A stretch of 64,000 nucleotides of DNA from Candidatus Thorarchaeota archaeon (GCA_048882045.1 JBHLRZ010000016.1:10738-74737); one strand, 5' to 3'; positions 1 through 64,000 are shown, counted from the stretch's first letter. The notes: a model not told the origin generated them from the sequence alone. Numbers and translations are program-made.

Positions 1-14
1 CAGCAGGATTCAGA

Positions 15-626
15 ATGGTAGATGAAAATCATGACTCCGAAGAGATGGCTGAAGAGATCATAGATGCCATCGATGATGAAGCTGATTCGGATTTGGTCGA
101 TGGACTGTCCAAGAAGGAAAGGAAAATTGAGGAAGACCGTGGTTCAGAGCGCCAGCGGAAAGCACAGGACCTGAGGAAACAACTCAGGAAGCGGCAACTT
201 GGTCTTATCAATTATCGCTGGCCTGCAGCTGTTCTAATTCTTGGTGGTATAATGGCGATCATCTCTGAATTCCTAACGATAATGTATAGAGACCCTGCAG
301 TAATTCCTCCTGAGGTTGGATTCGACAGCTTTTTGCAGGGATTCACACGTAATGGTGGAGTCATCTTCATCTTCCCTATGCTTGCAGGAGCAATTATGTT
401 GGTTCTCAGCTATTTCGCATACTCGAATCCTAAAAAAACATGGTTGGCAATCATTCCAGCAATGATGCTGATGATGGCAGGTGGGACAATTTTCTTCTTA
501 GTCACATTCGCAGTATCATTAGAACCATCTTACACTGGTTACATCTATGCTACACCCTCAGTGCTGACCACGATAATAGCAGGGGTTGTTGCGCTCCTTG
601 CGATTGCTATGAGAGAAACCGAATAG
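15..626 (+). CDS. Hypothetical membrane protein (acidic/basic N-terminus, ~4 TM helices)
   Basis: 203 aa ORF; charged N-terminal ~65 aa followed by four hydrophobic segments. Confidence 0.7.
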   Translation: MVDENHDSEEMAEEIIDAIDDEADSDLVDGLSKKERKIEEDRGSERQRKAQDLRKQLRKRQLGLINYRWPAAVLILGGIMAIISEFLTIMYRDPAVIPPEVGFDSFLQGFTRNGGVIFIFPMLAGAIMLVLSYFAYSNPKKTWLAIIPAMMLMMAGGTIFFLVTFAVSLEPSYTGYIYATPSVLTTIIAGVVALLAIAMRETE

Positions 627-1196
627 TCACTCGCTTAGAAATTCATCGAGTCGACCTTCCTCTTCCAAGAGGTTCATCCAGTCTATCCTCTCCGGAGTGG
701 GAGTGTCATTCATGATAGAGTCTATTTTCTCTGCCGTCTCTGGCGCACTAAGTTCTGATGTGTCAACCTCGAAGACCTTTTTTTCACCAAAGGCATCGAG
801 AGCATCGAGCTGACACACACCGAGTATCTCAGCTTCTACATTCTCAATGATTTTTTCCTTAGAGTATTTTCGTTTTGAGAGACGTGTCCTTAGAATTTCA
901 GGATGAGTCCGAAGAAGGAACACCCACTGGACGGATCTACTAGGTACTAGATCAATATAGTGACCCTCAATGACAAGACGTTTCGTTTTGTCTTCTGTCA
1001 GTTCAACAAGTACATCGACAAGACAGTCCTCATTGATTATCCCAGTCTTACGAATTTGGTCCTCAGCTGAAACGCAGCCTGATTCCTCAGCGAGCTCTCC
1101 GAGTCCTACTACCTCAACACTTAGCTTGCTGCCAAGAATCTTTGCTACAACAGTCTTACCTGTTCCAGGTGTTCCACCAACTAGTATCACTGACAT
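627..1196 (-). CDS. Adenylate kinase AK6/Fap7 family
   Basis: ILVGGTPGTGKT P-loop, hhhEGH motif (VIEGHY), LRTHPEIL..RL..RKY..EKI.EN.EAE; start taken at MSVIL (ORF track extends to 1274). Confidence 0.88.
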   Translation of the reverse strand: MSVILVGGTPGTGKTVVAKILGSKLSVEVVGLGELAEESGCVSAEDQIRKTGIINEDCLVDVLVELTEDKTKRLVIEGHYIDLVPSRSVQWVFLLRTHPEILRTRLSKRKYSKEKIIENVEAEILGVCQLDALDAFGEKKVFEVDTSELSAPETAEKIDSIMNDTPTPERIDWMNLLEEEGRLDEFLSE

Positions 1197-1293
1197 GAGC
1201 TGATGGCCACACATGTTCAAGATAAGCGTTGAGAAGTAACCAATCCACTTGCATAAGTGATAAAAGAAGTTCAACAGTCTGCTTTTGGCAGCA

Positions 1294-1800
1294 ATGAATG
1301 CCTCCTATACTCTTAGACTCTTCCAACCAGCAGACATCAAGGATGTAGTTTCAATCAATCAACGTTGCCTGCCTGAGAACTATCCCGACCAGTTCTTTCT
1401 AGGACTCCATCACCATGCACCGAACGCGTTCTATGTTGCAGAATATGAGGGAGAGATAGTAGGATACATCATGTGCAGAATCGAGAGGGGTATCTCTGGA
1501 TTTGGGCGTTTACCAGTGAAGAAGGGTCATATTGTGTCAGTAGCAGTAGTTAGAACAATGAGGGAGAAGGGAGTTGGAACAGCCCTCATCAATGCTGCGA
1601 TGGAGGGAATGAGTGACTATGGAGCTACTGAGTTTTTCCTAGAGGTCAGAAAGAGCAATGAGGCTGCAGTAAATGTCTATGAAAGTCTCGGATATAATGT
1701 TCGCAGAGTCCTGAGAGGGTATTACCGCGATGGTGAAGATGCATATCTGATGGTAAAGAAAATAGATGGAGAGCCTGAGGAAGGTCTAGAGGATGAGTGA
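1294..1800 (+). CDS. ard1: N-terminal protein acetyltransferase, Ard1/RimI family
   Basis: CLPENY, GHIVSVAV, KGVGTAL, LEVRKSN, YYRDGEDAY motifs typical of archaeal Ard1/Naa10. Confidence 0.9.
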   Translation: MNASYTLRLFQPADIKDVVSINQRCLPENYPDQFFLGLHHHAPNAFYVAEYEGEIVGYIMCRIERGISGFGRLPVKKGHIVSVAVVRTMREKGVGTALINAAMEGMSDYGATEFFLEVRKSNEAAVNVYESLGYNVRRVLRGYYRDGEDAYLMVKKIDGEPEEGLEDE

Positions 1801-2701
1801 TTCAATCGATGTACCTCTGATACCCGAATGTTCAGCGTGTATTGTCAACAGCCTGAAAACAATGATTCCACTCCTGACAAAAGACAAAGAGAAACAGTTT
1901 GACCTTTTCAATCTAGCATACAAACGTATCTCTGAGGGGTATGCGAAGAATCTTACACCGATAGTTCTATCAGTCACACTCTATCAGGAGCTCTATTCAA
2001 AGGGTAATCTAGACGATCCATACAAAGAGATCAAACAGCGAAGTACCAGAGCCGCTCAGATGGCTTTACCTCTCATAGAGGAGAGGATGAATAAGTACAA
2101 GGATGCAGAGTATTTCCGAGCATGTATTGCGGCATCAATTGCTGGTAATATCATTGACTTCAACACTGCTGAACATACGCCAGACTTGGAAAGACTTGTA
2201 GATGTCTTTGGTGATGTGATGGAGCAAGGATTCGCCTTGGATGATTCAATCAAACTCTGGGAAACCCTACAATCTCAACAAGGGAAATTGATGTTCCTTG
2301 CAGATAATGCAGGCGAAGTAATTCTCGATATTCCCCTACTGAAACTAATCAATAAGTTAGGTTGGGAGATCACCTTTGTGGTCAAAGGACAGGCGATGAT
2401 CAACGATGTCACTTCTGAAGATGTCAAGGGAACTGAGATAGAAGAACTCACGACAATTGTCGACAGTGGTGGTTGGGCTCATGGAGTTCCCATCGAGTTT
2501 GTCAGCCCACAGTTCCTCAGGCTTTTCAAAGAGAATGACCTAGTGATCTCAAAGGGGCAAGCTAACATTGAAACAGTTCCAGAGATTCAACAAAAGACAG
2601 GCGTTGAAACATACTATATAACCAAAGCCAAGTGCTCTCACATCTCTCAGGCAATCAGGGCAAAGAAGGGAGACAACGTCGTTTTGAGAAGACCTGCGTG
2701 A
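1793..2701 (+). CDS. Damage-control phosphatase, DUF89/ARMT1-like
   Basis: ECxxC N-terminus, DPY, AGNIIDF, DNAGE, INDVT, SKGQANIE motifs. Confidence 0.88.
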   Translation: MSDSIDVPLIPECSACIVNSLKTMIPLLTKDKEKQFDLFNLAYKRISEGYAKNLTPIVLSVTLYQELYSKGNLDDPYKEIKQRSTRAAQMALPLIEERMNKYKDAEYFRACIAASIAGNIIDFNTAEHTPDLERLVDVFGDVMEQGFALDDSIKLWETLQSQQGKLMFLADNAGEVILDIPLLKLINKLGWEITFVVKGQAMINDVTSEDVKGTEIEELTTIVDSGGWAHGVPIEFVSPQFLRLFKENDLVISKGQANIETVPEIQQKTGVETYYITKAKCSHISQAIRAKKGDNVVLRRPA

Positions 2702-2727
2702 ATCTGAGTTTTAGACATCTTTGACAA

Positions 2728-2843
2728 GCTTTAAAAACACAAATCAAGCAGAAAACGACAGGCTGTACAGCACGAAGTGCTTGTACACTTTTCACGATTG
2801 ACAGCGACACTACATTATCGTGGAGCTGTCTCACAATTGGAGG
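2728..2843 (+). promoter_or_regulatory. Putative TATA box and structured leader with SD upstream of thermosome
   Basis: CTTTAAAAA at 2729-2737, two stem-loops at 2764-2787 and 2800-2830, GGAGG at 2839-2843 before the TTG start. Confidence 0.45.
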
Positions 2844-2850
2844 ATTAAAC

Positions 2851-4488
2851 TTGAGTCAACAAGTACCGGTTATTGTGCTCAAAGAGGATACTGAGCGCAC
2901 CCGTGGCCGTGATGCACAGAGAAACAATATCATGGCCGCTATTGTGATCGCTGAAGCAGTAAAGTCCGCCCTTGGACCCAAGGGTATGGACAAGATGCTC
3001 GTTGATGGCTTCGGCGACATCACCGTCAGCAACGACGGTGCTACGATTTTGAAAGAGATGGATGTGGCCCATCCTGCAGCAAAAATGGTCATTGAGGTTG
3101 CAAAGACTGTTGATGCTGAGGTAGGAGATGGCACAACCACCGCAGCTGTTCTGACTGGAGATCTCCTGAAGCAGGCTGAAACACTTCTCGACCAGAAGAT
3201 TCATCCGACCACTATCATCAGTGGATATAGAAAAGCAACTGAGAAGGCTCTTGAAGTCATTGATGCTGTAGCTGAAAAGGTTGATCCAGCATCTCCTGAA
3301 TACAAGAAGATCTTGATTGATGTTGCCAAGACTTCTATGTCTAGCAAGTTCGTTTCGACATATAGAGATCCTCTTGCAAAGATTGTTGTTGATGCAGTAC
3401 TGGCTATTGCAAAAGACCTTCCGAAAGATGAGGAGCTGAACATCGAGAACATCCCTCGTCAGAAACAAGAGGGAATGACCGTTGACAGAACAGAACTTGT
3501 CAAGGGACTTGTCCTGGACAAAGAGGTTGTTCATGCCGGAATGCCAAAGAGGGTCGAAGGAGCCAAGATTGCACTCCTAGAGTCAGCCTTGGAGGTCACA
3601 AAGACCGAGTTCGATGCAAAGATTTCGATCACAGATCCCTCAGCAATGCAAAGCTTCCTTGATGAAGAGGAACGCATGTTGAGAGACATGGTCGACAAGA
3701 TTGTCGAGGCTGGAGCAAATGTTGTTATCGCACAGAAGGGAATTGATGACGTTGTTCAGCATTATCTCGCGAAGAACAACATCCTTGCAGTCAGGAGAAT
3801 CAAGAAGTCTGACGTGGAGAGAATCCACAAGACCACAGGAGCAACAATAGTTTCCAAGATTCAGAACCTGACAGCATCCGATCTTGGTAAAGCCAAGCTG
3901 GTCGAGCAGAGAGAGGTTGCCGACGACAAGATGCTCTTCATTGAAGGTACACCAAAGTCGAGCGTTGTAACATTGCTTGTCAGGGGAGGCACAGACCACA
4001 TCGTGGATGAAGTGGACCGTGCTCTAAATGATGCACTTTATGTTGTCAGAGATGTTCTAATCCATCCCGCAGTGACCTACGGAGGTGGCGCTCTTGCATC
4101 AGAGATCGCAAAGCAACTGAGAGACTACGCAGACACTCTTGAGGGTCGTGAGCAGTATGCAGTAAATGCATATGCAGATGCTGTTGAATCACTACCTAAT
4201 ACCCTTGCTGAAAATGCTGGACTTGATCCTATCGATGTGATTGTCGATCTGAGAAAAGCACACACAGAGGGTAAGATTCATCACGGGATTGAAATCACCA
4301 AAGGCAAGGTTGCAGACATGAAGCAGGCTAGAGTTGTTGAATCTGCTATGGTCAACAAGCAAATAGTCATGTCAGCAGCTGAAGCAGCTCAGATGATACT
4401 CAAGATAGACGACGTCATCAGCTCCCGCGGAGGAGGAATGCCTGACATGGGCGGTGGTCCTGGCGGAGACCTAGGTGACGACGAATAG
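2851..4488 (+). CDS. ths: Thermosome (group II chaperonin) subunit
   Basis: [26 protein letters not shown]-rich C-terminus; TTG start with SD. Confidence 0.97.
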
Positions 4489-4524
4489 AAAGAGTCAAAC
4501 GTAGTTTAGAATCAGGTGAAGCTC

Positions 4525-5208
4525 ATGTCAGAAGACTCTGAACCAAAGGAAAATGGGTCCGAAGAGGAAAATGCTGAAGAACCCACTACAACCATCGAGG
4601 AAGGAGTTGCTTTGTTGACCAACATCGCTGGTGTTGGACCAAAGACAGCTGAGAAGCTTATAGCAGCAGGATACAACTCACTCGAGAATGTTACCACAGC
4701 AGACAAGGAAGAGCTTGCAGCTGCAGTTGCTGGTCTTAGTGTTTCAAAAGCAGAAGCAATTATTGTTGAAGCTGAGGATGTCCTCGAGAAGGTGAAGGCC
4801 GGAGTCCTAGATCTGAGTGGAAAGGCTAAGTCAAAGCGAAAGAAGGCTCCTGAACCTGAGCCCGACCGTCATGAGCTTGCTCCATTGGAAGCAGTCGACA
4901 AGGCTGAAACACGCAAGAAGCTCGTCACCGGGTACGATAAGGAAAAGGAAGAGATGGGAATTCCTGTCGGTCCAAAGTGGCTGACCAAATTCGAGAAAGC
5001 CAGGATAATTGGAGCGCGAGCGCTTCAGGTTTCAATGGGTGCACCAGTACTTATCGACATTAAGAATGCACCTAAGGGACGGTTCGGATTTGCTGAAGCT
5101 GAACTGAAGTCAGGAGCACTCCCCATGACTGTCCGACGAACTCTTCCAACAGGAGAGTCCTTTGACATCCCACTATCGATTCTTCTAAAGAACACAAGGT
5201 TGGACTAG
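4525..5208 (+). CDS. rpoK: DNA-directed RNA polymerase subunit K (Rpo6) with N-terminal helix-hairpin-helix extension
   Basis: C-terminal LTKFEKARIIGARALQVSMGAP...A.AEL..G.LPMTVRRTLP is the Rpo6/RPB6 core; N-terminal IAGVGPKTAEKL..AGY is an HhH motif. Confidence 0.9.
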   Translation: MSEDSEPKENGSEEENAEEPTTTIEEGVALLTNIAGVGPKTAEKLIAAGYNSLENVTTADKEELAAAVAGLSVSKAEAIIVEAEDVLEKVKAGVLDLSGKAKSKRKKAPEPEPDRHELAPLEAVDKAETRKKLVTGYDKEKEEMGIPVGPKWLTKFEKARIIGARALQVSMGAPVLIDIKNAPKGRFGFAEAELKSGALPMTVRRTLPTGESFDIPLSILLKNTRLD

Positions 5209-5234
5209 TTCCAACCTCTCCTTTTCTTTTCTCT
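5197..5234 (+). terminator. Hairpin + pyrimidine/U-tract terminator after rpoK
   Basis: AGGTTGGA-CTAGT-TCCAACCT followed by CTCCTTTTCTTTTCTCT. Confidence 0.55.
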
Positions 5235-5309
5235 ATACGAGATTTGTGCAATCATACGACGCCTTAAAAGAGGCGACTTGTAGATAATTAATTCCTAGTG
5301 GTGGTTAAA

Positions 5310-6629
5310 ATGCAGGCGTATCTCCCCAGTGCGGATCTAATTATCAAAATACTACTAGGGTTTGTCGTTGGAGCCCTCATTGGACTTGAACGACAAAAGA
5401 AGATACAGTCCGAGAGGGTTGCTGGAGTCCGTTCCTTTGGTCTGCATAGCCTCTTTGGTACTCTTGCTGCCTATTCCTACCAAATACTCAGTGAACCAGT
5501 GATTCTTGTCTATGCTATCGTAATTTCAGGAATCCTTGTGACAACACAAATCTACTACAAGATGTTCAGGACTATGGGGAAGGGGCTAACAACACCACTT
5601 GTGTTTGCAATCTCATTTGTTCTCGGGATTATTGTAGGTCTTGATACTCCTCCAGTGGGTCAACTTGTAGGCACACTTGGCGTCTTTGCAATGACCGTTT
5701 CATTTGGGGTGTTCCTTGTTCTCAGCTTCAAGGAGGAACTAGCTCATGCTGTTGAAGTAATTACCAGAGATGAGATGATCAGTGCTGTAGAATTGGGAGT
5801 CATCATTCTATTCCTATGGCCAATACTTCCACAGACTGTTCAAATAGGTCCTGTTGTGTTTCCAGCGTTTCAGACATACTTACTCATTGTCATACTTCTG
5901 ATAGTGAGTTTTGTGAACTATATCTTAGTCAAGAAATACAAGGACAGGGGTGTCTACTTCTTTGGACTGTTCGGAGGACTAGCCAATAGTGAGGCTACGG
6001 TTTCTAGTGTGACAGACTTCTATGTCAAAACCGAGAGGAAAGGTCTTGGAAGGATTAGTGGGTCAATACTATTTGCAAATGTAGCAATGGTTCTAAGAAA
6101 CGGATTCCTACTTCTACTCATTGATAACACATTGCTGTTGCTACGTCTCTACCTAATACCAATCTGCATCATGCTAATCATCAGTGTGATGAAGCTAGTC
6201 ATTGAGAGTAGAAAAGAGGATCACAAGAGTGAGCCTATGTTCGATACTCGGTTAGTTTCTCCATTCGAGTTTGGACCAGCATTGAGGTTCGGAGCGATAT
6301 TCGTTGCAGTCTATCTGACTCAACTCTTTTTCACAGAGTTCTATAGTGATGCCGGTCTTGTTCTGGCAGCAATCATCGGTGGATTTGTTTCGGCTGGAGC
6401 TGTAGTTGCTAGCTCAGCAAGTCTCTTTATAGCTGGAGAGGTCAGTCTTTCAGTCGCAGCGAATGCTGTTATTCTCACTACTATAGTTTCAGTTCTGAAC
6501 AAGATGATCTACGTTTATTTCGCAGACCGCGAAACCACACTTCTTAGATCGGTTGCTCGAGATTCTGTAGTCGTAGCAGTTGCCATTTTCCTCTACCTCA
6601 TTCTGCTATCACTCGGACTTATAGCCTAG
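5310..6629 (+). CDS. MgtC/SapB family membrane protein with DUF4010-type C-terminal region
   Basis: GALIGLERQ...AGVRSF (MgtC signature), GLFGGLANSEA, PFEF.PALRFG; ~12 TM. Confidence 0.82.
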   Translation: MQAYLPSADLIIKILLGFVVGALIGLERQKKIQSERVAGVRSFGLHSLFGTLAAYSYQILSEPVILVYAIVISGILVTTQIYYKMFRTMGKGLTTPLVFAISFVLGIIVGLDTPPVGQLVGTLGVFAMTVSFGVFLVLSFKEELAHAVEVITRDEMISAVELGVIILFLWPILPQTVQIGPVVFPAFQTYLLIVILLIVSFVNYILVKKYKDRGVYFFGLFGGLANSEATVSSVTDFYVKTERKGLGRISGSILFANVAMVLRNGFLLLLIDNTLLLLRLYLIPICIMLIISVMKLVIESRKEDHKSEPMFDTRLVSPFEFGPALRFGAIFVAVYLTQLFFTEFYSDAGLVLAAIIGGFVSAGAVVASSASLFIAGEVSLSVAANAVILTTIVSVLNKMIYVYFADRETTLLRSVARDSVVVAVAIFLYLILLSLGLIA

Positions 6630-6774
6630 GTCCAACACAACACTTAAAGAAGAAACGACCAGACTCCATGTTGGTGACCAATGTGACAGGTGAATTTGTT
6701 CATCCAAATGAATAGCCTTAGTGCAACCACCGTCACCTCTTCTCGTTACCAATTTGTTTTCTGGAGGAATCAAG

Positions 6775-8085
6775 ATGAGTGAGATGAGAACAGTCAGAGG
6801 TATGAGAGACCTCATGGGTCAAGAGATGCAGGTCAAGAATTACCTCATGGCTATAGCTGTGGAAATCTTTGAACAGTATGGCTACGAACCCCTAGATTCA
6901 CCAGTAATGGAACTCTGGGAAACATTGTCAGCAAAAGGTGGAGAAGAGGTCGAGGAGCAAACTTTCAAGTTCTTAGACAAGGGAAACCGAGAGGTCGGTC
7001 TTAGATTTGACCTTACTGTCCCCCTTGCACGAATAGTGGCAACAAATCTACATCTGCCCAAGCCATTCAAGCGCTATGCACTCGGTAAAGCATGGAGATA
7101 TGATCGACCTCAAGCTGGTCGCTATCGAGAGTTTGAGCAGGCTGATGTGGATGTCATCGGCTCAGAGAGTCCAGCGGCGGACGCAGAGGTCGTCCTTATC
7201 GCCATAGAGTTCCTTCGTAGAGTTCTTGGTGAAGACTATCTAATTCAAATCAACAATCGAAAGGTTCTCCGTGGAATGACTGAGAAAGCTGGTGTTCCTG
7301 AAAACCAAGCTTTCGAGTGCTTTAGAGCGATTGACAAACTGGATAAGATTGGGCGAGATGGAGTCTTGAAAGAACTGCAGGAGAGAGGTATAGATCCTAA
7401 GCAGAGTGCATTTCTCATCGATGCAATCGCCATCAAAGGTAGTGGAACTGAAACCCTACAGAGGTTCAGAAACCTCTTGAAGGGATCAGAGATAGGAAAT
7501 GAAGGCGTCGATGAACTGTCCCTCATGGCAGAAATCTTCGAAGAGAGTGGAGTAGGCGAACTAGTAGAATTTGACATGTCACTCGCAAGGGGATTAGACT
7601 ATTACACCGGTCCAGTGTTCGAAGGAAGATATCTTGGGAAACCAGCCGTCGGTGCCATCCTTGGAGGTGGTCGATACGACCGTCTTATAGAGAAGTTCGG
7701 AGGTCAGGAAACTGCAGCCACGGGCATCTCATTGGGAATTGGACGACTTATTGAAGTAGTAATAGCTCGTGGCGGAGCAAAAGACTTGACAAAACCTCTC
7801 GACGTCTTTATCGCACCTATCAAGAGACCAATGTTGCGATATGCCGCCGCACTCCAGACCGACTTGATTAGGAATGGGATTTCATGTGAAGTTGATTTGA
7901 TGGAAAGACCCCTGAAAAAGCTCCTCCAACAAGCAGACACAAAGAATGCAAGATTCACTGTGATTGTTGGAGAGAGGGATATAGCGAAAGGCGAGGTAAG
8001 TGTGCGAAACATGTCTACGAAAGAAACAGACCAAGTCAAGTTGAATAACCTCACATCTTACATACTAGAAAAATCTCAATCTTAG
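6775..8085 (+). CDS. hisS: Histidyl-tRNA synthetase
   Basis: RGMRD, LRFDLTVPLAR, WRYDRPQAGRYREF.Q, ARGLDYYTG, GGGRYD, anticodon-binding domain. Confidence 0.97.
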   Translation: MSEMRTVRGMRDLMGQEMQVKNYLMAIAVEIFEQYGYEPLDSPVMELWETLSAKGGEEVEEQTFKFLDKGNREVGLRFDLTVPLARIVATNLHLPKPFKRYALGKAWRYDRPQAGRYREFEQADVDVIGSESPAADAEVVLIAIEFLRRVLGEDYLIQINNRKVLRGMTEKAGVPENQAFECFRAIDKLDKIGRDGVLKELQERGIDPKQSAFLIDAIAIKGSGTETLQRFRNLLKGSEIGNEGVDELSLMAEIFEESGVGELVEFDMSLARGLDYYTGPVFEGRYLGKPAVGAILGGGRYDRLIEKFGGQETAATGISLGIGRLIEVVIARGGAKDLTKPLDVFIAPIKRPMLRYAAALQTDLIRNGISCEVDLMERPLKKLLQQADTKNARFTVIVGERDIAKGEVSVRNMSTKETDQVKLNNLTSYILEKSQS

Positions 8086-8171
8086 TTCTAGAGGGGAGGT
8101 TTCTCTGACTCAAAGGGTTGAGGAGACCAAATCCTTTTCTCATAGTTTGTGATAGATTCTCTGGGATTGCC

Positions 8172-9011
8172 ATGGTTCGAATGCCTGTACGAGCTGGAAG
8201 CTTCTATGAAGGGCAAGAAGATTTGCTACTTGAGAGAATCAGGAACTGTTTCTTGGGGCCATTAGGACCTGGAAAACTCCCTGAAGGAGAACCCGGATCG
8301 ACCAGGTCTATAAAAGCAGTTGTCAGTCCACATGCTGGCTACATGTATTCAGGAATGCCTGCTGCTCATTCATATCTCAAGATTTTCGAAGACGGGATAC
8401 CTGAACACATTGTAGTTTTAGGTCCAAATCATACAGGAATGGGTGCTAGACTTGCGGTTTGCAATGAAGACTGGCAGACTCCGTTAGGAACAATTGGATT
8501 CGATGGAGTGCTAGGAGCAGCCATAGTTGAAGAAGACCAATTTGCATCGAACGACTGCATCGCTCATAGTAACGAGCATTCAATTGAAGTGCAGGTCCCC
8601 TTCATGCAATACACATTTGGACCCGGGGTGCCATTCGTACCAATTTGTGTTTCAGACCAGTCTTACGCAGTGTGTGAGTCAATTGGGATGACCTTGGCCC
8701 GACTTGCGGAAGAGATGGACATTCTAGTTATTGCAAGCTCAGACTTCACGCACTTTGAGTCAGCCGAGAGTGCAAGAAAGAAAGACAACCAGGCATTGGA
8801 GTATCTTGAGTTTCTGGATCCTGAAGGATTCTTGTCATTTGTGCAGGGGCATCGAGTTAGTATCTGTGGTGCAGGACCAATTGCAGCAGCTATGGTCTTT
8901 GCGAAAGAGAGAGGTGCAACTCAGTTCAAGTTGTTGAAGTACACGACCTCGGGAGACATTACAGACGACAACTCAAGTGTTGTTGCGTATGTAGCTGCAA
9001 CTATAGCTTAG
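8172..9011 (+). CDS. amrB: MEMO1 family protein (AmmeMemoRadiSam system protein B)
   Basis: AGSFY, PHAGYMYSG, GPNHTG, EHSIEVQ, ASSDFTH, SICG. Confidence 0.92.
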   Translation: MVRMPVRAGSFYEGQEDLLLERIRNCFLGPLGPGKLPEGEPGSTRSIKAVVSPHAGYMYSGMPAAHSYLKIFEDGIPEHIVVLGPNHTGMGARLAVCNEDWQTPLGTIGFDGVLGAAIVEEDQFASNDCIAHSNEHSIEVQVPFMQYTFGPGVPFVPICVSDQSYAVCESIGMTLARLAEEMDILVIASSDFTHFESAESARKKDNQALEYLEFLDPEGFLSFVQGHRVSICGAGPIAAAMVFAKERGATQFKLLKYTTSGDITDDNSSVVAYVAATIA

Positions 9012-9039
9012 ATCAGTCGGATCCTACAAGTTCGATTTG

Positions 9040-10293
9040 TTAATCAGTCACACATGTTTCTTCGCTTGAACTGCCTGGAAGCAACACAGCAGCTACGACA
9101 CCTCCTGCGACTGAAACACCACCAGCAATCGCAAGGCTCAAGGCTGCAGTACCAGTTTCATCAAATATGTAACCACCGATAAGCGGACTGACGGCATAGG
9201 CGCTGTTACTTACAGCTCCGAACACACCCATCATGACTCCATACGCACTTGGGTCTGTCACATCTGCAATCAACGCTTGGATTGCTGGACCCCGCATGGA
9301 CATCCCAATTGACAGTACGATTCCTGCAATCAGAAGGTCGATAGTTGTCTGTGCTAAGATGAACATACCCATGGCTCCAGCACCAATCATTGCTCCAATC
9401 ACAATGAGCCACTTACGACCTCGTATGTCCGAGAGTTTCCCGAATCCAACATTACCAATCATCATTGATATACCAATGACTCCAAAGAAAAGACCGATCT
9501 CATATGGTTCTAAGCCGATGTTAATCACAGCATCAAGCATGAAAGCGACTTCCAATATTCCCATGGCAAACATGTTTGCGAACATGGCAACACCAAGAGC
9601 TCCATAGCAAGCACGAGCTCGATTAACTATCTCACGTATTGGAATCTTAGGTGTGACTTTCTTGATTGTCTTTTTAACTGGCTCTTCAACTAAGATATAT
9701 AGAAGGACCATTGTAAGGAGTGTCGCAATCCCAGCTAGAATGAATGGCACCCTAATACCTAGAAATTGTGCGAGAAATCCACCAAGTGCGGGACCTACTA
9801 CGAAACCCACCATGTTACCCATTGAGAGATAGCCCATTGCAGTACCTCTATTCTTTGGAGTAGTTACGTCTGAAACAAGAGCATTAGCTGCAGGAAAGAA
9901 ACCTGCAGAAACTGCACCTTCCACAGAACGGGCTCCAATCATTACGATGACATCGTATGCGTAAGCATATACAATGTTCGAGAAAGCAAATCCCAGAAGA
10001 GCTACTATCAAGACAGGTTTTCTACCCACTCTGTCTGAAAGCCGTCCTAAAGGTCCAGCCAGGATAATTCGTGCGATGGCAAACGAAGCAGCAAGAACTC
10101 CAAGTTCAATACCGGCCATTCCCATAGATTCAATGTAATAGGGAAAGATTGGGGCAACAAGACCAAAACCGATTTGCAGGATACTGAGTGATATCGCTAA
10201 CATCCATACCTGATACATTCCACCAGACTTCTCGTTAGTATCAATATCGAGTCCACCAATCACTGGCGCTGCAACTTCGGTTTCAGGGTCCAT
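9040..10293 (-). CDS. MFS transporter (DHA1-like)
   Basis: GRLSDRVGRK and GKLSDIRGRK motif A in both halves; 12 TM. Confidence 0.92.
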   Translation of the reverse strand: MDPETEVAAPVIGGLDIDTNEKSGGMYQVWMLAISLSILQIGFGLVAPIFPYYIESMGMAGIELGVLAASFAIARIILAGPLGRLSDRVGRKPVLIVALLGFAFSNIVYAYAYDVIVMIGARSVEGAVSAGFFPAANALVSDVTTPKNRGTAMGYLSMGNMVGFVVGPALGGFLAQFLGIRVPFILAGIATLLTMVLLYILVEEPVKKTIKKVTPKIPIREIVNRARACYGALGVAMFANMFAMGILEVAFMLDAVINIGLEPYEIGLFFGVIGISMMIGNVGFGKLSDIRGRKWLIVIGAMIGAGAMGMFILAQTTIDLLIAGIVLSIGMSMRGPAIQALIADVTDPSAYGVMMGVFGAVSNSAYAVSPLIGGYIFDETGTAALSLAIAGGVSVAGGVVAAVLLPGSSSEETCVTD

Positions 10294-10357
10294 TAGGTTT
10301 TCACTCTAAGTTTCGCAAGACCTTAGCCTTTTCAAGCTTCGCAATAAGGATAGCAAA

Positions 10358-10873
10358 TCACTTGTCAATTATGACCTTTCGAACTCCTTTGATCTCTGAC
10401 AGGGTCTCTATCACTCGACCCGGAAGTGGATCTTGAGTGACTACTTTGAGACATGGTTCTTGGTATATAGCAACATCTTCTGCAAGCACTTGCCGTATAG
10501 CGATACCGTACCCAGCTATCATCGATGTTACTTCAGAGAGAATTCCTGGTGTTTCAGGAGATTCTACGAGGATTGTCACAACACCATATCCCATCACTTT
10601 TCGAACTCGTTCAAGGGACGGACCTGCAGGTCTCAAAAGAGAAAAGAATTCACAGATCTCGGAGTCTTCAGCTTGACAAATGTCCTCCGTTGTAGCTCTG
10701 ACCGTCCTTCGGTCAATCCCCAAAGCATTCCCCAGAGATTTCAACGGAATCCTGATGTCACCACACTTGATCACACCTGGAGCTTCAACATGGAACCCAT
10801 GCCTTACAATCGCCTCGGCTACCTTCAGTCTTTGGGGAGACTCGCTAAAATAGTCAACAATCTTACGCCACAT
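10358..10873 (-). CDS. Archaeal ACT-domain regulator (COG2150-like)
   Basis: HTH-like LGIDRRTV followed by ACT motif PGILSEVTSMIAGYGIAIRQ. Confidence 0.8.
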   Translation of the reverse strand: MWRKIVDYFSESPQRLKVAEAIVRHGFHVEAPGVIKCGDIRIPLKSLGNALGIDRRTVRATTEDICQAEDSEICEFFSLLRPAGPSLERVRKVMGYGVVTILVESPETPGILSEVTSMIAGYGIAIRQVLAEDVAIYQEPCLKVVTQDPLPGRVIETLSEIKGVRKVIIDK

Positions 10874-10889
10874 GGGTTTACACCCACAT

Positions 10890-11426
10890 CTATTCCTCTA
10901 TCAGCTCTTTTTCCATAAGCACTTCGTCTATAAAGCCCTTCGGCATGTTGAAATGAGCCTTTCTGATACCTACTGTAGTGTATCCGAGGGACTTGTAGAG
11001 GTGGATAGCTTTCTCATTGTTGGCAAAGGTGCTCAGAATGATTTTTGTGTACGCTTTCTTCATTGCGATTTCATGACCCGAAAGCATTAGAGCTCTTCCT
11101 ACTCCGATGCCGCGACTCTCCTTTTTGACAATGACTCCGAGTTTTGCTACGTGTTGTGAGGCTTGCCACTCTTCAGGTTGGAGGGATAGATGTCCAGCAT
11201 ATTTGCCATCAATTCTGGCTACAAGGAGGATTTCCCTATTGTGATCTGTTCGTTCAATCCAGTGTGCCCAGTCTGTCACATGAGAATTAGGAGTGAATGT
11301 TGGAAACCACATGTGTTCTTCTACAACGCTCTTAAAACCTTCATGAAAATCGGGGGCATCATCCTTCATCGCCCTTCTTACTTTGATTAGGCGACCATCC
11401 TTTGATTGATACTCCCACACATGCAT
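10890..11426 (-). CDS. GNAT family N-acetyltransferase
   Basis: V..ESRGIGVGRAL acetyl-CoA motif, N..AIHLYKSLGY. Confidence 0.88.
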   Translation of the reverse strand: MHVWEYQSKDGRLIKVRRAMKDDAPDFHEGFKSVVEEHMWFPTFTPNSHVTDWAHWIERTDHNREILLVARIDGKYAGHLSLQPEEWQASQHVAKLGVIVKKESRGIGVGRALMLSGHEIAMKKAYTKIILSTFANNEKAIHLYKSLGYTTVGIRKAHFNMPKGFIDEVLMEKELIEE

Positions 11427-11490
11427 GCTCTACGCCAGTAAAAGGACATTCAGAGGCTAGAAAAAGCATTGCGGTGTGACAAAAAAATAC

Positions 11491-12318
11491 TCATGGGGCC
11501 GGAGTAAGTAGAGGAAGGTCTACCCTCAATCCAGGTCTTGGGAGAGAACAGGTATAGACACGGTCTAGCTCAATGTAGGCAGTCGAATTATTGATTTCTC
11601 TAAAGTGTCCCTTTAGTTGAAAAGCAGCGGGTTCAAGAGTCACTAGTGCAATTGCCACACGCATTCCATCTTTCAGTTCAAATCCGCGACGCTTCTCTTC
11701 ACCACGTTTCAAAACAATTCTGTTAGAAGAAACAGGTATCATTCCAAATTCAGGAAATGCTACAGGGTATCCATCATCTGAAATGTATGCAATGATTTTA
11801 ACTGCCGCCATCTTGGAGAAGCGCTGAAACACATTTAGTGGCATATTGCCTTCCTCTGTTTCTTTGGTAGGTACCTTGCTACCAACAAGCTTAGCTTTTA
11901 GAAATGCTGAGAGGACATTCAATTTTGATATGCCATACTTCTGGCTAGCCCAGATTGCTTCAGCAACCCCCGCACCACGCGCATTTGTATAATTGTTATA
12001 GCGGAAGAGCGGTGTTTGTGCGATGAATTCATAGATTTCATCGTTGCGATGGTATGATTCGAAATCAGCTTTGATCAACCAACTATCAAGATCAGTCGTA
12101 AAGACCAAGATAGCCATCTTAGTATTCCCATCATTGACATTCTTTCGACTCTTGTAGGTCATGAAGTCACCATAGACCATAGTGCTATCTCTATACACTG
12201 TCCATGACAAAACAGGAACAACATTTGGTTCACCCTCAGAATCCTTGGTAACCATGAATTTGGGTGTAAGAAATTCCTTCATTGCTTCAACGAGCTCATC
12301 GCTCAATATATCAACCAC
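11491..12318 (-). CDS. Tandem pyridoxamine 5'-phosphate oxidase-like (flavin-binding split barrel) protein
   Basis: Two repeats: KFMVTKDSEGEPNVVP...KSRKNV and KIIAYISDDGYPVAFP...FQLKG; overlaps the activase stop. Confidence 0.7.
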   Translation of the reverse strand: MVDILSDELVEAMKEFLTPKFMVTKDSEGEPNVVPVLSWTVYRDSTMVYGDFMTYKSRKNVNDGNTKMAILVFTTDLDSWLIKADFESYHRNDEIYEFIAQTPLFRYNNYTNARGAGVAEAIWASQKYGISKLNVLSAFLKAKLVGSKVPTKETEEGNMPLNVFQRFSKMAAVKIIAYISDDGYPVAFPEFGMIPVSSNRIVLKRGEEKRRGFELKDGMRVAIALVTLEPAAFQLKGHFREINNSTAYIELDRVYTCSLPRPGLRVDLPLLTPAP

Positions 12319-13279
12319 AGGTCTTTACCTCCGAGTTCACAACTTCTTTCTTTGAATTCTTGGTCATTCCAGACCAAACAACGTTAGAAAGGCCTTCTTC
12401 GCGAGCCACCTCCGCAAGGTGTTCCATAGTTTCTTCCGTAATTAGGTCATAGTCCCTAAGGGGATATTCTAAATCGAAGAGAGCATACTTGTCAATACAC
12501 ATCCGGTTGAAGGCAAGAAGGTCGAACCGTTCAACTTTGGGCATAGCTTCCATGATGAAACGAGCTATTGCTCTGATGTTCTCTTCGTTATCAGTATGTT
12601 CAGGAATTATTGGTGTCCTTATCCATACTGGCTTCCTACTCTGGCTGACTACCCGAGCATTTTCTAGAACTCTATCAATGGGAACTCCTGTATACAACTT
12701 GTGTTTTTCCGGGTCCATGACTTTCAAGTCATAAAGAACCATATCTACATACGGGAGTAGGTCTCGTAGAACCTTCTCACTGCAGTATCCACATGTATCG
12801 AGGGCAACATGCACACCTTCCTTTTTCAGACCCTTTGCTATTTCAATAACAAATTCAGACTGGAAGGTTGCCTCGCCTCCAGAAAGAGTCACACCACCGT
12901 TCGAGGTTTCGAAGAATACCTTGTCACGAATTAGCTCCCTGACGAGATCATCTGAAGACCATTTCTTGCCCATAATCTTGACAGCACCTGTTGGACATTC
13001 ATCCTCGCAAATTCCGCACACCAAACATTTGTCCCTGTCTATCTTGAGACCATCTGAAGTCATCTCGAGAGCTCCCTCAGGACAAGTACGAACACACGCT
13101 TGATCATCAATGCACTTCACAGAGTACCAAACAACAATTGATTCAGGATCAATTGTTTCAATATTATGACACCACGTACATGACATTGGGCAGCCCTTAA
13201 GGAATACAGTTGTCCGTATGCCTGGACCATCCTCAGTAGAACACCTTTGGATATTGGTGATAATTCCAGATGTGGCCAT
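12311..13279 (-). CDS. Glycyl-radical enzyme activating enzyme (radical SAM, ferredoxin insert)
   Basis: DGPGIRTTVFLKGCPMSCTWCHN, inserted CxxDxxCxxxCP and CxxCxxCxxxCP, GGVTLSGGE. Confidence 0.95.
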   Translation of the reverse strand: MATSGIITNIQRCSTEDGPGIRTTVFLKGCPMSCTWCHNIETIDPESIVVWYSVKCIDDQACVRTCPEGALEMTSDGLKIDRDKCLVCGICEDECPTGAVKIMGKKWSSDDLVRELIRDKVFFETSNGGVTLSGGEATFQSEFVIEIAKGLKKEGVHVALDTCGYCSEKVLRDLLPYVDMVLYDLKVMDPEKHKLYTGVPIDRVLENARVVSQSRKPVWIRTPIIPEHTDNEENIRAIARFIMEAMPKVERFDLLAFNRMCIDKYALFDLEYPLRDYDLITEETMEHLAEVAREEGLSNVVWSGMTKNSKKEVVNSEVKTCG

Positions 13280-15678
13280 CAGATTGAGTGCTCCGTTCTA
13301 GTGATTATCTCTTCTTGTAATTCTCTGCCGACTTGCGTAAAGAATGCATTGTATCCGGTCACTCGCACCATAAGATTGGAATAGGCATCAGGGTTCTTCT
13401 GTGCTTCACGGAGAGTTTCTGAATTAATCACATTGATCTGCAACGCAGTTCCTCCGACCTCGTTGCATGCTCTAAGCAATGCAGCAAGTTTCTCAATATG
13501 CTCCGGAGTCTTTAACATCGAGGGACTGAGTGTTATGGTTTGCGAGGCTCCATTTGGTACAGTTTTAAGATTCAGTTTTCCAACAGAACGGATAGAAGCT
13601 GTTGGTCCAGAAGAATCCATACCTTGTACTGCACCTACACCCCCGGAGAGGAATTCACCACGACGTCGCCCATCAGGTGTTGCCGCAGTCAGAGGGCCTA
13701 GTGGAATAAAATAGTTCCAAGATAGATAACCAGCTCGATATTTCCGTCCTGTGTATGGATTTTCATGCTTAATAGCTTCCTCCGCCCAGTAGACAGATAG
13801 TTCTCGTGCGATATCATCAACATAATCATCATCATTTCCGAACTTAGGAGCCTTAGATCTTAGCAATTGACGAATCTCCTCAAAGCCCTCAAAGTTGGAG
13901 TCTAAGGCTTCAAGTAAGACCTTCATTTCGATCCTTTTTTCCTCAAAGACTAGCTTCTTCACAGCAGCTACCGAATCTGCAAGAGTTGCGATACCCATTC
14001 CTTCAATTGTGTTGAAATTCCAGGTTGTTCCACCCTCATTAACATCCTTTCCGTTCTGCGCGCAATCATCCATTAGTGAACTGAGGTATGGAACCGGTTG
14101 ATACTTCGCACGAAGTGTGTCAACCATATTTCCAACATCAATATGTAGCTTGATGAGTGCCTTGAGCTGTGTTTTGACTGCATCCATGAATAAGTCAAAT
14201 GAAGAGAAATTCAAAGGAGCACCGGTTTTTGGACCAAATTGCTCCCCTGAAGCCGCATCCCGCCCGTCGTGCAGTGCTAATTCTACTGCCTTAGCCAGAT
14301 TGATGTTCACGTCAACTGTGTCGGAACGGTCATTTCCCTGCAGGGTATTCTCCAAACATCCAACGATACCATAGTTCCATGCCTCGTCTCGAGGGATACC
14401 CTGCCAGACCAGTCCCTCAATACTATGTTCATCAAAGTTCAGTAGGAAAGGAGATCCTTGAGATCTTGAAACCATCTCAGAAACTCGAATCATGAGGTCC
14501 TGAGGTGTATTCTTGTGTATGCGAATGTTTGGTTTTGGTTCAAAGAGGTTCATCTCCTCAATTACCTCAAGTGCTAGCCAAGTAAGATCATTCGTTAGAT
14601 CTTCTCCATTAGGACCACAGCCACTAAGAGTGATGAGTTGTCCAAAACTCGAATTGATTCCCTGATTGATGCCCAAGCGTCCTTGGTAGTCATAGACATA
14701 GTTGTGTTTGATCCAGTAACACTGTAGAAGTTCTTTTGCTTCGTTTCGTGTCAGGATTCCTTCATCAAGGTCTTTTTTGTAAAATGGATACATATACTGG
14801 TCCCAACGACCGTGAGATAGTCCAGCTCCAGGATAGGACTCAGCAGCCATAACAAGCATATGAACAATCCAGAGTGATTGCAAGGCTTCCCAGAAGGTTG
14901 TGGGTGGTTCCCAAGGGACTCTTTTGCATATCGCCGCAATATTCTGAAGCTCCTTTTTCCGAGTAGTATCCTGCTCGATGTCAGCAATCTCTTGTGCTTT
15001 CTTAGAATAACGCAGTCCAACTTCTTTTGCTGTTTCACAACCGAGAATCAGTGCCTCAATGAACTCTCGATGTTCTAGGGTGATATCGCCTTTGAGCAAC
15101 TCATGATATTCTTCAGCTAAACCTCTCATGCCAATTTTCATCACTTTTGCATAATTAGGAATAAGATGACCAGGAATACTGGACGCGGTTCCAATTCCAT
15201 GATCGTTCATTCTGGAAACTTCATCGAACCACTTTTTCATTCCCTTATTCCGTGCAGCTGTTTCTTTCTTGCTGAGTGTCCGAGATAGGGCTGTGTTGAA
15301 GTTGAATCCAACAATCAGCTCTCCATCTAAGATGATTATTGGCATATATTTGGTCATTACTTCATTGAAGAAAACTGCACGTCTCATAACGAGTCCATGA
15401 TTCCAGAAGTTCTCTGGCAGTTCGACCTTAATAGCCATCGCTTTCAGGGTCTGATCGACAGAATTCAAGAATGGGTAGAGGGCTGGTTCATTCGTCCAAT
15501 CATGGACAGAATAGACTTCGTCCCACTCAGTACCTGTTGTGAATGAGTACGGTTCATTCGTATCTTCTCGGTCATGAAATGAATAGAAGTGGTCTCTCAG
15601 TTTCTTGACACGAGGAGAGAGGTTCTCAGAGGGCGACCAGATTTTTACAGGAGATGCTTTCTTTTGATCAACAGTCAA
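13279..15678 (-). CDS. Glycyl-radical enzyme, PFL2/eliminase-like, substrate unknown
   Basis: Cys loop GCLE, Gly loop MVRVTGY, GRWDQY, KFGNDD, ATPDGRRRG. Confidence 0.93.
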   Translation of the reverse strand: MTVDQKKASPVKIWSPSENLSPRVKKLRDHFYSFHDREDTNEPYSFTTGTEWDEVYSVHDWTNEPALYPFLNSVDQTLKAMAIKVELPENFWNHGLVMRRAVFFNEVMTKYMPIIILDGELIVGFNFNTALSRTLSKKETAARNKGMKKWFDEVSRMNDHGIGTASSIPGHLIPNYAKVMKIGMRGLAEEYHELLKGDITLEHREFIEALILGCETAKEVGLRYSKKAQEIADIEQDTTRKKELQNIAAICKRVPWEPPTTFWEALQSLWIVHMLVMAAESYPGAGLSHGRWDQYMYPFYKKDLDEGILTRNEAKELLQCYWIKHNYVYDYQGRLGINQGINSSFGQLITLSGCGPNGEDLTNDLTWLALEVIEEMNLFEPKPNIRIHKNTPQDLMIRVSEMVSRSQGSPFLLNFDEHSIEGLVWQGIPRDEAWNYGIVGCLENTLQGNDRSDTVDVNINLAKAVELALHDGRDAASGEQFGPKTGAPLNFSSFDLFMDAVKTQLKALIKLHIDVGNMVDTLRAKYQPVPYLSSLMDDCAQNGKDVNEGGTTWNFNTIEGMGIATLADSVAAVKKLVFEEKRIEMKVLLEALDSNFEGFEEIRQLLRSKAPKFGNDDDYVDDIARELSVYWAEEAIKHENPYTGRKYRAGYLSWNYFIPLGPLTAATPDGRRRGEFLSGGVGAVQGMDSSGPTASIRSVGKLNLKTVPNGASQTITLSPSMLKTPEHIEKLAALLRACNEVGGTALQINVINSETLREAQKNPDAYSNLMVRVTGYNAFFTQVGRELQEEIITRTEHSI

Positions 15679-15811
15679 AGGTTACACCGCATTTCAAAGG
15701 CTTAGTGTCCAATGGAAATGCGTCTTAAAAGATTACATATTCTGATAGAATGTGACCAAATTGAGAAGTTCTTTTAAGAAATTATGGAGAGATAGGAGCG
15801 AGGAGTTTCGA

Positions 15812-16066
15812 TTGACGGGTGAAGGTTCCGCGATATCTGGATCTGAAAACGAAGGACCATTAATGGTTGGTGCTGGTTTCTTCTTACTCATGATATCCTT
15901 GGCATGCTCAATAGGAATAGGGACTAGTGCACTGATTACATCACCATATGTAAGCGCCTCACTTGTCAGCGCTAGCTACTTCTTGGGTCTCTTGTTTTCC
16001 GCACCTCTAGGAGGGTATCTCTTTGGTAAAGGATTCCTTCTCATTCTGAGAAAATCAAGAAGCTGA
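15812..16066 (+). CDS. Small hypothetical membrane protein (2 TM)
   Basis: Two hydrophobic segments; GAGGAG SD upstream of in-frame TTG at 15812 (ORF track starts 15752). Confidence 0.55.
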   Translation: MTGEGSAISGSENEGPLMVGAGFFLLMISLACSIGIGTSALITSPYVSASLVSASYFLGLLFSAPLGGYLFGKGFLLILRKSRS

Positions 16067-16166
16067 AACGTACGACCGTGCAACTGGCGCTAGCCTTAAA
16101 AGCAGTCCCAGTCCTCTGGCCCCATCCGCCCGAATAGAGATTACTGGGTATCAGGAAGGCTCGAGA

Positions 16167-18323
16167 ATGAATAGAACGAGTAAATTGTTTGCGCTCCTAG
16201 TTGTTACAATGATGTTTGTGGGAGTTGCACAGACTCATATGCAAGCATCAATTGCCAGTCATGAAGCCCTGATTACACCAACTGAGAGTTTTTCATTTTC
16301 AGGATATGATTCCACCCACATCACAGTAGTTCACAACAGTCCCGTGAATGGGAGCACTCAGTACGGTACATTCAATATCAACGTAGACACAACATCAGAT
16401 TACGGGTCCCTGAACCTCACACTCTATGTAGAAGGCATAATATATAGTGGCCACGATCATGAAAACTTGACAGATGGAAATCACGACATCTCAGTTGATT
16501 CAACACTTCTTGCAGAGGGAATGCTAAACTTCACACTATTGTTTGAATACATGGTAGAGAAAGAGTCCGTATATCTGCTGTACTTCATAGACAACGATGG
16601 TGTGAACCTCGAGTTTGACCTATATTCTCCTGTGAACGGATCAACAATCAGTGGCGTGGTCAGCATTAATATCAATGCAACTCATGACTTTGGAAATCTC
16701 AACATGACAGTCCTGGTTGACGGTTTTGCTCAGTCCCCCTATGATCCATCTCTCATCCCTTCAGGTGATACGAGCATCATCATCGATACTAGCTCCCTAT
16801 GGGAAGGTTATAACAACTTCACCTTGCTCTTCGAGTACGATTTCCTTGCAACGACATTTCAGGATGTCGTATATCTCGAGTATCTGGTTGATAACGATGG
16901 TGAACCAATAACCATTGACCATCAGTCGCCCGCTTATGGAGCAGAGGTTTCTGGAATCTTTGATCTTGTCCTCCTGATTGGTTCTGAATATGATCCGCTT
17001 AACCTCACACTCTATGTCGAAGGTGTAGTTCAATCAGATTACAATGACACGATAATCGGAATACGAGAACAGACCATCGCCATAAACACAACTGGTCTCG
17101 ATGAAGGACTGTTGAACTTCACACTTGTCTTCGAATACAATGTGACAGGCGAGAATGCGAGAGCAGAATACTTTGTTGAATTCGTAGTAAACAATCACGG
17201 TGCTCCAGGATTGGTCATTCTAGGACCTGCAGAATCTGAAACCGTGACTGGCTTGACAGATTTATGGTTGAATATCACTTCGACCCTTGATGAGGTCTAT
17301 CTGAACGTAACAGTCGATGGCGTGATAGCACCAGAGTTCAATGGGACACTGGTCTATGTGGGAGCAAATAACTACACATTGAACACCAGTCGATATGAGA
17401 ATGGAGACCACTTAATCGCAGTCACAGTTTATACCGCTGAAGGTGAGAATGTAACAATCGAGCGAGAGTTAAGCTTCTTGGATTATGTGCGAGTCTATGT
17501 ATCAGAGCTTTCATCATTCAACGAAGTTTCCGGCAACCAAGAAATCAAGCTGAGACTAGCAACACCTTATGACAATGCTACTCTATCACTTTATATCAAT
17601 GGGATTTTGACTGAGGTTGAAAATACGACACTTTATCCGGGATTGAACTCAATTTTCGTGAATACAACAGTATTTGATGAAGGGGAAGCGATTTTCAAAT
17701 TTATCGTGTATGATGCGTTTGGACACTCCTGGACATACCAAATGACACTAATCATTGATAACCACGGACCAGTAATACTCAGATTTGGAACCCGAGATGC
17801 TGTCGTTATCGGAGTTGCTCTGTTCGAAATCGAAGTAGATACAGAATTGAGTGCAGCGTATTTCTCTGTATACGTTGACGACGTACTGATGAGCCGGTAT
17901 GTAAACCAATCAGTGGTTTTTTCCGGAGATTCATTTACCTTCACAATAGACGTTGGCAACTTCACCAAGGATCAACATGTTGTCAAGATTGTTATGTATA
18001 CAGAAGAGGGTGAAAGATCAGAGGTGGAAAGAACATTCGGATTTGCTACTCTCAGGATTGAAGAGATGGTGAGTGGACTCATTCTACTGGGAGTTGCTTT
18101 TCTGATTCCACTCTATAGATGGAGAAAAGGACAGCCACTTCGTCCGGTCATCATTGTAGACATCATCTTCTTCTTGGTAGTTGCCCTTGCCTTCGTTTTC
18201 CTAGGTATTACGACGGTACCATTCCTGATATGGCATGTCAACCTCCCAAGTATTTGGGCTATAGGGGGAACCCTAGTGTTTACAAACTGGGTCTTACCCA
18301 TCATAACGACGGAAGAAGAGTAG
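16167..18323 (+). CDS. Cell-surface glycoprotein with ~6 Ig-like repeats and 3 C-terminal TM helices
   Basis: Signal peptide; ~95-100 aa repeats (SP.NG....G...I......LNLTLYV.G...D/NTS.L.EG..NFTL.FEY...DN.G); many N-x-S/T sequons. Confidence 0.8.
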   Translation: MNRTSKLFALLVVTMMFVGVAQTHMQASIASHEALITPTESFSFSGYDSTHITVVHNSPVNGSTQYGTFNINVDTTSDYGSLNLTLYVEGIIYSGHDHENLTDGNHDISVDSTLLAEGMLNFTLLFEYMVEKESVYLLYFIDNDGVNLEFDLYSPVNGSTISGVVSININATHDFGNLNMTVLVDGFAQSPYDPSLIPSGDTSIIIDTSSLWEGYNNFTLLFEYDFLATTFQDVVYLEYLVDNDGEPITIDHQSPAYGAEVSGIFDLVLLIGSEYDPLNLTLYVEGVVQSDYNDTIIGIREQTIAINTTGLDEGLLNFTLVFEYNVTGENARAEYFVEFVVNNHGAPGLVILGPAESETVTGLTDLWLNITSTLDEVYLNVTVDGVIAPEFNGTLVYVGANNYTLNTSRYENGDHLIAVTVYTAEGENVTIERELSFLDYVRVYVSELSSFNEVSGNQEIKLRLATPYDNATLSLYINGILTEVENTTLYPGLNSIFVNTTVFDEGEAIFKFIVYDAFGHSWTYQMTLIIDNHGPVILRFGTRDAVVIGVALFEIEVDTELSAAYFSVYVDDVLMSRYVNQSVVFSGDSFTFTIDVGNFTKDQHVVKIVMYTEEGERSEVERTFGFATLRIEEMVSGLILLGVAFLIPLYRWRKGQPLRPVIIVDIIFFLVVALAFVFLGITTVPFLIWHVNLPSIWAIGGTLVFTNWVLPIITTEEE

Positions 18324-18326
18324 CCT

Positions 18327-19190
18327 TCAGAGCAGTCGTGTGACTGGAATATCTGTAGATGTTTCGGACTTCCACTTGACAAGTGAATTAAAGACGATAA
18401 GTTGATCCTTCGGAATTATGGATCTAACAGTCTTTGGCGACCAAGTGGAGGAGGCATTTACAGTCCGTGAAACGATAACATCAGCATACTCTAATCCTTT
18501 CTTCGTGACATCGGCCGCAAACAAGGCCATCTTGGAGTTCTCATTTGTAATGACTCCTACACCAATCAGTCGATCTTCTGATGTGAACTCCATTAGCTTT
18601 CCGGGAAGCTCACCTGAAATTACTCTCGATGCCAATTCAGCGAGTGATCCAGGGTATGCGATATGTGAGAACCGCATTGATTTGGGTAGCTTAGTCACAC
18701 CTTTTAGAGTGACAGTTTTGACTTTTGTTGTCTTCTTTGCAGGAATTCTTGCAAGAGGTAATTGGATGTTCAGAATAGAACCTCGCGCAAAGTATTGCAC
18801 CTTCATCCAGTAGTTATAAGCTGCAGGTGGGGTTGTTGCTACCACGCGAACCACACGTTTCTTCCGAAGCACAGCTTCAGCCGCTCGGGTCAGCTTTGTC
18901 CCTATTGTAGTTTTCTGGTTTCGCACATCGATGTCTAGATTCCTGATTATTCCGACTCTTCCAGAGATTGGATTCCTTTCATATCTGAAGACAATCTCAC
19001 CAACGACCCTACCTCGTTCCTCAGCAACAAGCCATCCCCACCTCTCAAAGGCTGCACCTCGATGCTCATCTTTTACTTGCTCTAGAGTTTTATACCCTCC
19101 ATCTCGGACTCGGTGAAACCATCGCGTGCCCTGATATACTTCAAGCAAATCCTTGCAGTCTTTCATGGCACCCTGTCGAATAGTAACCAT
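18327..19190 (-). CDS. GNAT-fold protein with C-terminal extension
   Basis: WLVAEERGRVVG, IRNLDIDVRNQKTTIGTKL; start taken at MVTIRQ (ORF track extends to 19250). Confidence 0.7.
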   Translation of the reverse strand: MVTIRQGAMKDCKDLLEVYQGTRWFHRVRDGGYKTLEQVKDEHRGAAFERWGWLVAEERGRVVGEIVFRYERNPISGRVGIIRNLDIDVRNQKTTIGTKLTRAAEAVLRKKRVVRVVATTPPAAYNYWMKVQYFARGSILNIQLPLARIPAKKTTKVKTVTLKGVTKLPKSMRFSHIAYPGSLAELASRVISGELPGKLMEFTSEDRLIGVGVITNENSKMALFAADVTKKGLEYADVIVSRTVNASSTWSPKTVRSIIPKDQLIVFNSLVKWKSETSTDIPVTRLL

Positions 19191-19262
19191 TCCTAGAAAC
19201 CTCTGACAAGAGTCAAATGCATGTGAGCAAGATAAAATGCTGTATGACAAGATATTGTGTTT

Positions 19263-20189
19263 CTAGAGAGTATCACTCAGTTTCAGAGTTCGTTCACTGA
19301 CCTCTTTCGCACTAGGTCCAAACAGATAGAGGATGGGTTCTACACTGTATCCACCTGGAACATGTATTGCAGGATAGGCAGTCCTCTTTCCTGGCAGTTG
19401 CTTCACACTCATGAGCGACCTTGTAATCCTACTCGAAGAAGTTTCAGACTCCGCGATAGGAACAACATTAAATCCGACCTTGCGAGCATTCTGGACCACA
19501 TCTTCTCTTCCACTAACACAAAGACAGGATCGAACACGTGTCCATGTTTGCTTGGCATACAACAAAATTTCAGCAGTATGACTTGAAGCTCCAAACTGTG
19601 GACTGATTAGGGCCCTTGCATATCCATCTATGACAGTGATTCGTCCAGGTACACCGGCAACATCTTCGACTGTTTCAGCCTGCTTGTCGCATACGACAAA
19701 ATTGGCCCGCACTTGAGGAACTATCTTTTCAAAGGTGGCAGAGAGCTCAATTATCCCTAGAGCATCGAGCATATCACTGATAACCGTCGCGCGGCCAGCT
19801 AGATGGTCATCCTTTCCTCCTAGCAATGACGAACATATCTGGCAATTCACAGCCTTGAGAGATGGAACCTGCTTCTGATGCATCTCACATAAAACAGACC
19901 CGATTCGCGAACGCATACAGGATGAACATATCTCTCGAACGACTTGGTCTTGAGATGACTCGCCAGATTTGAGCATCTCTGTGAGTCTTTCTGAGAGGTG
20001 AGATATCTCGTCTGCGAGTTTCGTCTTTGTTACTGGTTGATTGAGGTATTTGCTGACCGCAGCCTGTGTCAAATCCATCTTCGAAGCGATTTCGGTCTGT
20101 GAGAATCCTTCCTTTCGGAGAGACCTAGCAACGAATACTCTCACGGTTCTGAGGAAATCTCTCTGGACAGTTTCACACGGTGGCCTCAT
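19263..20189 (-). CDS. thiR: Thiamine regulator ThiR (HTH + ThiN-like domain)
   Basis: MRPPCE...SQTEIA..M.LTQAAVSKYL HTH; ThiN-like PQVRANF, DVAGVPGRIT, FGASSH, GGYSVEP; divergent from the thiamine ABC genes. Confidence 0.85.
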   Translation of the reverse strand: MRPPCETVQRDFLRTVRVFVARSLRKEGFSQTEIASKMDLTQAAVSKYLNQPVTKTKLADEISHLSERLTEMLKSGESSQDQVVREICSSCMRSRIGSVLCEMHQKQVPSLKAVNCQICSSLLGGKDDHLAGRATVISDMLDALGIIELSATFEKIVPQVRANFVVCDKQAETVEDVAGVPGRITVIDGYARALISPQFGASSHTAEILLYAKQTWTRVRSCLCVSGREDVVQNARKVGFNVVPIAESETSSSRITRSLMSVKQLPGKRTAYPAIHVPGGYSVEPILYLFGPSAKEVSERTLKLSDTL

Positions 20190-20202
20190 ACTAAATCACC
20201 AT

Positions 20203-20237
20203 TTCTTATAACACAGTTATAATAACCGTTATAAGAA
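20203..20237. promoter_or_regulatory. Palindromic operator, probable ThiR site
   Basis: TTATAAC-ACA-GTTATAA (20206-20222) with outer inverted repeat TTCTTATAAC...GTTATAAGAA, between divergent thiR and thiB. Confidence 0.7.
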
Positions 20238-20269
20238 TGCTTGCATGGCTTCCTATTAGTGAAGGAATA

Positions 20270-21394
20270 ATGACAGAGTACCCAGTCAGAAGAGACCCCC
20301 GCAAGATGATAGCTGCAGTATCAATCGTCGTCGTGTTGGCAATAGCGACATATGCAGTGGTAACTTGGTGGAAACCAAGGTTTGTTGTCTATACATACAG
20401 TAGTTTCCTCGACTGGGGAGATGAAGGAGCGGACGTTGTGCTTCAAAGGGCTTTTGCTCCCTTCGAAGCGAAATATGGAGTGGATGTTGATATCATTCTA
20501 CTTGATGCCGATGCAAATGGGATCATAGCCAAGTTAATTGCCGAATCATCAAATCCTGTTGCAGATGTTGTGATTGGGATAGACAACATTCTCATCCTTC
20601 AGGAAGAGGCGAGGAGTGTTTTAGAACCATATGAATCACCCAGCCTCAGTTTCATCAATGAATCGTTAGTCAATGCTCTTGATCCAGACCACTATCTAAC
20701 ACCCTTTGACTTTGGCCTTGTTACTCTCATCTACTCGACAACTACGATAAATACTACAACACATCCTCAACTGGGAAATCTGACGTTTGCTGACCTCGCA
20801 ACACCCGAACTTGCCTCAGCATTAGTAACAGAGAATCCCAACTTAAGTAGTCCCGGACTGGCTTTCTTGCTCTCGCAGATTGCAGTTTATGAAGAAATAC
20901 TTCAAGAAGACTGGACTTCTTGGTGGGAAACTGTCAAGAATGACATCAATGTTCAACAGGGTTGGAGTGAAGCATGGTCTGTTTGGTCAGGAGACCCTAC
21001 ACGACACCTGCTTGTCAGCTATGGCACCGACCCAGCATATTCATCGAAATGGTTGAACGGTTCAGAACCAGACACACGAGTAGCTCCTTTCTATTACAAT
21101 AATGAACCATGGGCATGGATGCAAGTTGAGGGAGCTGGGTTAGTCAAGAATGGCCCCAATCCAGAACTTGGCAAAGCCTTCATAGACTATTGCCTCAACG
21201 CTACAGTTCAGATGGAGATTCCCCTGAATCAGTGGATGTTTCCAGTGAGGACAGACCTAACACTACCCAGTGTCTATCAATATGCTATTCATCCAGATGA
21301 GATCAATGTTCTCAATGATTTGCTAAATGCGACCATAATAACAACCAACCTTGATACTTGGCTCAATCAATGGGACATAACAAGAATACCGTAG
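20270..21394 (+). CDS. thiB: Thiamine ABC transporter substrate-binding protein
   Basis: VYTYSSF, ADVVIGIDN, PFDFG, SSPGLAFL, VSYGTDPAY, QVEGAG, IPLNQWMFPV; N-terminal TM anchor. Confidence 0.9.
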   Translation: MTEYPVRRDPRKMIAAVSIVVVLAIATYAVVTWWKPRFVVYTYSSFLDWGDEGADVVLQRAFAPFEAKYGVDVDIILLDADANGIIAKLIAESSNPVADVVIGIDNILILQEEARSVLEPYESPSLSFINESLVNALDPDHYLTPFDFGLVTLIYSTTTINTTTHPQLGNLTFADLATPELASALVTENPNLSSPGLAFLLSQIAVYEEILQEDWTSWWETVKNDINVQQGWSEAWSVWSGDPTRHLLVSYGTDPAYSSKWLNGSEPDTRVAPFYYNNEPWAWMQVEGAGLVKNGPNPELGKAFIDYCLNATVQMEIPLNQWMFPVRTDLTLPSVYQYAIHPDEINVLNDLLNATIITTNLDTWLNQWDITRIP

Positions 21395-21405
21395 GTGAGA
21401 AGCGA

Positions 21406-23055
21406 TTGGACAAGAGGATACTGACAAGATACGCAGTGTTAGCATTCCCAATCATTCTACTGCTTGTATTCATAATATATCCAGTACTAACTGTCATTGT
21501 TCAAGGACTGACCTCAAGTAGAAACTCCTCCTTCTTTGATGTAATATCATCACCTTGGATTCAATCTGGATTTCTGTTCACGTTTTACCAAACAACCGTA
21601 AGTACTCTACTTGTCGTAGTTATAGGATTACCCGGAGCTTTCATGCTAGCTCGATTACGTTTCAAAGGGAAATCACTCGTTAGAGCCTTGATGGTTGTTC
21701 CATTTGTTCTTCCACCGATTGTTGTTGTAATTGGATTTAATCAGATGTTTGGTTCGTATGGAGTCATTGATTCAATTCTAATGTGGATGCAATCCTCAAA
21801 CGTATCGGTGTTCAATCTAGCCACTGGAGTTCCAGGAATCATCCTTGCACACACTTTCTACAACATCCCCTTGGTTATGCTGATGGTTTCCGCATCTCTT
21901 GAAAGATTGAATCCCGAGATTGAAGAAAGTGCTGAGCTCTTAGGTGCGACATCATTCCAAAGATCCAGGAAGATTACACTTCCACACATCCTACCGTCCC
22001 TTCTTGCCGCAGCCATACTCACATTCCTCTTCTGTTTCATGTCATTTCCAATCATCCTTGCTTTTGGACAATGGAGATACCTTACCATGGAAGCTCAGAT
22101 TTGGAACGCATTCAGACACTTCGACTATCTTGAGGCGAGTTCCCTTACTCTGGTTCAGCTATTCATCACATTAACACTAGCAGTAGCATATGTAAAACTG
22201 GGTGGTCAATCTAACGATGACACAGGACAGACTGCATCAATCAAGACTGTTGAATTCAATCAGTATCGTATGATAGAACGTGGTCTAATCATAACCTATG
22301 TGGTTTTGATTCTGGTTCTAATAATCGGTCCTATAGTGACAATTGTCAGGGCGGCTGTCTACAACCCCAACAACGGAGCTTATACTCTTGATGGATTTGC
22401 GAATCTACTAATCGGTGGAAGTCAAGGAGGTTTCACTCATCTGATCAACTCTCTTTTCTATTCATTCTTGGCGACACTCTTCGCAATCATTCTTGGAATT
22501 CCTCTTGCTCTGGCGATGCGGTCAAGATCGAAGACGATTCCAACATTAGCATCAATGATGATACTCCTCCCTTTAGGAGTATCATCAATCAGTGTTGCAT
22601 ACGGTCTTATGCTGACAATAGCGGTTCCAACTGGACTTGTGATAAATCCTTGGCCAATAATCGTAATCGCGCAAACGATTATTGGATTACCTTTCAGTGC
22701 ACGAGCAATTGAGATTTCTATGAGGAATATCAACCCAGATCTTCTTGACCAAGCAGACTCCCTTGGCGCATCAAGGATTCAGAAACTCATGTTTGTTGAA
22801 CTACCGCTACTGGCTCCAGGCATCTTGGTGGGTGGTGTCTTTGCGTTCGCCATGGCAATTGGAGAAATGTCAGCAACTTATCTTATAGCCCTCCCACAGA
22901 ACTACACACTGGCTGTTGCTATCTACACTAACTATGCTTCACGACACTTTGTGGAAGCAGGAGCAGCTGCTCTGATATTAGTAATGGTTTGCGTCATTGC
23001 ATTTCTGCTAATGGAACGAATCTCAGAAGGAAGTACAACGAGTGGTGCGTTATAA
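21406..23055 (+). CDS. thiP: Thiamine ABC transporter permease
   Basis: Duplicated permease with VPFVLPP, AHTFYNIP and two EAA loops; TTG start with SD. Confidence 0.88.
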   Translation: MDKRILTRYAVLAFPIILLLVFIIYPVLTVIVQGLTSSRNSSFFDVISSPWIQSGFLFTFYQTTVSTLLVVVIGLPGAFMLARLRFKGKSLVRALMVVPFVLPPIVVVIGFNQMFGSYGVIDSILMWMQSSNVSVFNLATGVPGIILAHTFYNIPLVMLMVSASLERLNPEIEESAELLGATSFQRSRKITLPHILPSLLAAAILTFLFCFMSFPIILAFGQWRYLTMEAQIWNAFRHFDYLEASSLTLVQLFITLTLAVAYVKLGGQSNDDTGQTASIKTVEFNQYRMIERGLIITYVVLILVLIIGPIVTIVRAAVYNPNNGAYTLDGFANLLIGGSQGGFTHLINSLFYSFLATLFAIILGIPLALAMRSRSKTIPTLASMMILLPLGVSSISVAYGLMLTIAVPTGLVINPWPIIVIAQTIIGLPFSARAIEISMRNINPDLLDQADSLGASRIQKLMFVELPLLAPGILVGGVFAFAMAIGEMSATYLIALPQNYTLAVAIYTNYASRHFVEAGAAALILVMVCVIAFLLMERISEGSTTSGAL

Positions 23056-24110
23056 TGGCGAAGGTTGAACTTAGAGAACTTGTGAGAGAGTTTGCTGATG
23101 GAACTAGAATTGGTCCAATTAATCTCATAATTGAAGATGGCGAGTTCCTCACATTACTGGGACCATCAGGAAGTGGTAAGACTACGACACTACGAATGGT
23201 TGCTGGTTTCATTGAGGACGTGGAGGGAAAACTACTCTTTGATGAAAAGGATGTAGTCGATGTACCTCCAAGAGAACGAAGTATCGGAATGGTCTTCCAG
23301 TCAGTTGCCTTGTTCCCAAACATGCGTGTGTACCAAAACATATCTTTCGGTCCAGAGATGGCAGGTTGGACGAGAGAGAGAACAATAGAACGAGTTGAGG
23401 AACTCGCTGACCTTCTGGGTATTCGAGGGCTCCTGCTGAGAAAGACCAATGAAATTAGTGGAGGAGAAGCACAGCGAGTTGCCCTCGCCAGAGCTCTAGC
23501 AAAAGAACCAGAACTCTTGTTGCTGGATGAACCATTATCTGCTCTAGATCCTCAGTTGAGAGAGAATTTGCAGACTGAGATTCGAAGAATCCAAAGAACA
23601 TTGAACATAACGACAATCTATGTCACACATAGTCAGGACGAAGCATTTGCAATCTCAGACAGAGTGGCAATTCTGCAAGACGGAATGGTTAGTCAAGTTG
23701 GTACTCCAGAAGAATTGTATGATGCTCCTGCGAATGAGTTCGTTGCTAGATTCCTCGGGAGCGGCAACATATTCAATGGAGAAATTGTGGAGAATAACAA
23801 CGGACTTCTTGTCCAAGTCAATGGAAATCAATTCAGTTTTCCAGGGGAAGGAGAGATTGGTGAGGTCATCACATTCAGTGTAAAGCCGGAGGATGTGATC
23901 ATATCAGCTCATGCTAGAGATGGATGGGTGAAAGCAGAAGTGGTGGCTATTACTCCGCAGGTTGGTTCATTCAGGGTGTCTATCGATTTCGATAATATTC
24001 AGATAATTGCATCGACAACTGATGAACAGCTGGTGAAACAGCTAAGAACCAATAGTGACAATGGTATTTACTTTGCATTTGATTCTGAATCAGTCTTCAT
24101 CTTCAGATGA
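23055..24110 (+). CDS. thiQ: Thiamine ABC transporter ATP-binding subunit (with TOBE domain)
   Basis: GPSGSGKTT, ISGGEAQR, LLLDEP, YVTH. Confidence 0.88.
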   Translation: MAKVELRELVREFADGTRIGPINLIIEDGEFLTLLGPSGSGKTTTLRMVAGFIEDVEGKLLFDEKDVVDVPPRERSIGMVFQSVALFPNMRVYQNISFGPEMAGWTRERTIERVEELADLLGIRGLLLRKTNEISGGEAQRVALARALAKEPELLLLDEPLSALDPQLRENLQTEIRRIQRTLNITTIYVTHSQDEAFAISDRVAILQDGMVSQVGTPEELYDAPANEFVARFLGSGNIFNGEIVENNNGLLVQVNGNQFSFPGEGEIGEVITFSVKPEDVIISAHARDGWVKAEVVAITPQVGSFRVSIDFDNIQIIASTTDEQLVKQLRTNSDNGIYFAFDSESVFIFR

Positions 24111-25181
24111 TTCGAAGTCTTCTCCTGGAGGAGGAGGAATGTTGTAACCTTTGGATTCTGGTTTTGGTACAGGCTCTGGTTCCGGTGGAGGTTCTAATAC
24201 TGGTTCAGGTTCGGACTCCATATCACTTGATGTTGACGGAGAAGGCACTTCCGCCGTCATAAAGACCTGACGCTCAACCAGAGATAGAACCTGACTACGA
24301 ATATAATCTGGAGAAGTTGCCATATCAGGCACATTGTATCGTGTTGAAAGGTACTGCATCATAGAGAGGGTTGCTCGTTTTTTGACAAATACAAAGATGA
24401 TTGTAAAGTTCAGAATTATTGAGAAGAGTGGTCCAATAGCGATGAGGATAATAAAAACCGGAACCCATGGAGCAGTAAAACCAATGCTCAATGTGAGCTC
24501 TAGCCAGACAAGAATAATGTCCACTCCAGCGAAGAACTCCAAGATATCCTCCACGTCATCTCCAACATTACTTAGAGACCTATCTTTTTTATCGAGATGA
24601 AACAGTCCTGCTTCCTTCATCAACCACGGACCATAGTAGAGTAACATGACCGTAAATGGGAGAATAAGTACACTTACAATCATCAAGACTGCACCAATAT
24701 AGATCAGACCCTCTGCATCAATACTCGTCATCAACTCGAAACCCAGAATTGTGAGAGCTATTCCGACAATGAGGACTGAGCCGTACAGAGACCTTCGAAA
24801 TGCAGCCCTTAGATTCTCATCCTCTGGCTCTGGTGACATGAAATAGTCTCCCGCGTGGTGTTTTGCACGTCTGTGAATCCAAAGAGGAAGACTCACTGTT
24901 CGCGGCCATTTTACCAGGATTGCACAGAGGATCACTGCAAGTATTATAGAGCCTACTGCGGCTCCCAACATATACATTGTATAGGGAACAAATCTCGTAG
25001 GGTCGAAGCTATAAAGACCGGAGAAGTTTAGCAAAGACAAAAGTCCCCAAGTGGAAGCAAGCAAAATCAACGTCGATATTAGGAATCCAAGGATGAGTTT
25101 AGCAATGCTTAGCTCCTTGGCTTCATCGAACAACTGCTTGTACGGATTGGTATATGTCTGTGCTTCTTCCATTTTCAGCAA
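24090..25181 (-). CDS. Hypothetical polytopic membrane protein with Pro/Glu-rich C-terminal tail
   Basis: ~6 TM segments; tail EPEPVLEPPPEPEPVPKP...IPPPPGEDF. Confidence 0.7.
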   Translation of the reverse strand: MLKMEEAQTYTNPYKQLFDEAKELSIAKLILGFLISTLILLASTWGLLSLLNFSGLYSFDPTRFVPYTMYMLGAAVGSIILAVILCAILVKWPRTVSLPLWIHRRAKHHAGDYFMSPEPEDENLRAAFRRSLYGSVLIVGIALTILGFELMTSIDAEGLIYIGAVLMIVSVLILPFTVMLLYYGPWLMKEAGLFHLDKKDRSLSNVGDDVEDILEFFAGVDIILVWLELTLSIGFTAPWVPVFIILIAIGPLFSIILNFTIIFVFVKKRATLSMMQYLSTRYNVPDMATSPDYIRSQVLSLVERQVFMTAEVPSPSTSSDMESEPEPVLEPPPEPEPVPKPESKGYNIPPPPGEDFESSEDED

Positions 25182-25337
25182 CCGAATAGTGTTAGCACAT
25201 CTGACTCATAAGCCTTCTTGACACTTATTGAAAGAAGAACACCCATCTATCTAGCACAAAATAGTTCATATAGCACAAGATGAGATTAATCGTTGCGCTG
25301 GCAATGCCAACTCTGCATAGTAACGTAGTGATTGATT

Positions 25338-26252
25338 ATGGTTGTAGGCTACGAAGTTTTAGAAGACGGAACCCTGAATGAGGTCGAGCTCACAAAAGAT
25401 GACCTTGAATCAACCAAGGTTGTCTGCGTCGTTGATGATGAAACAAAGAGCATCTATCTCTGGAAAGGAACCCAGGCAGGAGTTAGGAGAAAGTTCATTG
25501 GCGCAAGGGTTGCGACCAATCTCCGGACAGAGTATGGATTTCATTTTAAGGTCAGACCTTTAGATGAAGGAGAAGAACCCCCAACCTTCTTTTCAGCACT
25601 TGATGGCACAACTGCAGCAGCAAGGATTCTAAAACCAGGAGAATCAGCCCCGCCCCCAAGTCCACCCAAACCGAAGACTGAAGCTCGAGCTGAAGAAGCA
25701 GCAGCACCTCCCAAACCAAAACCAGATACATCAACTCCAAAAACAACTACAACACCTCCGCCTACACCAAAAACAGCTGCACCTCCACCAAGACCACCGA
25801 CATCAACACCTGCGTCAAAAAGCCCACCAGTTTCAGCAGAAATCCAAGCTATGATAGCAGAACTAGAAACAGTCGATCCACCAGAGGGCTACCAGCGAGA
25901 GTTACTCATTGTTTACAACGAACTGTTTACAGTAGCGGAGCACAAGATTGCAGTCTTTGGACAGGAAAAGGTTGAACGTAAGTTCGAGAAAGTGAAAGAT
26001 CCACCTGAAGGGACATTTATGGCAGAAGGTTTCATTCCACGAGTCATAGTACAGGATGGTAAGGTCTTAGGAATTGAGCTTCTCAAAGGAACTCCGGATG
26101 CAATCCTCAGTCCAATAAAGGCAGAGATGAAGGAACGCCTAGGGGATCTCATTACATTCTTCCGTTCAGAGATCGAGGAAGAAGCAATGTCCAAGGACAA
26201 GGCTGACGCAAAAGCTAAGGGTAAGAAAGGCAAGAAGCTTGTTGCCAAATAA
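25338..26252 (+). CDS. Gelsolin-domain protein, Asgard 1DGelX-like (gelsolin domain + Pro-rich linker + C-terminal domain)
   Basis: VCVVDDETKSIYLWKG...RKFIGARVA...LDEGEEPPTFF matches the gelsolin repeat pattern; ~70 aa Pro/Thr linker; C-terminal PPEGYQRELLI domain. Confidence 0.8.
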   Translation: MVVGYEVLEDGTLNEVELTKDDLESTKVVCVVDDETKSIYLWKGTQAGVRRKFIGARVATNLRTEYGFHFKVRPLDEGEEPPTFFSALDGTTAAARILKPGESAPPPSPPKPKTEARAEEAAAPPKPKPDTSTPKTTTTPPPTPKTAAPPPRPPTSTPASKSPPVSAEIQAMIAELETVDPPEGYQRELLIVYNELFTVAEHKIAVFGQEKVERKFEKVKDPPEGTFMAEGFIPRVIVQDGKVLGIELLKGTPDAILSPIKAEMKERLGDLITFFRSEIEEEAMSKDKADAKAKGKKGKKLVAK

Positions 26253-26274
26253 TCATGATCCAAGAGGAATACAT

Positions 26275-26664
26275 ATGTCATCTAATCTCGACCCAGCAAA
26301 GGAAAAGGAGCTTGTCGAGCTCCTAATGGGCTTAACAAACTATGCAGATCTTGATGCCATCGCTGTCATCAGCAAACAAGGTGTCAAACTTGCGTACTTT
26401 GCAACAGAGGACTCAGATGTTGATCCAGACCTGATGGCAGCAATGAGTGCTGCACTTCTCAGTACTGGAGAAATGGCGGCTGGAAATCTTGAGTTGAACG
26501 AGCTCTATGAAGTAATAGTTAGAGGGAAGGATGGATTTGTTGTCCTCTCTCATGCAGGAGAGTTTCTACTTATGGGATCCGCAAAGGACCTAACATCGAT
26601 GGGACTCGCAGTCACTCAGATGAGAAAATACGCAAGAGAAGTCGGTGAACTTCTGGGTCAATAG
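26275..26664 (+). CDS. Roadblock/LC7 domain protein
   Basis: AVISKQG...DLMAAMSAALL...EL.EVIVRGKDGFVVL...MGL pattern. Confidence 0.88.
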   Translation: MSSNLDPAKEKELVELLMGLTNYADLDAIAVISKQGVKLAYFATEDSDVDPDLMAAMSAALLSTGEMAAGNLELNELYEVIVRGKDGFVVLSHAGEFLLMGSAKDLTSMGLAVTQMRKYAREVGELLGQ

Positions 26665-26760
26665 TAACTCATTAGCTTCGTTCCATCCGAGATTATGTTA
26701 CATGGGTTAATAGTCAATAATCAATAGCAGATTAATGACGATTATTTGGTTGAATGAATC

Positions 26761-27171
26761 GTGAAGGGAATCATTGTGTTTGATGAAGGAGGCGTAAGTC
26801 TTGCCTCAGTCGGTTTAGAGAACATCAAGCTCAATGAGGACCTTTTTGGTTCATTCATTGCTGCCATTCAGGCCTACGCCCAGAAATCAGTTGGAAGCAT
26901 GATGAAGTCACTAACGTATAGCAAAATGAAACTCATGATTGATTTTGCAGCTGAGAATTTTGTAGTCACTCTACATGGAATTGATGACCCTGATGCTGAC
27001 TGGAACCACAGTGCCACTGTAAGAGTGATTGAGGGAGATGGATTCGAACTCAATCAGCAATACCTCGAAATCCTAAGGGAGCTCTTGACAGACGAAATCG
27101 TATCACCAGATGAAGTTGAGAATGGGATTGATAAGCTCAGGAAAGCGACGCGATCATTCCTAGATAAGTAG
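26761..27171 (+). CDS. Small longin-like domain protein
   Basis: IIVFDEGGVSL...NEDLFGSFIAAIQAYA...MKSL, the same pattern as the N-termini of 43502-45220. Confidence 0.6.
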   Translation: MKGIIVFDEGGVSLASVGLENIKLNEDLFGSFIAAIQAYAQKSVGSMMKSLTYSKMKLMIDFAAENFVVTLHGIDDPDADWNHSATVRVIEGDGFELNQQYLEILRELLTDEIVSPDEVENGIDKLRKATRSFLDK

Positions 27172-27309
27172 GCTAGTCAACTGTTAATTGAGTGGAACGA
27201 ACCGATCAGTTATAGAACAGTCAATTACACTGCTGATAAACCATATTGAGTATATGGTGAAAAGACATAATTGAGAAAAGACAACCAACTCAAATTATGA
27301 GGTGATTCT

Positions 27310-28974
27310 GTGGTAAGAAATCTCTCCCTCCATTTTCTATATCGGAAAGAAGGAACAAGAATTGAGGTTGAACCTGAAGGTGTTGGATTAATTGATGCTC
27401 TTGTAGCTGCGGAGTCACTCAAAGGTAGTAGTTCTAGAGTAGCAAGTCTGAGTAGAGTATCATTCCCATTTTGGTTGGTTCAGACATCATCAACAAAATC
27501 AATCATCCTATCAGCATCAAGTAGTATGATTAAGCAATTTCAGTTTACAGACATCAAAGGTGCTAGTGAAATAAGAAGGATTGTCAGTTCTGAGGTCACC
27601 CAGTCATCAGACATTCCTGTTGCGGTATCGAAAATTGGACCTCTCCTGGATCAAGTAGACACATACACAGTTGACCTTTCAGGGTTGATTGCACCAGCAG
27701 CATTTGTTTCCGTTGGTAGGCTAATTGTTGCTTCTGATCCAAATGCTAAACCCAATAGAATGGAGATGAGGACAGATTCCGGGGGTGCATTGAAAAGATC
27801 AGAAGAGTTCAAGGAGGTCTCTGAATCAGTAAAAAGAAGGACAGAAGCGACAGAAGCCATAAAGTCTTTGTTCAAGGAGAAGCTTGGAGGTCAATCTTCA
27901 ACTCTTGAGAACCTGATTGAACTCGAGAGAAAAAGGTGGGATGAGAGAATCAAAACTATGCAAGAAAGAACCGCTCAGGAGATTGTTGGACTCAAAGAGA
28001 AGAGGGATGACCAATATTACAACCTTGGTGAGAAACATAAGATTGCTTTACGTGCCTTGACTGCGGATTTCGCTAGAGCAGCAAATGACCTTGAACAGCA
28101 TTTTACACAGATATCCGAGCAAATCAGAGATGCAAAATCGAAGATAGGACAAAAAGAGGATGATGTTGAAGGAGCAATCTCCATTTACGAAGATCTTGTA
28201 AATAATGTACGAAAGACTATCGAGAGAAGCAATCAACCTATTGAAGTAATGGATAGAAAAAGAGAAGAATTAGAAAAACGAACTGTCGAAGCCAGAAGGA
28301 ATTACGAGCAGGAAAAGACCCAGGCTCAATCATCTCTTGAGTTACAGATTAATGACATCCAAAAGAGAATTGAGGACACCAAGAGCGAGCGAGAACAAAA
28401 CCTGAGAGAACTCGATGAATTGAGGCTCAATGTGAATTCGGTGATTGAGAAGGCTTACAAAGATGTTGAAAACAAGATCCTCAAGTTCCAGGAGGAGTTC
28501 CTAAATCTCATGTCTTGGACTTTGGACAATAACTCGATAAATCAGCTAGCTCCTCTAACTCAACTGGACATTCACACTTATGTAGCGAAATTTGACAATG
28601 ACCTATACAAAGTGATTACCCCTCATTTCACACCGGAAACTTGGAATTCTATAACACCAGGAGCGGGGGTTGTCCTCAGTAGAGAGTTTGATGAGATGCT
28701 CACGACATCAATTGATGAATGGATGAAGTCTGATCGATCCTTCAAAGAAGCTTTTGATCGTGCATGTATCAAAGGAAATGTGTTTCTAGACCCTGAAGGC
28801 GAAAAGATGCTAGCTGCAGGATTTGAATCACTGAGTAATAGAAAACTACTAGGATCTTCTGACATAGAGAGATATGCAAGACTTTGGTACAGATATGCCA
28901 AAAAGTGTCCAAAATGCAGTAGCGAATTAGAAGCTGGAGCAAAGTATTGTAATAGTTGTGGTTCTGAATTGTAG
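27310..28974 (+). CDS. Long coiled-coil protein with C-terminal zinc ribbon
   Basis: ~240 aa heptad-rich central region; CPKC...AKYCNSCG at the C-terminus. Confidence 0.75.
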   Translation: MVRNLSLHFLYRKEGTRIEVEPEGVGLIDALVAAESLKGSSSRVASLSRVSFPFWLVQTSSTKSIILSASSSMIKQFQFTDIKGASEIRRIVSSEVTQSSDIPVAVSKIGPLLDQVDTYTVDLSGLIAPAAFVSVGRLIVASDPNAKPNRMEMRTDSGGALKRSEEFKEVSESVKRRTEATEAIKSLFKEKLGGQSSTLENLIELERKRWDERIKTMQERTAQEIVGLKEKRDDQYYNLGEKHKIALRALTADFARAANDLEQHFTQISEQIRDAKSKIGQKEDDVEGAISIYEDLVNNVRKTIERSNQPIEVMDRKREELEKRTVEARRNYEQEKTQAQSSLELQINDIQKRIEDTKSEREQNLRELDELRLNVNSVIEKAYKDVENKILKFQEEFLNLMSWTLDNNSINQLAPLTQLDIHTYVAKFDNDLYKVITPHFTPETWNSITPGAGVVLSREFDEMLTTSIDEWMKSDRSFKEAFDRACIKGNVFLDPEGEKMLAAGFESLSNRKLLGSSDIERYARLWYRYAKKCPKCSSELEAGAKYCNSCGSEL

Positions 28975-29046
28975 TTGGGTCCTTTCTTTATGGTTTAATA
29001 ACAAATAATATACGGTGGATGGCGAGCAGCAGAAATAGGGGTAAAG

Positions 29047-30249
29047 ATGAAACTCGACATCACTCCACGTGCAGCAAACCTCCAATATGCAATTCGAGAT
29101 ATCGTTGTTGCAGCAAGAAAGTATGAGAAGAGAACAGGGGAGAAACCTCTCTATCTCAATATTGGTGATCCCATAAAATATGATTGGAAAACTCCTCAGT
29201 ATATGGTGGATGCAATCTGCAAAGCAGCAAAAGAAGGCTGGAATGGTTATTCTCCTTCAGAAGGTGAGGAGCAGCTCAGGATATCGGCTGCAGAAAAAGA
29301 GAAACGAGTCAATGGGATTGATGTCAATCCAGATCGGATGATAGTCACATCAGGGGTCTCAGAGGCAATCCAGTTTCTCTGTGGTGCTCTCGTTGAGCGA
29401 GGTTCTGAACTTCTGGTTCCAGGACCTTCATATCCTCCATATATCAGCTATGTGAATTTCTTTGGTGGAAAGCCAGTTGCCTACAGGACAATCGAGGAGG
29501 ATGATTGGAATCCGGACACAGATGACCTCCGAAAGAAGATCACAGACAAGACAGTAGGTATACTTGTCATCAATCCAAACAATCCCACAGGCTCAGTGTA
29601 CAACGAGAAAACACTTAGAGAGATTGTAGCAATTGCTGGCGAACACGAACTGCCCCTAATTTCAGATGAGATCTATGATCAGCTGACCTATGACGAACCA
29701 CAAACACCAATGGTCAGAATAGCAGGCGATGTACCTGTCGTCGGTTTCAACGGAGTAAGTAAAGTGTACCTTGCACCTGGATGGCGTGTGGGGTATGCTT
29801 ACTTCCACGACATGAGTGGTGAGCTCGACCCACTATACGATGCGATGATCCGTCAGGCGAGAATCAGGATATGTTTGAATGCCACTGCACAGATAGCAGC
29901 AGCAACAGCATTGGCTGGAGATGGAAGTCATCTAAAGGATGTCATGAGTCGTCTTCGGATAAGAAGGGATTTGATACACAAACGACTCAACGAAATCGAT
30001 TCAATTTCAACACGACTACCTGAGGCAGCCTTCTACATAATGCCTAAGGTTGATCTACAAGGGAGATGGAAGGATGATTATGAGTTTGTATTGGCAGTCC
30101 TTGAAGAAACAGGTGTGGTATTTGTTCCTGGTAGAGGATTCGGTGTAGAGTATGGAGCTGGACACTTCCGAAGCGTGTTTCTACCACCGCCAGAGATGAT
30201 TGAGGATGCAATGAATCGCCTTGAAGGATTCATGATTAAAAACCAGTAG
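29047..30249 (+). CDS. Class I/II PLP aminotransferase (alanine aminotransferase AlaA-like)
   Basis: YAIRD, LNIGDP, INPNNPTG, SDEIYD, NGVSKVYLAPGWRVG. Confidence 0.9.
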   Translation: MKLDITPRAANLQYAIRDIVVAARKYEKRTGEKPLYLNIGDPIKYDWKTPQYMVDAICKAAKEGWNGYSPSEGEEQLRISAAEKEKRVNGIDVNPDRMIVTSGVSEAIQFLCGALVERGSELLVPGPSYPPYISYVNFFGGKPVAYRTIEEDDWNPDTDDLRKKITDKTVGILVINPNNPTGSVYNEKTLREIVAIAGEHELPLISDEIYDQLTYDEPQTPMVRIAGDVPVVGFNGVSKVYLAPGWRVGYAYFHDMSGELDPLYDAMIRQARIRICLNATAQIAAATALAGDGSHLKDVMSRLRIRRDLIHKRLNEIDSISTRLPEAAFYIMPKVDLQGRWKDDYEFVLAVLEETGVVFVPGRGFGVEYGAGHFRSVFLPPPEMIEDAMNRLEGFMIKNQ

Positions 30250-30348
30250 TGGATTATTGCATACTTCTTGCTGTTGCAGTCTTTCTCAAGAGGAAGTTCT
30301 AAACTCCTTACCATCTTTCTTACATAGAATCTGGAGTAGATTGTAAAA

Positions 30349-32019
30349 TCACTCAAGCTCAGCTTTCTTCGATTCGAGTAGTTGTGTTATTTCATTTCTT
30401 AGAGACCTTGCCACTACAAGTGCCATTTCGATCTTCTCAGGAGTTGAGGGGCGAGCTTCATCTGCGAGAAATGGATTACCTAGAACCTTAGTTGTTTCTG
30501 ACTGAATGTGGGTGACATCCGTTCCTGATAGCGCCAGATGATCTGCAAGATCCTTGATCTTCCTCACACCATCTTTCACTTCTTTCCTTTTCGCGGCAAT
30601 GTCATCCCATTCCCTGAGGCTCTCTTGAGCCTCAGTTTCGAGCTTTCGCTCCTGATTGGTCAGTTTTTCGGTGATTTCTGTTAGAACAGGCATCAGTTTT
30701 CCGCGTGCGAAAGCTTTCTTCTCAGCTTCCTTACTTTCTCTGACCTTTCTAATTAAGTTCTCATCACCTACGATCGCATCGATAGTGTCAATCATTTCAT
30801 TGACGATTTTTACTCTGGCTTTTGCAGAGTCCAATTCTCCTGCTTCAACCTCTGCACGACCTTGTTTCAAAGAAACTATTAGACTGTCTACTAATCTAAC
30901 AAGTGGTTCCGATTCAAGGTCAGTCGTTTCAATAGTTTCTTTCAGAACACTCACTCTGCCATCTGTGACATCTGCATCTCGGAGCAACTTCTCAGATTCT
31001 TTGAAGTCTTTCAGAACTAGAGTTCCCGGACCGGCCTGGAGTGTGTAGGCTGTCTTGAGCTTGTCACTATAAGAACCTCGTACTATGACTGAGAACTCCT
31101 TCATTCCTTCAAGTGCTTGGGCAGATTTGAGAACCACTGCAAGATCAAGAGTGTCTCCAGGTGGCAGGACATTGACAGATTTGGTTCTCTCTCCGGATAC
31201 CATCTGTAGCCCCTCATCGAAATGCCACTCGACAGAGAGACCTGTTGCCTCGCCATTACCATTGTTCTTAATCAGAACCTTAACAGGGAATTCCTCCGTA
31301 AATGTAAGATCAACAGGAAGAACCAGTTGAGAAGATAGCTTTGGAACCTTGAGCTTACCCCTCAGGAGCTCTCGAACCATATCGAGACCTCGGTCAACAT
31401 ATTTGCTAAACTCCTGACTGTTGGCACTCGCCAGAGCAGCTTTAAGTTCAGTCACTGCTGCATTCTCTGCTGACGCAAATGCCTCAAGGTTGACTGACTG
31501 AATCGCACTCTCCAGCATCTGGGGAATCTGACTCAATCGAACAGTGGCAGGTAGCCTCAATTTTGAAGCATTCTCAGCAGCGAAACCTCGTGCCTTATAG
31601 AATCCATCAGCCTCTTTACCAATCATGATGTAAATCATACAACTAGCCATTGCGAGTGCAGTACCCTTACTTGTTTCTGCATCTTCGCCCCACATGAGAT
31701 GTTCATTAGAAGCCAACATTAGATCATCTGCTGCAATTTGATAGGCTTCGATGGCTTTTGTTGCATCGCCAATATCAGAAAAGACATCACCTGCTGCACA
31801 CATGTTGAGTGCAGCCTTCTTGTAGCTCTTTGAACCACGATATTCATCTGCTGATTTCAGAAATGCCTCAGCCGCCAGACCATATTCGTGGTCTGCAGTC
31901 GCGATATCTTTGTTCCGCTCAGCCTCAGCAGCTCTCATAAGATGCTGTCGTCCTGCGGACTGTCTAATCGTATCTTTCTGAGACTCCTCAATCCATCTCT
32001 TGGCACGCTCTTCCGACAC
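30349..32019 (-). CDS. Hypothetical protein: SNAP/TPR-like helical repeats + Ig-like (CARDB-type) domain + coiled coil
   Basis: AAEAFLKSADEY..SYKKAALNMCAAGDVF..IGD..KAIEAY; VLIKNNGNGEATGLSV...LPPGDT beta-sandwich; helical C-terminus. Confidence 0.6.
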   Translation of the reverse strand: MSEERAKRWIEESQKDTIRQSAGRQHLMRAAEAERNKDIATADHEYGLAAEAFLKSADEYRGSKSYKKAALNMCAAGDVFSDIGDATKAIEAYQIAADDLMLASNEHLMWGEDAETSKGTALAMASCMIYIMIGKEADGFYKARGFAAENASKLRLPATVRLSQIPQMLESAIQSVNLEAFASAENAAVTELKAALASANSQEFSKYVDRGLDMVRELLRGKLKVPKLSSQLVLPVDLTFTEEFPVKVLIKNNGNGEATGLSVEWHFDEGLQMVSGERTKSVNVLPPGDTLDLAVVLKSAQALEGMKEFSVIVRGSYSDKLKTAYTLQAGPGTLVLKDFKESEKLLRDADVTDGRVSVLKETIETTDLESEPLVRLVDSLIVSLKQGRAEVEAGELDSAKARVKIVNEMIDTIDAIVGDENLIRKVRESKEAEKKAFARGKLMPVLTEITEKLTNQERKLETEAQESLREWDDIAAKRKEVKDGVRKIKDLADHLALSGTDVTHIQSETTKVLGNPFLADEARPSTPEKIEMALVVARSLRNEITQLLESKKAELE

Positions 32020-32114
32020 TGTTTTTCTCTCTCCTTCTCAAGCTAAATACACGAGACGGTTTCAACCCTTCGCTTTGTTCGATGAGTCAAGACCTTATGC
32101 ATTCCATGCGAATC

Positions 32115-32408
32115 CTAGTACACTTCACGTGGAGAGTGCCTGAGTCTATCAGGTAGTCCTCCACCATGACCCTCTATCACAAGCTCGTATCCTCTTCCAA
32201 TCCTACCCTTTGAGGCAGTCTGAAATCCAACCTTCTCAATACCGCGAGCATTGCGTTCCGCGGCTCTACGCTCGATCATGCTTGCTCCACCAGGAATGGC
32301 AAGAATGAGCTTCTTCAAGGATTCATCAACAGTCAGAGTGATTGGCATTGTAGGAGTGCCAGAGCACTCATGAAATTGGCTGTCCTTATACTCGAGTAAA
32401 TGCTTCAT
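32115..32408 (-). CDS. Single-domain gelsolin-like protein (ProGel-like) with C-terminal WH2-like motif
   Basis: LTVDESLKKLILAIPGGASMIERRAAERNA (strand-strand-helix); C-terminal GGGLPDRLRHSP resembles gelsolin G1 GGVASGFKHV. Confidence 0.55.
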   Translation of the reverse strand: MKHLLEYKDSQFHECSGTPTMPITLTVDESLKKLILAIPGGASMIERRAAERNARGIEKVGFQTASKGRIGRGYELVIEGHGGGLPDRLRHSPREVY

Positions 32409-32494
32409 TTGAACTATTACACCATCCAAAGGTCAGTTCTGGACAAATCCCCCACGTGGTTACATATTAGGATTTGGCGGATGAAATGATTGCA

Positions 32495-32540
32495 GAAATA
32501 AAGAAGAATTGAGCCCAGGACCCGAGGGTCCAAAGGCTCA
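32495..32540 (-). terminator. Hairpin + U-rich terminator
   Basis: Minus strand TGAGCC-TTT-GGACC-CTCG-GGTCC-TG-GGCTCA followed by ATTCTTCTTTATTTC. Confidence 0.55.
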
Positions 32541-32562
32541 GAAGTAACACGATATACTAGGT

Positions 32563-32838
32563 TTAGTCCGGCGGCGGGGGTGGTGGTGGTGTATCATCGA
32601 GCTTAGTGTCGACCGGTCTAAGTACCGAATCGCGCTTCTTCCTTGTGAAGACAAAGCCAACAATAATCAACAACAATCCTAAGATTGCCACAACAGCACC
32701 AATCATCATTGTGTAGCCAGGGATGAGATCATATCCCGCCCCAGGTAACAATGCGAGAATGGCACCGCCAATCACTAAAAGCGCACCAAGACACACGGGT
32801 CCTGAACGCGTATACTCACGCCATGTCAAGTAGCTCAA
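32563..32838 (-). CDS. Small 2-TM membrane protein with C-terminal polyproline
   Basis: Two TM helices, RKKR, then LRPV and TPPPPPPPD. Confidence 0.7.
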   Translation of the reverse strand: MSYLTWREYTRSGPVCLGALLVIGGAILALLPGAGYDLIPGYTMMIGAVVAILGLLLIIVGFVFTRKKRDSVLRPVDTKLDDTPPPPPPPD

Positions 32839-32938
32839 TTTTCTAAGCTCCTACTCGAGACTTACCACGCGGTCTCGTCTAAACAAGATGAGTCATACGT
32901 AGCGATTTAAGATTATTGGGTAAATAACACTGCAAGAA

Positions 32939-33808
32939 TCATTCAAAGGCTATGCTCACGATGCATCCAGTTGATGAAGTATTTACACTGACTTTTGCTC
33001 CAGTCAGTTCACTCAACCTCTTTGCTATTTTCTCGTGAAATGTGCATGGATAACCAGCTGGAATCTTTGATGCCTTGGGATCCATCTCATGACAGGTTGT
33101 TAGTAGCTTGCAAGTACCAGTCTCGACAGTTGCTGTACCAGTGCCAGTCTTGGGTAGTTGACTCTCATTTGAACAACTCTGAATCAGCGAGGCGAATTTT
33201 ATGAGTGCTGTTGGAGGCTCATTTGGATTTGACATGGCCCAGCGATAGATCAGAGCATCAACTACTCTGTTGAACATGTTATCGAGATGTCCCTTTGGCA
33301 ACTCTGAGGCATATGCGGCAATCTCACATATCATTGCTGCGTGTGCTTCGACATTCATTGCCCAAGCTGCTTCGTCCTTTACTCGGTGAAGTGGGGGAAT
33401 CTCTCCTATTCTCATGTCTGGCAGATCTGCAGAGGTAGCTGATTCCTCAATTGCAACCTCTCCCTTCTCAGCAGCAGCAATGCCACCGATTGTGGTACCA
33501 TCTTCATATGTCAAATCAGGTATTTCGTAGTTCGGACATACTCCAGCAGTCTGATATTTCCTCGCAAACTGCATCAGTCTTCCTGCCATTTGGGCTACAG
33601 CATATCTACTTAGACCTTCAAATCGGATGTTGCCATAAGCTATACCTACCATATTCTCAAGGTCAAGTTCAGGCATAGTCTTCTCTGCGAGTATCTTCTT
33701 ACCTCTGACGATTCGCATCGCCCACATTTCATTCATGACTCCCGCCTGAGCACCATAGCTTGTATTTGGAATTCCGACGAGTGGGGAAACGGGATAGAAA
33801 TCACTCAT
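32939..33808 (-). CDS. Hypothetical protein with C-terminal V4R/H-NOX-like Cys-containing domain
   Basis: VETGTCKL..C...YPCTFH...L.ELTGAKVSV...GCIVSI Cys pattern typical of V4R-fold domains. Confidence 0.5.
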   Translation of the reverse strand: MSDFYPVSPLVGIPNTSYGAQAGVMNEMWAMRIVRGKKILAEKTMPELDLENMVGIAYGNIRFEGLSRYAVAQMAGRLMQFARKYQTAGVCPNYEIPDLTYEDGTTIGGIAAAEKGEVAIEESATSADLPDMRIGEIPPLHRVKDEAAWAMNVEAHAAMICEIAAYASELPKGHLDNMFNRVVDALIYRWAMSNPNEPPTALIKFASLIQSCSNESQLPKTGTGTATVETGTCKLLTTCHEMDPKASKIPAGYPCTFHEKIAKRLSELTGAKVSVNTSSTGCIVSIAFE

Positions 33809-33879
33809 ATTACAGCCTCAATATCCACTGTTCTGAAAATCATGGTCAAATGTGATTCAAAAGGGTATTGTGGTTGTAT

Positions 33880-33930
33880 GAAAAGAAAAGTGGAAACTGG
33901 ATGGTCATTCGCATCCAGTCTGTTTCCACT
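33880..33930 (-). terminator. Hairpin + U-tract terminator after cdc48
   Basis: Nested stems AGTGGAAAC/GTTTCCACT and TGGATG/CATCCA; minus strand continues TTTTCTTTTC. Confidence 0.6.
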
Positions 33931-36115
33931 ACACGTAACCTGGGAGGTCCATGTCTTTCTGTGGTTTTCGCTTCTTCACTGATTCAGCCAATGCTAGGAA
34001 TCTCTTGACATCATCTGGAGAGATGCTTGGTCGAACTTCCTTCAGAGCTTCATCGAAGTGTTTCATCTGCACAGGTTTTGCCTTCCAGTCATCCCGGACT
34101 GCAGCCATTGCAGCCTCACGAACAAGACCTTCGATATCCGCACCCGAGTATCCTTCGGTTTCATCAGCCAGCTTTTCAAGACTTACGTCATCTGCAAGAG
34201 GCATTTCACGAGTATGAACTCTGAGAATCTCTAATCTCGCGTCTGTATCTGGAGGTGGAACGAATAGAACTCCATCAAATCTGCCAGGCCTTAAAACCGC
34301 AGGATCTAGGATGTCCGCTCTGTTTGTCGCACCGATTACCAACACATTCTGTAAAGTCTGCATACCATCAAGCTCTGCAAGGAATTGGTTCACAATTCTC
34401 TGACTCACACCGGTGTCATCTGCTCGACTTCTTGTACTCATAATTGCATCAATTTCGTCAAAGAACAGAACACAAGGAGCAGTCTGTCGGGCTTTTTTGA
34501 AGATCTCGCGGACAGCTTTTTCCGACTCACCAACGTACTTGTTGAAGATTTCAGGACCTCGTACAGAAATGAAGTTAGCTTCACTCTCTGTAGCTACAGC
34601 TTTTGCTAGTAGAGTCTTTCCGGTACCTGGAGGGCCGAAGAGGAGAACTCCTTTTGGAGTTCGAATTCCCATTTCCTCGAAGACTTCAGGATGTTTCAAT
34701 GGGGCTTCAACAGCCTCTCGCAATTGCATCTTGACTTTTGTTAGACCACCAACATCGTCCCATCGGACATTCGGCTTTTCTACAAGAACTTCTCTCAAAG
34801 CAGAGGGAGTTACTTCAGATAGAGCCATATCAAAGTCAGCTTGTGTCACATACAGATTCGTTAGAATATCTGCAGGAATGTCACCAGTTTCAGGGTCAAC
34901 ATGAGGAAGGACTCTTCTGAGAGCCTGCATTGCGGCTTCCCTTGCGAGGGCGGCAAGATCTGCACCCACGAATCCATGGGTCACAGCGGCTAGTCTTTCT
35001 AGGTCAAGATCTTCTTCGAGTGGCATTGCTCTGGTATGAATCTGAAGGATTTCCAATCTGCCCTGCTTATCAGGGACTCCTATCACAATCTCTCGATCGA
35101 AACGGCCAGGTCTTCGTAACGCTTCGTCAATATCATCAGGTCTGTTTGATGCTCCAATGACTATTACTTGTCCTCTCCCCGTTAGACCATCCATGAGAGC
35201 GAGTAATTGTGCCACAACGCGTCGTTCAACCTCACCAGTGACCTCCGCGCGTTTGGGAGCAATACTATCTAGTTCATCAATGAAAATGATAGTTGGTGCA
35301 TTCTTTTCAGCATCTTCAAATGTTTCCCTAAGTTTCTGTTCTGATTCTCCATAGAATTTGGACATAATTTCTGGTCCATTAATTACCTTGAAATTCGCAC
35401 CAGATTCATTTGCAACAGCTTTCGCAATGAGTGTCTTTCCTGTTCCGGGAGGGCCCATCAAGAGGACACCCTTAGGAGGAGAAATACCTAGACGCTTGAA
35501 AAGCTCTGGTGACTTCATTGGAAGTTCTACCATTTCACGGATTTTCGTCAGTTCCTTTCCCAGACCACCAATGTCTTCATAGGTCACATCGGGAACTGAA
35601 ACATCTTCAGGTTTCGCTGGTTTTGTTAGCACCTCAACAGTTGTTGCTGGTGTTACTCGAACGTGTTTACTTGGAGAAACCGTTGTTGCTGTGAATTGTA
35701 ATCCTTGACCAATTGAGGAGATGAGAATCACATCACCTCTAGTGATTGGTTTGTTGATTATCTGTTGTTTCACATAGTTTTCGAATCCTTGTTGAAAACG
35801 GACAGGTTGACTAGGAGCCAGTACTATTCTGGCTGCTTCAGGAACATTTGTCTTACTAACCTCAACCATCTCACCGAGTCTCGCTCCTGCATTATTACGA
35901 ATCAGACCATCCATCCTGACCATATCAAGAACTTCATCTTCTTTGAGACTAGGCCATGCAACTGCTACAGTTTCTCTAGTGCCTTTCAAAAGTACATAAT
36001 CACCTGAACGGATGTCCAAGTGGTTTCTAACATCAGAATTTAATCTCACAATTCCGCGGCCCTGATCCTTCGGCATGGCAGCCGCTACTTTTAGACGAAC
36101 TGAATCTTCACTCAT
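33929..36115 (-). CDS. cdc48: CDC48/VCP (VAT) AAA+ ATPase
   Basis: N domain plus two AAA modules (GPPGTGKT twice; FIDELD and FFDEID; RPGRFD twice). Confidence 0.97.
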
Positions 36116-36126
36116 TCCCTCACTCT

Positions 36127-36552
36127 CTATTCAATTCTCAGGTATCCTTCACTGGTTTCCTGCTCTTCTGATCTTACAGCAGTAATCTCAATCACACCGT
36201 TACGATAGGATACTGTCGACATCTCTTGGTCCACATTGAACCCAGGATGTAGGTGAATGTCTTGCTTGTTGGAACCAATCTTGACAATGATTTCTTCACC
36301 ATTTACCTTCACTTTAGGCACAAAGTCAGAAGAAAACTGACCCTGAACTAGGAACATGACACTATTTCCTAAATCAATCTCCTCCACATGTGCTTCATCA
36401 TTATGTTGCTCGATGTTCTGTTCGAGCGGGTCATTGACAAATGAGCCAGACCATGATCTAAATGTACCATTACCTTCAGGTAATTGTCCAAAGGCCTCTC
36501 TGAATTGTTCCATCATTTTTCGGAAAACTGACTCAAAGTCATCATCTATCAT
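36127..36552 (-). CDS. Small heat-shock protein (Hsp20-like)
   Basis: F/D-rich N-terminus, SYRNGVIEIT and C-terminal LRIE (IxI-like); GGAGGT SD before ATG at 36552; directly upstream of cdc48. Confidence 0.75.
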   Translation of the reverse strand: MIDDDFESVFRKMMEQFREAFGQLPEGNGTFRSWSGSFVNDPLEQNIEQHNDEAHVEEIDLGNSVMFLVQGQFSSDFVPKVKVNGEEIIVKIGSNKQDIHLHPGFNVDQEMSTVSYRNGVIEITAVRSEEQETSEGYLRIE

Positions 36553-36576
36553 GTTTGGAAAAATACCTCCCATTAC

Positions 36577-36626
36577 GAAGCCCCGGGCGGCTGATGCCGC
36601 CCTTCCGAGTCACCGATTGGGGCTCC
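36577..36626 (-). promoter_or_regulatory. GC-rich structured leader of the hsp20-cdc48 operon
   Basis: GGAGCCCC/GGGGCTTC outer stem enclosing a GGGCGGC-ATCA-GCCGCCC hairpin just upstream of the SD. Confidence 0.5.
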
Positions 36627-36845
36627 CTTTCTGTACTGTCTTGTCAGTCAGTACTAAGATACCATGTGGTACAATAGCATATAAGGATTTGGAAGTAGGC
36701 CTACTCAGGATATGGGTTTCTTCCTTTGTCTCATGACATATTGTACACTCTAATAGTGTGAGTTTACTCAAAAATCATTGCTGATGTCACAGAGATATGG
36801 ATATATTGGGCAAATTCTGCCATATGATAGACTGGTGTAACCACA

Positions 36846-37718
36846 TTGCCAACATGCTCTCTGTGCGGCACTGAAGATTTGAGCTTCACATGCCCGTACT
36901 GCAATGGAGTGTTCTGCTCAGAACACAGACTTCCAGAGAGTCATGGTTGTCCTGGGATGCATAGAGTACGTGAGGACGCACGGCGAAAAGTTACAGGAAA
37001 AACTGATTCTGAGGACATGAACGTTACTTTTTCTATTCGCGAGCGAAGGAAACCCCAACGACAAAGACGCCGAAGGCGTAGATTCTCGTCTACTGAACTT
37101 CGTGATCTAACCATTGCTGCGGTTCTTGTAATTCTGGTTGGGATATCCATATTCGGTTCCCCATATGGTATCTTTCGTGCTATAGATGTTCTAGGGTACT
37201 ACTTGAGCCTCGGTCTGTGGTGGTTGCCCGTAGGAAGTATTCTCATCTTTCTATTCTCATTCATGGCGCATGAACTAGCTCACAAGTTCGTCGCGCAGAG
37301 CTTTGGAGCTTGGTCAGAGTTCAGAATGTTGCCTACTGGATACATCCTCTCAGCAATGGCAATTCTCTTTTCAGTGCCAATCTTTGGAACTGGAGTGGTT
37401 TATTCTAGCGGAATGTCGAATAGAGAACAAGTAGGGAAGACAAACCTTGCAGGTCCTTTGACCAATTTTATTCTAGCTGCTATACTAATGATTACTGCAT
37501 TGACAATGTCAGTGTTCGCTCCTCTGGGTGTTATAGGCTTGCTATTTCGTTTTGGGATTCAGTTGAATGCATTCCTTGGACTCTTCAACATGATTCCATT
37601 CCAACCCTTTGATGGAGCATCCATTAGAAACTGGAGTAACAAAGTTTGGATTGCCCAAGCAGTTGGACTTGTGTTCATGCTCATTCTTGGCTATGCATTT
37701 CCCTACCTAGTACTATGA
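36846..37718 (+). CDS. AN1-type zinc finger fused to site-2 (M50) intramembrane metalloprotease
   Basis: CSLC...FTCPYCNGVFCSEHRLPESHGC; HELAH; AGPLTN; NMIPFQPFDG. Confidence 0.88.
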   Translation: MPTCSLCGTEDLSFTCPYCNGVFCSEHRLPESHGCPGMHRVREDARRKVTGKTDSEDMNVTFSIRERRKPQRQRRRRRRFSSTELRDLTIAAVLVILVGISIFGSPYGIFRAIDVLGYYLSLGLWWLPVGSILIFLFSFMAHELAHKFVAQSFGAWSEFRMLPTGYILSAMAILFSVPIFGTGVVYSSGMSNREQVGKTNLAGPLTNFILAAILMITALTMSVFAPLGVIGLLFRFGIQLNAFLGLFNMIPFQPFDGASIRNWSNKVWIAQAVGLVFMLILGYAFPYLVL

Positions 37719-37794
37719 AGTGTTGCGTCAATAATACCACGCTTCATAGCAGAATATTATACAGACACCTTGAAACTTTCAGGGGATTGACCAA

Positions 37795-39330
37795 TTGCTC
37801 ACACCTAAGGGATACAGCACTGACATCACCGAGCTATCAGTTTCAGCCTGGTTCTACCGTAACCGGACTATCGCGGGTTTTGACAATCCCGCTCGTTCAC
37901 TCTATGTTTCTATTCGCGAGCTCGTTGAGAACAGTCTTGATGCATGTGAGGATGAACGCGTCTTACCAGATGTGAGTGTCTTCCTACGGCGTGTGAGTGA
38001 AGCTAGCGACGATATGTTGAGTTCAGGACCAGAAATCTTCGAACTCACTGTGAAAGATAATGGGATGGGAATCAAACGAGAAGACATCCCAGTTCTGATT
38101 GGGAAAATGCTGACAGGAACCAAGTTTACACTCAGACAAAGCCGAGGAACTTTTGGGCTGGGAGGAAGTCTGGCACTTCTCTACGGACAAGTGACCACCC
38201 AAGAACCAATAGAAGTTGTGACTGGACAGAAGTACGAGCCTACTGGACACAGAATTGTCATGCGTCTTGATATCGATACAAATCAACCAGTCATTCTCAA
38301 AGAGGAATCAATTCCCAAGAGTCCAGATGAGATGGGCACGATGGTTTCATTCCAGCTCCAAGGAGACTGGATAAGGAGTAAACGAAGAATCATTGACTAT
38401 TTCTCTCAGACAGCCATAATTGTCCCCCATGCATCACTGTTCTTCGAAACTCCTGATAGGGAGGTTTTCAGATTTGATAGACTTATAGATAGACTACCAG
38501 TTTCGCCAAAGGAGATGGAACCTCATCCGAGAGGTATCGATGTTGAGATGCTCAAGAAGATGATTGGGGTCAGTCGTGCAAAGACTCTCAAATCATTCAT
38601 GAAGAATTCTTTCCAACGTGTAGGAGATTCTATTGCGGATGATTTTCTCCAATATGCGAAGCTAGATAGCGAGAGGTCTCCGAAGTCGTTAGGGCAACCC
38701 GATTTAGTGTCAATGATGAACTCATTTGTTAGTTATGAGAAATTCCTCCCTCCCTCACCTAAATCCCTATCACCAGCTGGTACTGAGTTGCTTATGGCAG
38801 GTGTTCAGAGACTCTCTCCAGACCTTGCTGTATTCAAGAAACGAGCCCCAAATGTCTATGAAGGACATCCATTCATAATTGAAACAGGTGTAGCATACAG
38901 AGGAGGTCTTGGAGCGGGAATTAAGATCTTTAGATTCGCAAACCGTATCCCTCTGCTCTATGATGAAAGCTCAGATGTTTCATACCGAGTAGTGAGAAAC
39001 CTCAATTTGAAACATTATGGTCTCCGTCAAGAAGATCCGATTGCGTTCGTCATCCACATCTGCTCAACAAAGGTCCCGTTCAAGACTGTAGGCAAGGAGT
39101 ACATAGCTGACGTAGATGTTGTACGAAGAGAGATCGAGCTGGGATTCAAGGAATGTCTTCGTGAGATCAGTGAGAAGGTGAGGAAACGAGAAAGATTCCA
39201 CAAACAGCGTAAGAGAGAGACGAAACTGTTCCAGTATTATCAGTTCATGTCTGAAACGTTGGCCTCAGCCCTAATGAGAGATGTCTCAGCGAAGTCTCTA
39301 TTCATGATAAGTGGAGATGATACTGATTGA
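37795..39330 (+). CDS. top6B: DNA topoisomerase VI subunit B
   Basis: GFDNP, RELVENSLDA, DNGMGI, QSRGTFGLG, PHPRG, H2TH, RFANRIPL, KVPFKTVGKE. Confidence 0.93.
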   Translation: MLTPKGYSTDITELSVSAWFYRNRTIAGFDNPARSLYVSIRELVENSLDACEDERVLPDVSVFLRRVSEASDDMLSSGPEIFELTVKDNGMGIKREDIPVLIGKMLTGTKFTLRQSRGTFGLGGSLALLYGQVTTQEPIEVVTGQKYEPTGHRIVMRLDIDTNQPVILKEESIPKSPDEMGTMVSFQLQGDWIRSKRRIIDYFSQTAIIVPHASLFFETPDREVFRFDRLIDRLPVSPKEMEPHPRGIDVEMLKKMIGVSRAKTLKSFMKNSFQRVGDSIADDFLQYAKLDSERSPKSLGQPDLVSMMNSFVSYEKFLPPSPKSLSPAGTELLMAGVQRLSPDLAVFKKRAPNVYEGHPFIIETGVAYRGGLGAGIKIFRFANRIPLLYDESSDVSYRVVRNLNLKHYGLRQEDPIAFVIHICSTKVPFKTVGKEYIADVDVVRREIELGFKECLREISEKVRKRERFHKQRKRETKLFQYYQFMSETLASALMRDVSAKSLFMISGDDTD

Positions 39331-40457
39331 GTAATGCAGACTCCGAAGTCATAGAACTCATCGACATAGTTCTGGAAACCTTGGCTGAAACGATCAACGA
39401 AGGAGAGTTCCCCGAAATCGGATACTTTGGTTCAAAAAAGAAGAATGTGTATTACTCTGAAATTGAAGGGTATCTCCCAATCGAAGATACTCCATCATTC
39501 ATTGATGGTCGGAAAGTAGAGAGTGCAAAGACCATCGCAGGTCTTGTCTATGGACTTACACGCTTCAAGGAACACCTCGAACAGAGGATGTCTATGAGCT
39601 TAAGAGACTTTTACTACATGCACAAGGTGAAGCGTGTGCAGGACATCCTCAGGATATCCAATCAGACCGAAACAAACCGTTTGATCAATCTGTGTGAGAG
39701 GATTATCAAACACAATGGATCTTCTGTACCAAGAGAGGAGTTCGGAGTTGTAAGCTCACCAAAGGGTACATTCTATGGTGATGTGACTCTCTCAGACCTT
39801 TCAGGTAAGAGATTGGCTTGTAATGCAACTGGTGAGTATGGATGGTTCATTTCATCCCGTCCGTTCGATGTTCAAATCCACGACATCAACATCGATGCAG
39901 CTGTATTTGTCGAGAAAGAAGCCATGGCAAGAAACTTGATCGAACTCGGACTTCCAGAACAACTGAGTATAGGAGTTGGTTCTCTATTCGGTCAACCAGG
40001 GAGGAACATGAGGGCTTGGATTCGACGTTTGTCGGATAATGAGGTCCCCATCCTAGTCCTTGCAGACATGTCCCCCTGGTCTTTACGGATATTCTCGACC
40101 ATCAAGAGCAATTCGATTGAACTGGCGAACATCAGAGGTCTCGCAACTCCTAAGGCACGACTAATTGGTCTGACCACTAAGGACTTTTGGACAAAGAAGG
40201 GAATGCTCAACGGAATCGAGCATTCCCTTGAATCTATGAGTAGTTCTGACATCAAGTGTGCTAAACAGAACCAGAACATACCAGCAATTTGCCAAGACGT
40301 TTTTCTCAGAAAAGAGAATGACACTATGCTCAAGAAGAAAAGAAAAGGAGAACTTGAAGCCTTCAAAGCCTTTGGTTTACCACTTTCTGAATTGAAACAG
40401 TTGTATATTAGTTATCTAAGAGCAAAATCAGCAGACTATGATGTGAAACTGATATAA
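39327..40457 (+). CDS. top6A: DNA topoisomerase VI subunit A / Spo11-like (divergent)
   Basis: LRDFYY catalytic-Tyr motif, VEKEA Toprim Glu, GQP, ELEA; DxD motif reads DMS; overlaps the top6B stop. Confidence 0.82.
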   Translation: MSNADSEVIELIDIVLETLAETINEGEFPEIGYFGSKKKNVYYSEIEGYLPIEDTPSFIDGRKVESAKTIAGLVYGLTRFKEHLEQRMSMSLRDFYYMHKVKRVQDILRISNQTETNRLINLCERIIKHNGSSVPREEFGVVSSPKGTFYGDVTLSDLSGKRLACNATGEYGWFISSRPFDVQIHDINIDAAVFVEKEAMARNLIELGLPEQLSIGVGSLFGQPGRNMRAWIRRLSDNEVPILVLADMSPWSLRIFSTIKSNSIELANIRGLATPKARLIGLTTKDFWTKKGMLNGIEHSLESMSSSDIKCAKQNQNIPAICQDVFLRKENDTMLKKKRKGELEAFKAFGLPLSELKQLYISYLRAKSADYDVKLI

Positions 40458-40492
40458 AGGCCAGTTGTCTTCACACAGGATGAGGAGTCATT

Positions 40493-41131
40493 ATGACTGA
40501 TCGGGAGAAGATGCTAGAGCTACTGAATGAATTTCAAAACTCGATTGTCAAACTCATGGATGAGAGAGACAAACTGAGTTCTGAGAGTGAAGAACTGAGA
40601 GCTTCTAAACGAGAAGCTGAGGAGAAGGCTTGGGCTGCAGAAGAAAAGGTCAAGGAACTCACGGACGATTTGGCTGCAGTAAAGGATGAAGCTGAAGACC
40701 TTAAAACAAAGGCAGTCGAAGCGGAGTCATCCAAAGGAGAGGCTGTTAGTGCACTCCAAGCTGAAAGAGATGAACTCCGGAAGGAGATGGATGAGATCCA
40801 AGAACAGCTTGGTAGAGTATCAGAACTCTATAGAGAAGCGTCAGCTGAAAAAGAGGCCCTCCAAGAAAAGGTTGATGTAAGTGACCTATTGGCTATATAC
40901 ATCACACTCATCGAGACAGTCTTCTACGGCAAACCGCATGCACGAATACTGTACACCTTGCATGATGTAAAGACTGCCATTACGAGAAAGAACTTGGTTT
41001 CGAGTACGGGCATTCAACCTGCTGCAGTACTCAAAGCAGTTCATGACTTGGCAAATGCAGATCTGGTATCATATAATGATGAAACTCAAGAAGTAGAACT
41101 TACCAAGGATATCCTTCGCAGATCCGGATAA
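40493..41131 (+). CDS. Coiled-coil protein with C-terminal winged helix
   Basis: ~130 aa heptad repeats, then PHARILYTL...ITRKNL..STGIQPAAVLKAVHDL...LV.Y. Confidence 0.7.
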   Translation: MTDREKMLELLNEFQNSIVKLMDERDKLSSESEELRASKREAEEKAWAAEEKVKELTDDLAAVKDEAEDLKTKAVEAESSKGEAVSALQAERDELRKEMDEIQEQLGRVSELYREASAEKEALQEKVDVSDLLAIYITLIETVFYGKPHARILYTLHDVKTAITRKNLVSSTGIQPAAVLKAVHDLANADLVSYNDETQEVELTKDILRRSG

Positions 41132-41154
41132 TTTCAATCTGAGAGAGACAGCAA

Positions 41155-42159
41155 TTGGCTACAAAGACAACAATAGGACCCGCATTGCAGAAGTACATAC
41201 GTAGATACACGCTTAATGACAAACTCAGCTCCATCACCTCCCTACTCGGTGACGAAACACAGAATGTCATAGACTGGGCATATGAAGAGGCAAAGAGAAG
41301 GATTGCTGAAAATCCTGAGGAGAAGAAGAGGGATATTGGGAGAATAGTCTTTGATCTCATTGGCAATGAAGCTGCAATCGTTCTTGTGAAACAAAATCAT
41401 GCAAAAGGAAGGTTGACGACTAAGAGTGAGGTCAAGTCAAAGACAGGACAAAAAGTCGAGATGCCAGTACTCTATCGTGATGCGGGATTGAGGCATCCAC
41501 AAGAAGCTAGGAATCTTAGACACAATCTCTTCCACGAGGCATTTCATGCATTAATCATGCATCTATTTCCTGACGTTTCAACAAGTGTACCATCAACAGG
41601 AGAGGGGTTGACTCCAGACCTGATGATTGAACACAAAGACCCTGACTGGTTAATCTCGGTCGAATACAAAGGTTATCGATCGATCACCCTTCTAAGCGAG
41701 TCGGAAGTTCTCAAGGGAATGAGGTATCAAGATGCATTCGGAACAGCATGGTTAGTGACTTCATCCGCGAAGACTGTCAGGGATGTATACAAAAAAACGA
41801 TTCATTCCAAAGAAATCGTAGAACGGGGAATAGAGAGATTACGAAGGATATACAAACGGCAAGCCTTCACAAGTGAGCAGAAGGAGAATAGAGGAATTGC
41901 AAGGAAAGGAATCAGTCACCTTGAGAAACACAAGGACCTAGACTTGAAATGCCGCCTCTGGACTGCAGAAGAACTCCTTGAATCGATGAAGGACGGAAAA
42001 CCTGTAAAGGGGCTAATCATCTCAAGTGGATTCGAATTCATCAAACTACTCAAGGATGCAGGACTCGAGGAAGAAGCCGATAATGTTCTGCGCGTGATGA
42101 AACTTCCAACATCATCTTTACACAGTGACAAGGTGACTTCTGTCCGATTGATAGGATAA
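41155..42159 (+). CDS. PD-(D/E)xK nuclease-fold protein
   Basis: FHE...GLTPDLMI...ISVEYKGY; Lys/Arg-rich. Confidence 0.6.
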   Translation: MATKTTIGPALQKYIRRYTLNDKLSSITSLLGDETQNVIDWAYEEAKRRIAENPEEKKRDIGRIVFDLIGNEAAIVLVKQNHAKGRLTTKSEVKSKTGQKVEMPVLYRDAGLRHPQEARNLRHNLFHEAFHALIMHLFPDVSTSVPSTGEGLTPDLMIEHKDPDWLISVEYKGYRSITLLSESEVLKGMRYQDAFGTAWLVTSSAKTVRDVYKKTIHSKEIVERGIERLRRIYKRQAFTSEQKENRGIARKGISHLEKHKDLDLKCRLWTAEELLESMKDGKPVKGLIISSGFEFIKLLKDAGLEEEADNVLRVMKLPTSSLHSDKVTSVRLIG

Positions 42160-42262
42160 TTGACTAAAAACAGGTCTAGGGATGGTGCTCCCAAGCTTTA
42201 TCAATGCCTTGCGTGAAAGCCATACTGTCCCTGATTAAAACAGGGCATGAGGGATTCGACAG

Positions 42263-42661
42263 TTGACGGACTCAAGTCAGAGTATCATGAAGCTTCAAGA
42301 GCAGCTAAGCGACCTTCTTAGAGCACTATCAAGTAGATCCCCCATTCTTGGAGCTGCTGTATTTTCAATAGAGGGACTTCCATTAGTCAGCAGGTTTCAT
42401 GGTGGCACTGAGGAAGCTTCCATAGCAGCTATAGTGGCCGCAATCCATGCTGCCGGTGAGCAGACTGTCAAAGAACTACGGCAAGGAGAACTCAAATCAA
42501 TCATAATTCAGGGAGACCTAGGAACAACTCTTGTAATTTCAATATCATCAGACTATCTTCTAACTGTTACAGCCCCGGATAATGCCAAACTCGGACTTAT
42601 CTTCAGTGATGCAAAGAAAGCAGGGAGAGATGCTAGGAAGATTCTCCATCAGGCAATTTGA
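42263..42661 (+). CDS. Roadblock/LC7 domain protein
   Basis: GAAVFSIEGLPL...IAAIVAAI...ELRQGELKSIIIQG...AKLGLI. Confidence 0.9.
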   Translation: MTDSSQSIMKLQEQLSDLLRALSSRSPILGAAVFSIEGLPLVSRFHGGTEEASIAAIVAAIHAAGEQTVKELRQGELKSIIIQGDLGTTLVISISSDYLLTVTAPDNAKLGLIFSDAKKAGRDARKILHQAI

Positions 42662-42667
42662 TTTACG

Positions 42668-43498
42668 ATGTCGATTCTCAATAAACTCTACATTGACAAG
42701 CATCCGTGTTTTTCCAATCGGAGAGAGACCCTCTGGCATCGAATACACCTACCTGTGGCTCCCAATTGTAATGTCAAATGTGCATTTTGCTCCCATTTAA
42801 TAGGTTCCTCCTGCCACACCTCAAAGCCGGGATTTTCGAGCCAGCTCATGTCTCCAGAAGTCGCAGCTTCACGAGCTTTGTTGGAGATTAATCTCGATCC
42901 AAGAATCAGCATAGTTGCAGTGTCAGGACCCGGTGAACCTCTAGCTAATTCTGAAACATTTGAAACATTTGAACTAATTAGAGAACGAACACGTGACATC
43001 CACTTTTGCCTCAGCACTAATGGAACATTATTGTCAGAAAAAGTACAATGGCTTAGAATGATGGGGTTCAAGACATTAACCGTATCGATGAGTACAGCGA
43101 ACCCATCCACAGCTTCAAGAATCTATGAATGGGCTGTTATTTCAGAGAAGAGAATGACAGGAGAAAGGATGGGTCAAATCATCGTCGATTCGCAGCTTCG
43201 AGGTATTTCTGATGCTGCTAATGCTGGACTGACTGTCAAGGTGAATACTATTCTCATTCCTGGTTTTAATCAAGAGGATATCATCGATTTAGCTGAATCT
43301 GTGTCAGATGCTGGAGCTGCAATTCAGAACATTGTACCTCTGGTACCGAATGACAGACTTTCTTCTTTATTGTCTCCAAGCAAAGAAGCAATTGAGGAAG
43401 CGAGGAAGCAAGCAGCAGAGCATATTAAGCAATTCAGACATTGCAAACAATGTAGGAGCGACGTAGTTGGTCTACCTGGTTGCGATGTCATTTTGTGA
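42668..43498 (+). CDS. NifB-like radical SAM protein (core domain only)
   Basis: HPCF, RIHLPVAPNCNVKCAFC, SGPGEPL, CLSTNG, KVNTILIPG.N, CKQCRSDVVG. Confidence 0.85.
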   Translation: MSILNKLYIDKHPCFSNRRETLWHRIHLPVAPNCNVKCAFCSHLIGSSCHTSKPGFSSQLMSPEVAASRALLEINLDPRISIVAVSGPGEPLANSETFETFELIRERTRDIHFCLSTNGTLLSEKVQWLRMMGFKTLTVSMSTANPSTASRIYEWAVISEKRMTGERMGQIIVDSQLRGISDAANAGLTVKVNTILIPGFNQEDIIDLAESVSDAGAAIQNIVPLVPNDRLSSLLSPSKEAIEEARKQAAEHIKQFRHCKQCRSDVVGLPGCDVIL

Positions 43499-43501
43499 AT
43501 A

Positions 43502-44320
43502 CTACTGAATACTGAGACACCCTTCTTCGACCAATTTGTTGATGATGAACCACATCGCTCGTGGATCATACTTGAGTGATTCAAGGACCGCTCTAACTTT
43601 CTTGGTGCCATCGAACTCTTTTAGGATATCATCCAAAGGTTTTCCATATTGAGCCCTCAATTTTTTGAGTTTCATTTCAGGACAGTCTTTCCTGACCAGA
43701 ATGTTATCCTCAGTCAATCGAGCCTTGAATTCAATCCAATTGTACCGAGTAAGGATGGAGATCAGAGCTAGGACTTTTTCATCTGGAAATCCAATAAGAT
43801 CCATTATCTCAGCTACGGTTCGTTTTCCATTGATGAACGATTCTACTTGCTCCAAATCGTGATCAACAGAACCTACCCTGAAGGGGATCCGAATTCCATT
43901 CTTTGATTGGATTGGCACAAGATCAAGATCTGCTGTGGAGAATGGGAATTCTTGAACAACTGTAAGAGCAGATTCTCTGAATCTGCGAACATCTCCCTCA
44001 AAGTGTCGAAGTTTTTCCCCATGATCAACCTCAACCTGACTTAGAATTCGTTTGAGCTTTTCACGGTACGGCGACTCGTCTGCGACTGGATCCACAACTA
44101 GCAAAACAAGTATATTCTCACCAACCTCGATTAAGATATCATATGCGGCCTTTCTGATTGTCCGTATTGGGGTCTTAGCAAAAATGATGACCGCTGTAAC
44201 AAAGCCTGCAATCAGATCTGGATCGACAGTGAGCTCAGCATATGGAATGTTGAGAACAGACTCTCCTCCTTCCATTCGAATCAATGAGATGTATCGGACC
44301 TTAGAAACGTCTAGAGCCAT
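43502..44320 (-). CDS. Longin-like + tandem winged-helix protein (paralog 2)
   Basis: RYISL.R.EGGE...VDPDLIAGFV.AVIIF N-domain; two (N/D)G.(R/K)..V wHTH repeats. Confidence 0.65.
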   Translation of the reverse strand: MALDVSKVRYISLIRMEGGESVLNIPYAELTVDPDLIAGFVTAVIIFAKTPIRTIRKAAYDILIEVGENILVLLVVDPVADESPYREKLKRILSQVEVDHGEKLRHFEGDVRRFRESALTVVQEFPFSTADLDLVPIQSKNGIRIPFRVGSVDHDLEQVESFINGKRTVAEIMDLIGFPDEKVLALISILTRYNWIEFKARLTEDNILVRKDCPEMKLKKLRAQYGKPLDDILKEFDGTKKVRAVLESLKYDPRAMWFIINKLVEEGCLSIQ

Positions 44321-44323
44321 CTA

Positions 44324-45220
44324 TCATCCCTCCACATCTTTGACTGAGGATACAGTCTTTGAGTCACTATATCCCAAGACTCCTGCATCAATCAGGTTGT
44401 TTGCTACGAGACGAACAGCCTCCATATTGAACGGGAGAAGTTCACATATTTCTGCGAGCGTGCGAGTTCCATTAATCTGTTCAACAAGTTTGGTAAGTTG
44501 TTCACCATACACTCCCTTTAGGAAGAGTGGAGGATCCATGATCTTGACCAATACTGAGTTATCCTCAAGTTTTCTGGTGAAGGAAATCCATTTGTATTTG
44601 TCAAGCATCGATAGAATAGCAATCACTTCATCATCTTCCAGGCTCGATTGCTTCATTATATCCTCTATTGTACGTTTCCCATTAATGAAACCCACAAGAA
44701 TTTGGAGTTTTTCATCAGTTTCACCCACCGACCAGGGAATATTGGCATGAAGATCAGGCGTTGCTTCTGATTTTGCCACCATTTTAGGAATCATCTCGAG
44801 GGCGAAATTCCTGTAAGGATATGCCCGAAGTATTTCGAGAGCATATTCTCGAAATGGACGAATATCACCCTTCCAGGCTTCTAGGAGAGGTTGATGTGTC
44901 GATTCGAAATGTTTGACTATTTTGATCAAGTTGTTTCTGTAGGGATCGTCATCTTCCACCTTATCTACAATGAGTAGTCCGACGACATAATCACCCTCTT
45001 CGATGACTACCGTATAGCCTTCTTTCGTGAATGTCCTCAATTGTCTGTTTTCAAAAATGATTACTGCTAGAACGAAGCTTGCAACAAGGTCGGGGTCTAC
45101 ACTCATCTCTCTATAGGGGATACCTATGATTGGTTCTCCTCCTTCTTTTCGAACGAGAGAGATATAACGGACTTCTGCCTTCTCTATGCCAGATTCGTTC
45201 ACACCATCTTTCAGAAACAA
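44324..45220 (-). CDS. Longin-like + tandem winged-helix protein (paralog 1)
   Basis: Same architecture; INGKRTIEDI and INGTRTLAEI repeats; clearly paralogous to 43502-44320. Confidence 0.65.
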   Translation of the reverse strand: MFLKDGVNESGIEKAEVRYISLVRKEGGEPIIGIPYREMSVDPDLVASFVLAVIIFENRQLRTFTKEGYTVVIEEGDYVVGLLIVDKVEDDDPYRNNLIKIVKHFESTHQPLLEAWKGDIRPFREYALEILRAYPYRNFALEMIPKMVAKSEATPDLHANIPWSVGETDEKLQILVGFINGKRTIEDIMKQSSLEDDEVIAILSMLDKYKWISFTRKLEDNSVLVKIMDPPLFLKGVYGEQLTKLVEQINGTRTLAEICELLPFNMEAVRLVANNLIDAGVLGYSDSKTVSSVKDVEG

Positions 45221-45236
45221 GTGCCTAAATAAGTTA

Positions 45237-46130
45237 TCAGAGGAAATCCATCAAGCCAGATTGTGTTACCATGGTAATATCCTCATCATAATCCAAGCTA
45301 TATCCTATCACCTGTTTCAGATCAATAACCGTATATGAGCTCCCCAGACTAGTGACTAAGAGTGACCCCTTCATTCCTACAACCTCGCCCAACAGTGGAC
45401 TGTCATCAATCTTGGCTGTTCTTGATTTCCAAGGATTCGGTTGTGTATCAACACTCGAAAGAGAGTAGTATTTAGATAGATCTTCGAGTTCAACAGTATT
45501 TCCGAGCTCACCATCTTCTATCTCCAAAAGGAAATCTTCTACAATAGATTGAGCATTATCAATCTCTATTTTGTCAAGAAGACCTCGTATCTTTCTCTCC
45601 CCTCGAACCTGCTTTGCAGCTTTTGGGTTCTTTCCAAGGCGATCTTCGATTCTTCGCGCATCTATACCGCCTTCAACTAAACGGAGGGTTCCACCATAAT
45701 CGGCCCCCTGCTCGACCCATCTTGTACGTACTCTCTTCTCTGAAGATACGCCAATCTTGAGTGTTTCATCATTGAATACGACAAGATAGATTGCATAATC
45801 TGTGCCATCACATTGAGCCCGTCTCTCAGAAGATGCCATGCAGTTTCTACCATCACATCGGATACATGGGTCCACAAAATCCATGGCGGAACAAGGACCA
45901 CATCGTAGTGTTCCGCGTTGTAGAATAACAGAATCTTCAGGGCAACGGACTGATTGCAATGAGGAGTCAACACTTCCAATACATCGTCGAGGCCCACGGA
46001 ACACCCAGCTGACTTTCTCCCCAGGGACAACAGGAATAAACTCTGGAGTATCACTATCGTTCCAGACTCGCAAGCCTGAGAGGAATGACCCATCATCTTG
46101 AGCCTTCCATGATATTCCCATAACCTGCAT
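45237..46130 (-). CDS. DUF2797-like Cys-rich protein
   Basis: RRCIG...CP...CGPC...CIRC, YLVVF...KIGVS....TRWVEQGA, G..ARRIED, GEVVGMKGSLL; start at MQV (ORF track extends to 46187). Confidence 0.7.
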   Translation of the reverse strand: MQVMGISWKAQDDGSFLSGLRVWNDSDTPEFIPVVPGEKVSWVFRGPRRCIGSVDSSLQSVRCPEDSVILQRGTLRCGPCSAMDFVDPCIRCDGRNCMASSERRAQCDGTDYAIYLVVFNDETLKIGVSSEKRVRTRWVEQGADYGGTLRLVEGGIDARRIEDRLGKNPKAAKQVRGERKIRGLLDKIEIDNAQSIVEDFLLEIEDGELGNTVELEDLSKYYSLSSVDTQPNPWKSRTAKIDDSPLLGEVVGMKGSLLVTSLGSSYTVIDLKQVIGYSLDYDEDITMVTQSGLMDFL

Positions 46131-46140
46131 GAGATTTGCC

Positions 46141-47187
46141 TCAGAATCGTTTGAACTGTCCTTTTCCTCGTACCATCCACTGGACACCTTTAATGTTCAA
46201 ATCTTTCTTACATTTTGGACAGGTACCATCAGAGTCAAGATTGTTGCTACTGAGATATACTGAATATCTTTCGACAGCTTTGAAACCACATTCCGGGCAG
46301 TACGTATTCTCATAGTCGTGACCTGCAACGTTTCCCGAATAGACAAAGACAAGTCCAGCGTCCTTCGCAACCTCGATATGCCTCTCCAATGTAGAAGCAG
46401 GTGTACGAGGTAAGTGCTTCATTTTGTAGGTTGGAGCGAATGCAGTAAGGTGGAAGGGGGTGAGTTCTCCTAAGTTCTGAACAACCCATTCAGCAAGATA
46501 CTTGGTATCCTCCAAAGAGTCACCTACTTCTGGAATGATCAGATTCGTAATCTCGATGAAGATGTTTCTTTCTTTCATAGCTTTCATTGAGGCATAAATA
46601 GGATCAACCTTGGGAACGGACATCAAGTCTTTGTAGAACTTTTTATTGCCACTACCCTTGAAGTTGATAGATGCCGCATCTAGATATGGTGCTATCATGT
46701 CCACAGCATCTATGGTCATGTAGCCGTTGGTTACGAATGTGTTGAACATTCCTTTCTCGTGAGCAATCTTGGCGGTGTCGTATGCCAATTCATAGAAGAC
46801 AGTAGGTTCAGTGTATGTGTACGTGATTCCACTACAGTCATATTTCTCTGCGAGAATTACGATATCCTCGGGACTCACATATTGTCCAACTGGGATTTCT
46901 CTGTGGGCGGAATGATAGTTTAGGCAGAATTGACAACGAAAATTACAGGAAGAGGTGCTAATTGAGAAAGCCGAACTTCCAGGAGCGAAATGGAAGAGTG
47001 GTTTCTTCTCGATGGGATCAGCCGCCATTCCGTCAATCAATCCATAGACTGTTGTATAGAGATTGTTATCCTTTGCCACTCTAACCCTACAGAATCCAGT
47101 TTCACCATCATGGATTACACATCTTCTAGCACATAGGTCACATCTGATACCCTGTTTAAGGTTGGAGTAAAGCAGCGCCTCTTTCAT
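46141..47187 (-). CDS. amrS: AmmeMemoRadiSam system radical SAM enzyme
   Basis: CDLCARRC...GFCRVR, DPIEKKPLFHF, CNFRCQFC, YTYTEP, YSGNV.G...TYCPECG. Confidence 0.93.
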   Translation of the reverse strand: MKEALLYSNLKQGIRCDLCARRCVIHDGETGFCRVRVAKDNNLYTTVYGLIDGMAADPIEKKPLFHFAPGSSAFSISTSSCNFRCQFCLNYHSAHREIPVGQYVSPEDIVILAEKYDCSGITYTYTEPTVFYELAYDTAKIAHEKGMFNTFVTNGYMTIDAVDMIAPYLDAASINFKGSGNKKFYKDLMSVPKVDPIYASMKAMKERNIFIEITNLIIPEVGDSLEDTKYLAEWVVQNLGELTPFHLTAFAPTYKMKHLPRTPASTLERHIEVAKDAGLVFVYSGNVAGHDYENTYCPECGFKAVERYSVYLSSNNLDSDGTCPKCKKDLNIKGVQWMVRGKGQFKRF

Positions 47188-47285
47188 CGTGATTCTCTCC
47201 TCGTTTGAATTCTTATGCGTGTTCCGGTGTGTTTCTCGTAATCAGAATTATAAGAAAAAGTTGAGAGAATCCTTTTGATATCACT

Positions 47286-47726
47286 ATGCCAGATCCTAAG
47301 GAGCTGAAACGAATAGACGGTCTCTTCAATCTTGCATCAGCACGCAGTAGACCGTTTCTCGATCAATGCTCCGAAGCAAAGTATCTAGCTGTTAGGGACT
47401 ACAATCGGGCGGCTGATGAAACTCTGAAACTTGCTATGCAGACTCTCAAGTTCGCAGGAGCTAATAGTCCAGCTCTCACAGGAGAATTTTCAGAGATTAG
47501 ATCAGCTGTGAAAGCAGGTCAACTTGATACAGACTTCATTAAGCAACTGTCAACTCTTCGTACAAAATACATCAAGCAAGTTCTCAGACCTGCGGTCAAA
47601 ACATACCTCAGTAATGAAGATTTCAAAACATCGGATCTTGACTCGTACTATGAAAGCGCTCTGAGAATAGATGGACTATTAGAGGTGGTTCAGTTTCTTA
47701 AGCGAATTAGACCAGATTCATTCTGA
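47286..47726 (+). CDS. Hypothetical helical protein
   Basis: 146 aa ORF filling the intergenic space, ATG start. Confidence 0.6.
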   Translation: MPDPKELKRIDGLFNLASARSRPFLDQCSEAKYLAVRDYNRAADETLKLAMQTLKFAGANSPALTGEFSEIRSAVKAGQLDTDFIKQLSTLRTKYIKQVLRPAVKTYLSNEDFKTSDLDSYYESALRIDGLLEVVQFLKRIRPDSF

Positions 47727-49172
47727 CTCCTTCTGATGGTCCCGATGCACAAGGGTTTGTCCATCGACCACCCATGCAAGCGCTAGAGCTTGAAACTCAT
47801 CTGCCCACTTCATCACAATTGCAGGAGCTACACCAAGAGATCTTGCAATCTCCCTGATGGACATCTCACCGTGTTCTTCAACCATGAGGTAGGCTTTGGT
47901 CTTCTCCGTGCTATCCATTAGGTCTAGATATCCCTCAAGTGTTTCCTGCGTATGAGCTAGTTTGGCTTTGGTTTCTTCAAGGTCCTTAGTCGATCTTTCG
48001 AGATTAGCCTTAGCTCTATCAAACTCAGACTTGAGCCGTTCTAGTTCTCGAGCTTTGTCTCCAGATTCGAAGGATCTTAGTCGGGCTCGAATCTCCTCCA
48101 TTTCAGTAAGTCGATCAGCAGTCTTAGCTTTCTCGTCCTCTAGTTGCCCTGCCTGAGTCTTCAAATCTCCAATCTCTAAATCCTTCTTTGCTATATCATC
48201 AGAGAGCTCTTTCGACCTTTGTTGAGCAGTTGTTATTCTATCTTCGACTTCAGCAACTTTCTCATTAAGAAGTTCATTTGATGCCTCAAGGGTCTTTACT
48301 TTCTGCCTTAGGTCCAGAAGGACTTGTTGATCAGTCTGTGGTGCTGCTTTCAGAGCAGCAAGTTCCTCTTCCAGTTCTTCGTTTATGACCTTGAATGAAG
48401 CATTGTCTTTGCGAAGATTCTCTATTTCGGTTTCTCTTGTTTCAATCTTCTGAGTGGAGAGAGTAAGTTCTTGAGATAGCTCTTCAATTCGGCGTTCGAG
48501 TACTTTCATCTTGTCAGCAATGTCCTTTGGGACCTCAATTCTGGGCTTCATTCCCAATTCTGATGCCAAGAATTCAACCTCTGTGGTTGCTCGTTGAGTA
48601 AAATCATCAATGTTTGACTTGAGTGCGGTTAGTTCTTCATAGGTGATTTTCATTGCTTCCTTCAAGCTCTCTGTCACATCACGAACTTTCTCAAGAATCG
48701 GAGTTGACATACCTGTTGTGAGGGAATCTTCCACCTTGGAGAACTCTTGTTCAACACGTGGCTTGACTTCAGTCTCGATAAACGTAGACTGGAGATTTGT
48801 CTTTGCAGCACGTTTACTACTGCTGACAATGTCACCACGCATTGCGACAAGGTTTCCCTTCAGGCTGACCAGAAATGATAGAACAACTGGAACGAGGTCT
48901 CTCTCGATTCGGTCAATTGAACCATCAACTGTCATGATGTTACGTTCGAGGAGACTAATACTGTCCTGTAGTTTCTCAAGGCTCTTGTCAATCTCCATTC
49001 GTCGCCGTACTTGGTCAGCAGATTCGACTCTCATCACGTCACTCTTCATCCGGCCTGATTCAATGAGCTCTTGTCTCATTTCATCATCCACACCAAGTTC
49101 GGTGAGTAGATCGTCGACAACTCCACCTTTCTTTCCTGATTCATCAGACTTCTTTTCAGGATCTTCAGCCAT
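47718..49172 (-). CDS. Long coiled-coil protein with C-terminal HTH/winged helix
   Basis: ~350 aa heptad-rich; C-terminal GEMSIREIARSLGVAPAIVMKW. Confidence 0.75.
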   Translation of the reverse strand: MAEDPEKKSDESGKKGGVVDDLLTELGVDDEMRQELIESGRMKSDVMRVESADQVRRRMEIDKSLEKLQDSISLLERNIMTVDGSIDRIERDLVPVVLSFLVSLKGNLVAMRGDIVSSSKRAAKTNLQSTFIETEVKPRVEQEFSKVEDSLTTGMSTPILEKVRDVTESLKEAMKITYEELTALKSNIDDFTQRATTEVEFLASELGMKPRIEVPKDIADKMKVLERRIEELSQELTLSTQKIETRETEIENLRKDNASFKVINEELEEELAALKAAPQTDQQVLLDLRQKVKTLEASNELLNEKVAEVEDRITTAQQRSKELSDDIAKKDLEIGDLKTQAGQLEDEKAKTADRLTEMEEIRARLRSFESGDKARELERLKSEFDRAKANLERSTKDLEETKAKLAHTQETLEGYLDLMDSTEKTKAYLMVEEHGEMSIREIARSLGVAPAIVMKWADEFQALALAWVVDGQTLVHRDHQKESE

Positions 49173-49283
49173 AAAGAAACCTCACTTTCCTCAAACCCGT
49201 AAAGGCAGATGGAAAGGTAGCCAGATAATACATAAATCTATTCGGTGAAAGCTCCAATGTATCTAGGAGCCTGAGAACGCGCA

Positions 49284-50120
49284 ATGCGACTGAAGATTGA
49301 GATGCAAGCAAACATACACAACCGTGGAACTTCCAAGTTGCGTCGAGGTGTTATGGTTTGGCATCTTTTCACGGACATGGAAAACCAATTTGTTGAGATG
49401 ATAGACGTCTTTCCACCAGCGAAGGTCACTGAAAAGGCAGAAAATAACATGGTTGCAGTGATAAAGATTCCAGAGTTGAATCCTGGAGAAAGCTTCTCCC
49501 CATCTGCAGTCCTAAGAATCGACACAATAACTAGAGACTGGTTGATGGAACCACAGATGACCCCTGAGAATCTTGTATCTCAAGCCCGAGGAATGTATTG
49601 TACTCTCCAGAGATATTGGGAGATAGATGATCCATTGATTCAGGAAATGTCCCAGAAGGCGGCAGAGCGGACTGGAGACGACGAGTCTTATGCCAGACTT
49701 GTCTTCGAAAAAGTGCGTGAACTAGTGAAACTAAAGACACACCTAGACGAGCGTAGAGGAGCAGCTCGAGCAGCACGGGAGAAAGAGGGAGACTGTGATG
49801 AGCATGCGGACCTGTTCATAGCTTTGGTTCGTACAGTACACATTCCAGCAAGGAGAATAGTTGGTCACTATTTCAGGGGAGATCCTGAACCAGAACCTCA
49901 CGCTTGGTGTGAGGTGTTCCTGGAGAGACAAGGATGGGTTCCAGTAGATCCAGCTTTGGGACATTTTGGTATTATGTCCGAGAACTATTTCTCTAGAATC
50001 AGAGAAGGTCTTGTTTCCGAGAGACCCACGATTCATCTGAAATGGAGTGGAATTGCCAGTGAGGCACCCTCTATAGAAGAAGAGGTCAAAATGACAGTTC
50101 TCAAGAACGGCCATAGTTAG
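49284..50120 (+). CDS. Transglutaminase-like (Cys-His-Asp) protein
   Basis: GDCDEHADLF.AL.R...IPAR..G, HAWCEV, GWVPVDP. Confidence 0.88.
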   Translation: MRLKIEMQANIHNRGTSKLRRGVMVWHLFTDMENQFVEMIDVFPPAKVTEKAENNMVAVIKIPELNPGESFSPSAVLRIDTITRDWLMEPQMTPENLVSQARGMYCTLQRYWEIDDPLIQEMSQKAAERTGDDESYARLVFEKVRELVKLKTHLDERRGAARAAREKEGDCDEHADLFIALVRTVHIPARRIVGHYFRGDPEPEPHAWCEVFLERQGWVPVDPALGHFGIMSENYFSRIREGLVSERPTIHLKWSGIASEAPSIEEEVKMTVLKNGHS

Positions 50121-50842
50121 AGACCGCGAATCAATCCTGTTGTTTCTAACTGAACGAATAGTTCAGCGCCAAAGTGCCAGCATGCGTGTGTGTCGAATAT
50201 TGAACACATCACCTTGGGGAGTAGAGGTTCTTCGAATGCAGAGTGCAGAGTCCCCGCAAGATGATGTGTCATCAGTTCTCCATACGCAGCTACCTGAGGT
50301 ATGGAATCGATGAATCGTTTCTTCGTCTGCTCGAGAGGACCGGGTTTATAGTCGCAGACATGGATGACACCATTAACAACTCTTACAAGGTCTACATGTC
50401 CAGTCAAACGATATCTCTCAGACCAGACTGGTACTTCAATCGCTATGGTATTTGGATCCTTTAGAAGGAACTCTTTCAGTATATCATGACCTGCAGAGTA
50501 ACTCAGGTCATTTCGAGACCGATGATACTTTCTAAGTAATTTGACCAGTTCATCATCGACAGTTGTTTCAAGCTTTCCAGATCGTTTCAGCTTTTTACGA
50601 AAACCCACCTTCTTCGCAGAGGACATCTCTGCTAAGCTAAGTCTTGATGCTCGATTATAGAACGGATCTTCAAAGGGAAGTTGTGGCACTTTTCCAATAT
50701 GGATTGAATTCAAGTGAGCCCACAAGGAGAAGAGGTCACCCTCATCATTACCAAGCTCTTTGTGATGCGCTATGTTCCACTGAAATCCATAAGCGATTTT
50801 ACCATGCTGAAAATCACGTCGTAGAATATCTTCTGGAGCCAT
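50117..50842 (-). CDS. PD-(D/E)xK nuclease, RecB/Cas4-like
   Basis: IEVPV...LTGHVDL...VCDYKP...QVAAY. Confidence 0.75.
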   Translation of the reverse strand: MAPEDILRRDFQHGKIAYGFQWNIAHHKELGNDEGDLFSLWAHLNSIHIGKVPQLPFEDPFYNRASRLSLAEMSSAKKVGFRKKLKRSGKLETTVDDELVKLLRKYHRSRNDLSYSAGHDILKEFLLKDPNTIAIEVPVWSERYRLTGHVDLVRVVNGVIHVCDYKPGPLEQTKKRFIDSIPQVAAYGELMTHHLAGTLHSAFEEPLLPKVMCSIFDTHACWHFGAELFVQLETTGLIRGL

Positions 50843-50886
50843 AGCATTCTCAGAAGGTTTTCGGTTTCAATCTATTTAATCCACCG

Positions 50887-50935
50887 CAAAAAGAGGAAAG
50901 TAGGAAGAGGGAGATATCAATTCCCTCAATCCTAC
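50887..50935 (-). terminator. Hairpin + U-rich terminator
   Basis: Stems GTAGGA/TCCTAC and GAGGGA/TCCCTC; minus strand continues TTTCCTCTTTTTG. Confidence 0.5.
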
Positions 50936-50945
50936 AACTTACAAT

Positions 50946-53531
50946 CTATTTCTTTTTCTTCATCATTATGACAATGATGATGATGACAACAAGTACTCCA
51001 CCTACGATTGCGATTAGCACGAGTGGATCAAGGGTTATTCCAGGTCCTCCGACGTAGTTGTCGAGTTCAAACACTGCATCTGAATCGTCTGTGGAGCCAA
51101 GGACACCATCGGAAACAGACACACGAATCAGGTATTGATCACCATCATCGTGTAATGTTGTATTCCACTCATACTGCATAGTATTCAGTCCAGATGCGAG
51201 CAGGGACCAGTCCCCTCCGTTGTTGTCACTGTAATAGACATCAAAGGTCAATGGATCACTGTCATAATCAACTGCAGTCCAGTTCACTAAGACCATACCA
51301 CTGAGTACTTCGCCACCATTTGGATCGGTGACTTCGACCATCGGAGCCCTATTCTCAGTGAGCCAGCGGAATACATTCTGCAGTAGGATGTCATTATCAC
51401 TGTCATAGAGAATTGGTACACCATCACCATCGTAGTCAAAGTTGTATCGTGGGAAGATATAGTCAGCTGAGAAGAAAACACGACCCATGCTGTAGTCTAA
51501 TGCGGCCATCAGAGTGAGCCCATTGGCTGGAGTTCCATCGTCCCATGTTGCTGTTCCATCTGTGTCAGTTCTGACAAGACTTGTTGCACCGCCGATGCTG
51601 ATGAACGCAGAGGTCCACTGAAGCTCGAGGCGTTCAACCCCATCCATGATTGGATGATTGCCAAAGTTGCTTACATTGTAGAAGATGTTCTGATGACTGG
51701 CATCGAGAAAGTCATCTGTGTCAGTAATATATCCTGTATTGTTCAGATCCAGCCCAAACTCATTACCTACTAGGTCTGCTTCCAGTCCATAGACTGTTTG
51801 ACCTCCAAGTAGAGCCAAGCCACCTCCTCCTGATACATAGTTGACAATGTCAGTTAGTTCACTAGCTGTATAGTTAATGGACCCGTCTTGAATAACAAGG
51901 GCATCTGCATTATCTAGCAATGAGGAATCAGTTGTCCAGTTATCTATCCACCTAATGGTATAACCATTTTCAGTTAGGAATTGACCAAATCCGTAGTAGG
52001 ATAGGGTGAGCCACCAATTTCGTCCATGTGATTCATCGAAGACCACGAATTTCTCCTTAACGCCACCACCAGAAGCCCAGAGAACTGCATTTCGTGCGAA
52101 CTGTGCGTTCTGCGCATCGAAGTAGGTGAAAAACGAATCACCGTCCGGATTGGTGTACTGTGAGAGCATGTCCCAGTCAGTCACTACTGATACTCGTCCA
52201 AGACCGTAGCTTGCAGCTGCTGCAACAGTAAGACCGTCTGCTGGTGTGCCATCACTATAGAATGATGTGGCATCATCATCTGTTGTCACCAGGGCAAAGC
52301 CATTCGCTGGATACTCAAGCAAACATCCACCCCTGTCAAACTCGACACTGGTGACCTTCAGTGTAATCGAATGGGTATTGATATTCTCAGGTTGATATGG
52401 CGTGTAGGAGGATAGTGTGTCATTCAGGTCATAGATATAACCGGTCGTGTTTCTAACAAACCCGAACCTGTTAATAACAGGATCCAGCTCATTTCCGTAT
52501 ACACCCCAGTCTGTATAGACAACCAAACCTCCACCAGAGGCAACGAAATCCTCTATTACAGTAACCTCTCCAGCTGAATAAACTATGTCACTGACTACTT
52601 GGACAAGTACATCACATGCCTCAAGTATGCTTGGATTCCATGTTGTCATCGCAGAAACTGCGAATCCGTCAGATACGAGATCTAGGGAGTAGTTTAGGAG
52701 AGCTCCTCCAATGTATCCCATAGGTGAGTGTGATGCGTCAAATACAACATGACGGGTCAGCTGGATTGCATTGACAAGAATGTCTTCTTGTGCCTGACCA
52801 GATATGTACAAGTCAAATCCGAGTATCGCGATGTGACCCTTTCCCATGGTCCTATGACCAACTACAGGGAGTGTACCGTCATCAATAACATTTGTAAATC
52901 CTGTAACATTAAAACGAAGAGTTCCATCTGTTCCAGGAAATGTTGATGGTATACCTCTTGCGAGTGCATTGTTTGCATCAATGACATTGTTTGTAGCACC
53001 AGGATATCCATATCCATTATTATACTCAATGAAACCAGTTGCATTAAGCATCTGTAGTGACGGACCATGTGGAATGGACAATAGTGAACCGTAGCAGTCC
53101 AGTGCCACAATATTACCACCATTTGCAACGAATGATTCTAAAATTCCATTCCACGCTGCACCGATTGCTGTGATATTATCATCATAGAGTCGTTCTTGCT
53201 CAGGAATCAGAAAAACATCATAGTCCATGATCACTGATGGAAGATCGTTATAATCAGTCAAGTTTGCTATGTGATAGTCATTCAAGAAATGACCATTAAT
53301 AACTGCCAAGGTATTTCCTAGTTCACCATTCGGTCCTGCTGAGTCATCAGCAAATTCAGTGTAAACGAGGATGGACTTTGGCAGATGATTGTTCTCAGAG
53401 CCATCTGCAGAAGAGATTACTCCTTGATTCTGAGTTGAGAGTGCATATGCAGCCTGCATTCCAAACCCTACAGAGAGGGCGGAACCAATAAACAAAGACA
53501 AAACAAACGCACTCAAGACTTTAGTTTTCAT
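50946..53531 (-). CDS. Secreted, membrane-anchored protein with three GATase-like (DUF4350/GIFT-type) domains and an Ig-like domain
   Basis: Signal peptide; repeats VVFD.SH...D.LV...E...I..(F/Y)V..GGGL...G.GRV; PNGGE Ig-like domain; C-terminal TM + KKKK. Confidence 0.72.
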   Translation of the reverse strand: MKTKVLSAFVLSLFIGSALSVGFGMQAAYALSTQNQGVISSADGSENNHLPKSILVYTEFADDSAGPNGELGNTLAVINGHFLNDYHIANLTDYNDLPSVIMDYDVFLIPEQERLYDDNITAIGAAWNGILESFVANGGNIVALDCYGSLLSIPHGPSLQMLNATGFIEYNNGYGYPGATNNVIDANNALARGIPSTFPGTDGTLRFNVTGFTNVIDDGTLPVVGHRTMGKGHIAILGFDLYISGQAQEDILVNAIQLTRHVVFDASHSPMGYIGGALLNYSLDLVSDGFAVSAMTTWNPSILEACDVLVQVVSDIVYSAGEVTVIEDFVASGGGLVVYTDWGVYGNELDPVINRFGFVRNTTGYIYDLNDTLSSYTPYQPENINTHSITLKVTSVEFDRGGCLLEYPANGFALVTTDDDATSFYSDGTPADGLTVAAAASYGLGRVSVVTDWDMLSQYTNPDGDSFFTYFDAQNAQFARNAVLWASGGGVKEKFVVFDESHGRNWWLTLSYYGFGQFLTENGYTIRWIDNWTTDSSLLDNADALVIQDGSINYTASELTDIVNYVSGGGGLALLGGQTVYGLEADLVGNEFGLDLNNTGYITDTDDFLDASHQNIFYNVSNFGNHPIMDGVERLELQWTSAFISIGGATSLVRTDTDGTATWDDGTPANGLTLMAALDYSMGRVFFSADYIFPRYNFDYDGDGVPILYDSDNDILLQNVFRWLTENRAPMVEVTDPNGGEVLSGMVLVNWTAVDYDSDPLTFDVYYSDNNGGDWSLLASGLNTMQYEWNTTLHDDGDQYLIRVSVSDGVLGSTDDSDAVFELDNYVGGPGITLDPLVLIAIVGGVLVVIIIIVIMMKKKK

Positions 53532-53770
53532 CCTTAATATTCTCCATCTCCACTTGTGAGTAGTAGAAAAAGATGCGTGCTTTCCTTCCTCACAAGCAAT
53601 TTTGTCCTCAGGGCCTTCTCATTTGTATATATGAAGTTTGTCTGAACAATACAACAGTATTGACTATACAGAACAAGTTAGAAGTCTCTAGGACACTGGC
53701 ATTTGTCAAGAAATCTATTGGCACGAATCTTTTTAATCTCCAGAAATTCTCGTCTGATTGGTGACGAATT

Positions 53771-54067
53771 GTGACCTATGCATTCATAGTCTTCTATCGT
53801 TTTCAGCTGATGACTCCGGAACAAGCTGGAAAAGCAAAAGAGTTCTGGGAGGAGTTTGGGAAAGGCAGCTGGCCCGAACACCTGAAGATTGTTGGAGACT
53901 ACAAATACGCATGGGGAACGGATTGGAGTGGATTTCTTCTTCTAGAAACAGAGGATCCCCAGACATTCTTTGAGTTTTGGCCTATATTCAGAGATAAAAC
54001 AAGATGGTACATTGATAATACTCGAACAGTGATTGCTATCAAAAGAGAGGCAAGGGACTGGATGTAG
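53771..54067 (+). CDS. Small dimeric alpha/beta-barrel protein (GYD/DUF3303-like)
   Basis: WPEHLKIVGDY..AWG...GFLLLETED pattern. Confidence 0.55.
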   Translation: MTYAFIVFYRFQLMTPEQAGKAKEFWEEFGKGSWPEHLKIVGDYKYAWGTDWSGFLLLETEDPQTFFEFWPIFRDKTRWYIDNTRTVIAIKREARDWM

Positions 54068-54076
54068 ACACAAGAG

Positions 54077-54105
54077 GAACCGTGGGACAAATGCCCCAAC
54101 GGTTC
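54077..54105. terminator. Hairpin between convergent genes
   Basis: GAACCGT-GGG...CCC-CA-ACGGTTC between stops at 54067 and 54115. Confidence 0.45.
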
Positions 54106-54114
54106 TACTGTCTT

Positions 54115-54891
54115 CTATGCGGCTTGATAGGGATCAGCATTGTTCTCAAGCAATGTTACTAGCCATTTGAGATCCTTGGGGGAAATTCCCTTTGGGTCGT
54201 ACGGAAAGATTGTCATCGCACCTGCTTTGAAGTTGACTGTTGTTTTCATCGTCTTCTTTGAGGATGGATAGGGAATGGATCCACTGAACCTAGCAATATT
54301 ACCTTGGTACCTTTGTTGGTACAGATTAATTTCACTAGCATTCTGGATGTTGTCACCCTTGAACTCAGCATGAGTAAATGCAATCTTTTTCACATCCATA
54401 TCAGTCAGAAGCACGTATGAGATGTTGGCCTTGTCCCGACGTTTTAGGTCGTCAAAGACTGTTCTTGCTTCCTTTGTAACACTCAAAGGAGCCATTCGAG
54501 CAATTTCCTCCCTCCTGAGAAGTGTGCGGAATCGAGCAGCCAATCGATCCGAGCCTCGAATCTCGACAAAGTCTCTGTCAAGCTTGACTACAACAGTACC
54601 TCTCTTTACTGTATAGCTTGGGGAATCCAATTTCTCCAGTTTGCCCTTTCTGAATGTATAGAGGGGTAATGCAAAGCTCGCGATGAACTCACAAGTTACT
54701 GTACTTCCTTCAGCATTCACCTTTGCAAATCCCTGTACAGGTTCAGTTTCTGACATTACGAAGGGCTTACCCTTCATGAATTTCTCTAACTGAGCTGCAG
54801 ACATAGCCATGTCCCTGAGGTGGAACAGCCGTACCGATAGGCTGACACCATCTGGTTTAATGAGGTCGGCAGCTGATTTCTTCGCACTCAC
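54115..54891 (-). CDS. Hypothetical basic protein
   Basis: 258 aa Lys/Arg-rich ORF with GTG start; no family recognised. Confidence 0.6.
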   Translation of the reverse strand: MSAKKSAADLIKPDGVSLSVRLFHLRDMAMSAAQLEKFMKGKPFVMSETEPVQGFAKVNAEGSTVTCEFIASFALPLYTFRKGKLEKLDSPSYTVKRGTVVVKLDRDFVEIRGSDRLAARFRTLLRREEIARMAPLSVTKEARTVFDDLKRRDKANISYVLLTDMDVKKIAFTHAEFKGDNIQNASEINLYQQRYQGNIARFSGSIPYPSSKKTMKTTVNFKAGAMTIFPYDPKGISPKDLKWLVTLLENNADPYQAA

Positions 54892-55176
54892 GGTATCTCA
54901 ACTCGCATTTTTTGTAAAGACAGTGTGTTAACCTACCTTTACTTCCAGTGGAATAAATGCTTCGTTTTTCATATAAATCAATCATCAAACCCAGAAAATA
55001 GCTCCGTCTAACGGATGTAATACCCAGATACTAATGACAGTATGAAATGGGGACCTTAAAGACACATATCCCGAGGAGTCCATTCGTATTTGGCGCCAAA
55101 CAAAATTGCACAAATTCAAGCAAAAGGGTGATATTGTGGAGAGTAACTCGGAGTCACAGGGCAAGGATTGGTATAC

Positions 55177-55644
55177 ATGAGACTGTTGTTCGTACTTGGT
55201 TCAGGTGGGCATACTACACGAGGTATGATCCTTAGCAACCAGGTTAGAGGTCAGAAGTATTACATGGTCCCATGGGAGTCAGAGGTGACAAAGAAGAAGG
55301 TGGGAGGGAATTATTTCAGTGTCATATCTCCAAGGTTCCGTGCGAAGGACAACAGGATTATGACTGTTCTGCGAACCTTCTTTCTGTTTCTTCACAGTCT
55401 CATCATTCTATTCATTGTCAGACCCAAGGTCCTGATTAGTACCGGTTCAGGTCTCACACTACCCCCATTCCTAGTCGCACGAGTCTTTGGAATCAAGACC
55501 ATCTTCATTGAGAGTCCTAGTAGGGTCTTTGAACCATCCATCGCAGGAAGAATGTTGTTGGGAAAAACAGACCTCTGGTTGAGCAGTTGGCCCGAATTGG
55601 CAAGGCGCTACGATGGAATCGAATACAGGGGGATGATCTTCTGA
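55177..55644 (+). CDS. Alg14-like (PssD/Cps14F) glycosyltransferase subunit
   Basis: LFVLGSGGHT, RPKVLISTGSG, FIESPSRVFEPS.AG. Confidence 0.88.
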   Translation: MRLLFVLGSGGHTTRGMILSNQVRGQKYYMVPWESEVTKKKVGGNYFSVISPRFRAKDNRIMTVLRTFFLFLHSLIILFIVRPKVLISTGSGLTLPPFLVARVFGIKTIFIESPSRVFEPSIAGRMLLGKTDLWLSSWPELARRYDGIEYRGMIF

Positions 55645-56093
55645 TTTTTGTTACAGTCGGAACATCATTGCCACATGACGATCTTATCGAAGCCATTGAC
55701 AATCTCGTTGGTTCAAGAGAAATTCTAGACGAAGTCATTGCACAGAGAGGAGCGGGAGAGTATAGACCCAAACACATCAAGAGCTTCAGGTTCAGGAAAG
55801 GACTTGATGGGTATCTTTCCAAAGCTGAGATAGTCATCAGTAACTGTGGCGCTGGAACAATTATGGAGAATGTGACAAAAGGGCATAGACTAGTTGTGAT
55901 ACAGAATCCAGACATAACCGGAGGACATGAGTGGGAACTTGTCACAAAGATGGAGAAAGGTGGTCACTTAGTCTGGTGTAGGGGGCTGGACCAGCTGAAG
56001 GAATCCATTAGACAAGCTCGGACTATGGACTTCACTAAATTTCAACCAGAGAGATTGGACCTCAATTCTATATTGAGGGACCTGATGCCCTGA
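55641..56093 (+). CDS. Alg13-like (PssE/Cps14G) glycosyltransferase subunit
   Basis: IFVTVGT N-terminus, AEIVISNCGAGTIME, HEWEL; probable CTG start overlapping the Alg14 TGA (ORF track starts 55587). Confidence 0.85.
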   Translation: MIFVTVGTSLPHDDLIEAIDNLVGSREILDEVIAQRGAGEYRPKHIKSFRFRKGLDGYLSKAEIVISNCGAGTIMENVTKGHRLVVIQNPDITGGHEWELVTKMEKGGHLVWCRGLDQLKESIRQARTMDFTKFQPERLDLNSILRDLMP

Positions 56094-56104
56094 TGATTTG
56101 AGTG

Positions 56105-59100
56105 TCACCAATCATATCCCGTTGGATGGGATGGCAGAGCAGCACCTCTTTTACTCCTACATATTGCCCCTACGACAACTAGAATGACAATAAGAGAACC
56201 TGAACCGATGATGATGATAGTGAGGTTCCCATCAATAATCTGGCCTGCTACAGCGACAACGACTGTGTCATGGACTGTTTGTCCAATTGTGTTGGATACA
56301 AGGAGAGTATAGTTGAAAATTCCTGGTGAGAGTGCATCAAGATCTACGACTATCGATGATCCATCCCATGACCCTGAGTCAGCAAGTTCTCCATTTACAT
56401 AGAGCTCGTATGATGCGGGGAGCGTTGAGGAGGGATGCCAAGTGATATTGTGTCCAATGGTACCGTATTCAAAAGCAACATCCGGAGGGCTATCTATCGT
56501 CAATGCCTCAGTTAATGGAACCTCAGTGACTATAACGTTGACGACATCACTAGTTACATGTCCTGCTTGGTCAAAGACTGAGAGTCTATACTCGTATACA
56601 CCAGCAGAATGCCCATCAACATTGATTGAAATCGCAGAACCATACCAAGGACCAGAAACATCAGGAAAATCATTGATTGAAACGTTGTATGATGATGGGA
56701 AAAGGTCAGACGGATTCCAAGTGATATAGGAACCAAGCTCCCCTTCCTCATACTCAATATCAGGAGGAGAGTCAATCACTGGAGGTGTAGCGGGGTAGAT
56801 AGTGACCCAAACCAGATCAGTGAGCTCTCCGTAGGCAGTGTTGCACCACACTGTCAGATTGTGTGTACCAGGAGAGTAACTATCAACATTCACTGAAATT
56901 GGTTGGCCATCATAAGTTCCAGCATCAATGACTACATCATCAAGGTAAATCTCATAGGGGGCACCAACCTCAGCACTCAAACTCCAAGTCACGACATTCT
57001 CTGTCATGTCAGACTCAAACTCGACGTCTTCTGGATGATTAATGAAAGATGAATCAGAAAGCCACTCCACATAAATGTCATCAATCGTTGATGGCATCCA
57101 CGAATAATGAGCAAGTCGACCTGCTTGTATGACAAGATAGTAAATCTCTCGATCAGTCTCGATATTTTCGGATTCCATTAACAATGCTTGACCAAATCCA
57201 GGGACATCTGCGTAGAGGTCTCCATTTTCCTCAGCCCAAACTCGGATTGTCCCATCGAAAGTTGTCCATGTTATATAATCAACATTACCATGAGTTGTGT
57301 AAGACCCATTGCTGAATCGATAATGTGCTCTGTTATGACCATATGACCGCCAATTCCAAGAGTCACTGCAGAATAGTTGGACGGCTGGGCCAAAATCCGA
57401 ATCACATAGATACACGCTGATTATGCCTGCATCACTTGGATCGGAATTATCAATCACAAAATCAACTCTGAACTCCTCTAGATCTTTCAATTGAAATGGA
57501 TCTGAGAAATTGTATGCAAAAACTGGACCATACCAATCCCCACTTGCTTGGGTGAGTCCTGAGAATGCAAGTTTGTCACCATCAGAGCTCATTATCCCAT
57601 CACTGACAGTGTATGTTTCCCACCACCAATCCATTGGCCAGTCCATATACTGTTCAAAGTAGGTTGTATTGGAACAGTCGTGATGCCAGACTTCAGTCAT
57701 TGGAGCCCATGTTAGTCCGATATCGTGGACTCTGACGACATCTGTTTGAGGATACGGAGGAGATGATGCAGCTTTTGAGCCTGCTATCCAAATCGAAACA
57801 TGACTTACTAGACGATTCTCAATATTATCAGAATCAAGAACCATACTTTCTCCTACACCAGGGAGGTTTGCAAAGAGCCCGGTTTTATTCTGTTTAATTG
57901 TCAGTGTATGATGATATGGCGACGGAAGTAGAACTCCCACTCCAGCATTGACTATTGTTCCATTGGCGTAATGGTAAGCCGCACCAGGCATTGCATCTGT
58001 GGTGTACCCATATGGATCTCTGACTTGAACACGAATGATTGGTTTCCCAGTTTGATCATGAAGTAAAACATAGGCACCTCCAGTTTCACTAGCTCCGATT
58101 GGATCAATCTGGAATTCAACATCAAGAGTTCTGAATCTGGAGAATGAGAATGGCGTGTCGAATGTATGATAGTTCAATGGTCCAAACCAGCATTCTTGTG
58201 TCGGTGGCGTACCTAGGTCTGCTGTGTAGATGTATTGACCAGATGAGCTCAGGGTTTCTGATGTGGCCACTAAATCAAACGCAGGATGTTCCCACAGCCA
58301 GTTATCATCTCCAATTCCATCAAACGCTGTCATGTTAGAACAATCATGGTGCCACGATGCTAGTTGTCTTGGCACGGCCATCTGTATAGGTACACTTGTT
58401 GTCAGACTAATATCATGAAGCCAACTGGGCATTAAGGGATCGGTACTAAAAGCACCTCCCATGAAGACGATGTATTTTATTTCCCGAAACAGTTCAGATT
58501 CATCAAGAATTGTAATGTTCTCCGCTCCAAATCCATCCACATATCCATACACATTCATTCCATCTAATCCGGTTTCCATTCGACCATCAAAACATGTGTA
58601 TGAATATGGTGATGGAGAACCGTGTGCGAAGAACGTCCCATTCTCGAAAAAGTATTGGACACCATAAGCTCCAGTAGTTGATGCTGCGAGATAATCATGG
58701 TATGTGAAAAGATACGTTGGTAGTTGGTTCGTGTCAGCAAGGTAGAGATAATATCGTCCAAGATAATTGGCTGCGGTATTGTCAATTTGAACATCAACAG
58801 TGAAATTTAGTACTTCGGACACATTGAAAGTAGTTTCAAATTCATAGGTGAATGCTGGACCATGCCAACCACTACCAGATGGAATGCTGGAGATACTGAG
58901 ATTCGTTCCAGATGAGCTAAGAAGTCCATTATCTAATGTCCAACCAGCAGAATACCAGCTTGTATTCCATGAATCCTGAGAAACGAAACCTGTCGTGTTT
59001 GAGCAATCATGATGCCAAGTGTAAGGGAGGGCTCCTCGTGAAGTCCACTCAAGACTGATACTGTGAAGATATACAGAATCACAGAATGAATATCCATCAT

Positions 59101-59830
59101 ATCCCGCAAACCATACGGAAACATAGGACGCCACCCTGTCCAAATCGTCATTTGGTCCAACATTCAATTTGAAATTACCAATCTCTGGGATGATTGCATA
59201 GAATCCAGTTGTGTTCTGCAAAAAAGTAAGAGTTTCATCATAGGGGGCGAAAGTGACCCAGTCTGGTTCAGACCATGGTGTGCCTGTGGCTGTCCCGTTC
59301 AAGAATGCCCAGTGAGCAGGCATTTTCAGCTGCTTGTCATCGGCCCATGAATCGAAGATATTGAACTGGCAAATCACTCTCTGATTTGAATCATGAAGCA
59401 TGACACGAATTCCACCTAGTTGACTTCCAATGGAAGAGTCAAAACCAATCCTTACATCGAATCTCACTAACTCTGAGATTTTGAAGGGGCCATCTAATTG
59501 AATTGATTTCACAGGACCATGCCAACCACTTCCAGAACCTACATCATTTGCTTGGATCCAACTTGTACCCACGCCTATATCACCACTAGTAATTGTATCG
59601 CTGCTATTGAATGGATAGAACCAGCTTGAATCGGTTATGTCAGTAAAACCAGTTAGATTTGAGCAGTCATGATACCATAATTCACTGGATGCCGCCAGTT
59701 CTATCTGACTTGTTGGCTGGATAGTTTCAAAATCCGCAACACTATTCGATATAGGAAGTGGAACCAAAAGCCCTGTGAGCATCAACATAACAATCAACAA
59801 TGAGAACAGCTTGTTCCTCAATACCAGCAC
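56105..59830 (-). CDS. Large cell-surface glycoprotein: four ~220 aa WxHDCSN repeats, three Ig-like repeats, C-terminal TM
   Basis: Signal peptide; W(Y/H)HDCSN.T.F four times; (I)DSPPD...E.......ITW.P Ig-like units; TM near the C-terminus. Confidence 0.8.
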   Translation of the reverse strand: MLVLRNKLFSLLIVMLMLTGLLVPLPISNSVADFETIQPTSQIELAASSELWYHDCSNLTGFTDITDSSWFYPFNSSDTITSGDIGVGTSWIQANDVGSGSGWHGPVKSIQLDGPFKISELVRFDVRIGFDSSIGSQLGGIRVMLHDSNQRVICQFNIFDSWADDKQLKMPAHWAFLNGTATGTPWSEPDWVTFAPYDETLTFLQNTTGFYAIIPEIGNFKLNVGPNDDLDRVASYVSVWFAGYDGYSFCDSVYLHSISLEWTSRGALPYTWHHDCSNTTGFVSQDSWNTSWYSAGWTLDNGLLSSSGTNLSISSIPSGSGWHGPAFTYEFETTFNVSEVLNFTVDVQIDNTAANYLGRYYLYLADTNQLPTYLFTYHDYLAASTTGAYGVQYFFENGTFFAHGSPSPYSYTCFDGRMETGLDGMNVYGYVDGFGAENITILDESELFREIKYIVFMGGAFSTDPLMPSWLHDISLTTSVPIQMAVPRQLASWHHDCSNMTAFDGIGDDNWLWEHPAFDLVATSETLSSSGQYIYTADLGTPPTQECWFGPLNYHTFDTPFSFSRFRTLDVEFQIDPIGASETGGAYVLLHDQTGKPIIRVQVRDPYGYTTDAMPGAAYHYANGTIVNAGVGVLLPSPYHHTLTIKQNKTGLFANLPGVGESMVLDSDNIENRLVSHVSIWIAGSKAASSPPYPQTDVVRVHDIGLTWAPMTEVWHHDCSNTTYFEQYMDWPMDWWWETYTVSDGIMSSDGDKLAFSGLTQASGDWYGPVFAYNFSDPFQLKDLEEFRVDFVIDNSDPSDAGIISVYLCDSDFGPAVQLFCSDSWNWRSYGHNRAHYRFSNGSYTTHGNVDYITWTTFDGTIRVWAEENGDLYADVPGFGQALLMESENIETDREIYYLVIQAGRLAHYSWMPSTIDDIYVEWLSDSSFINHPEDVEFESDMTENVVTWSLSAEVGAPYEIYLDDVVIDAGTYDGQPISVNVDSYSPGTHNLTVWCNTAYGELTDLVWVTIYPATPPVIDSPPDIEYEEGELGSYITWNPSDLFPSSYNVSINDFPDVSGPWYGSAISINVDGHSAGVYEYRLSVFDQAGHVTSDVVNVIVTEVPLTEALTIDSPPDVAFEYGTIGHNITWHPSSTLPASYELYVNGELADSGSWDGSSIVVDLDALSPGIFNYTLLVSNTIGQTVHDTVVVAVAGQIIDGNLTIIIIGSGSLIVILVVVGAICRSKRGAALPSHPTGYDW

Positions 59831-59951
59831 CCCAAGTGATTCCTGATTCCATGAAGGAGAATATATGTCTTGTCAGAAAGGATGTCCCAGCACAGAGTTG
59901 GGAGAAGTGATTTAATATACCTCGTTGTTGGCCAAGAAGTGTGTGGCAGAA

Positions 59952-61376
59952 ATGACTGTTGTAAAAGCATACGAAAGCCATCCCCTCTATCGTGAACTTG
60001 TTTCGATTGTGGGAGAAGACCGTGTAAACGACAACCCTGTAATCATATCTGCGTACAGTAAAGATGCTTGCCATCTTGAAGCTGAACGTCCGGGAATTGT
60101 TGTGATGCCAAATATTGTCGAAGAAGTTCAGGCAATCGTATTGCTTTGCAGTAAGACTCGAACACCATTAGTTCCAACAGGAGGAAGAAACGGAATCTGT
60201 GGCGCCTGTCTACCTCGAGCTGAAAACTCGGTAATGCTTGATATGGTCAATATGAACAAGCTCATCAATATAGACGAAGATGTGATGACAGTAACAGTTG
60301 AGGCAGGAATGAGGTGGGCTGAACTAATTCACCTATTGGATGATAGGGGATACAAACTAGGATTTAGAGGACCGTACGGAGGGAATGCAGCAACAATCGC
60401 TGGGTCTGCAAGCATAAACAGCATGGGATATGCAGCATCAAAATTCGGACCCACTCCAGAGTCAGTGGTGTCATTGGAAGTGGTCCTCCCAAATTCAGAG
60501 ATTGTAAGAACAGGCTCTGGTTGGAATCCAACAGCCCAGATCTTCACGCGATATTCCACATTTTTAGATATGACAGGCATTTTTCTCGGAGACCATGGCA
60601 CCCTTGGAGTCAAGACTAAAGTAACTCTCAAGATATTCCCCAAGACTGAGTTCTCAACATTCATTGATTTAGGTTTCAGAAATCTAAAAGATGCTACAGC
60701 AGGATTTCTAGAAGTCCAAAAGAGAGGACTCACTGAAGAACTGAACATGCTACTCGCTAGAGAATCCGCTGAAACCTATTTCCCAGGATTGCTTGACAGT
60801 CATCCTGAGATAAATGCGACATTCCATTGTGTGGTCATGGAAACGGATCAACAGCTTGCAGACAGAAAGGTGGAGATAATCAGGGAGGTCGGTTTAGAGA
60901 ACAATGGAAAAGACTTGGGGAACTTTGCAGCTCAGATACACTGGGCTGAGAAGTTCAATGAAGTCCAACCTATGTATAACAATGGTTTCTGGCTGAATAC
61001 ATGCCATCTAAGACCGATAACACGACTCCCAGAATTAATGGATAAGATGAGAGCTATATTCAAAAAGTTCAAGTTGGAAAAACATGGAATCAAGTGGATT
61101 GCGGATGCACTAGCAGTGGAGAGAGCATACGCAGCAGCTTGGGTTACAATTTTCGCTCCTACTCGAAACGAGATGGAACTTGCAGAGAAAGCATGGAACG
61201 AGATGCTAGATGTTGCTATGGAAACAGGGGGCTGTCCTTATTGGAGCGGACTTCTTTGGGAAGACAGAGCCCTTGACAAGGTCGAGAAGAGCTTCATAGA
61301 ACTGTATCGAACAATCAAAAAAGCAGTCGACCCGAACAACATTATGGCCCCTCATGTTTTTGGAGGGGTTGACTAA
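59952..61376 (+). CDS. FAD-binding oxidoreductase, GlcD/VAO superfamily
   Basis: P..VEEVQAIV, PTGG..G, TVEAG, ATIAG, G..GTLGV.T, K.AVDPNNIMAP. Confidence 0.88.
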   Translation: MTVVKAYESHPLYRELVSIVGEDRVNDNPVIISAYSKDACHLEAERPGIVVMPNIVEEVQAIVLLCSKTRTPLVPTGGRNGICGACLPRAENSVMLDMVNMNKLINIDEDVMTVTVEAGMRWAELIHLLDDRGYKLGFRGPYGGNAATIAGSASINSMGYAASKFGPTPESVVSLEVVLPNSEIVRTGSGWNPTAQIFTRYSTFLDMTGIFLGDHGTLGVKTKVTLKIFPKTEFSTFIDLGFRNLKDATAGFLEVQKRGLTEELNMLLARESAETYFPGLLDSHPEINATFHCVVMETDQQLADRKVEIIREVGLENNGKDLGNFAAQIHWAEKFNEVQPMYNNGFWLNTCHLRPITRLPELMDKMRAIFKKFKLEKHGIKWIADALAVERAYAAAWVTIFAPTRNEMELAEKAWNEMLDVAMETGGCPYWSGLLWEDRALDKVEKSFIELYRTIKKAVDPNNIMAPHVFGGVD

Positions 61377-61377
61377 G

Positions 61378-62955
61378 ATGGCTAAGGCAAAGTTTCCAAA
61401 CCTTGAACCCTTCAAGGATGAGCTCTGGGTCTGTGGCAGATGTGGAGACTGTTCACTTGCAGACAAAAGTGTAGCTTCTGACAGAGGAGTGGACCATCCA
61501 TGTGGTGTCAAAAATGTTCTTGGTTTCGAAGCGTATTCAGCGAAAGGACGTGTCATGATCTTAAACGACTTGATGGATGGCAAAATAGAGGTTAATGAGA
61601 ATGTTGTAGATTGGGCGTATGCGTGCAATATTTGTAAGAGCTGCCAAGAAACTTGTATGGCGACAGCAGATGGAATCAGAATGCCAGATATGATGGAGGC
61701 ATTCAGAAAGGATCTTGTCGCAAATGGATTCTCGGTTCAGAAACATGAAGAGATAGAGAACTCCATCATCAATGATTTCAATCCCTATAAGGACACCAAA
61801 GATTTCAGACTCAAGGTTTTTGGAGATCGAGAATTCCCTGAACGTGCTGAAGTTGTTTACTTCACTGGATGTACTAGTTCTTATCGCGAGAAGGAGATAG
61901 CAGTGACAGCAGTGGAATTACTAGACAAACTTGGAGTCAACTTCACTGTATTGAAGGATGAAAGATGCTGTGGATCAGTTCTGCTTAGACTTGGTCGGGA
62001 GAAAGTATTTGCTGATTTGACCGAACACAATATTGAATCTGTAAAACAAACTAGTGCCAAGACAGTCGTCACTACGTGCGCTGGCTGTTATCGAACCTGG
62101 AAAGTTGATGTTGCAGATGCAGGATACAAGTTGGACTTTCAAATTCTTCACATAACAGAATATCTTGACAGTCTAATATCAAAAGGAGATACATCCTTTA
62201 AGATGAAGGATAAACTTCGCGTGACCTATCACGATCCTTGTCACCTTGGAAGACATTCTGAGGTCTATGAAGCACCTCGACGGGTCATAGAAGCGGTAGG
62301 TAATGTTGAACTTGTTGAAATGAAGACAAACAAGAGGTATGCTCATTGTTGTGGGTCTGGTGGTGGCCTGAAAGGGACCTATGGAGAACTTGCTAACGAG
62401 ATTGCAGGAAACAGAATCAGAGAAGCTGAGGAAACTGGAGCTGAGTTATTACTCACAGCATGTCCATTCTGTTATCGAGGACTCAAAGATGGCGCTAGAC
62501 ACATTAACAGCGACATGAAAGTTCTTGATCTTCCAACATTTCTTCTCGATGCAAAAATCGGGAAAGGGGTAACACGTAGAGAGGAAGAACCACTGAAAGG
62601 GCAATTCATGAATTATCTAACTAAACATCCATTGATTTTTGATGGATTAAAGAAAGGTGCAATAATTGATTACGAGATTATGGATAGTCGATTTCATATC
62701 GAAGTTGTAGGAAAACGAGATGTTGAGGCAAGACCTCATAGAGCAGAAAATCCTGATGTTGAACTTATGTTCTCACCTGCAGCAGTCGAAACTCTTGTAA
62801 CCTTTGATTCAGAAGACCAATACGCAGCTCAATTTGGTAAGTTCTTCAAAGAACCAACTGACGATAAGTGGATCAGATTCAATCTAAGATTGAACATTGT
62901 CAAACTCCTGATGAAGGGGTATAGGAAATTTGCACAAAAAGCGGGTTTGATCTAG
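61378..62955 (+). CDS. Fe-S oxidoreductase, GlcF/HdrD-like (two CCG domains) with SCP2-like C-terminal domain
   Basis: CGRCGDC, CNICKSCQETC, YFTGC, ERCCG, TTCAGC, YHDPCHLGR, CCGSGGG, TACPFC; extra ~120 aa C-terminus. Confidence 0.87.
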   Translation: MAKAKFPNLEPFKDELWVCGRCGDCSLADKSVASDRGVDHPCGVKNVLGFEAYSAKGRVMILNDLMDGKIEVNENVVDWAYACNICKSCQETCMATADGIRMPDMMEAFRKDLVANGFSVQKHEEIENSIINDFNPYKDTKDFRLKVFGDREFPERAEVVYFTGCTSSYREKEIAVTAVELLDKLGVNFTVLKDERCCGSVLLRLGREKVFADLTEHNIESVKQTSAKTVVTTCAGCYRTWKVDVADAGYKLDFQILHITEYLDSLISKGDTSFKMKDKLRVTYHDPCHLGRHSEVYEAPRRVIEAVGNVELVEMKTNKRYAHCCGSGGGLKGTYGELANEIAGNRIREAEETGAELLLTACPFCYRGLKDGARHINSDMKVLDLPTFLLDAKIGKGVTRREEEPLKGQFMNYLTKHPLIFDGLKKGAIIDYEIMDSRFHIEVVGKRDVEARPHRAENPDVELMFSPAAVETLVTFDSEDQYAAQFGKFFKEPTDDKWIRFNLRLNIVKLLMKGYRKFAQKAGLI

Positions 62956-63033
62956 AGGATGAAAATGGTACAACAATCGAGGAACCGGAAGCAATATTTT
63001 GGAATCAACTAGCACCATTGAGTAACGTAACCA

Positions 63034-63711
63034 ATGGAGTTTCCAATAATGATTTGGAACGTTGAAAATGTATTGGTCCTTTCAGCTCATACAGATGACA
63101 TGGAAGTTGGTGCAGGTGCAACCATAAGACTCCTCATCGAAAGTGGAGCAAAGGTCAAGTCTGTTGTTTTCAGTGATTGTAAGAAAAGTGTAGATACTAG
63201 CAAGTATCCGGTTGACATTCTTAGGAAGGAGTGCCAAGCAGCTGCAAAACATATGGGTATTACCGACTTGACCATCCACGAATTTCCAGTAAGAGACCTT
63301 CCAGCCTATCGTCAAGATATTCTTGAAACAATCTATGCTCTAAGGAAGGAAAATGACTTTGATCTCGTCTTTACGACCTGGGCAAATGATTTGCACCAAG
63401 ATCACAAGGTCGTAGCAGAGGAAACATTTCGTGCATTCATGAAAACAGATGTTTCAGTTCTTTCATATGAGATTGCAGGAAACAGCCCTGGATTCACTCC
63501 AGAAATATTTGTCCCTCTCACTGAGGAAGATGTAGAAAAGAAGATTGAGATGCTAAGTCTCTACGAATCACAGGTTGCGAAAAAGGGGTACTTCACGATT
63601 AATGCAGTAAAATCTGTAATGGGATATCAGGGACATCATTGTGGGGCTCCATATGCAGAAGCATTCCTCCAGCACAGGGGAGTAGTGTGTGGTTTCAATC
63701 AATCGAAGTGA
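63034..63711 (+). CDS. PIG-L/LmbE family deacetylase
   Basis: AHTDDME, DLHQDH, YESQ, YAEAF. Confidence 0.88.
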   Translation: MEFPIMIWNVENVLVLSAHTDDMEVGAGATIRLLIESGAKVKSVVFSDCKKSVDTSKYPVDILRKECQAAAKHMGITDLTIHEFPVRDLPAYRQDILETIYALRKENDFDLVFTTWANDLHQDHKVVAEETFRAFMKTDVSVLSYEIAGNSPGFTPEIFVPLTEEDVEKKIEMLSLYESQVAKKGYFTINAVKSVMGYQGHHCGAPYAEAFLQHRGVVCGFNQSK

Positions 63712-63718
63712 AATGGAA

Positions 63719-64000
63719 CTAAATCGCTCCGAGATATTTGTAGATTCTCTCCAACCTTGACTGACTGATATCCCAACTAGGTTTTCTGAAGTCACCAACG
63801 GGTTGTGGATTATTCAGATATTCAATCACAGCTTTTCCCATGTCTTCTGGCTCCACAGATATCACAGGGAAGGCTGCGTCTTTGAATCCACCCATCTTTG
63901 GGGCTATCACAGGTTTACCACAAGCCAAGTACTCTGCAGCCTTTGTGATGTTCTCTGGAGCAGTATAGGGAGAGAAACTGTCCCATTTTCGTGGAAGTAA
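63719..64000 (-). CDS. Glycosyltransferase family 4, C-terminal part (truncated by window edge)
   Basis: Frame reads ..KAAEYLACGKPVI.., the GT4 nucleotide-sugar-binding signature; frame stays open to the window end. Confidence 0.7.
   Translation of the reverse strand, partial: LLPRKWDSFSPYTAPENITKAAEYLACGKPVIAPKMGGFKDAAFPVISVEPEDMGKAVIEYLNNPQPVGDFRKPSWDISQSRLERIYKYLGAI

Follow-up and report, generated by a model that had tools for sequence, protein, structure and literature searches.

On the control of the sites of actin cutting and growth in Asgard archaea, and on the tethering of the filaments to the membrane, the published work deals with gelsolins, profilins and Roadblock proteins one by one. 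Roadblock dimers are known as helix binders. Thorarchaeota 1DGelX (the SMTZ1-83 protein), among the closest known counterparts of the gelsolin-type protein considered here, binds actin and both nucleates and severs it independently of calcium, and the recombinant protein is active on its own (PMC7444086). A Thorarchaeota profilin binds polyproline at 200–500 µM, the peptide used being that of VASP (PMC8410842), and Asgard operons rarely match GTPases with their own regulators (PMC10933270). We analysed a 64-kb stretch of DNA (hereafter the window) from a Thorarchaeia genome whose close orthologues carry the name Candidatus Thorarchaeota. Ten of its genes, within about 10 kb, had been proposed in an initial annotation to include a co-located module coupling actin dynamics to the membrane. 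All ten ORFs were found where they had been placed, on the same strands (Table 1); the starts of the gelsolin, Roadblock and 97-aa genes were refined from deposited proteins.

Table 1. Genes of the proposed actin-membrane locus, in window coordinates
Position	Strand	Product	Remark
24090..25181	-	~5-TM membrane protein	no assigned family; patchy in Thorarchaeia; TM by hydropathy
25338..26252	+	1DGelX-type protein, 304 aa	core of finding; start from deposited proteins
26275..26664	+	Roadblock/LC7 protein, 129 aa	core of finding; PF03259
26761..27171	+	longin/Roadblock-like protein (weak label), 136 aa	sited here in the window's genus alone
27310..28974	+	coiled-coil/Zn-ribbon protein, 554 aa	hot-spot passenger; homologues sited elsewhere in other genera
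29047..30249	+	Class I/II aminotransferase	old neighbourhood member, function unrelated
30349..32019	-	SNAP/TPR-like repeats, CARDB-type Ig domain and helical C-terminus, 556 aa	
32115..32408	-	probable degenerate gelsolin-like protein, 97 aa	start from deposited proteins
32563..32838	-	2-TM microprotein, basic patch, C-terminal Pro7-Asp tail, 91 aa	
32939..33808	-	Asgard-specific N-terminal domain and predicted V4R/ATC-hydrolase-fold C-terminal domain, 289 aa	conserved Cys

In agreement with the same annotation, the window holds no actin, profilin or GTPase gene, and contig C16 carries no actin, profilin or Ras-family gene. In this genome actin is encoded on contig C1 and profilin on C12 (57109-57495), the 33 Ras-family hits (about 1% of the ORFs) all lie on other contigs, and 15 Roadblock hits are scattered through the genome. 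A promoter and terminator scan, scoring bacterial-type signals, gave only chance-level results.

GelX and the adjacent Roadblock

The gelsolin domain of the 304-aa protein (residues ~1–90) was closest to Thor ProGel 7C2F (E 2.8e-13, 35% identity), and the model matched ProGel with a Z of 16.7 and an rmsd of 1.1 over 88 residues. It is followed by a Pro-rich, disordered linker of low model confidence and then, a second gelsolin domain being absent, by a C-terminal X domain modelled with high confidence (pLDDT ~95) as a helix, five strands and a long C-terminal helix. Judged by sequence and model, the protein has the 1DGelX architecture that Akil et al. described (PMC7444086); the single gelsolin domain, the linker and the X domain are shared with Thorarchaeota KXH72031.1 and with B35_Gel1 and B35_GelX of L. 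ossiferum. Since the genome has one full-length copy of GelX, with this architecture and with the 35% ProGel identity stated in PMC7444086, it is a putative direct orthologue of KXH72031.1. The X region is described as coiled-coil or disordered in PMC7444086 and in 10.1101/2025.11.30.690169, whereas our model shows a folded beta domain with one helix. Foldseek returned no match to this model at E≤0.001, which does not make the fold new; the best VIA-align Z was 5.3, to long helices only, and Atlas matches were confined to Asgard clusters. The GelX family profile had matches in 293 of the 332 Asgard genomes and covered the X of the published B35_GelX. A gelsolin domain preceded X in 87/94 longer representatives, and most GelX proteins have an amphipathic C-terminal helix.

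Only 22 bp separate GelX from the Roadblock gene, whose product was recognised by PF03259 (E 8e-12; 45.2 bits against a curated cut-off of 23) and in profile searches by PDB 9JUE (E 3e-11) and 7F8M (E 1.5e-9). The PF03259 fold is common to MglB-MglA, Ragulator, dynein LC7 and the Asgard Roadblocks (PMC10933270; 9JUE, 7F8M). Unlike MglB-MglA or Ragulator-type regulators, however, this Roadblock has as its gene partner an actin regulator and not a GTPase: no cognate small GTPase lay beside it, as would be the case in an MglB-type GAP module, and contig C16 had no Ras-family hit, whereas Roadblock-GTPase gene pairs exist on contigs C33, C57 and C14. A Rab-like gene two genes upstream of GelX was seen only in families f3 and f29. 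In a tree whose paralogues were mostly taken from this genome, the GelX-adjacent Roadblocks formed one clade (support 93/98), separate from the other Roadblocks of the genome. A non-circular search with the window's Roadblock as a single-sequence query ranked the GelX-adjacent gene first in six of ten distant genomes and second in the other four. With its clade fixed beside the near-universal GelX, one of the ~15 Roadblock genes per genome can thus be named as a candidate regulator of the actin pathway.

We then compared GelX loci from 25 Asgard families. The two genes adjoined in 35/36 Thorarchaeia loci, and a Roadblock gene lay less than 300 bp from GelX in 13 of the 25 families, mostly co-oriented and convergent in three genomes; the pair was retained after inversions in G039, G142 and G204. 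The runner-up among neighbours within 4 kb, the metabolic repair enzyme Nnr/YjeF, reached 6/25. GelX and the related Roadblock were unlinked in nine families, and one further family had them 5.7 to 54 kb apart. Where the pair is broken, a Roadblock of a different clade stands 0.6–0.9 kb from GelX in f23 and f24 and a Rab-like GTPase gene 23 bp downstream of it in f18. These are suggestive of signalling replacements, although the f18 neighbour could be due to chance, because Ras-like genes make up ~1% of ORFs. As the families are related, the count of 13 is to be read as one origin with retention and not as 13 events, and the simplest history is a single ancestral pairing followed by losses. 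The GelX-Roadblock pair is thus ancient and tight across Asgard. We found no description of it in the literature searched, beyond whose reach most subscription papers lay, and neither PMC7444086 nor bioRxiv 10.1101/2025.11.30.690169 mentions a Roadblock neighbour. The components are of known kinds; what is new, within that literature, is their pairing, a hint that the archaeal actin skeleton may be controlled in a way not yet described.

The other genes of the locus

The junction between the Roadblock and aminotransferase genes is an insertion hot spot, with between 0 and >20 kb of unrelated genes, among them metabolic and S-layer-like genes in other genera. The 136-aa gene occupied this site in 14/15 loci of the window's genus but was absent from it in all 21 loci of other genera. 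The coiled-coil gene was distributed likewise, with homologues elsewhere in other genomes. The initial annotation had counted both as module members, a view that we do not retain. For the 136-aa protein the longin-like label is weak: PDB and Pfam sequence searches of the family gave nothing significant, the only hit being to PF08923 (E 0.0015, in 2/12 sequences), next to a strand-first pattern seen by eye. By comparison, the C-terminal Zn ribbon of the 554-aa protein and the aminotransferase label are well supported. The membrane protein upstream of GelX had been described as polytopic with an IPPPP tail. Its TM segments and its tail are there, but PPPP occurs in only 8/22 orthologues, all from one part of the window's genus, and a conserved docking motif was therefore ruled out; PDB and Pfam sequence searches of this 363-aa family gave nothing significant.

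On the minus strand, the 97-aa protein probably has a degenerate gelsolin fold. It lacks the WxG and EGxE motifs and had no Pfam or PDB sequence match, but Atlas features placed it at 0.93 to a cluster with 28% PF00626, and its ten best named Atlas hits all share the gelsolin family. In a bridging protein of this genome the same stretch was matched by the 97-aa and the gelsolin profiles (E 0.003 for both, next after the true members); hhalign related the two profiles weakly (P 0.004–0.02). The 97-aa family is widespread in Asgard. Orthologues of the 556-aa protein (SNAP-Ig) matched SNAP (PF14938) in 12/16 cases (best E 2.5e-5) and CARDB-Ig in 10/16 (best E 1.5e-4), but TPR families scored equally well in them and PF14938 did not match the window's own protein. 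Compared with alpha-SNAP/Sec17, which works with NSF or Cdc48, its N-terminus is SNAP/TPR-like (Sec17 hit only at E 0.047), and unlike them it adds Ig and helical domains. For the 289-aa protein a V4R/ATC-hydrolase fold is predicted for residues 137–289 only (Atlas TM 0.61–0.75 by target), and C233, C255 and C282 are invariant; PDB and Pfam sequence searches of the family gave nothing significant. Membership of the V4R clan is moderately supported by these models, that of TRAPPC3 is not: the fold is of the V4R clan and the gene lies near cdc48, but ATC-hydrolase-like models resemble the protein more closely, and its sequence does not match that of the solved Thor TRAPPC3.

In the genomes searched, the 91-aa protein, with two TM segments by hydropathy, turned up only in Thorarchaeia. 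Its terminal proline run was present in 11/11 orthologues examined, the second family of the class included, and it is the only one of the genome's 3679 ORFs with a run of at least six prolines (PPPP occurs in 20). It is a good candidate for a membrane anchor for profilin. Like Ena/VASP, formin FH1 and WASP it offers a proline run (Pro7), predicted to be cytoplasmic; unlike them it is an integral membrane protein without nucleator domain or sequence relation, so that the likeness is one of motif only. Thorarchaeota profilin having so far been assayed with a eukaryotic peptide only, this microprotein provides a concrete candidate for a native ligand. A WH2-like reading of its LRPV motif was not upheld, since orthologues differ at the Arg.

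Synteny background and possible readings of the locus

The window was collinear with two other genera over 52 and 47 of its 58 ORFs, housekeeping genes such as those of an ABC transporter, the thermosome and topoisomerase VI included. The composition of the locus is flat (GC 42–46%, as in the remainder of the window), which, together with equally collinear flanks, rules out a horizontal island. Neither gene order conserved beyond the surroundings nor a distinct composition, as for a dedicated cluster, was found. In most Thorarchaeia genera the order GelX, Roadblock, aminotransferase, SNAP-Ig, 97-aa, 91-aa, V4R, cdc48 is kept. The gene-order conservation that the initial annotation had put forward as a check does hold in Thorarchaeia but does not discriminate, because the entire 64-kb window is collinear; as a warning, synteny within Thorarchaeia is unusable as evidence for a functional module. 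The aminotransferase, seen earlier as an interruption, is a neighbour as old as the rest. Three layers are observed: the GelX-Roadblock pair, the Thorarchaeia-wide V4R/Pro7/97-aa/SNAP-Ig run, and genus-specific passengers.

The reading that we prefer, with a probability of about 0.5, is that the locus belongs to an old neighbourhood of the Asgard core genome, built up in layers, and is not one purpose-built island. Its functional core would be a two-gene unit of the 1DGelX gelsolin and a dedicated, regulatory Roadblock. As 1DGelX has no calcium gate, its control may fall to the Roadblock encoded beside it, a protein of low abundance acting transiently as adaptor or GAP-like partner for a small GTPase whose gene lies elsewhere; the Roadblock would relay the state of that GTPase and so switch or position GelX, by analogy, drawn from general knowledge and PMC10933270, with MglB and Ragulator. 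Separately, the 2-TM/Pro7 protein found only in Thorarchaeia would display its polyproline in the cytoplasm and recruit profilin-actin to the membrane. The SNAP-Ig, V4R-fold and 97-aa genes would be old neighbours, and the longin-like gene, the coiled-coil gene and the IPPPP tail late additions.

Pure gene-order inertia, in which ancestral Asgard neighbours share a promoter but serve different processes within a slowly eroding core-genome block, is a less probable explanation that nevertheless deserves to be taken seriously. It agrees with the collinearity of the whole window in Thorarchaeia, with the nine families in which the pair is split, and with the aminotransferase, AN1/M50 protease, cdc48, thermosome and Nnr genes, which also stay near GelX in other classes. 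Published proteomics of L. ossiferum, in which the locus maps to UYP47899 (B35_Gel1) and UYP47900 (Roadblock), bears on it as well. In Table S2 of 10.1101/2025.11.30.690169, UYP47899 is among the proteins enriched with Lokiactin by co-IP (log2 fold change 2.08, p 0.004), and UYP47900, a small, low-abundance protein, is absent among the positively enriched rows listed; in the proteome its log2 intensity is 15.67 against 19.78 for GelX, a gap of ~17-fold. Nnr, upstream of GelX, is likewise enriched (1.66 in the same table), which makes the co-IP broad. Since Nnr/YjeF is also a tight GelX neighbour in six families, adjacency and co-IP can both mislead. These values fit a sub-stoichiometric Roadblock regulator better than a constitutive subunit, and mere neighbourhood equally well. 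Against inertia, no other neighbour comes near 13 families at <300 bp, and the GelX-Roadblock adjacency outlasts inversion and complete turnover of both flanks.

A single module spanning all 10 kb, selected as a unit and linking actin dynamics with the membrane, appears improbable. One gelsolin gene and a second, probable one do occur here in the company of the unique membrane Pro7 and of SNAP-, V4R- and Roadblock-like folds, and traces of the grouping persist in other classes: SNAP-Ig and a 97-aa homologue lie within 10 kb of GelX in f18, the V4R-fold gene 3–8 kb from it in f13 and f21, and the Roadblock adjoins SNAP-Ig in f4. These loose remnants point to an old neighbourhood and not to a specific actin module, because the linkage left over is no different for the aminotransferase, AN1/M50 protease, cdc48 and thermosome genes. 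Moreover, three members are genus-specific, in most genera a GH38 glycosidase stands between the minus-strand run and cdc48, outside Thorarchaeia the SNAP-Ig and V4R homologues overlap little in distribution, and actin and profilin are encoded on other contigs. What stands of the proposed module is the pair across Asgard, the conserved membrane Pro7 tail and the loose ancestral linkage of the SNAP-Ig, V4R-fold and 97-aa genes; three of its nine proposed members fail.

Finally, the Roadblock dimer could be a constitutive subunit gripping the X-domain C-terminal helix in the way that dynein LC7 holds the intermediate chain. Such an arrangement would suit the tight bicistron, the amphipathic helix of most GelX proteins and the helix binding of Roadblock dimers, but is hardly to be expected given that the Lokiarchaeia GelX of L122, L127, L131, L132 and L140 lack the helix and keep the Roadblock neighbour, that the abundances in the proteome do not match, and that recombinant 1DGelX is active alone. 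A complex prediction for two Roadblocks and the X domain (GelX ~164–288) scored 0.03 against a mark of 0.32 and weighs neither for nor against.

Beyond the regulated two-gene core that we prefer, it is conceivable, if rather doubtful, that the locus records an ancestral Asgard signalling-to-actin link, in which the Roadblock couples small-GTPase state to GelX and the Thorarchaeia 2-TM polyproline protein tethers profilin-actin to the membrane; if true, the turnover of cortical actin under GTPase control would have an archaeal forerunner here. The matching pair, UYP47899 and UYP47900, is present in the cultured L. ossiferum.

Profile matches and naming of the L. ossiferum GelX proteins

In the naming of the preprint on L. 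ossiferum, B35_GelX is UYP44381 and UYP47899 is B35_Gel1 (10.1101/2025.11.30.690169). At the L. ossiferum loci L145 and L146, the profile of GelX, the gelsolin of the window that carries an X domain, matched B35_Gel1 far better than B35_GelX (8.8e-62 versus 1.5e-30), and a Roadblock neighbour was present at the B35_Gel1 locus. Both proteins contain an X domain.

GTPase and Roadblock genes beside GelX in other Asgard families

In family f18, the place of Roadblock is taken by two genes: one for a Rab-like GTPase lying 23 bp after GelX, and one for a second, divergent small GTPase. In families f3 and f29 a single strand carries, in order, a Rab-like GTPase, the repair enzyme Nnr, GelX and Roadblock; this GTPase is fused with about 400 additional residues. 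In families f23 and f24, GelX and a KaiC/RadA-like ATPase gene flank a Roadblock from a separate clade, which has a long Pro-rich tail and whose C-terminal motif is conserved.

Further gelsolin-like genes and gene content

The degenerate gelsolin-like family represented by the 97-aa gene ends in a short helix and an L-K/R-H-S motif, reminiscent of WH2/thymosin actin-binding motifs, in which only the Leu is near-invariant. The 258-aa gelsolin-like protein of own-genome contig C15 is divergent and bridges the GelX and 97-aa profiles.

A GH38 alpha-mannosidase-like gene (830–890 aa) separates the V4R gene from cdc48 in most other genera.

Locations of the genes and loci discussed (unprefixed positions: window)
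Feature	Location	Remark
f18 GelX loci	L134:4073-6343; L141:4017-6311	
f3, f29 GelX loci	L050:6449-11056; L088:485-5397	
f23, f24 separate-clade Roadblock	L118:2541-3395; L120:5515-6444; L121:2136-3038	
97-aa family C-terminus	32115-32160	
97-aa gene paralogue	C18:48191-48493	own genome
f13 loci with 97-aa gene homologue	L226:5926-8014; L227:6025-8079	homologue 1.1 kb from another gelsolin-domain gene
C15 gelsolin-like gene and neighbours	C15:10653-14568	outside window; neighbours: Rab-like GTPase, membrane protein, longin-like-gene paralogue
V4R gene-cdc48 gap	33808-33929	GH38 gene absent
Roadblock-aminotransferase hot spot, one relative	L037:1-12621	filled by ORF of at least 4207 aa
Second Roadblock gene	42263-42661	collinear in other genera
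Two tandem paralogous ORFs	43502-45220	N-termini longin-like by eye; collinear in other genera
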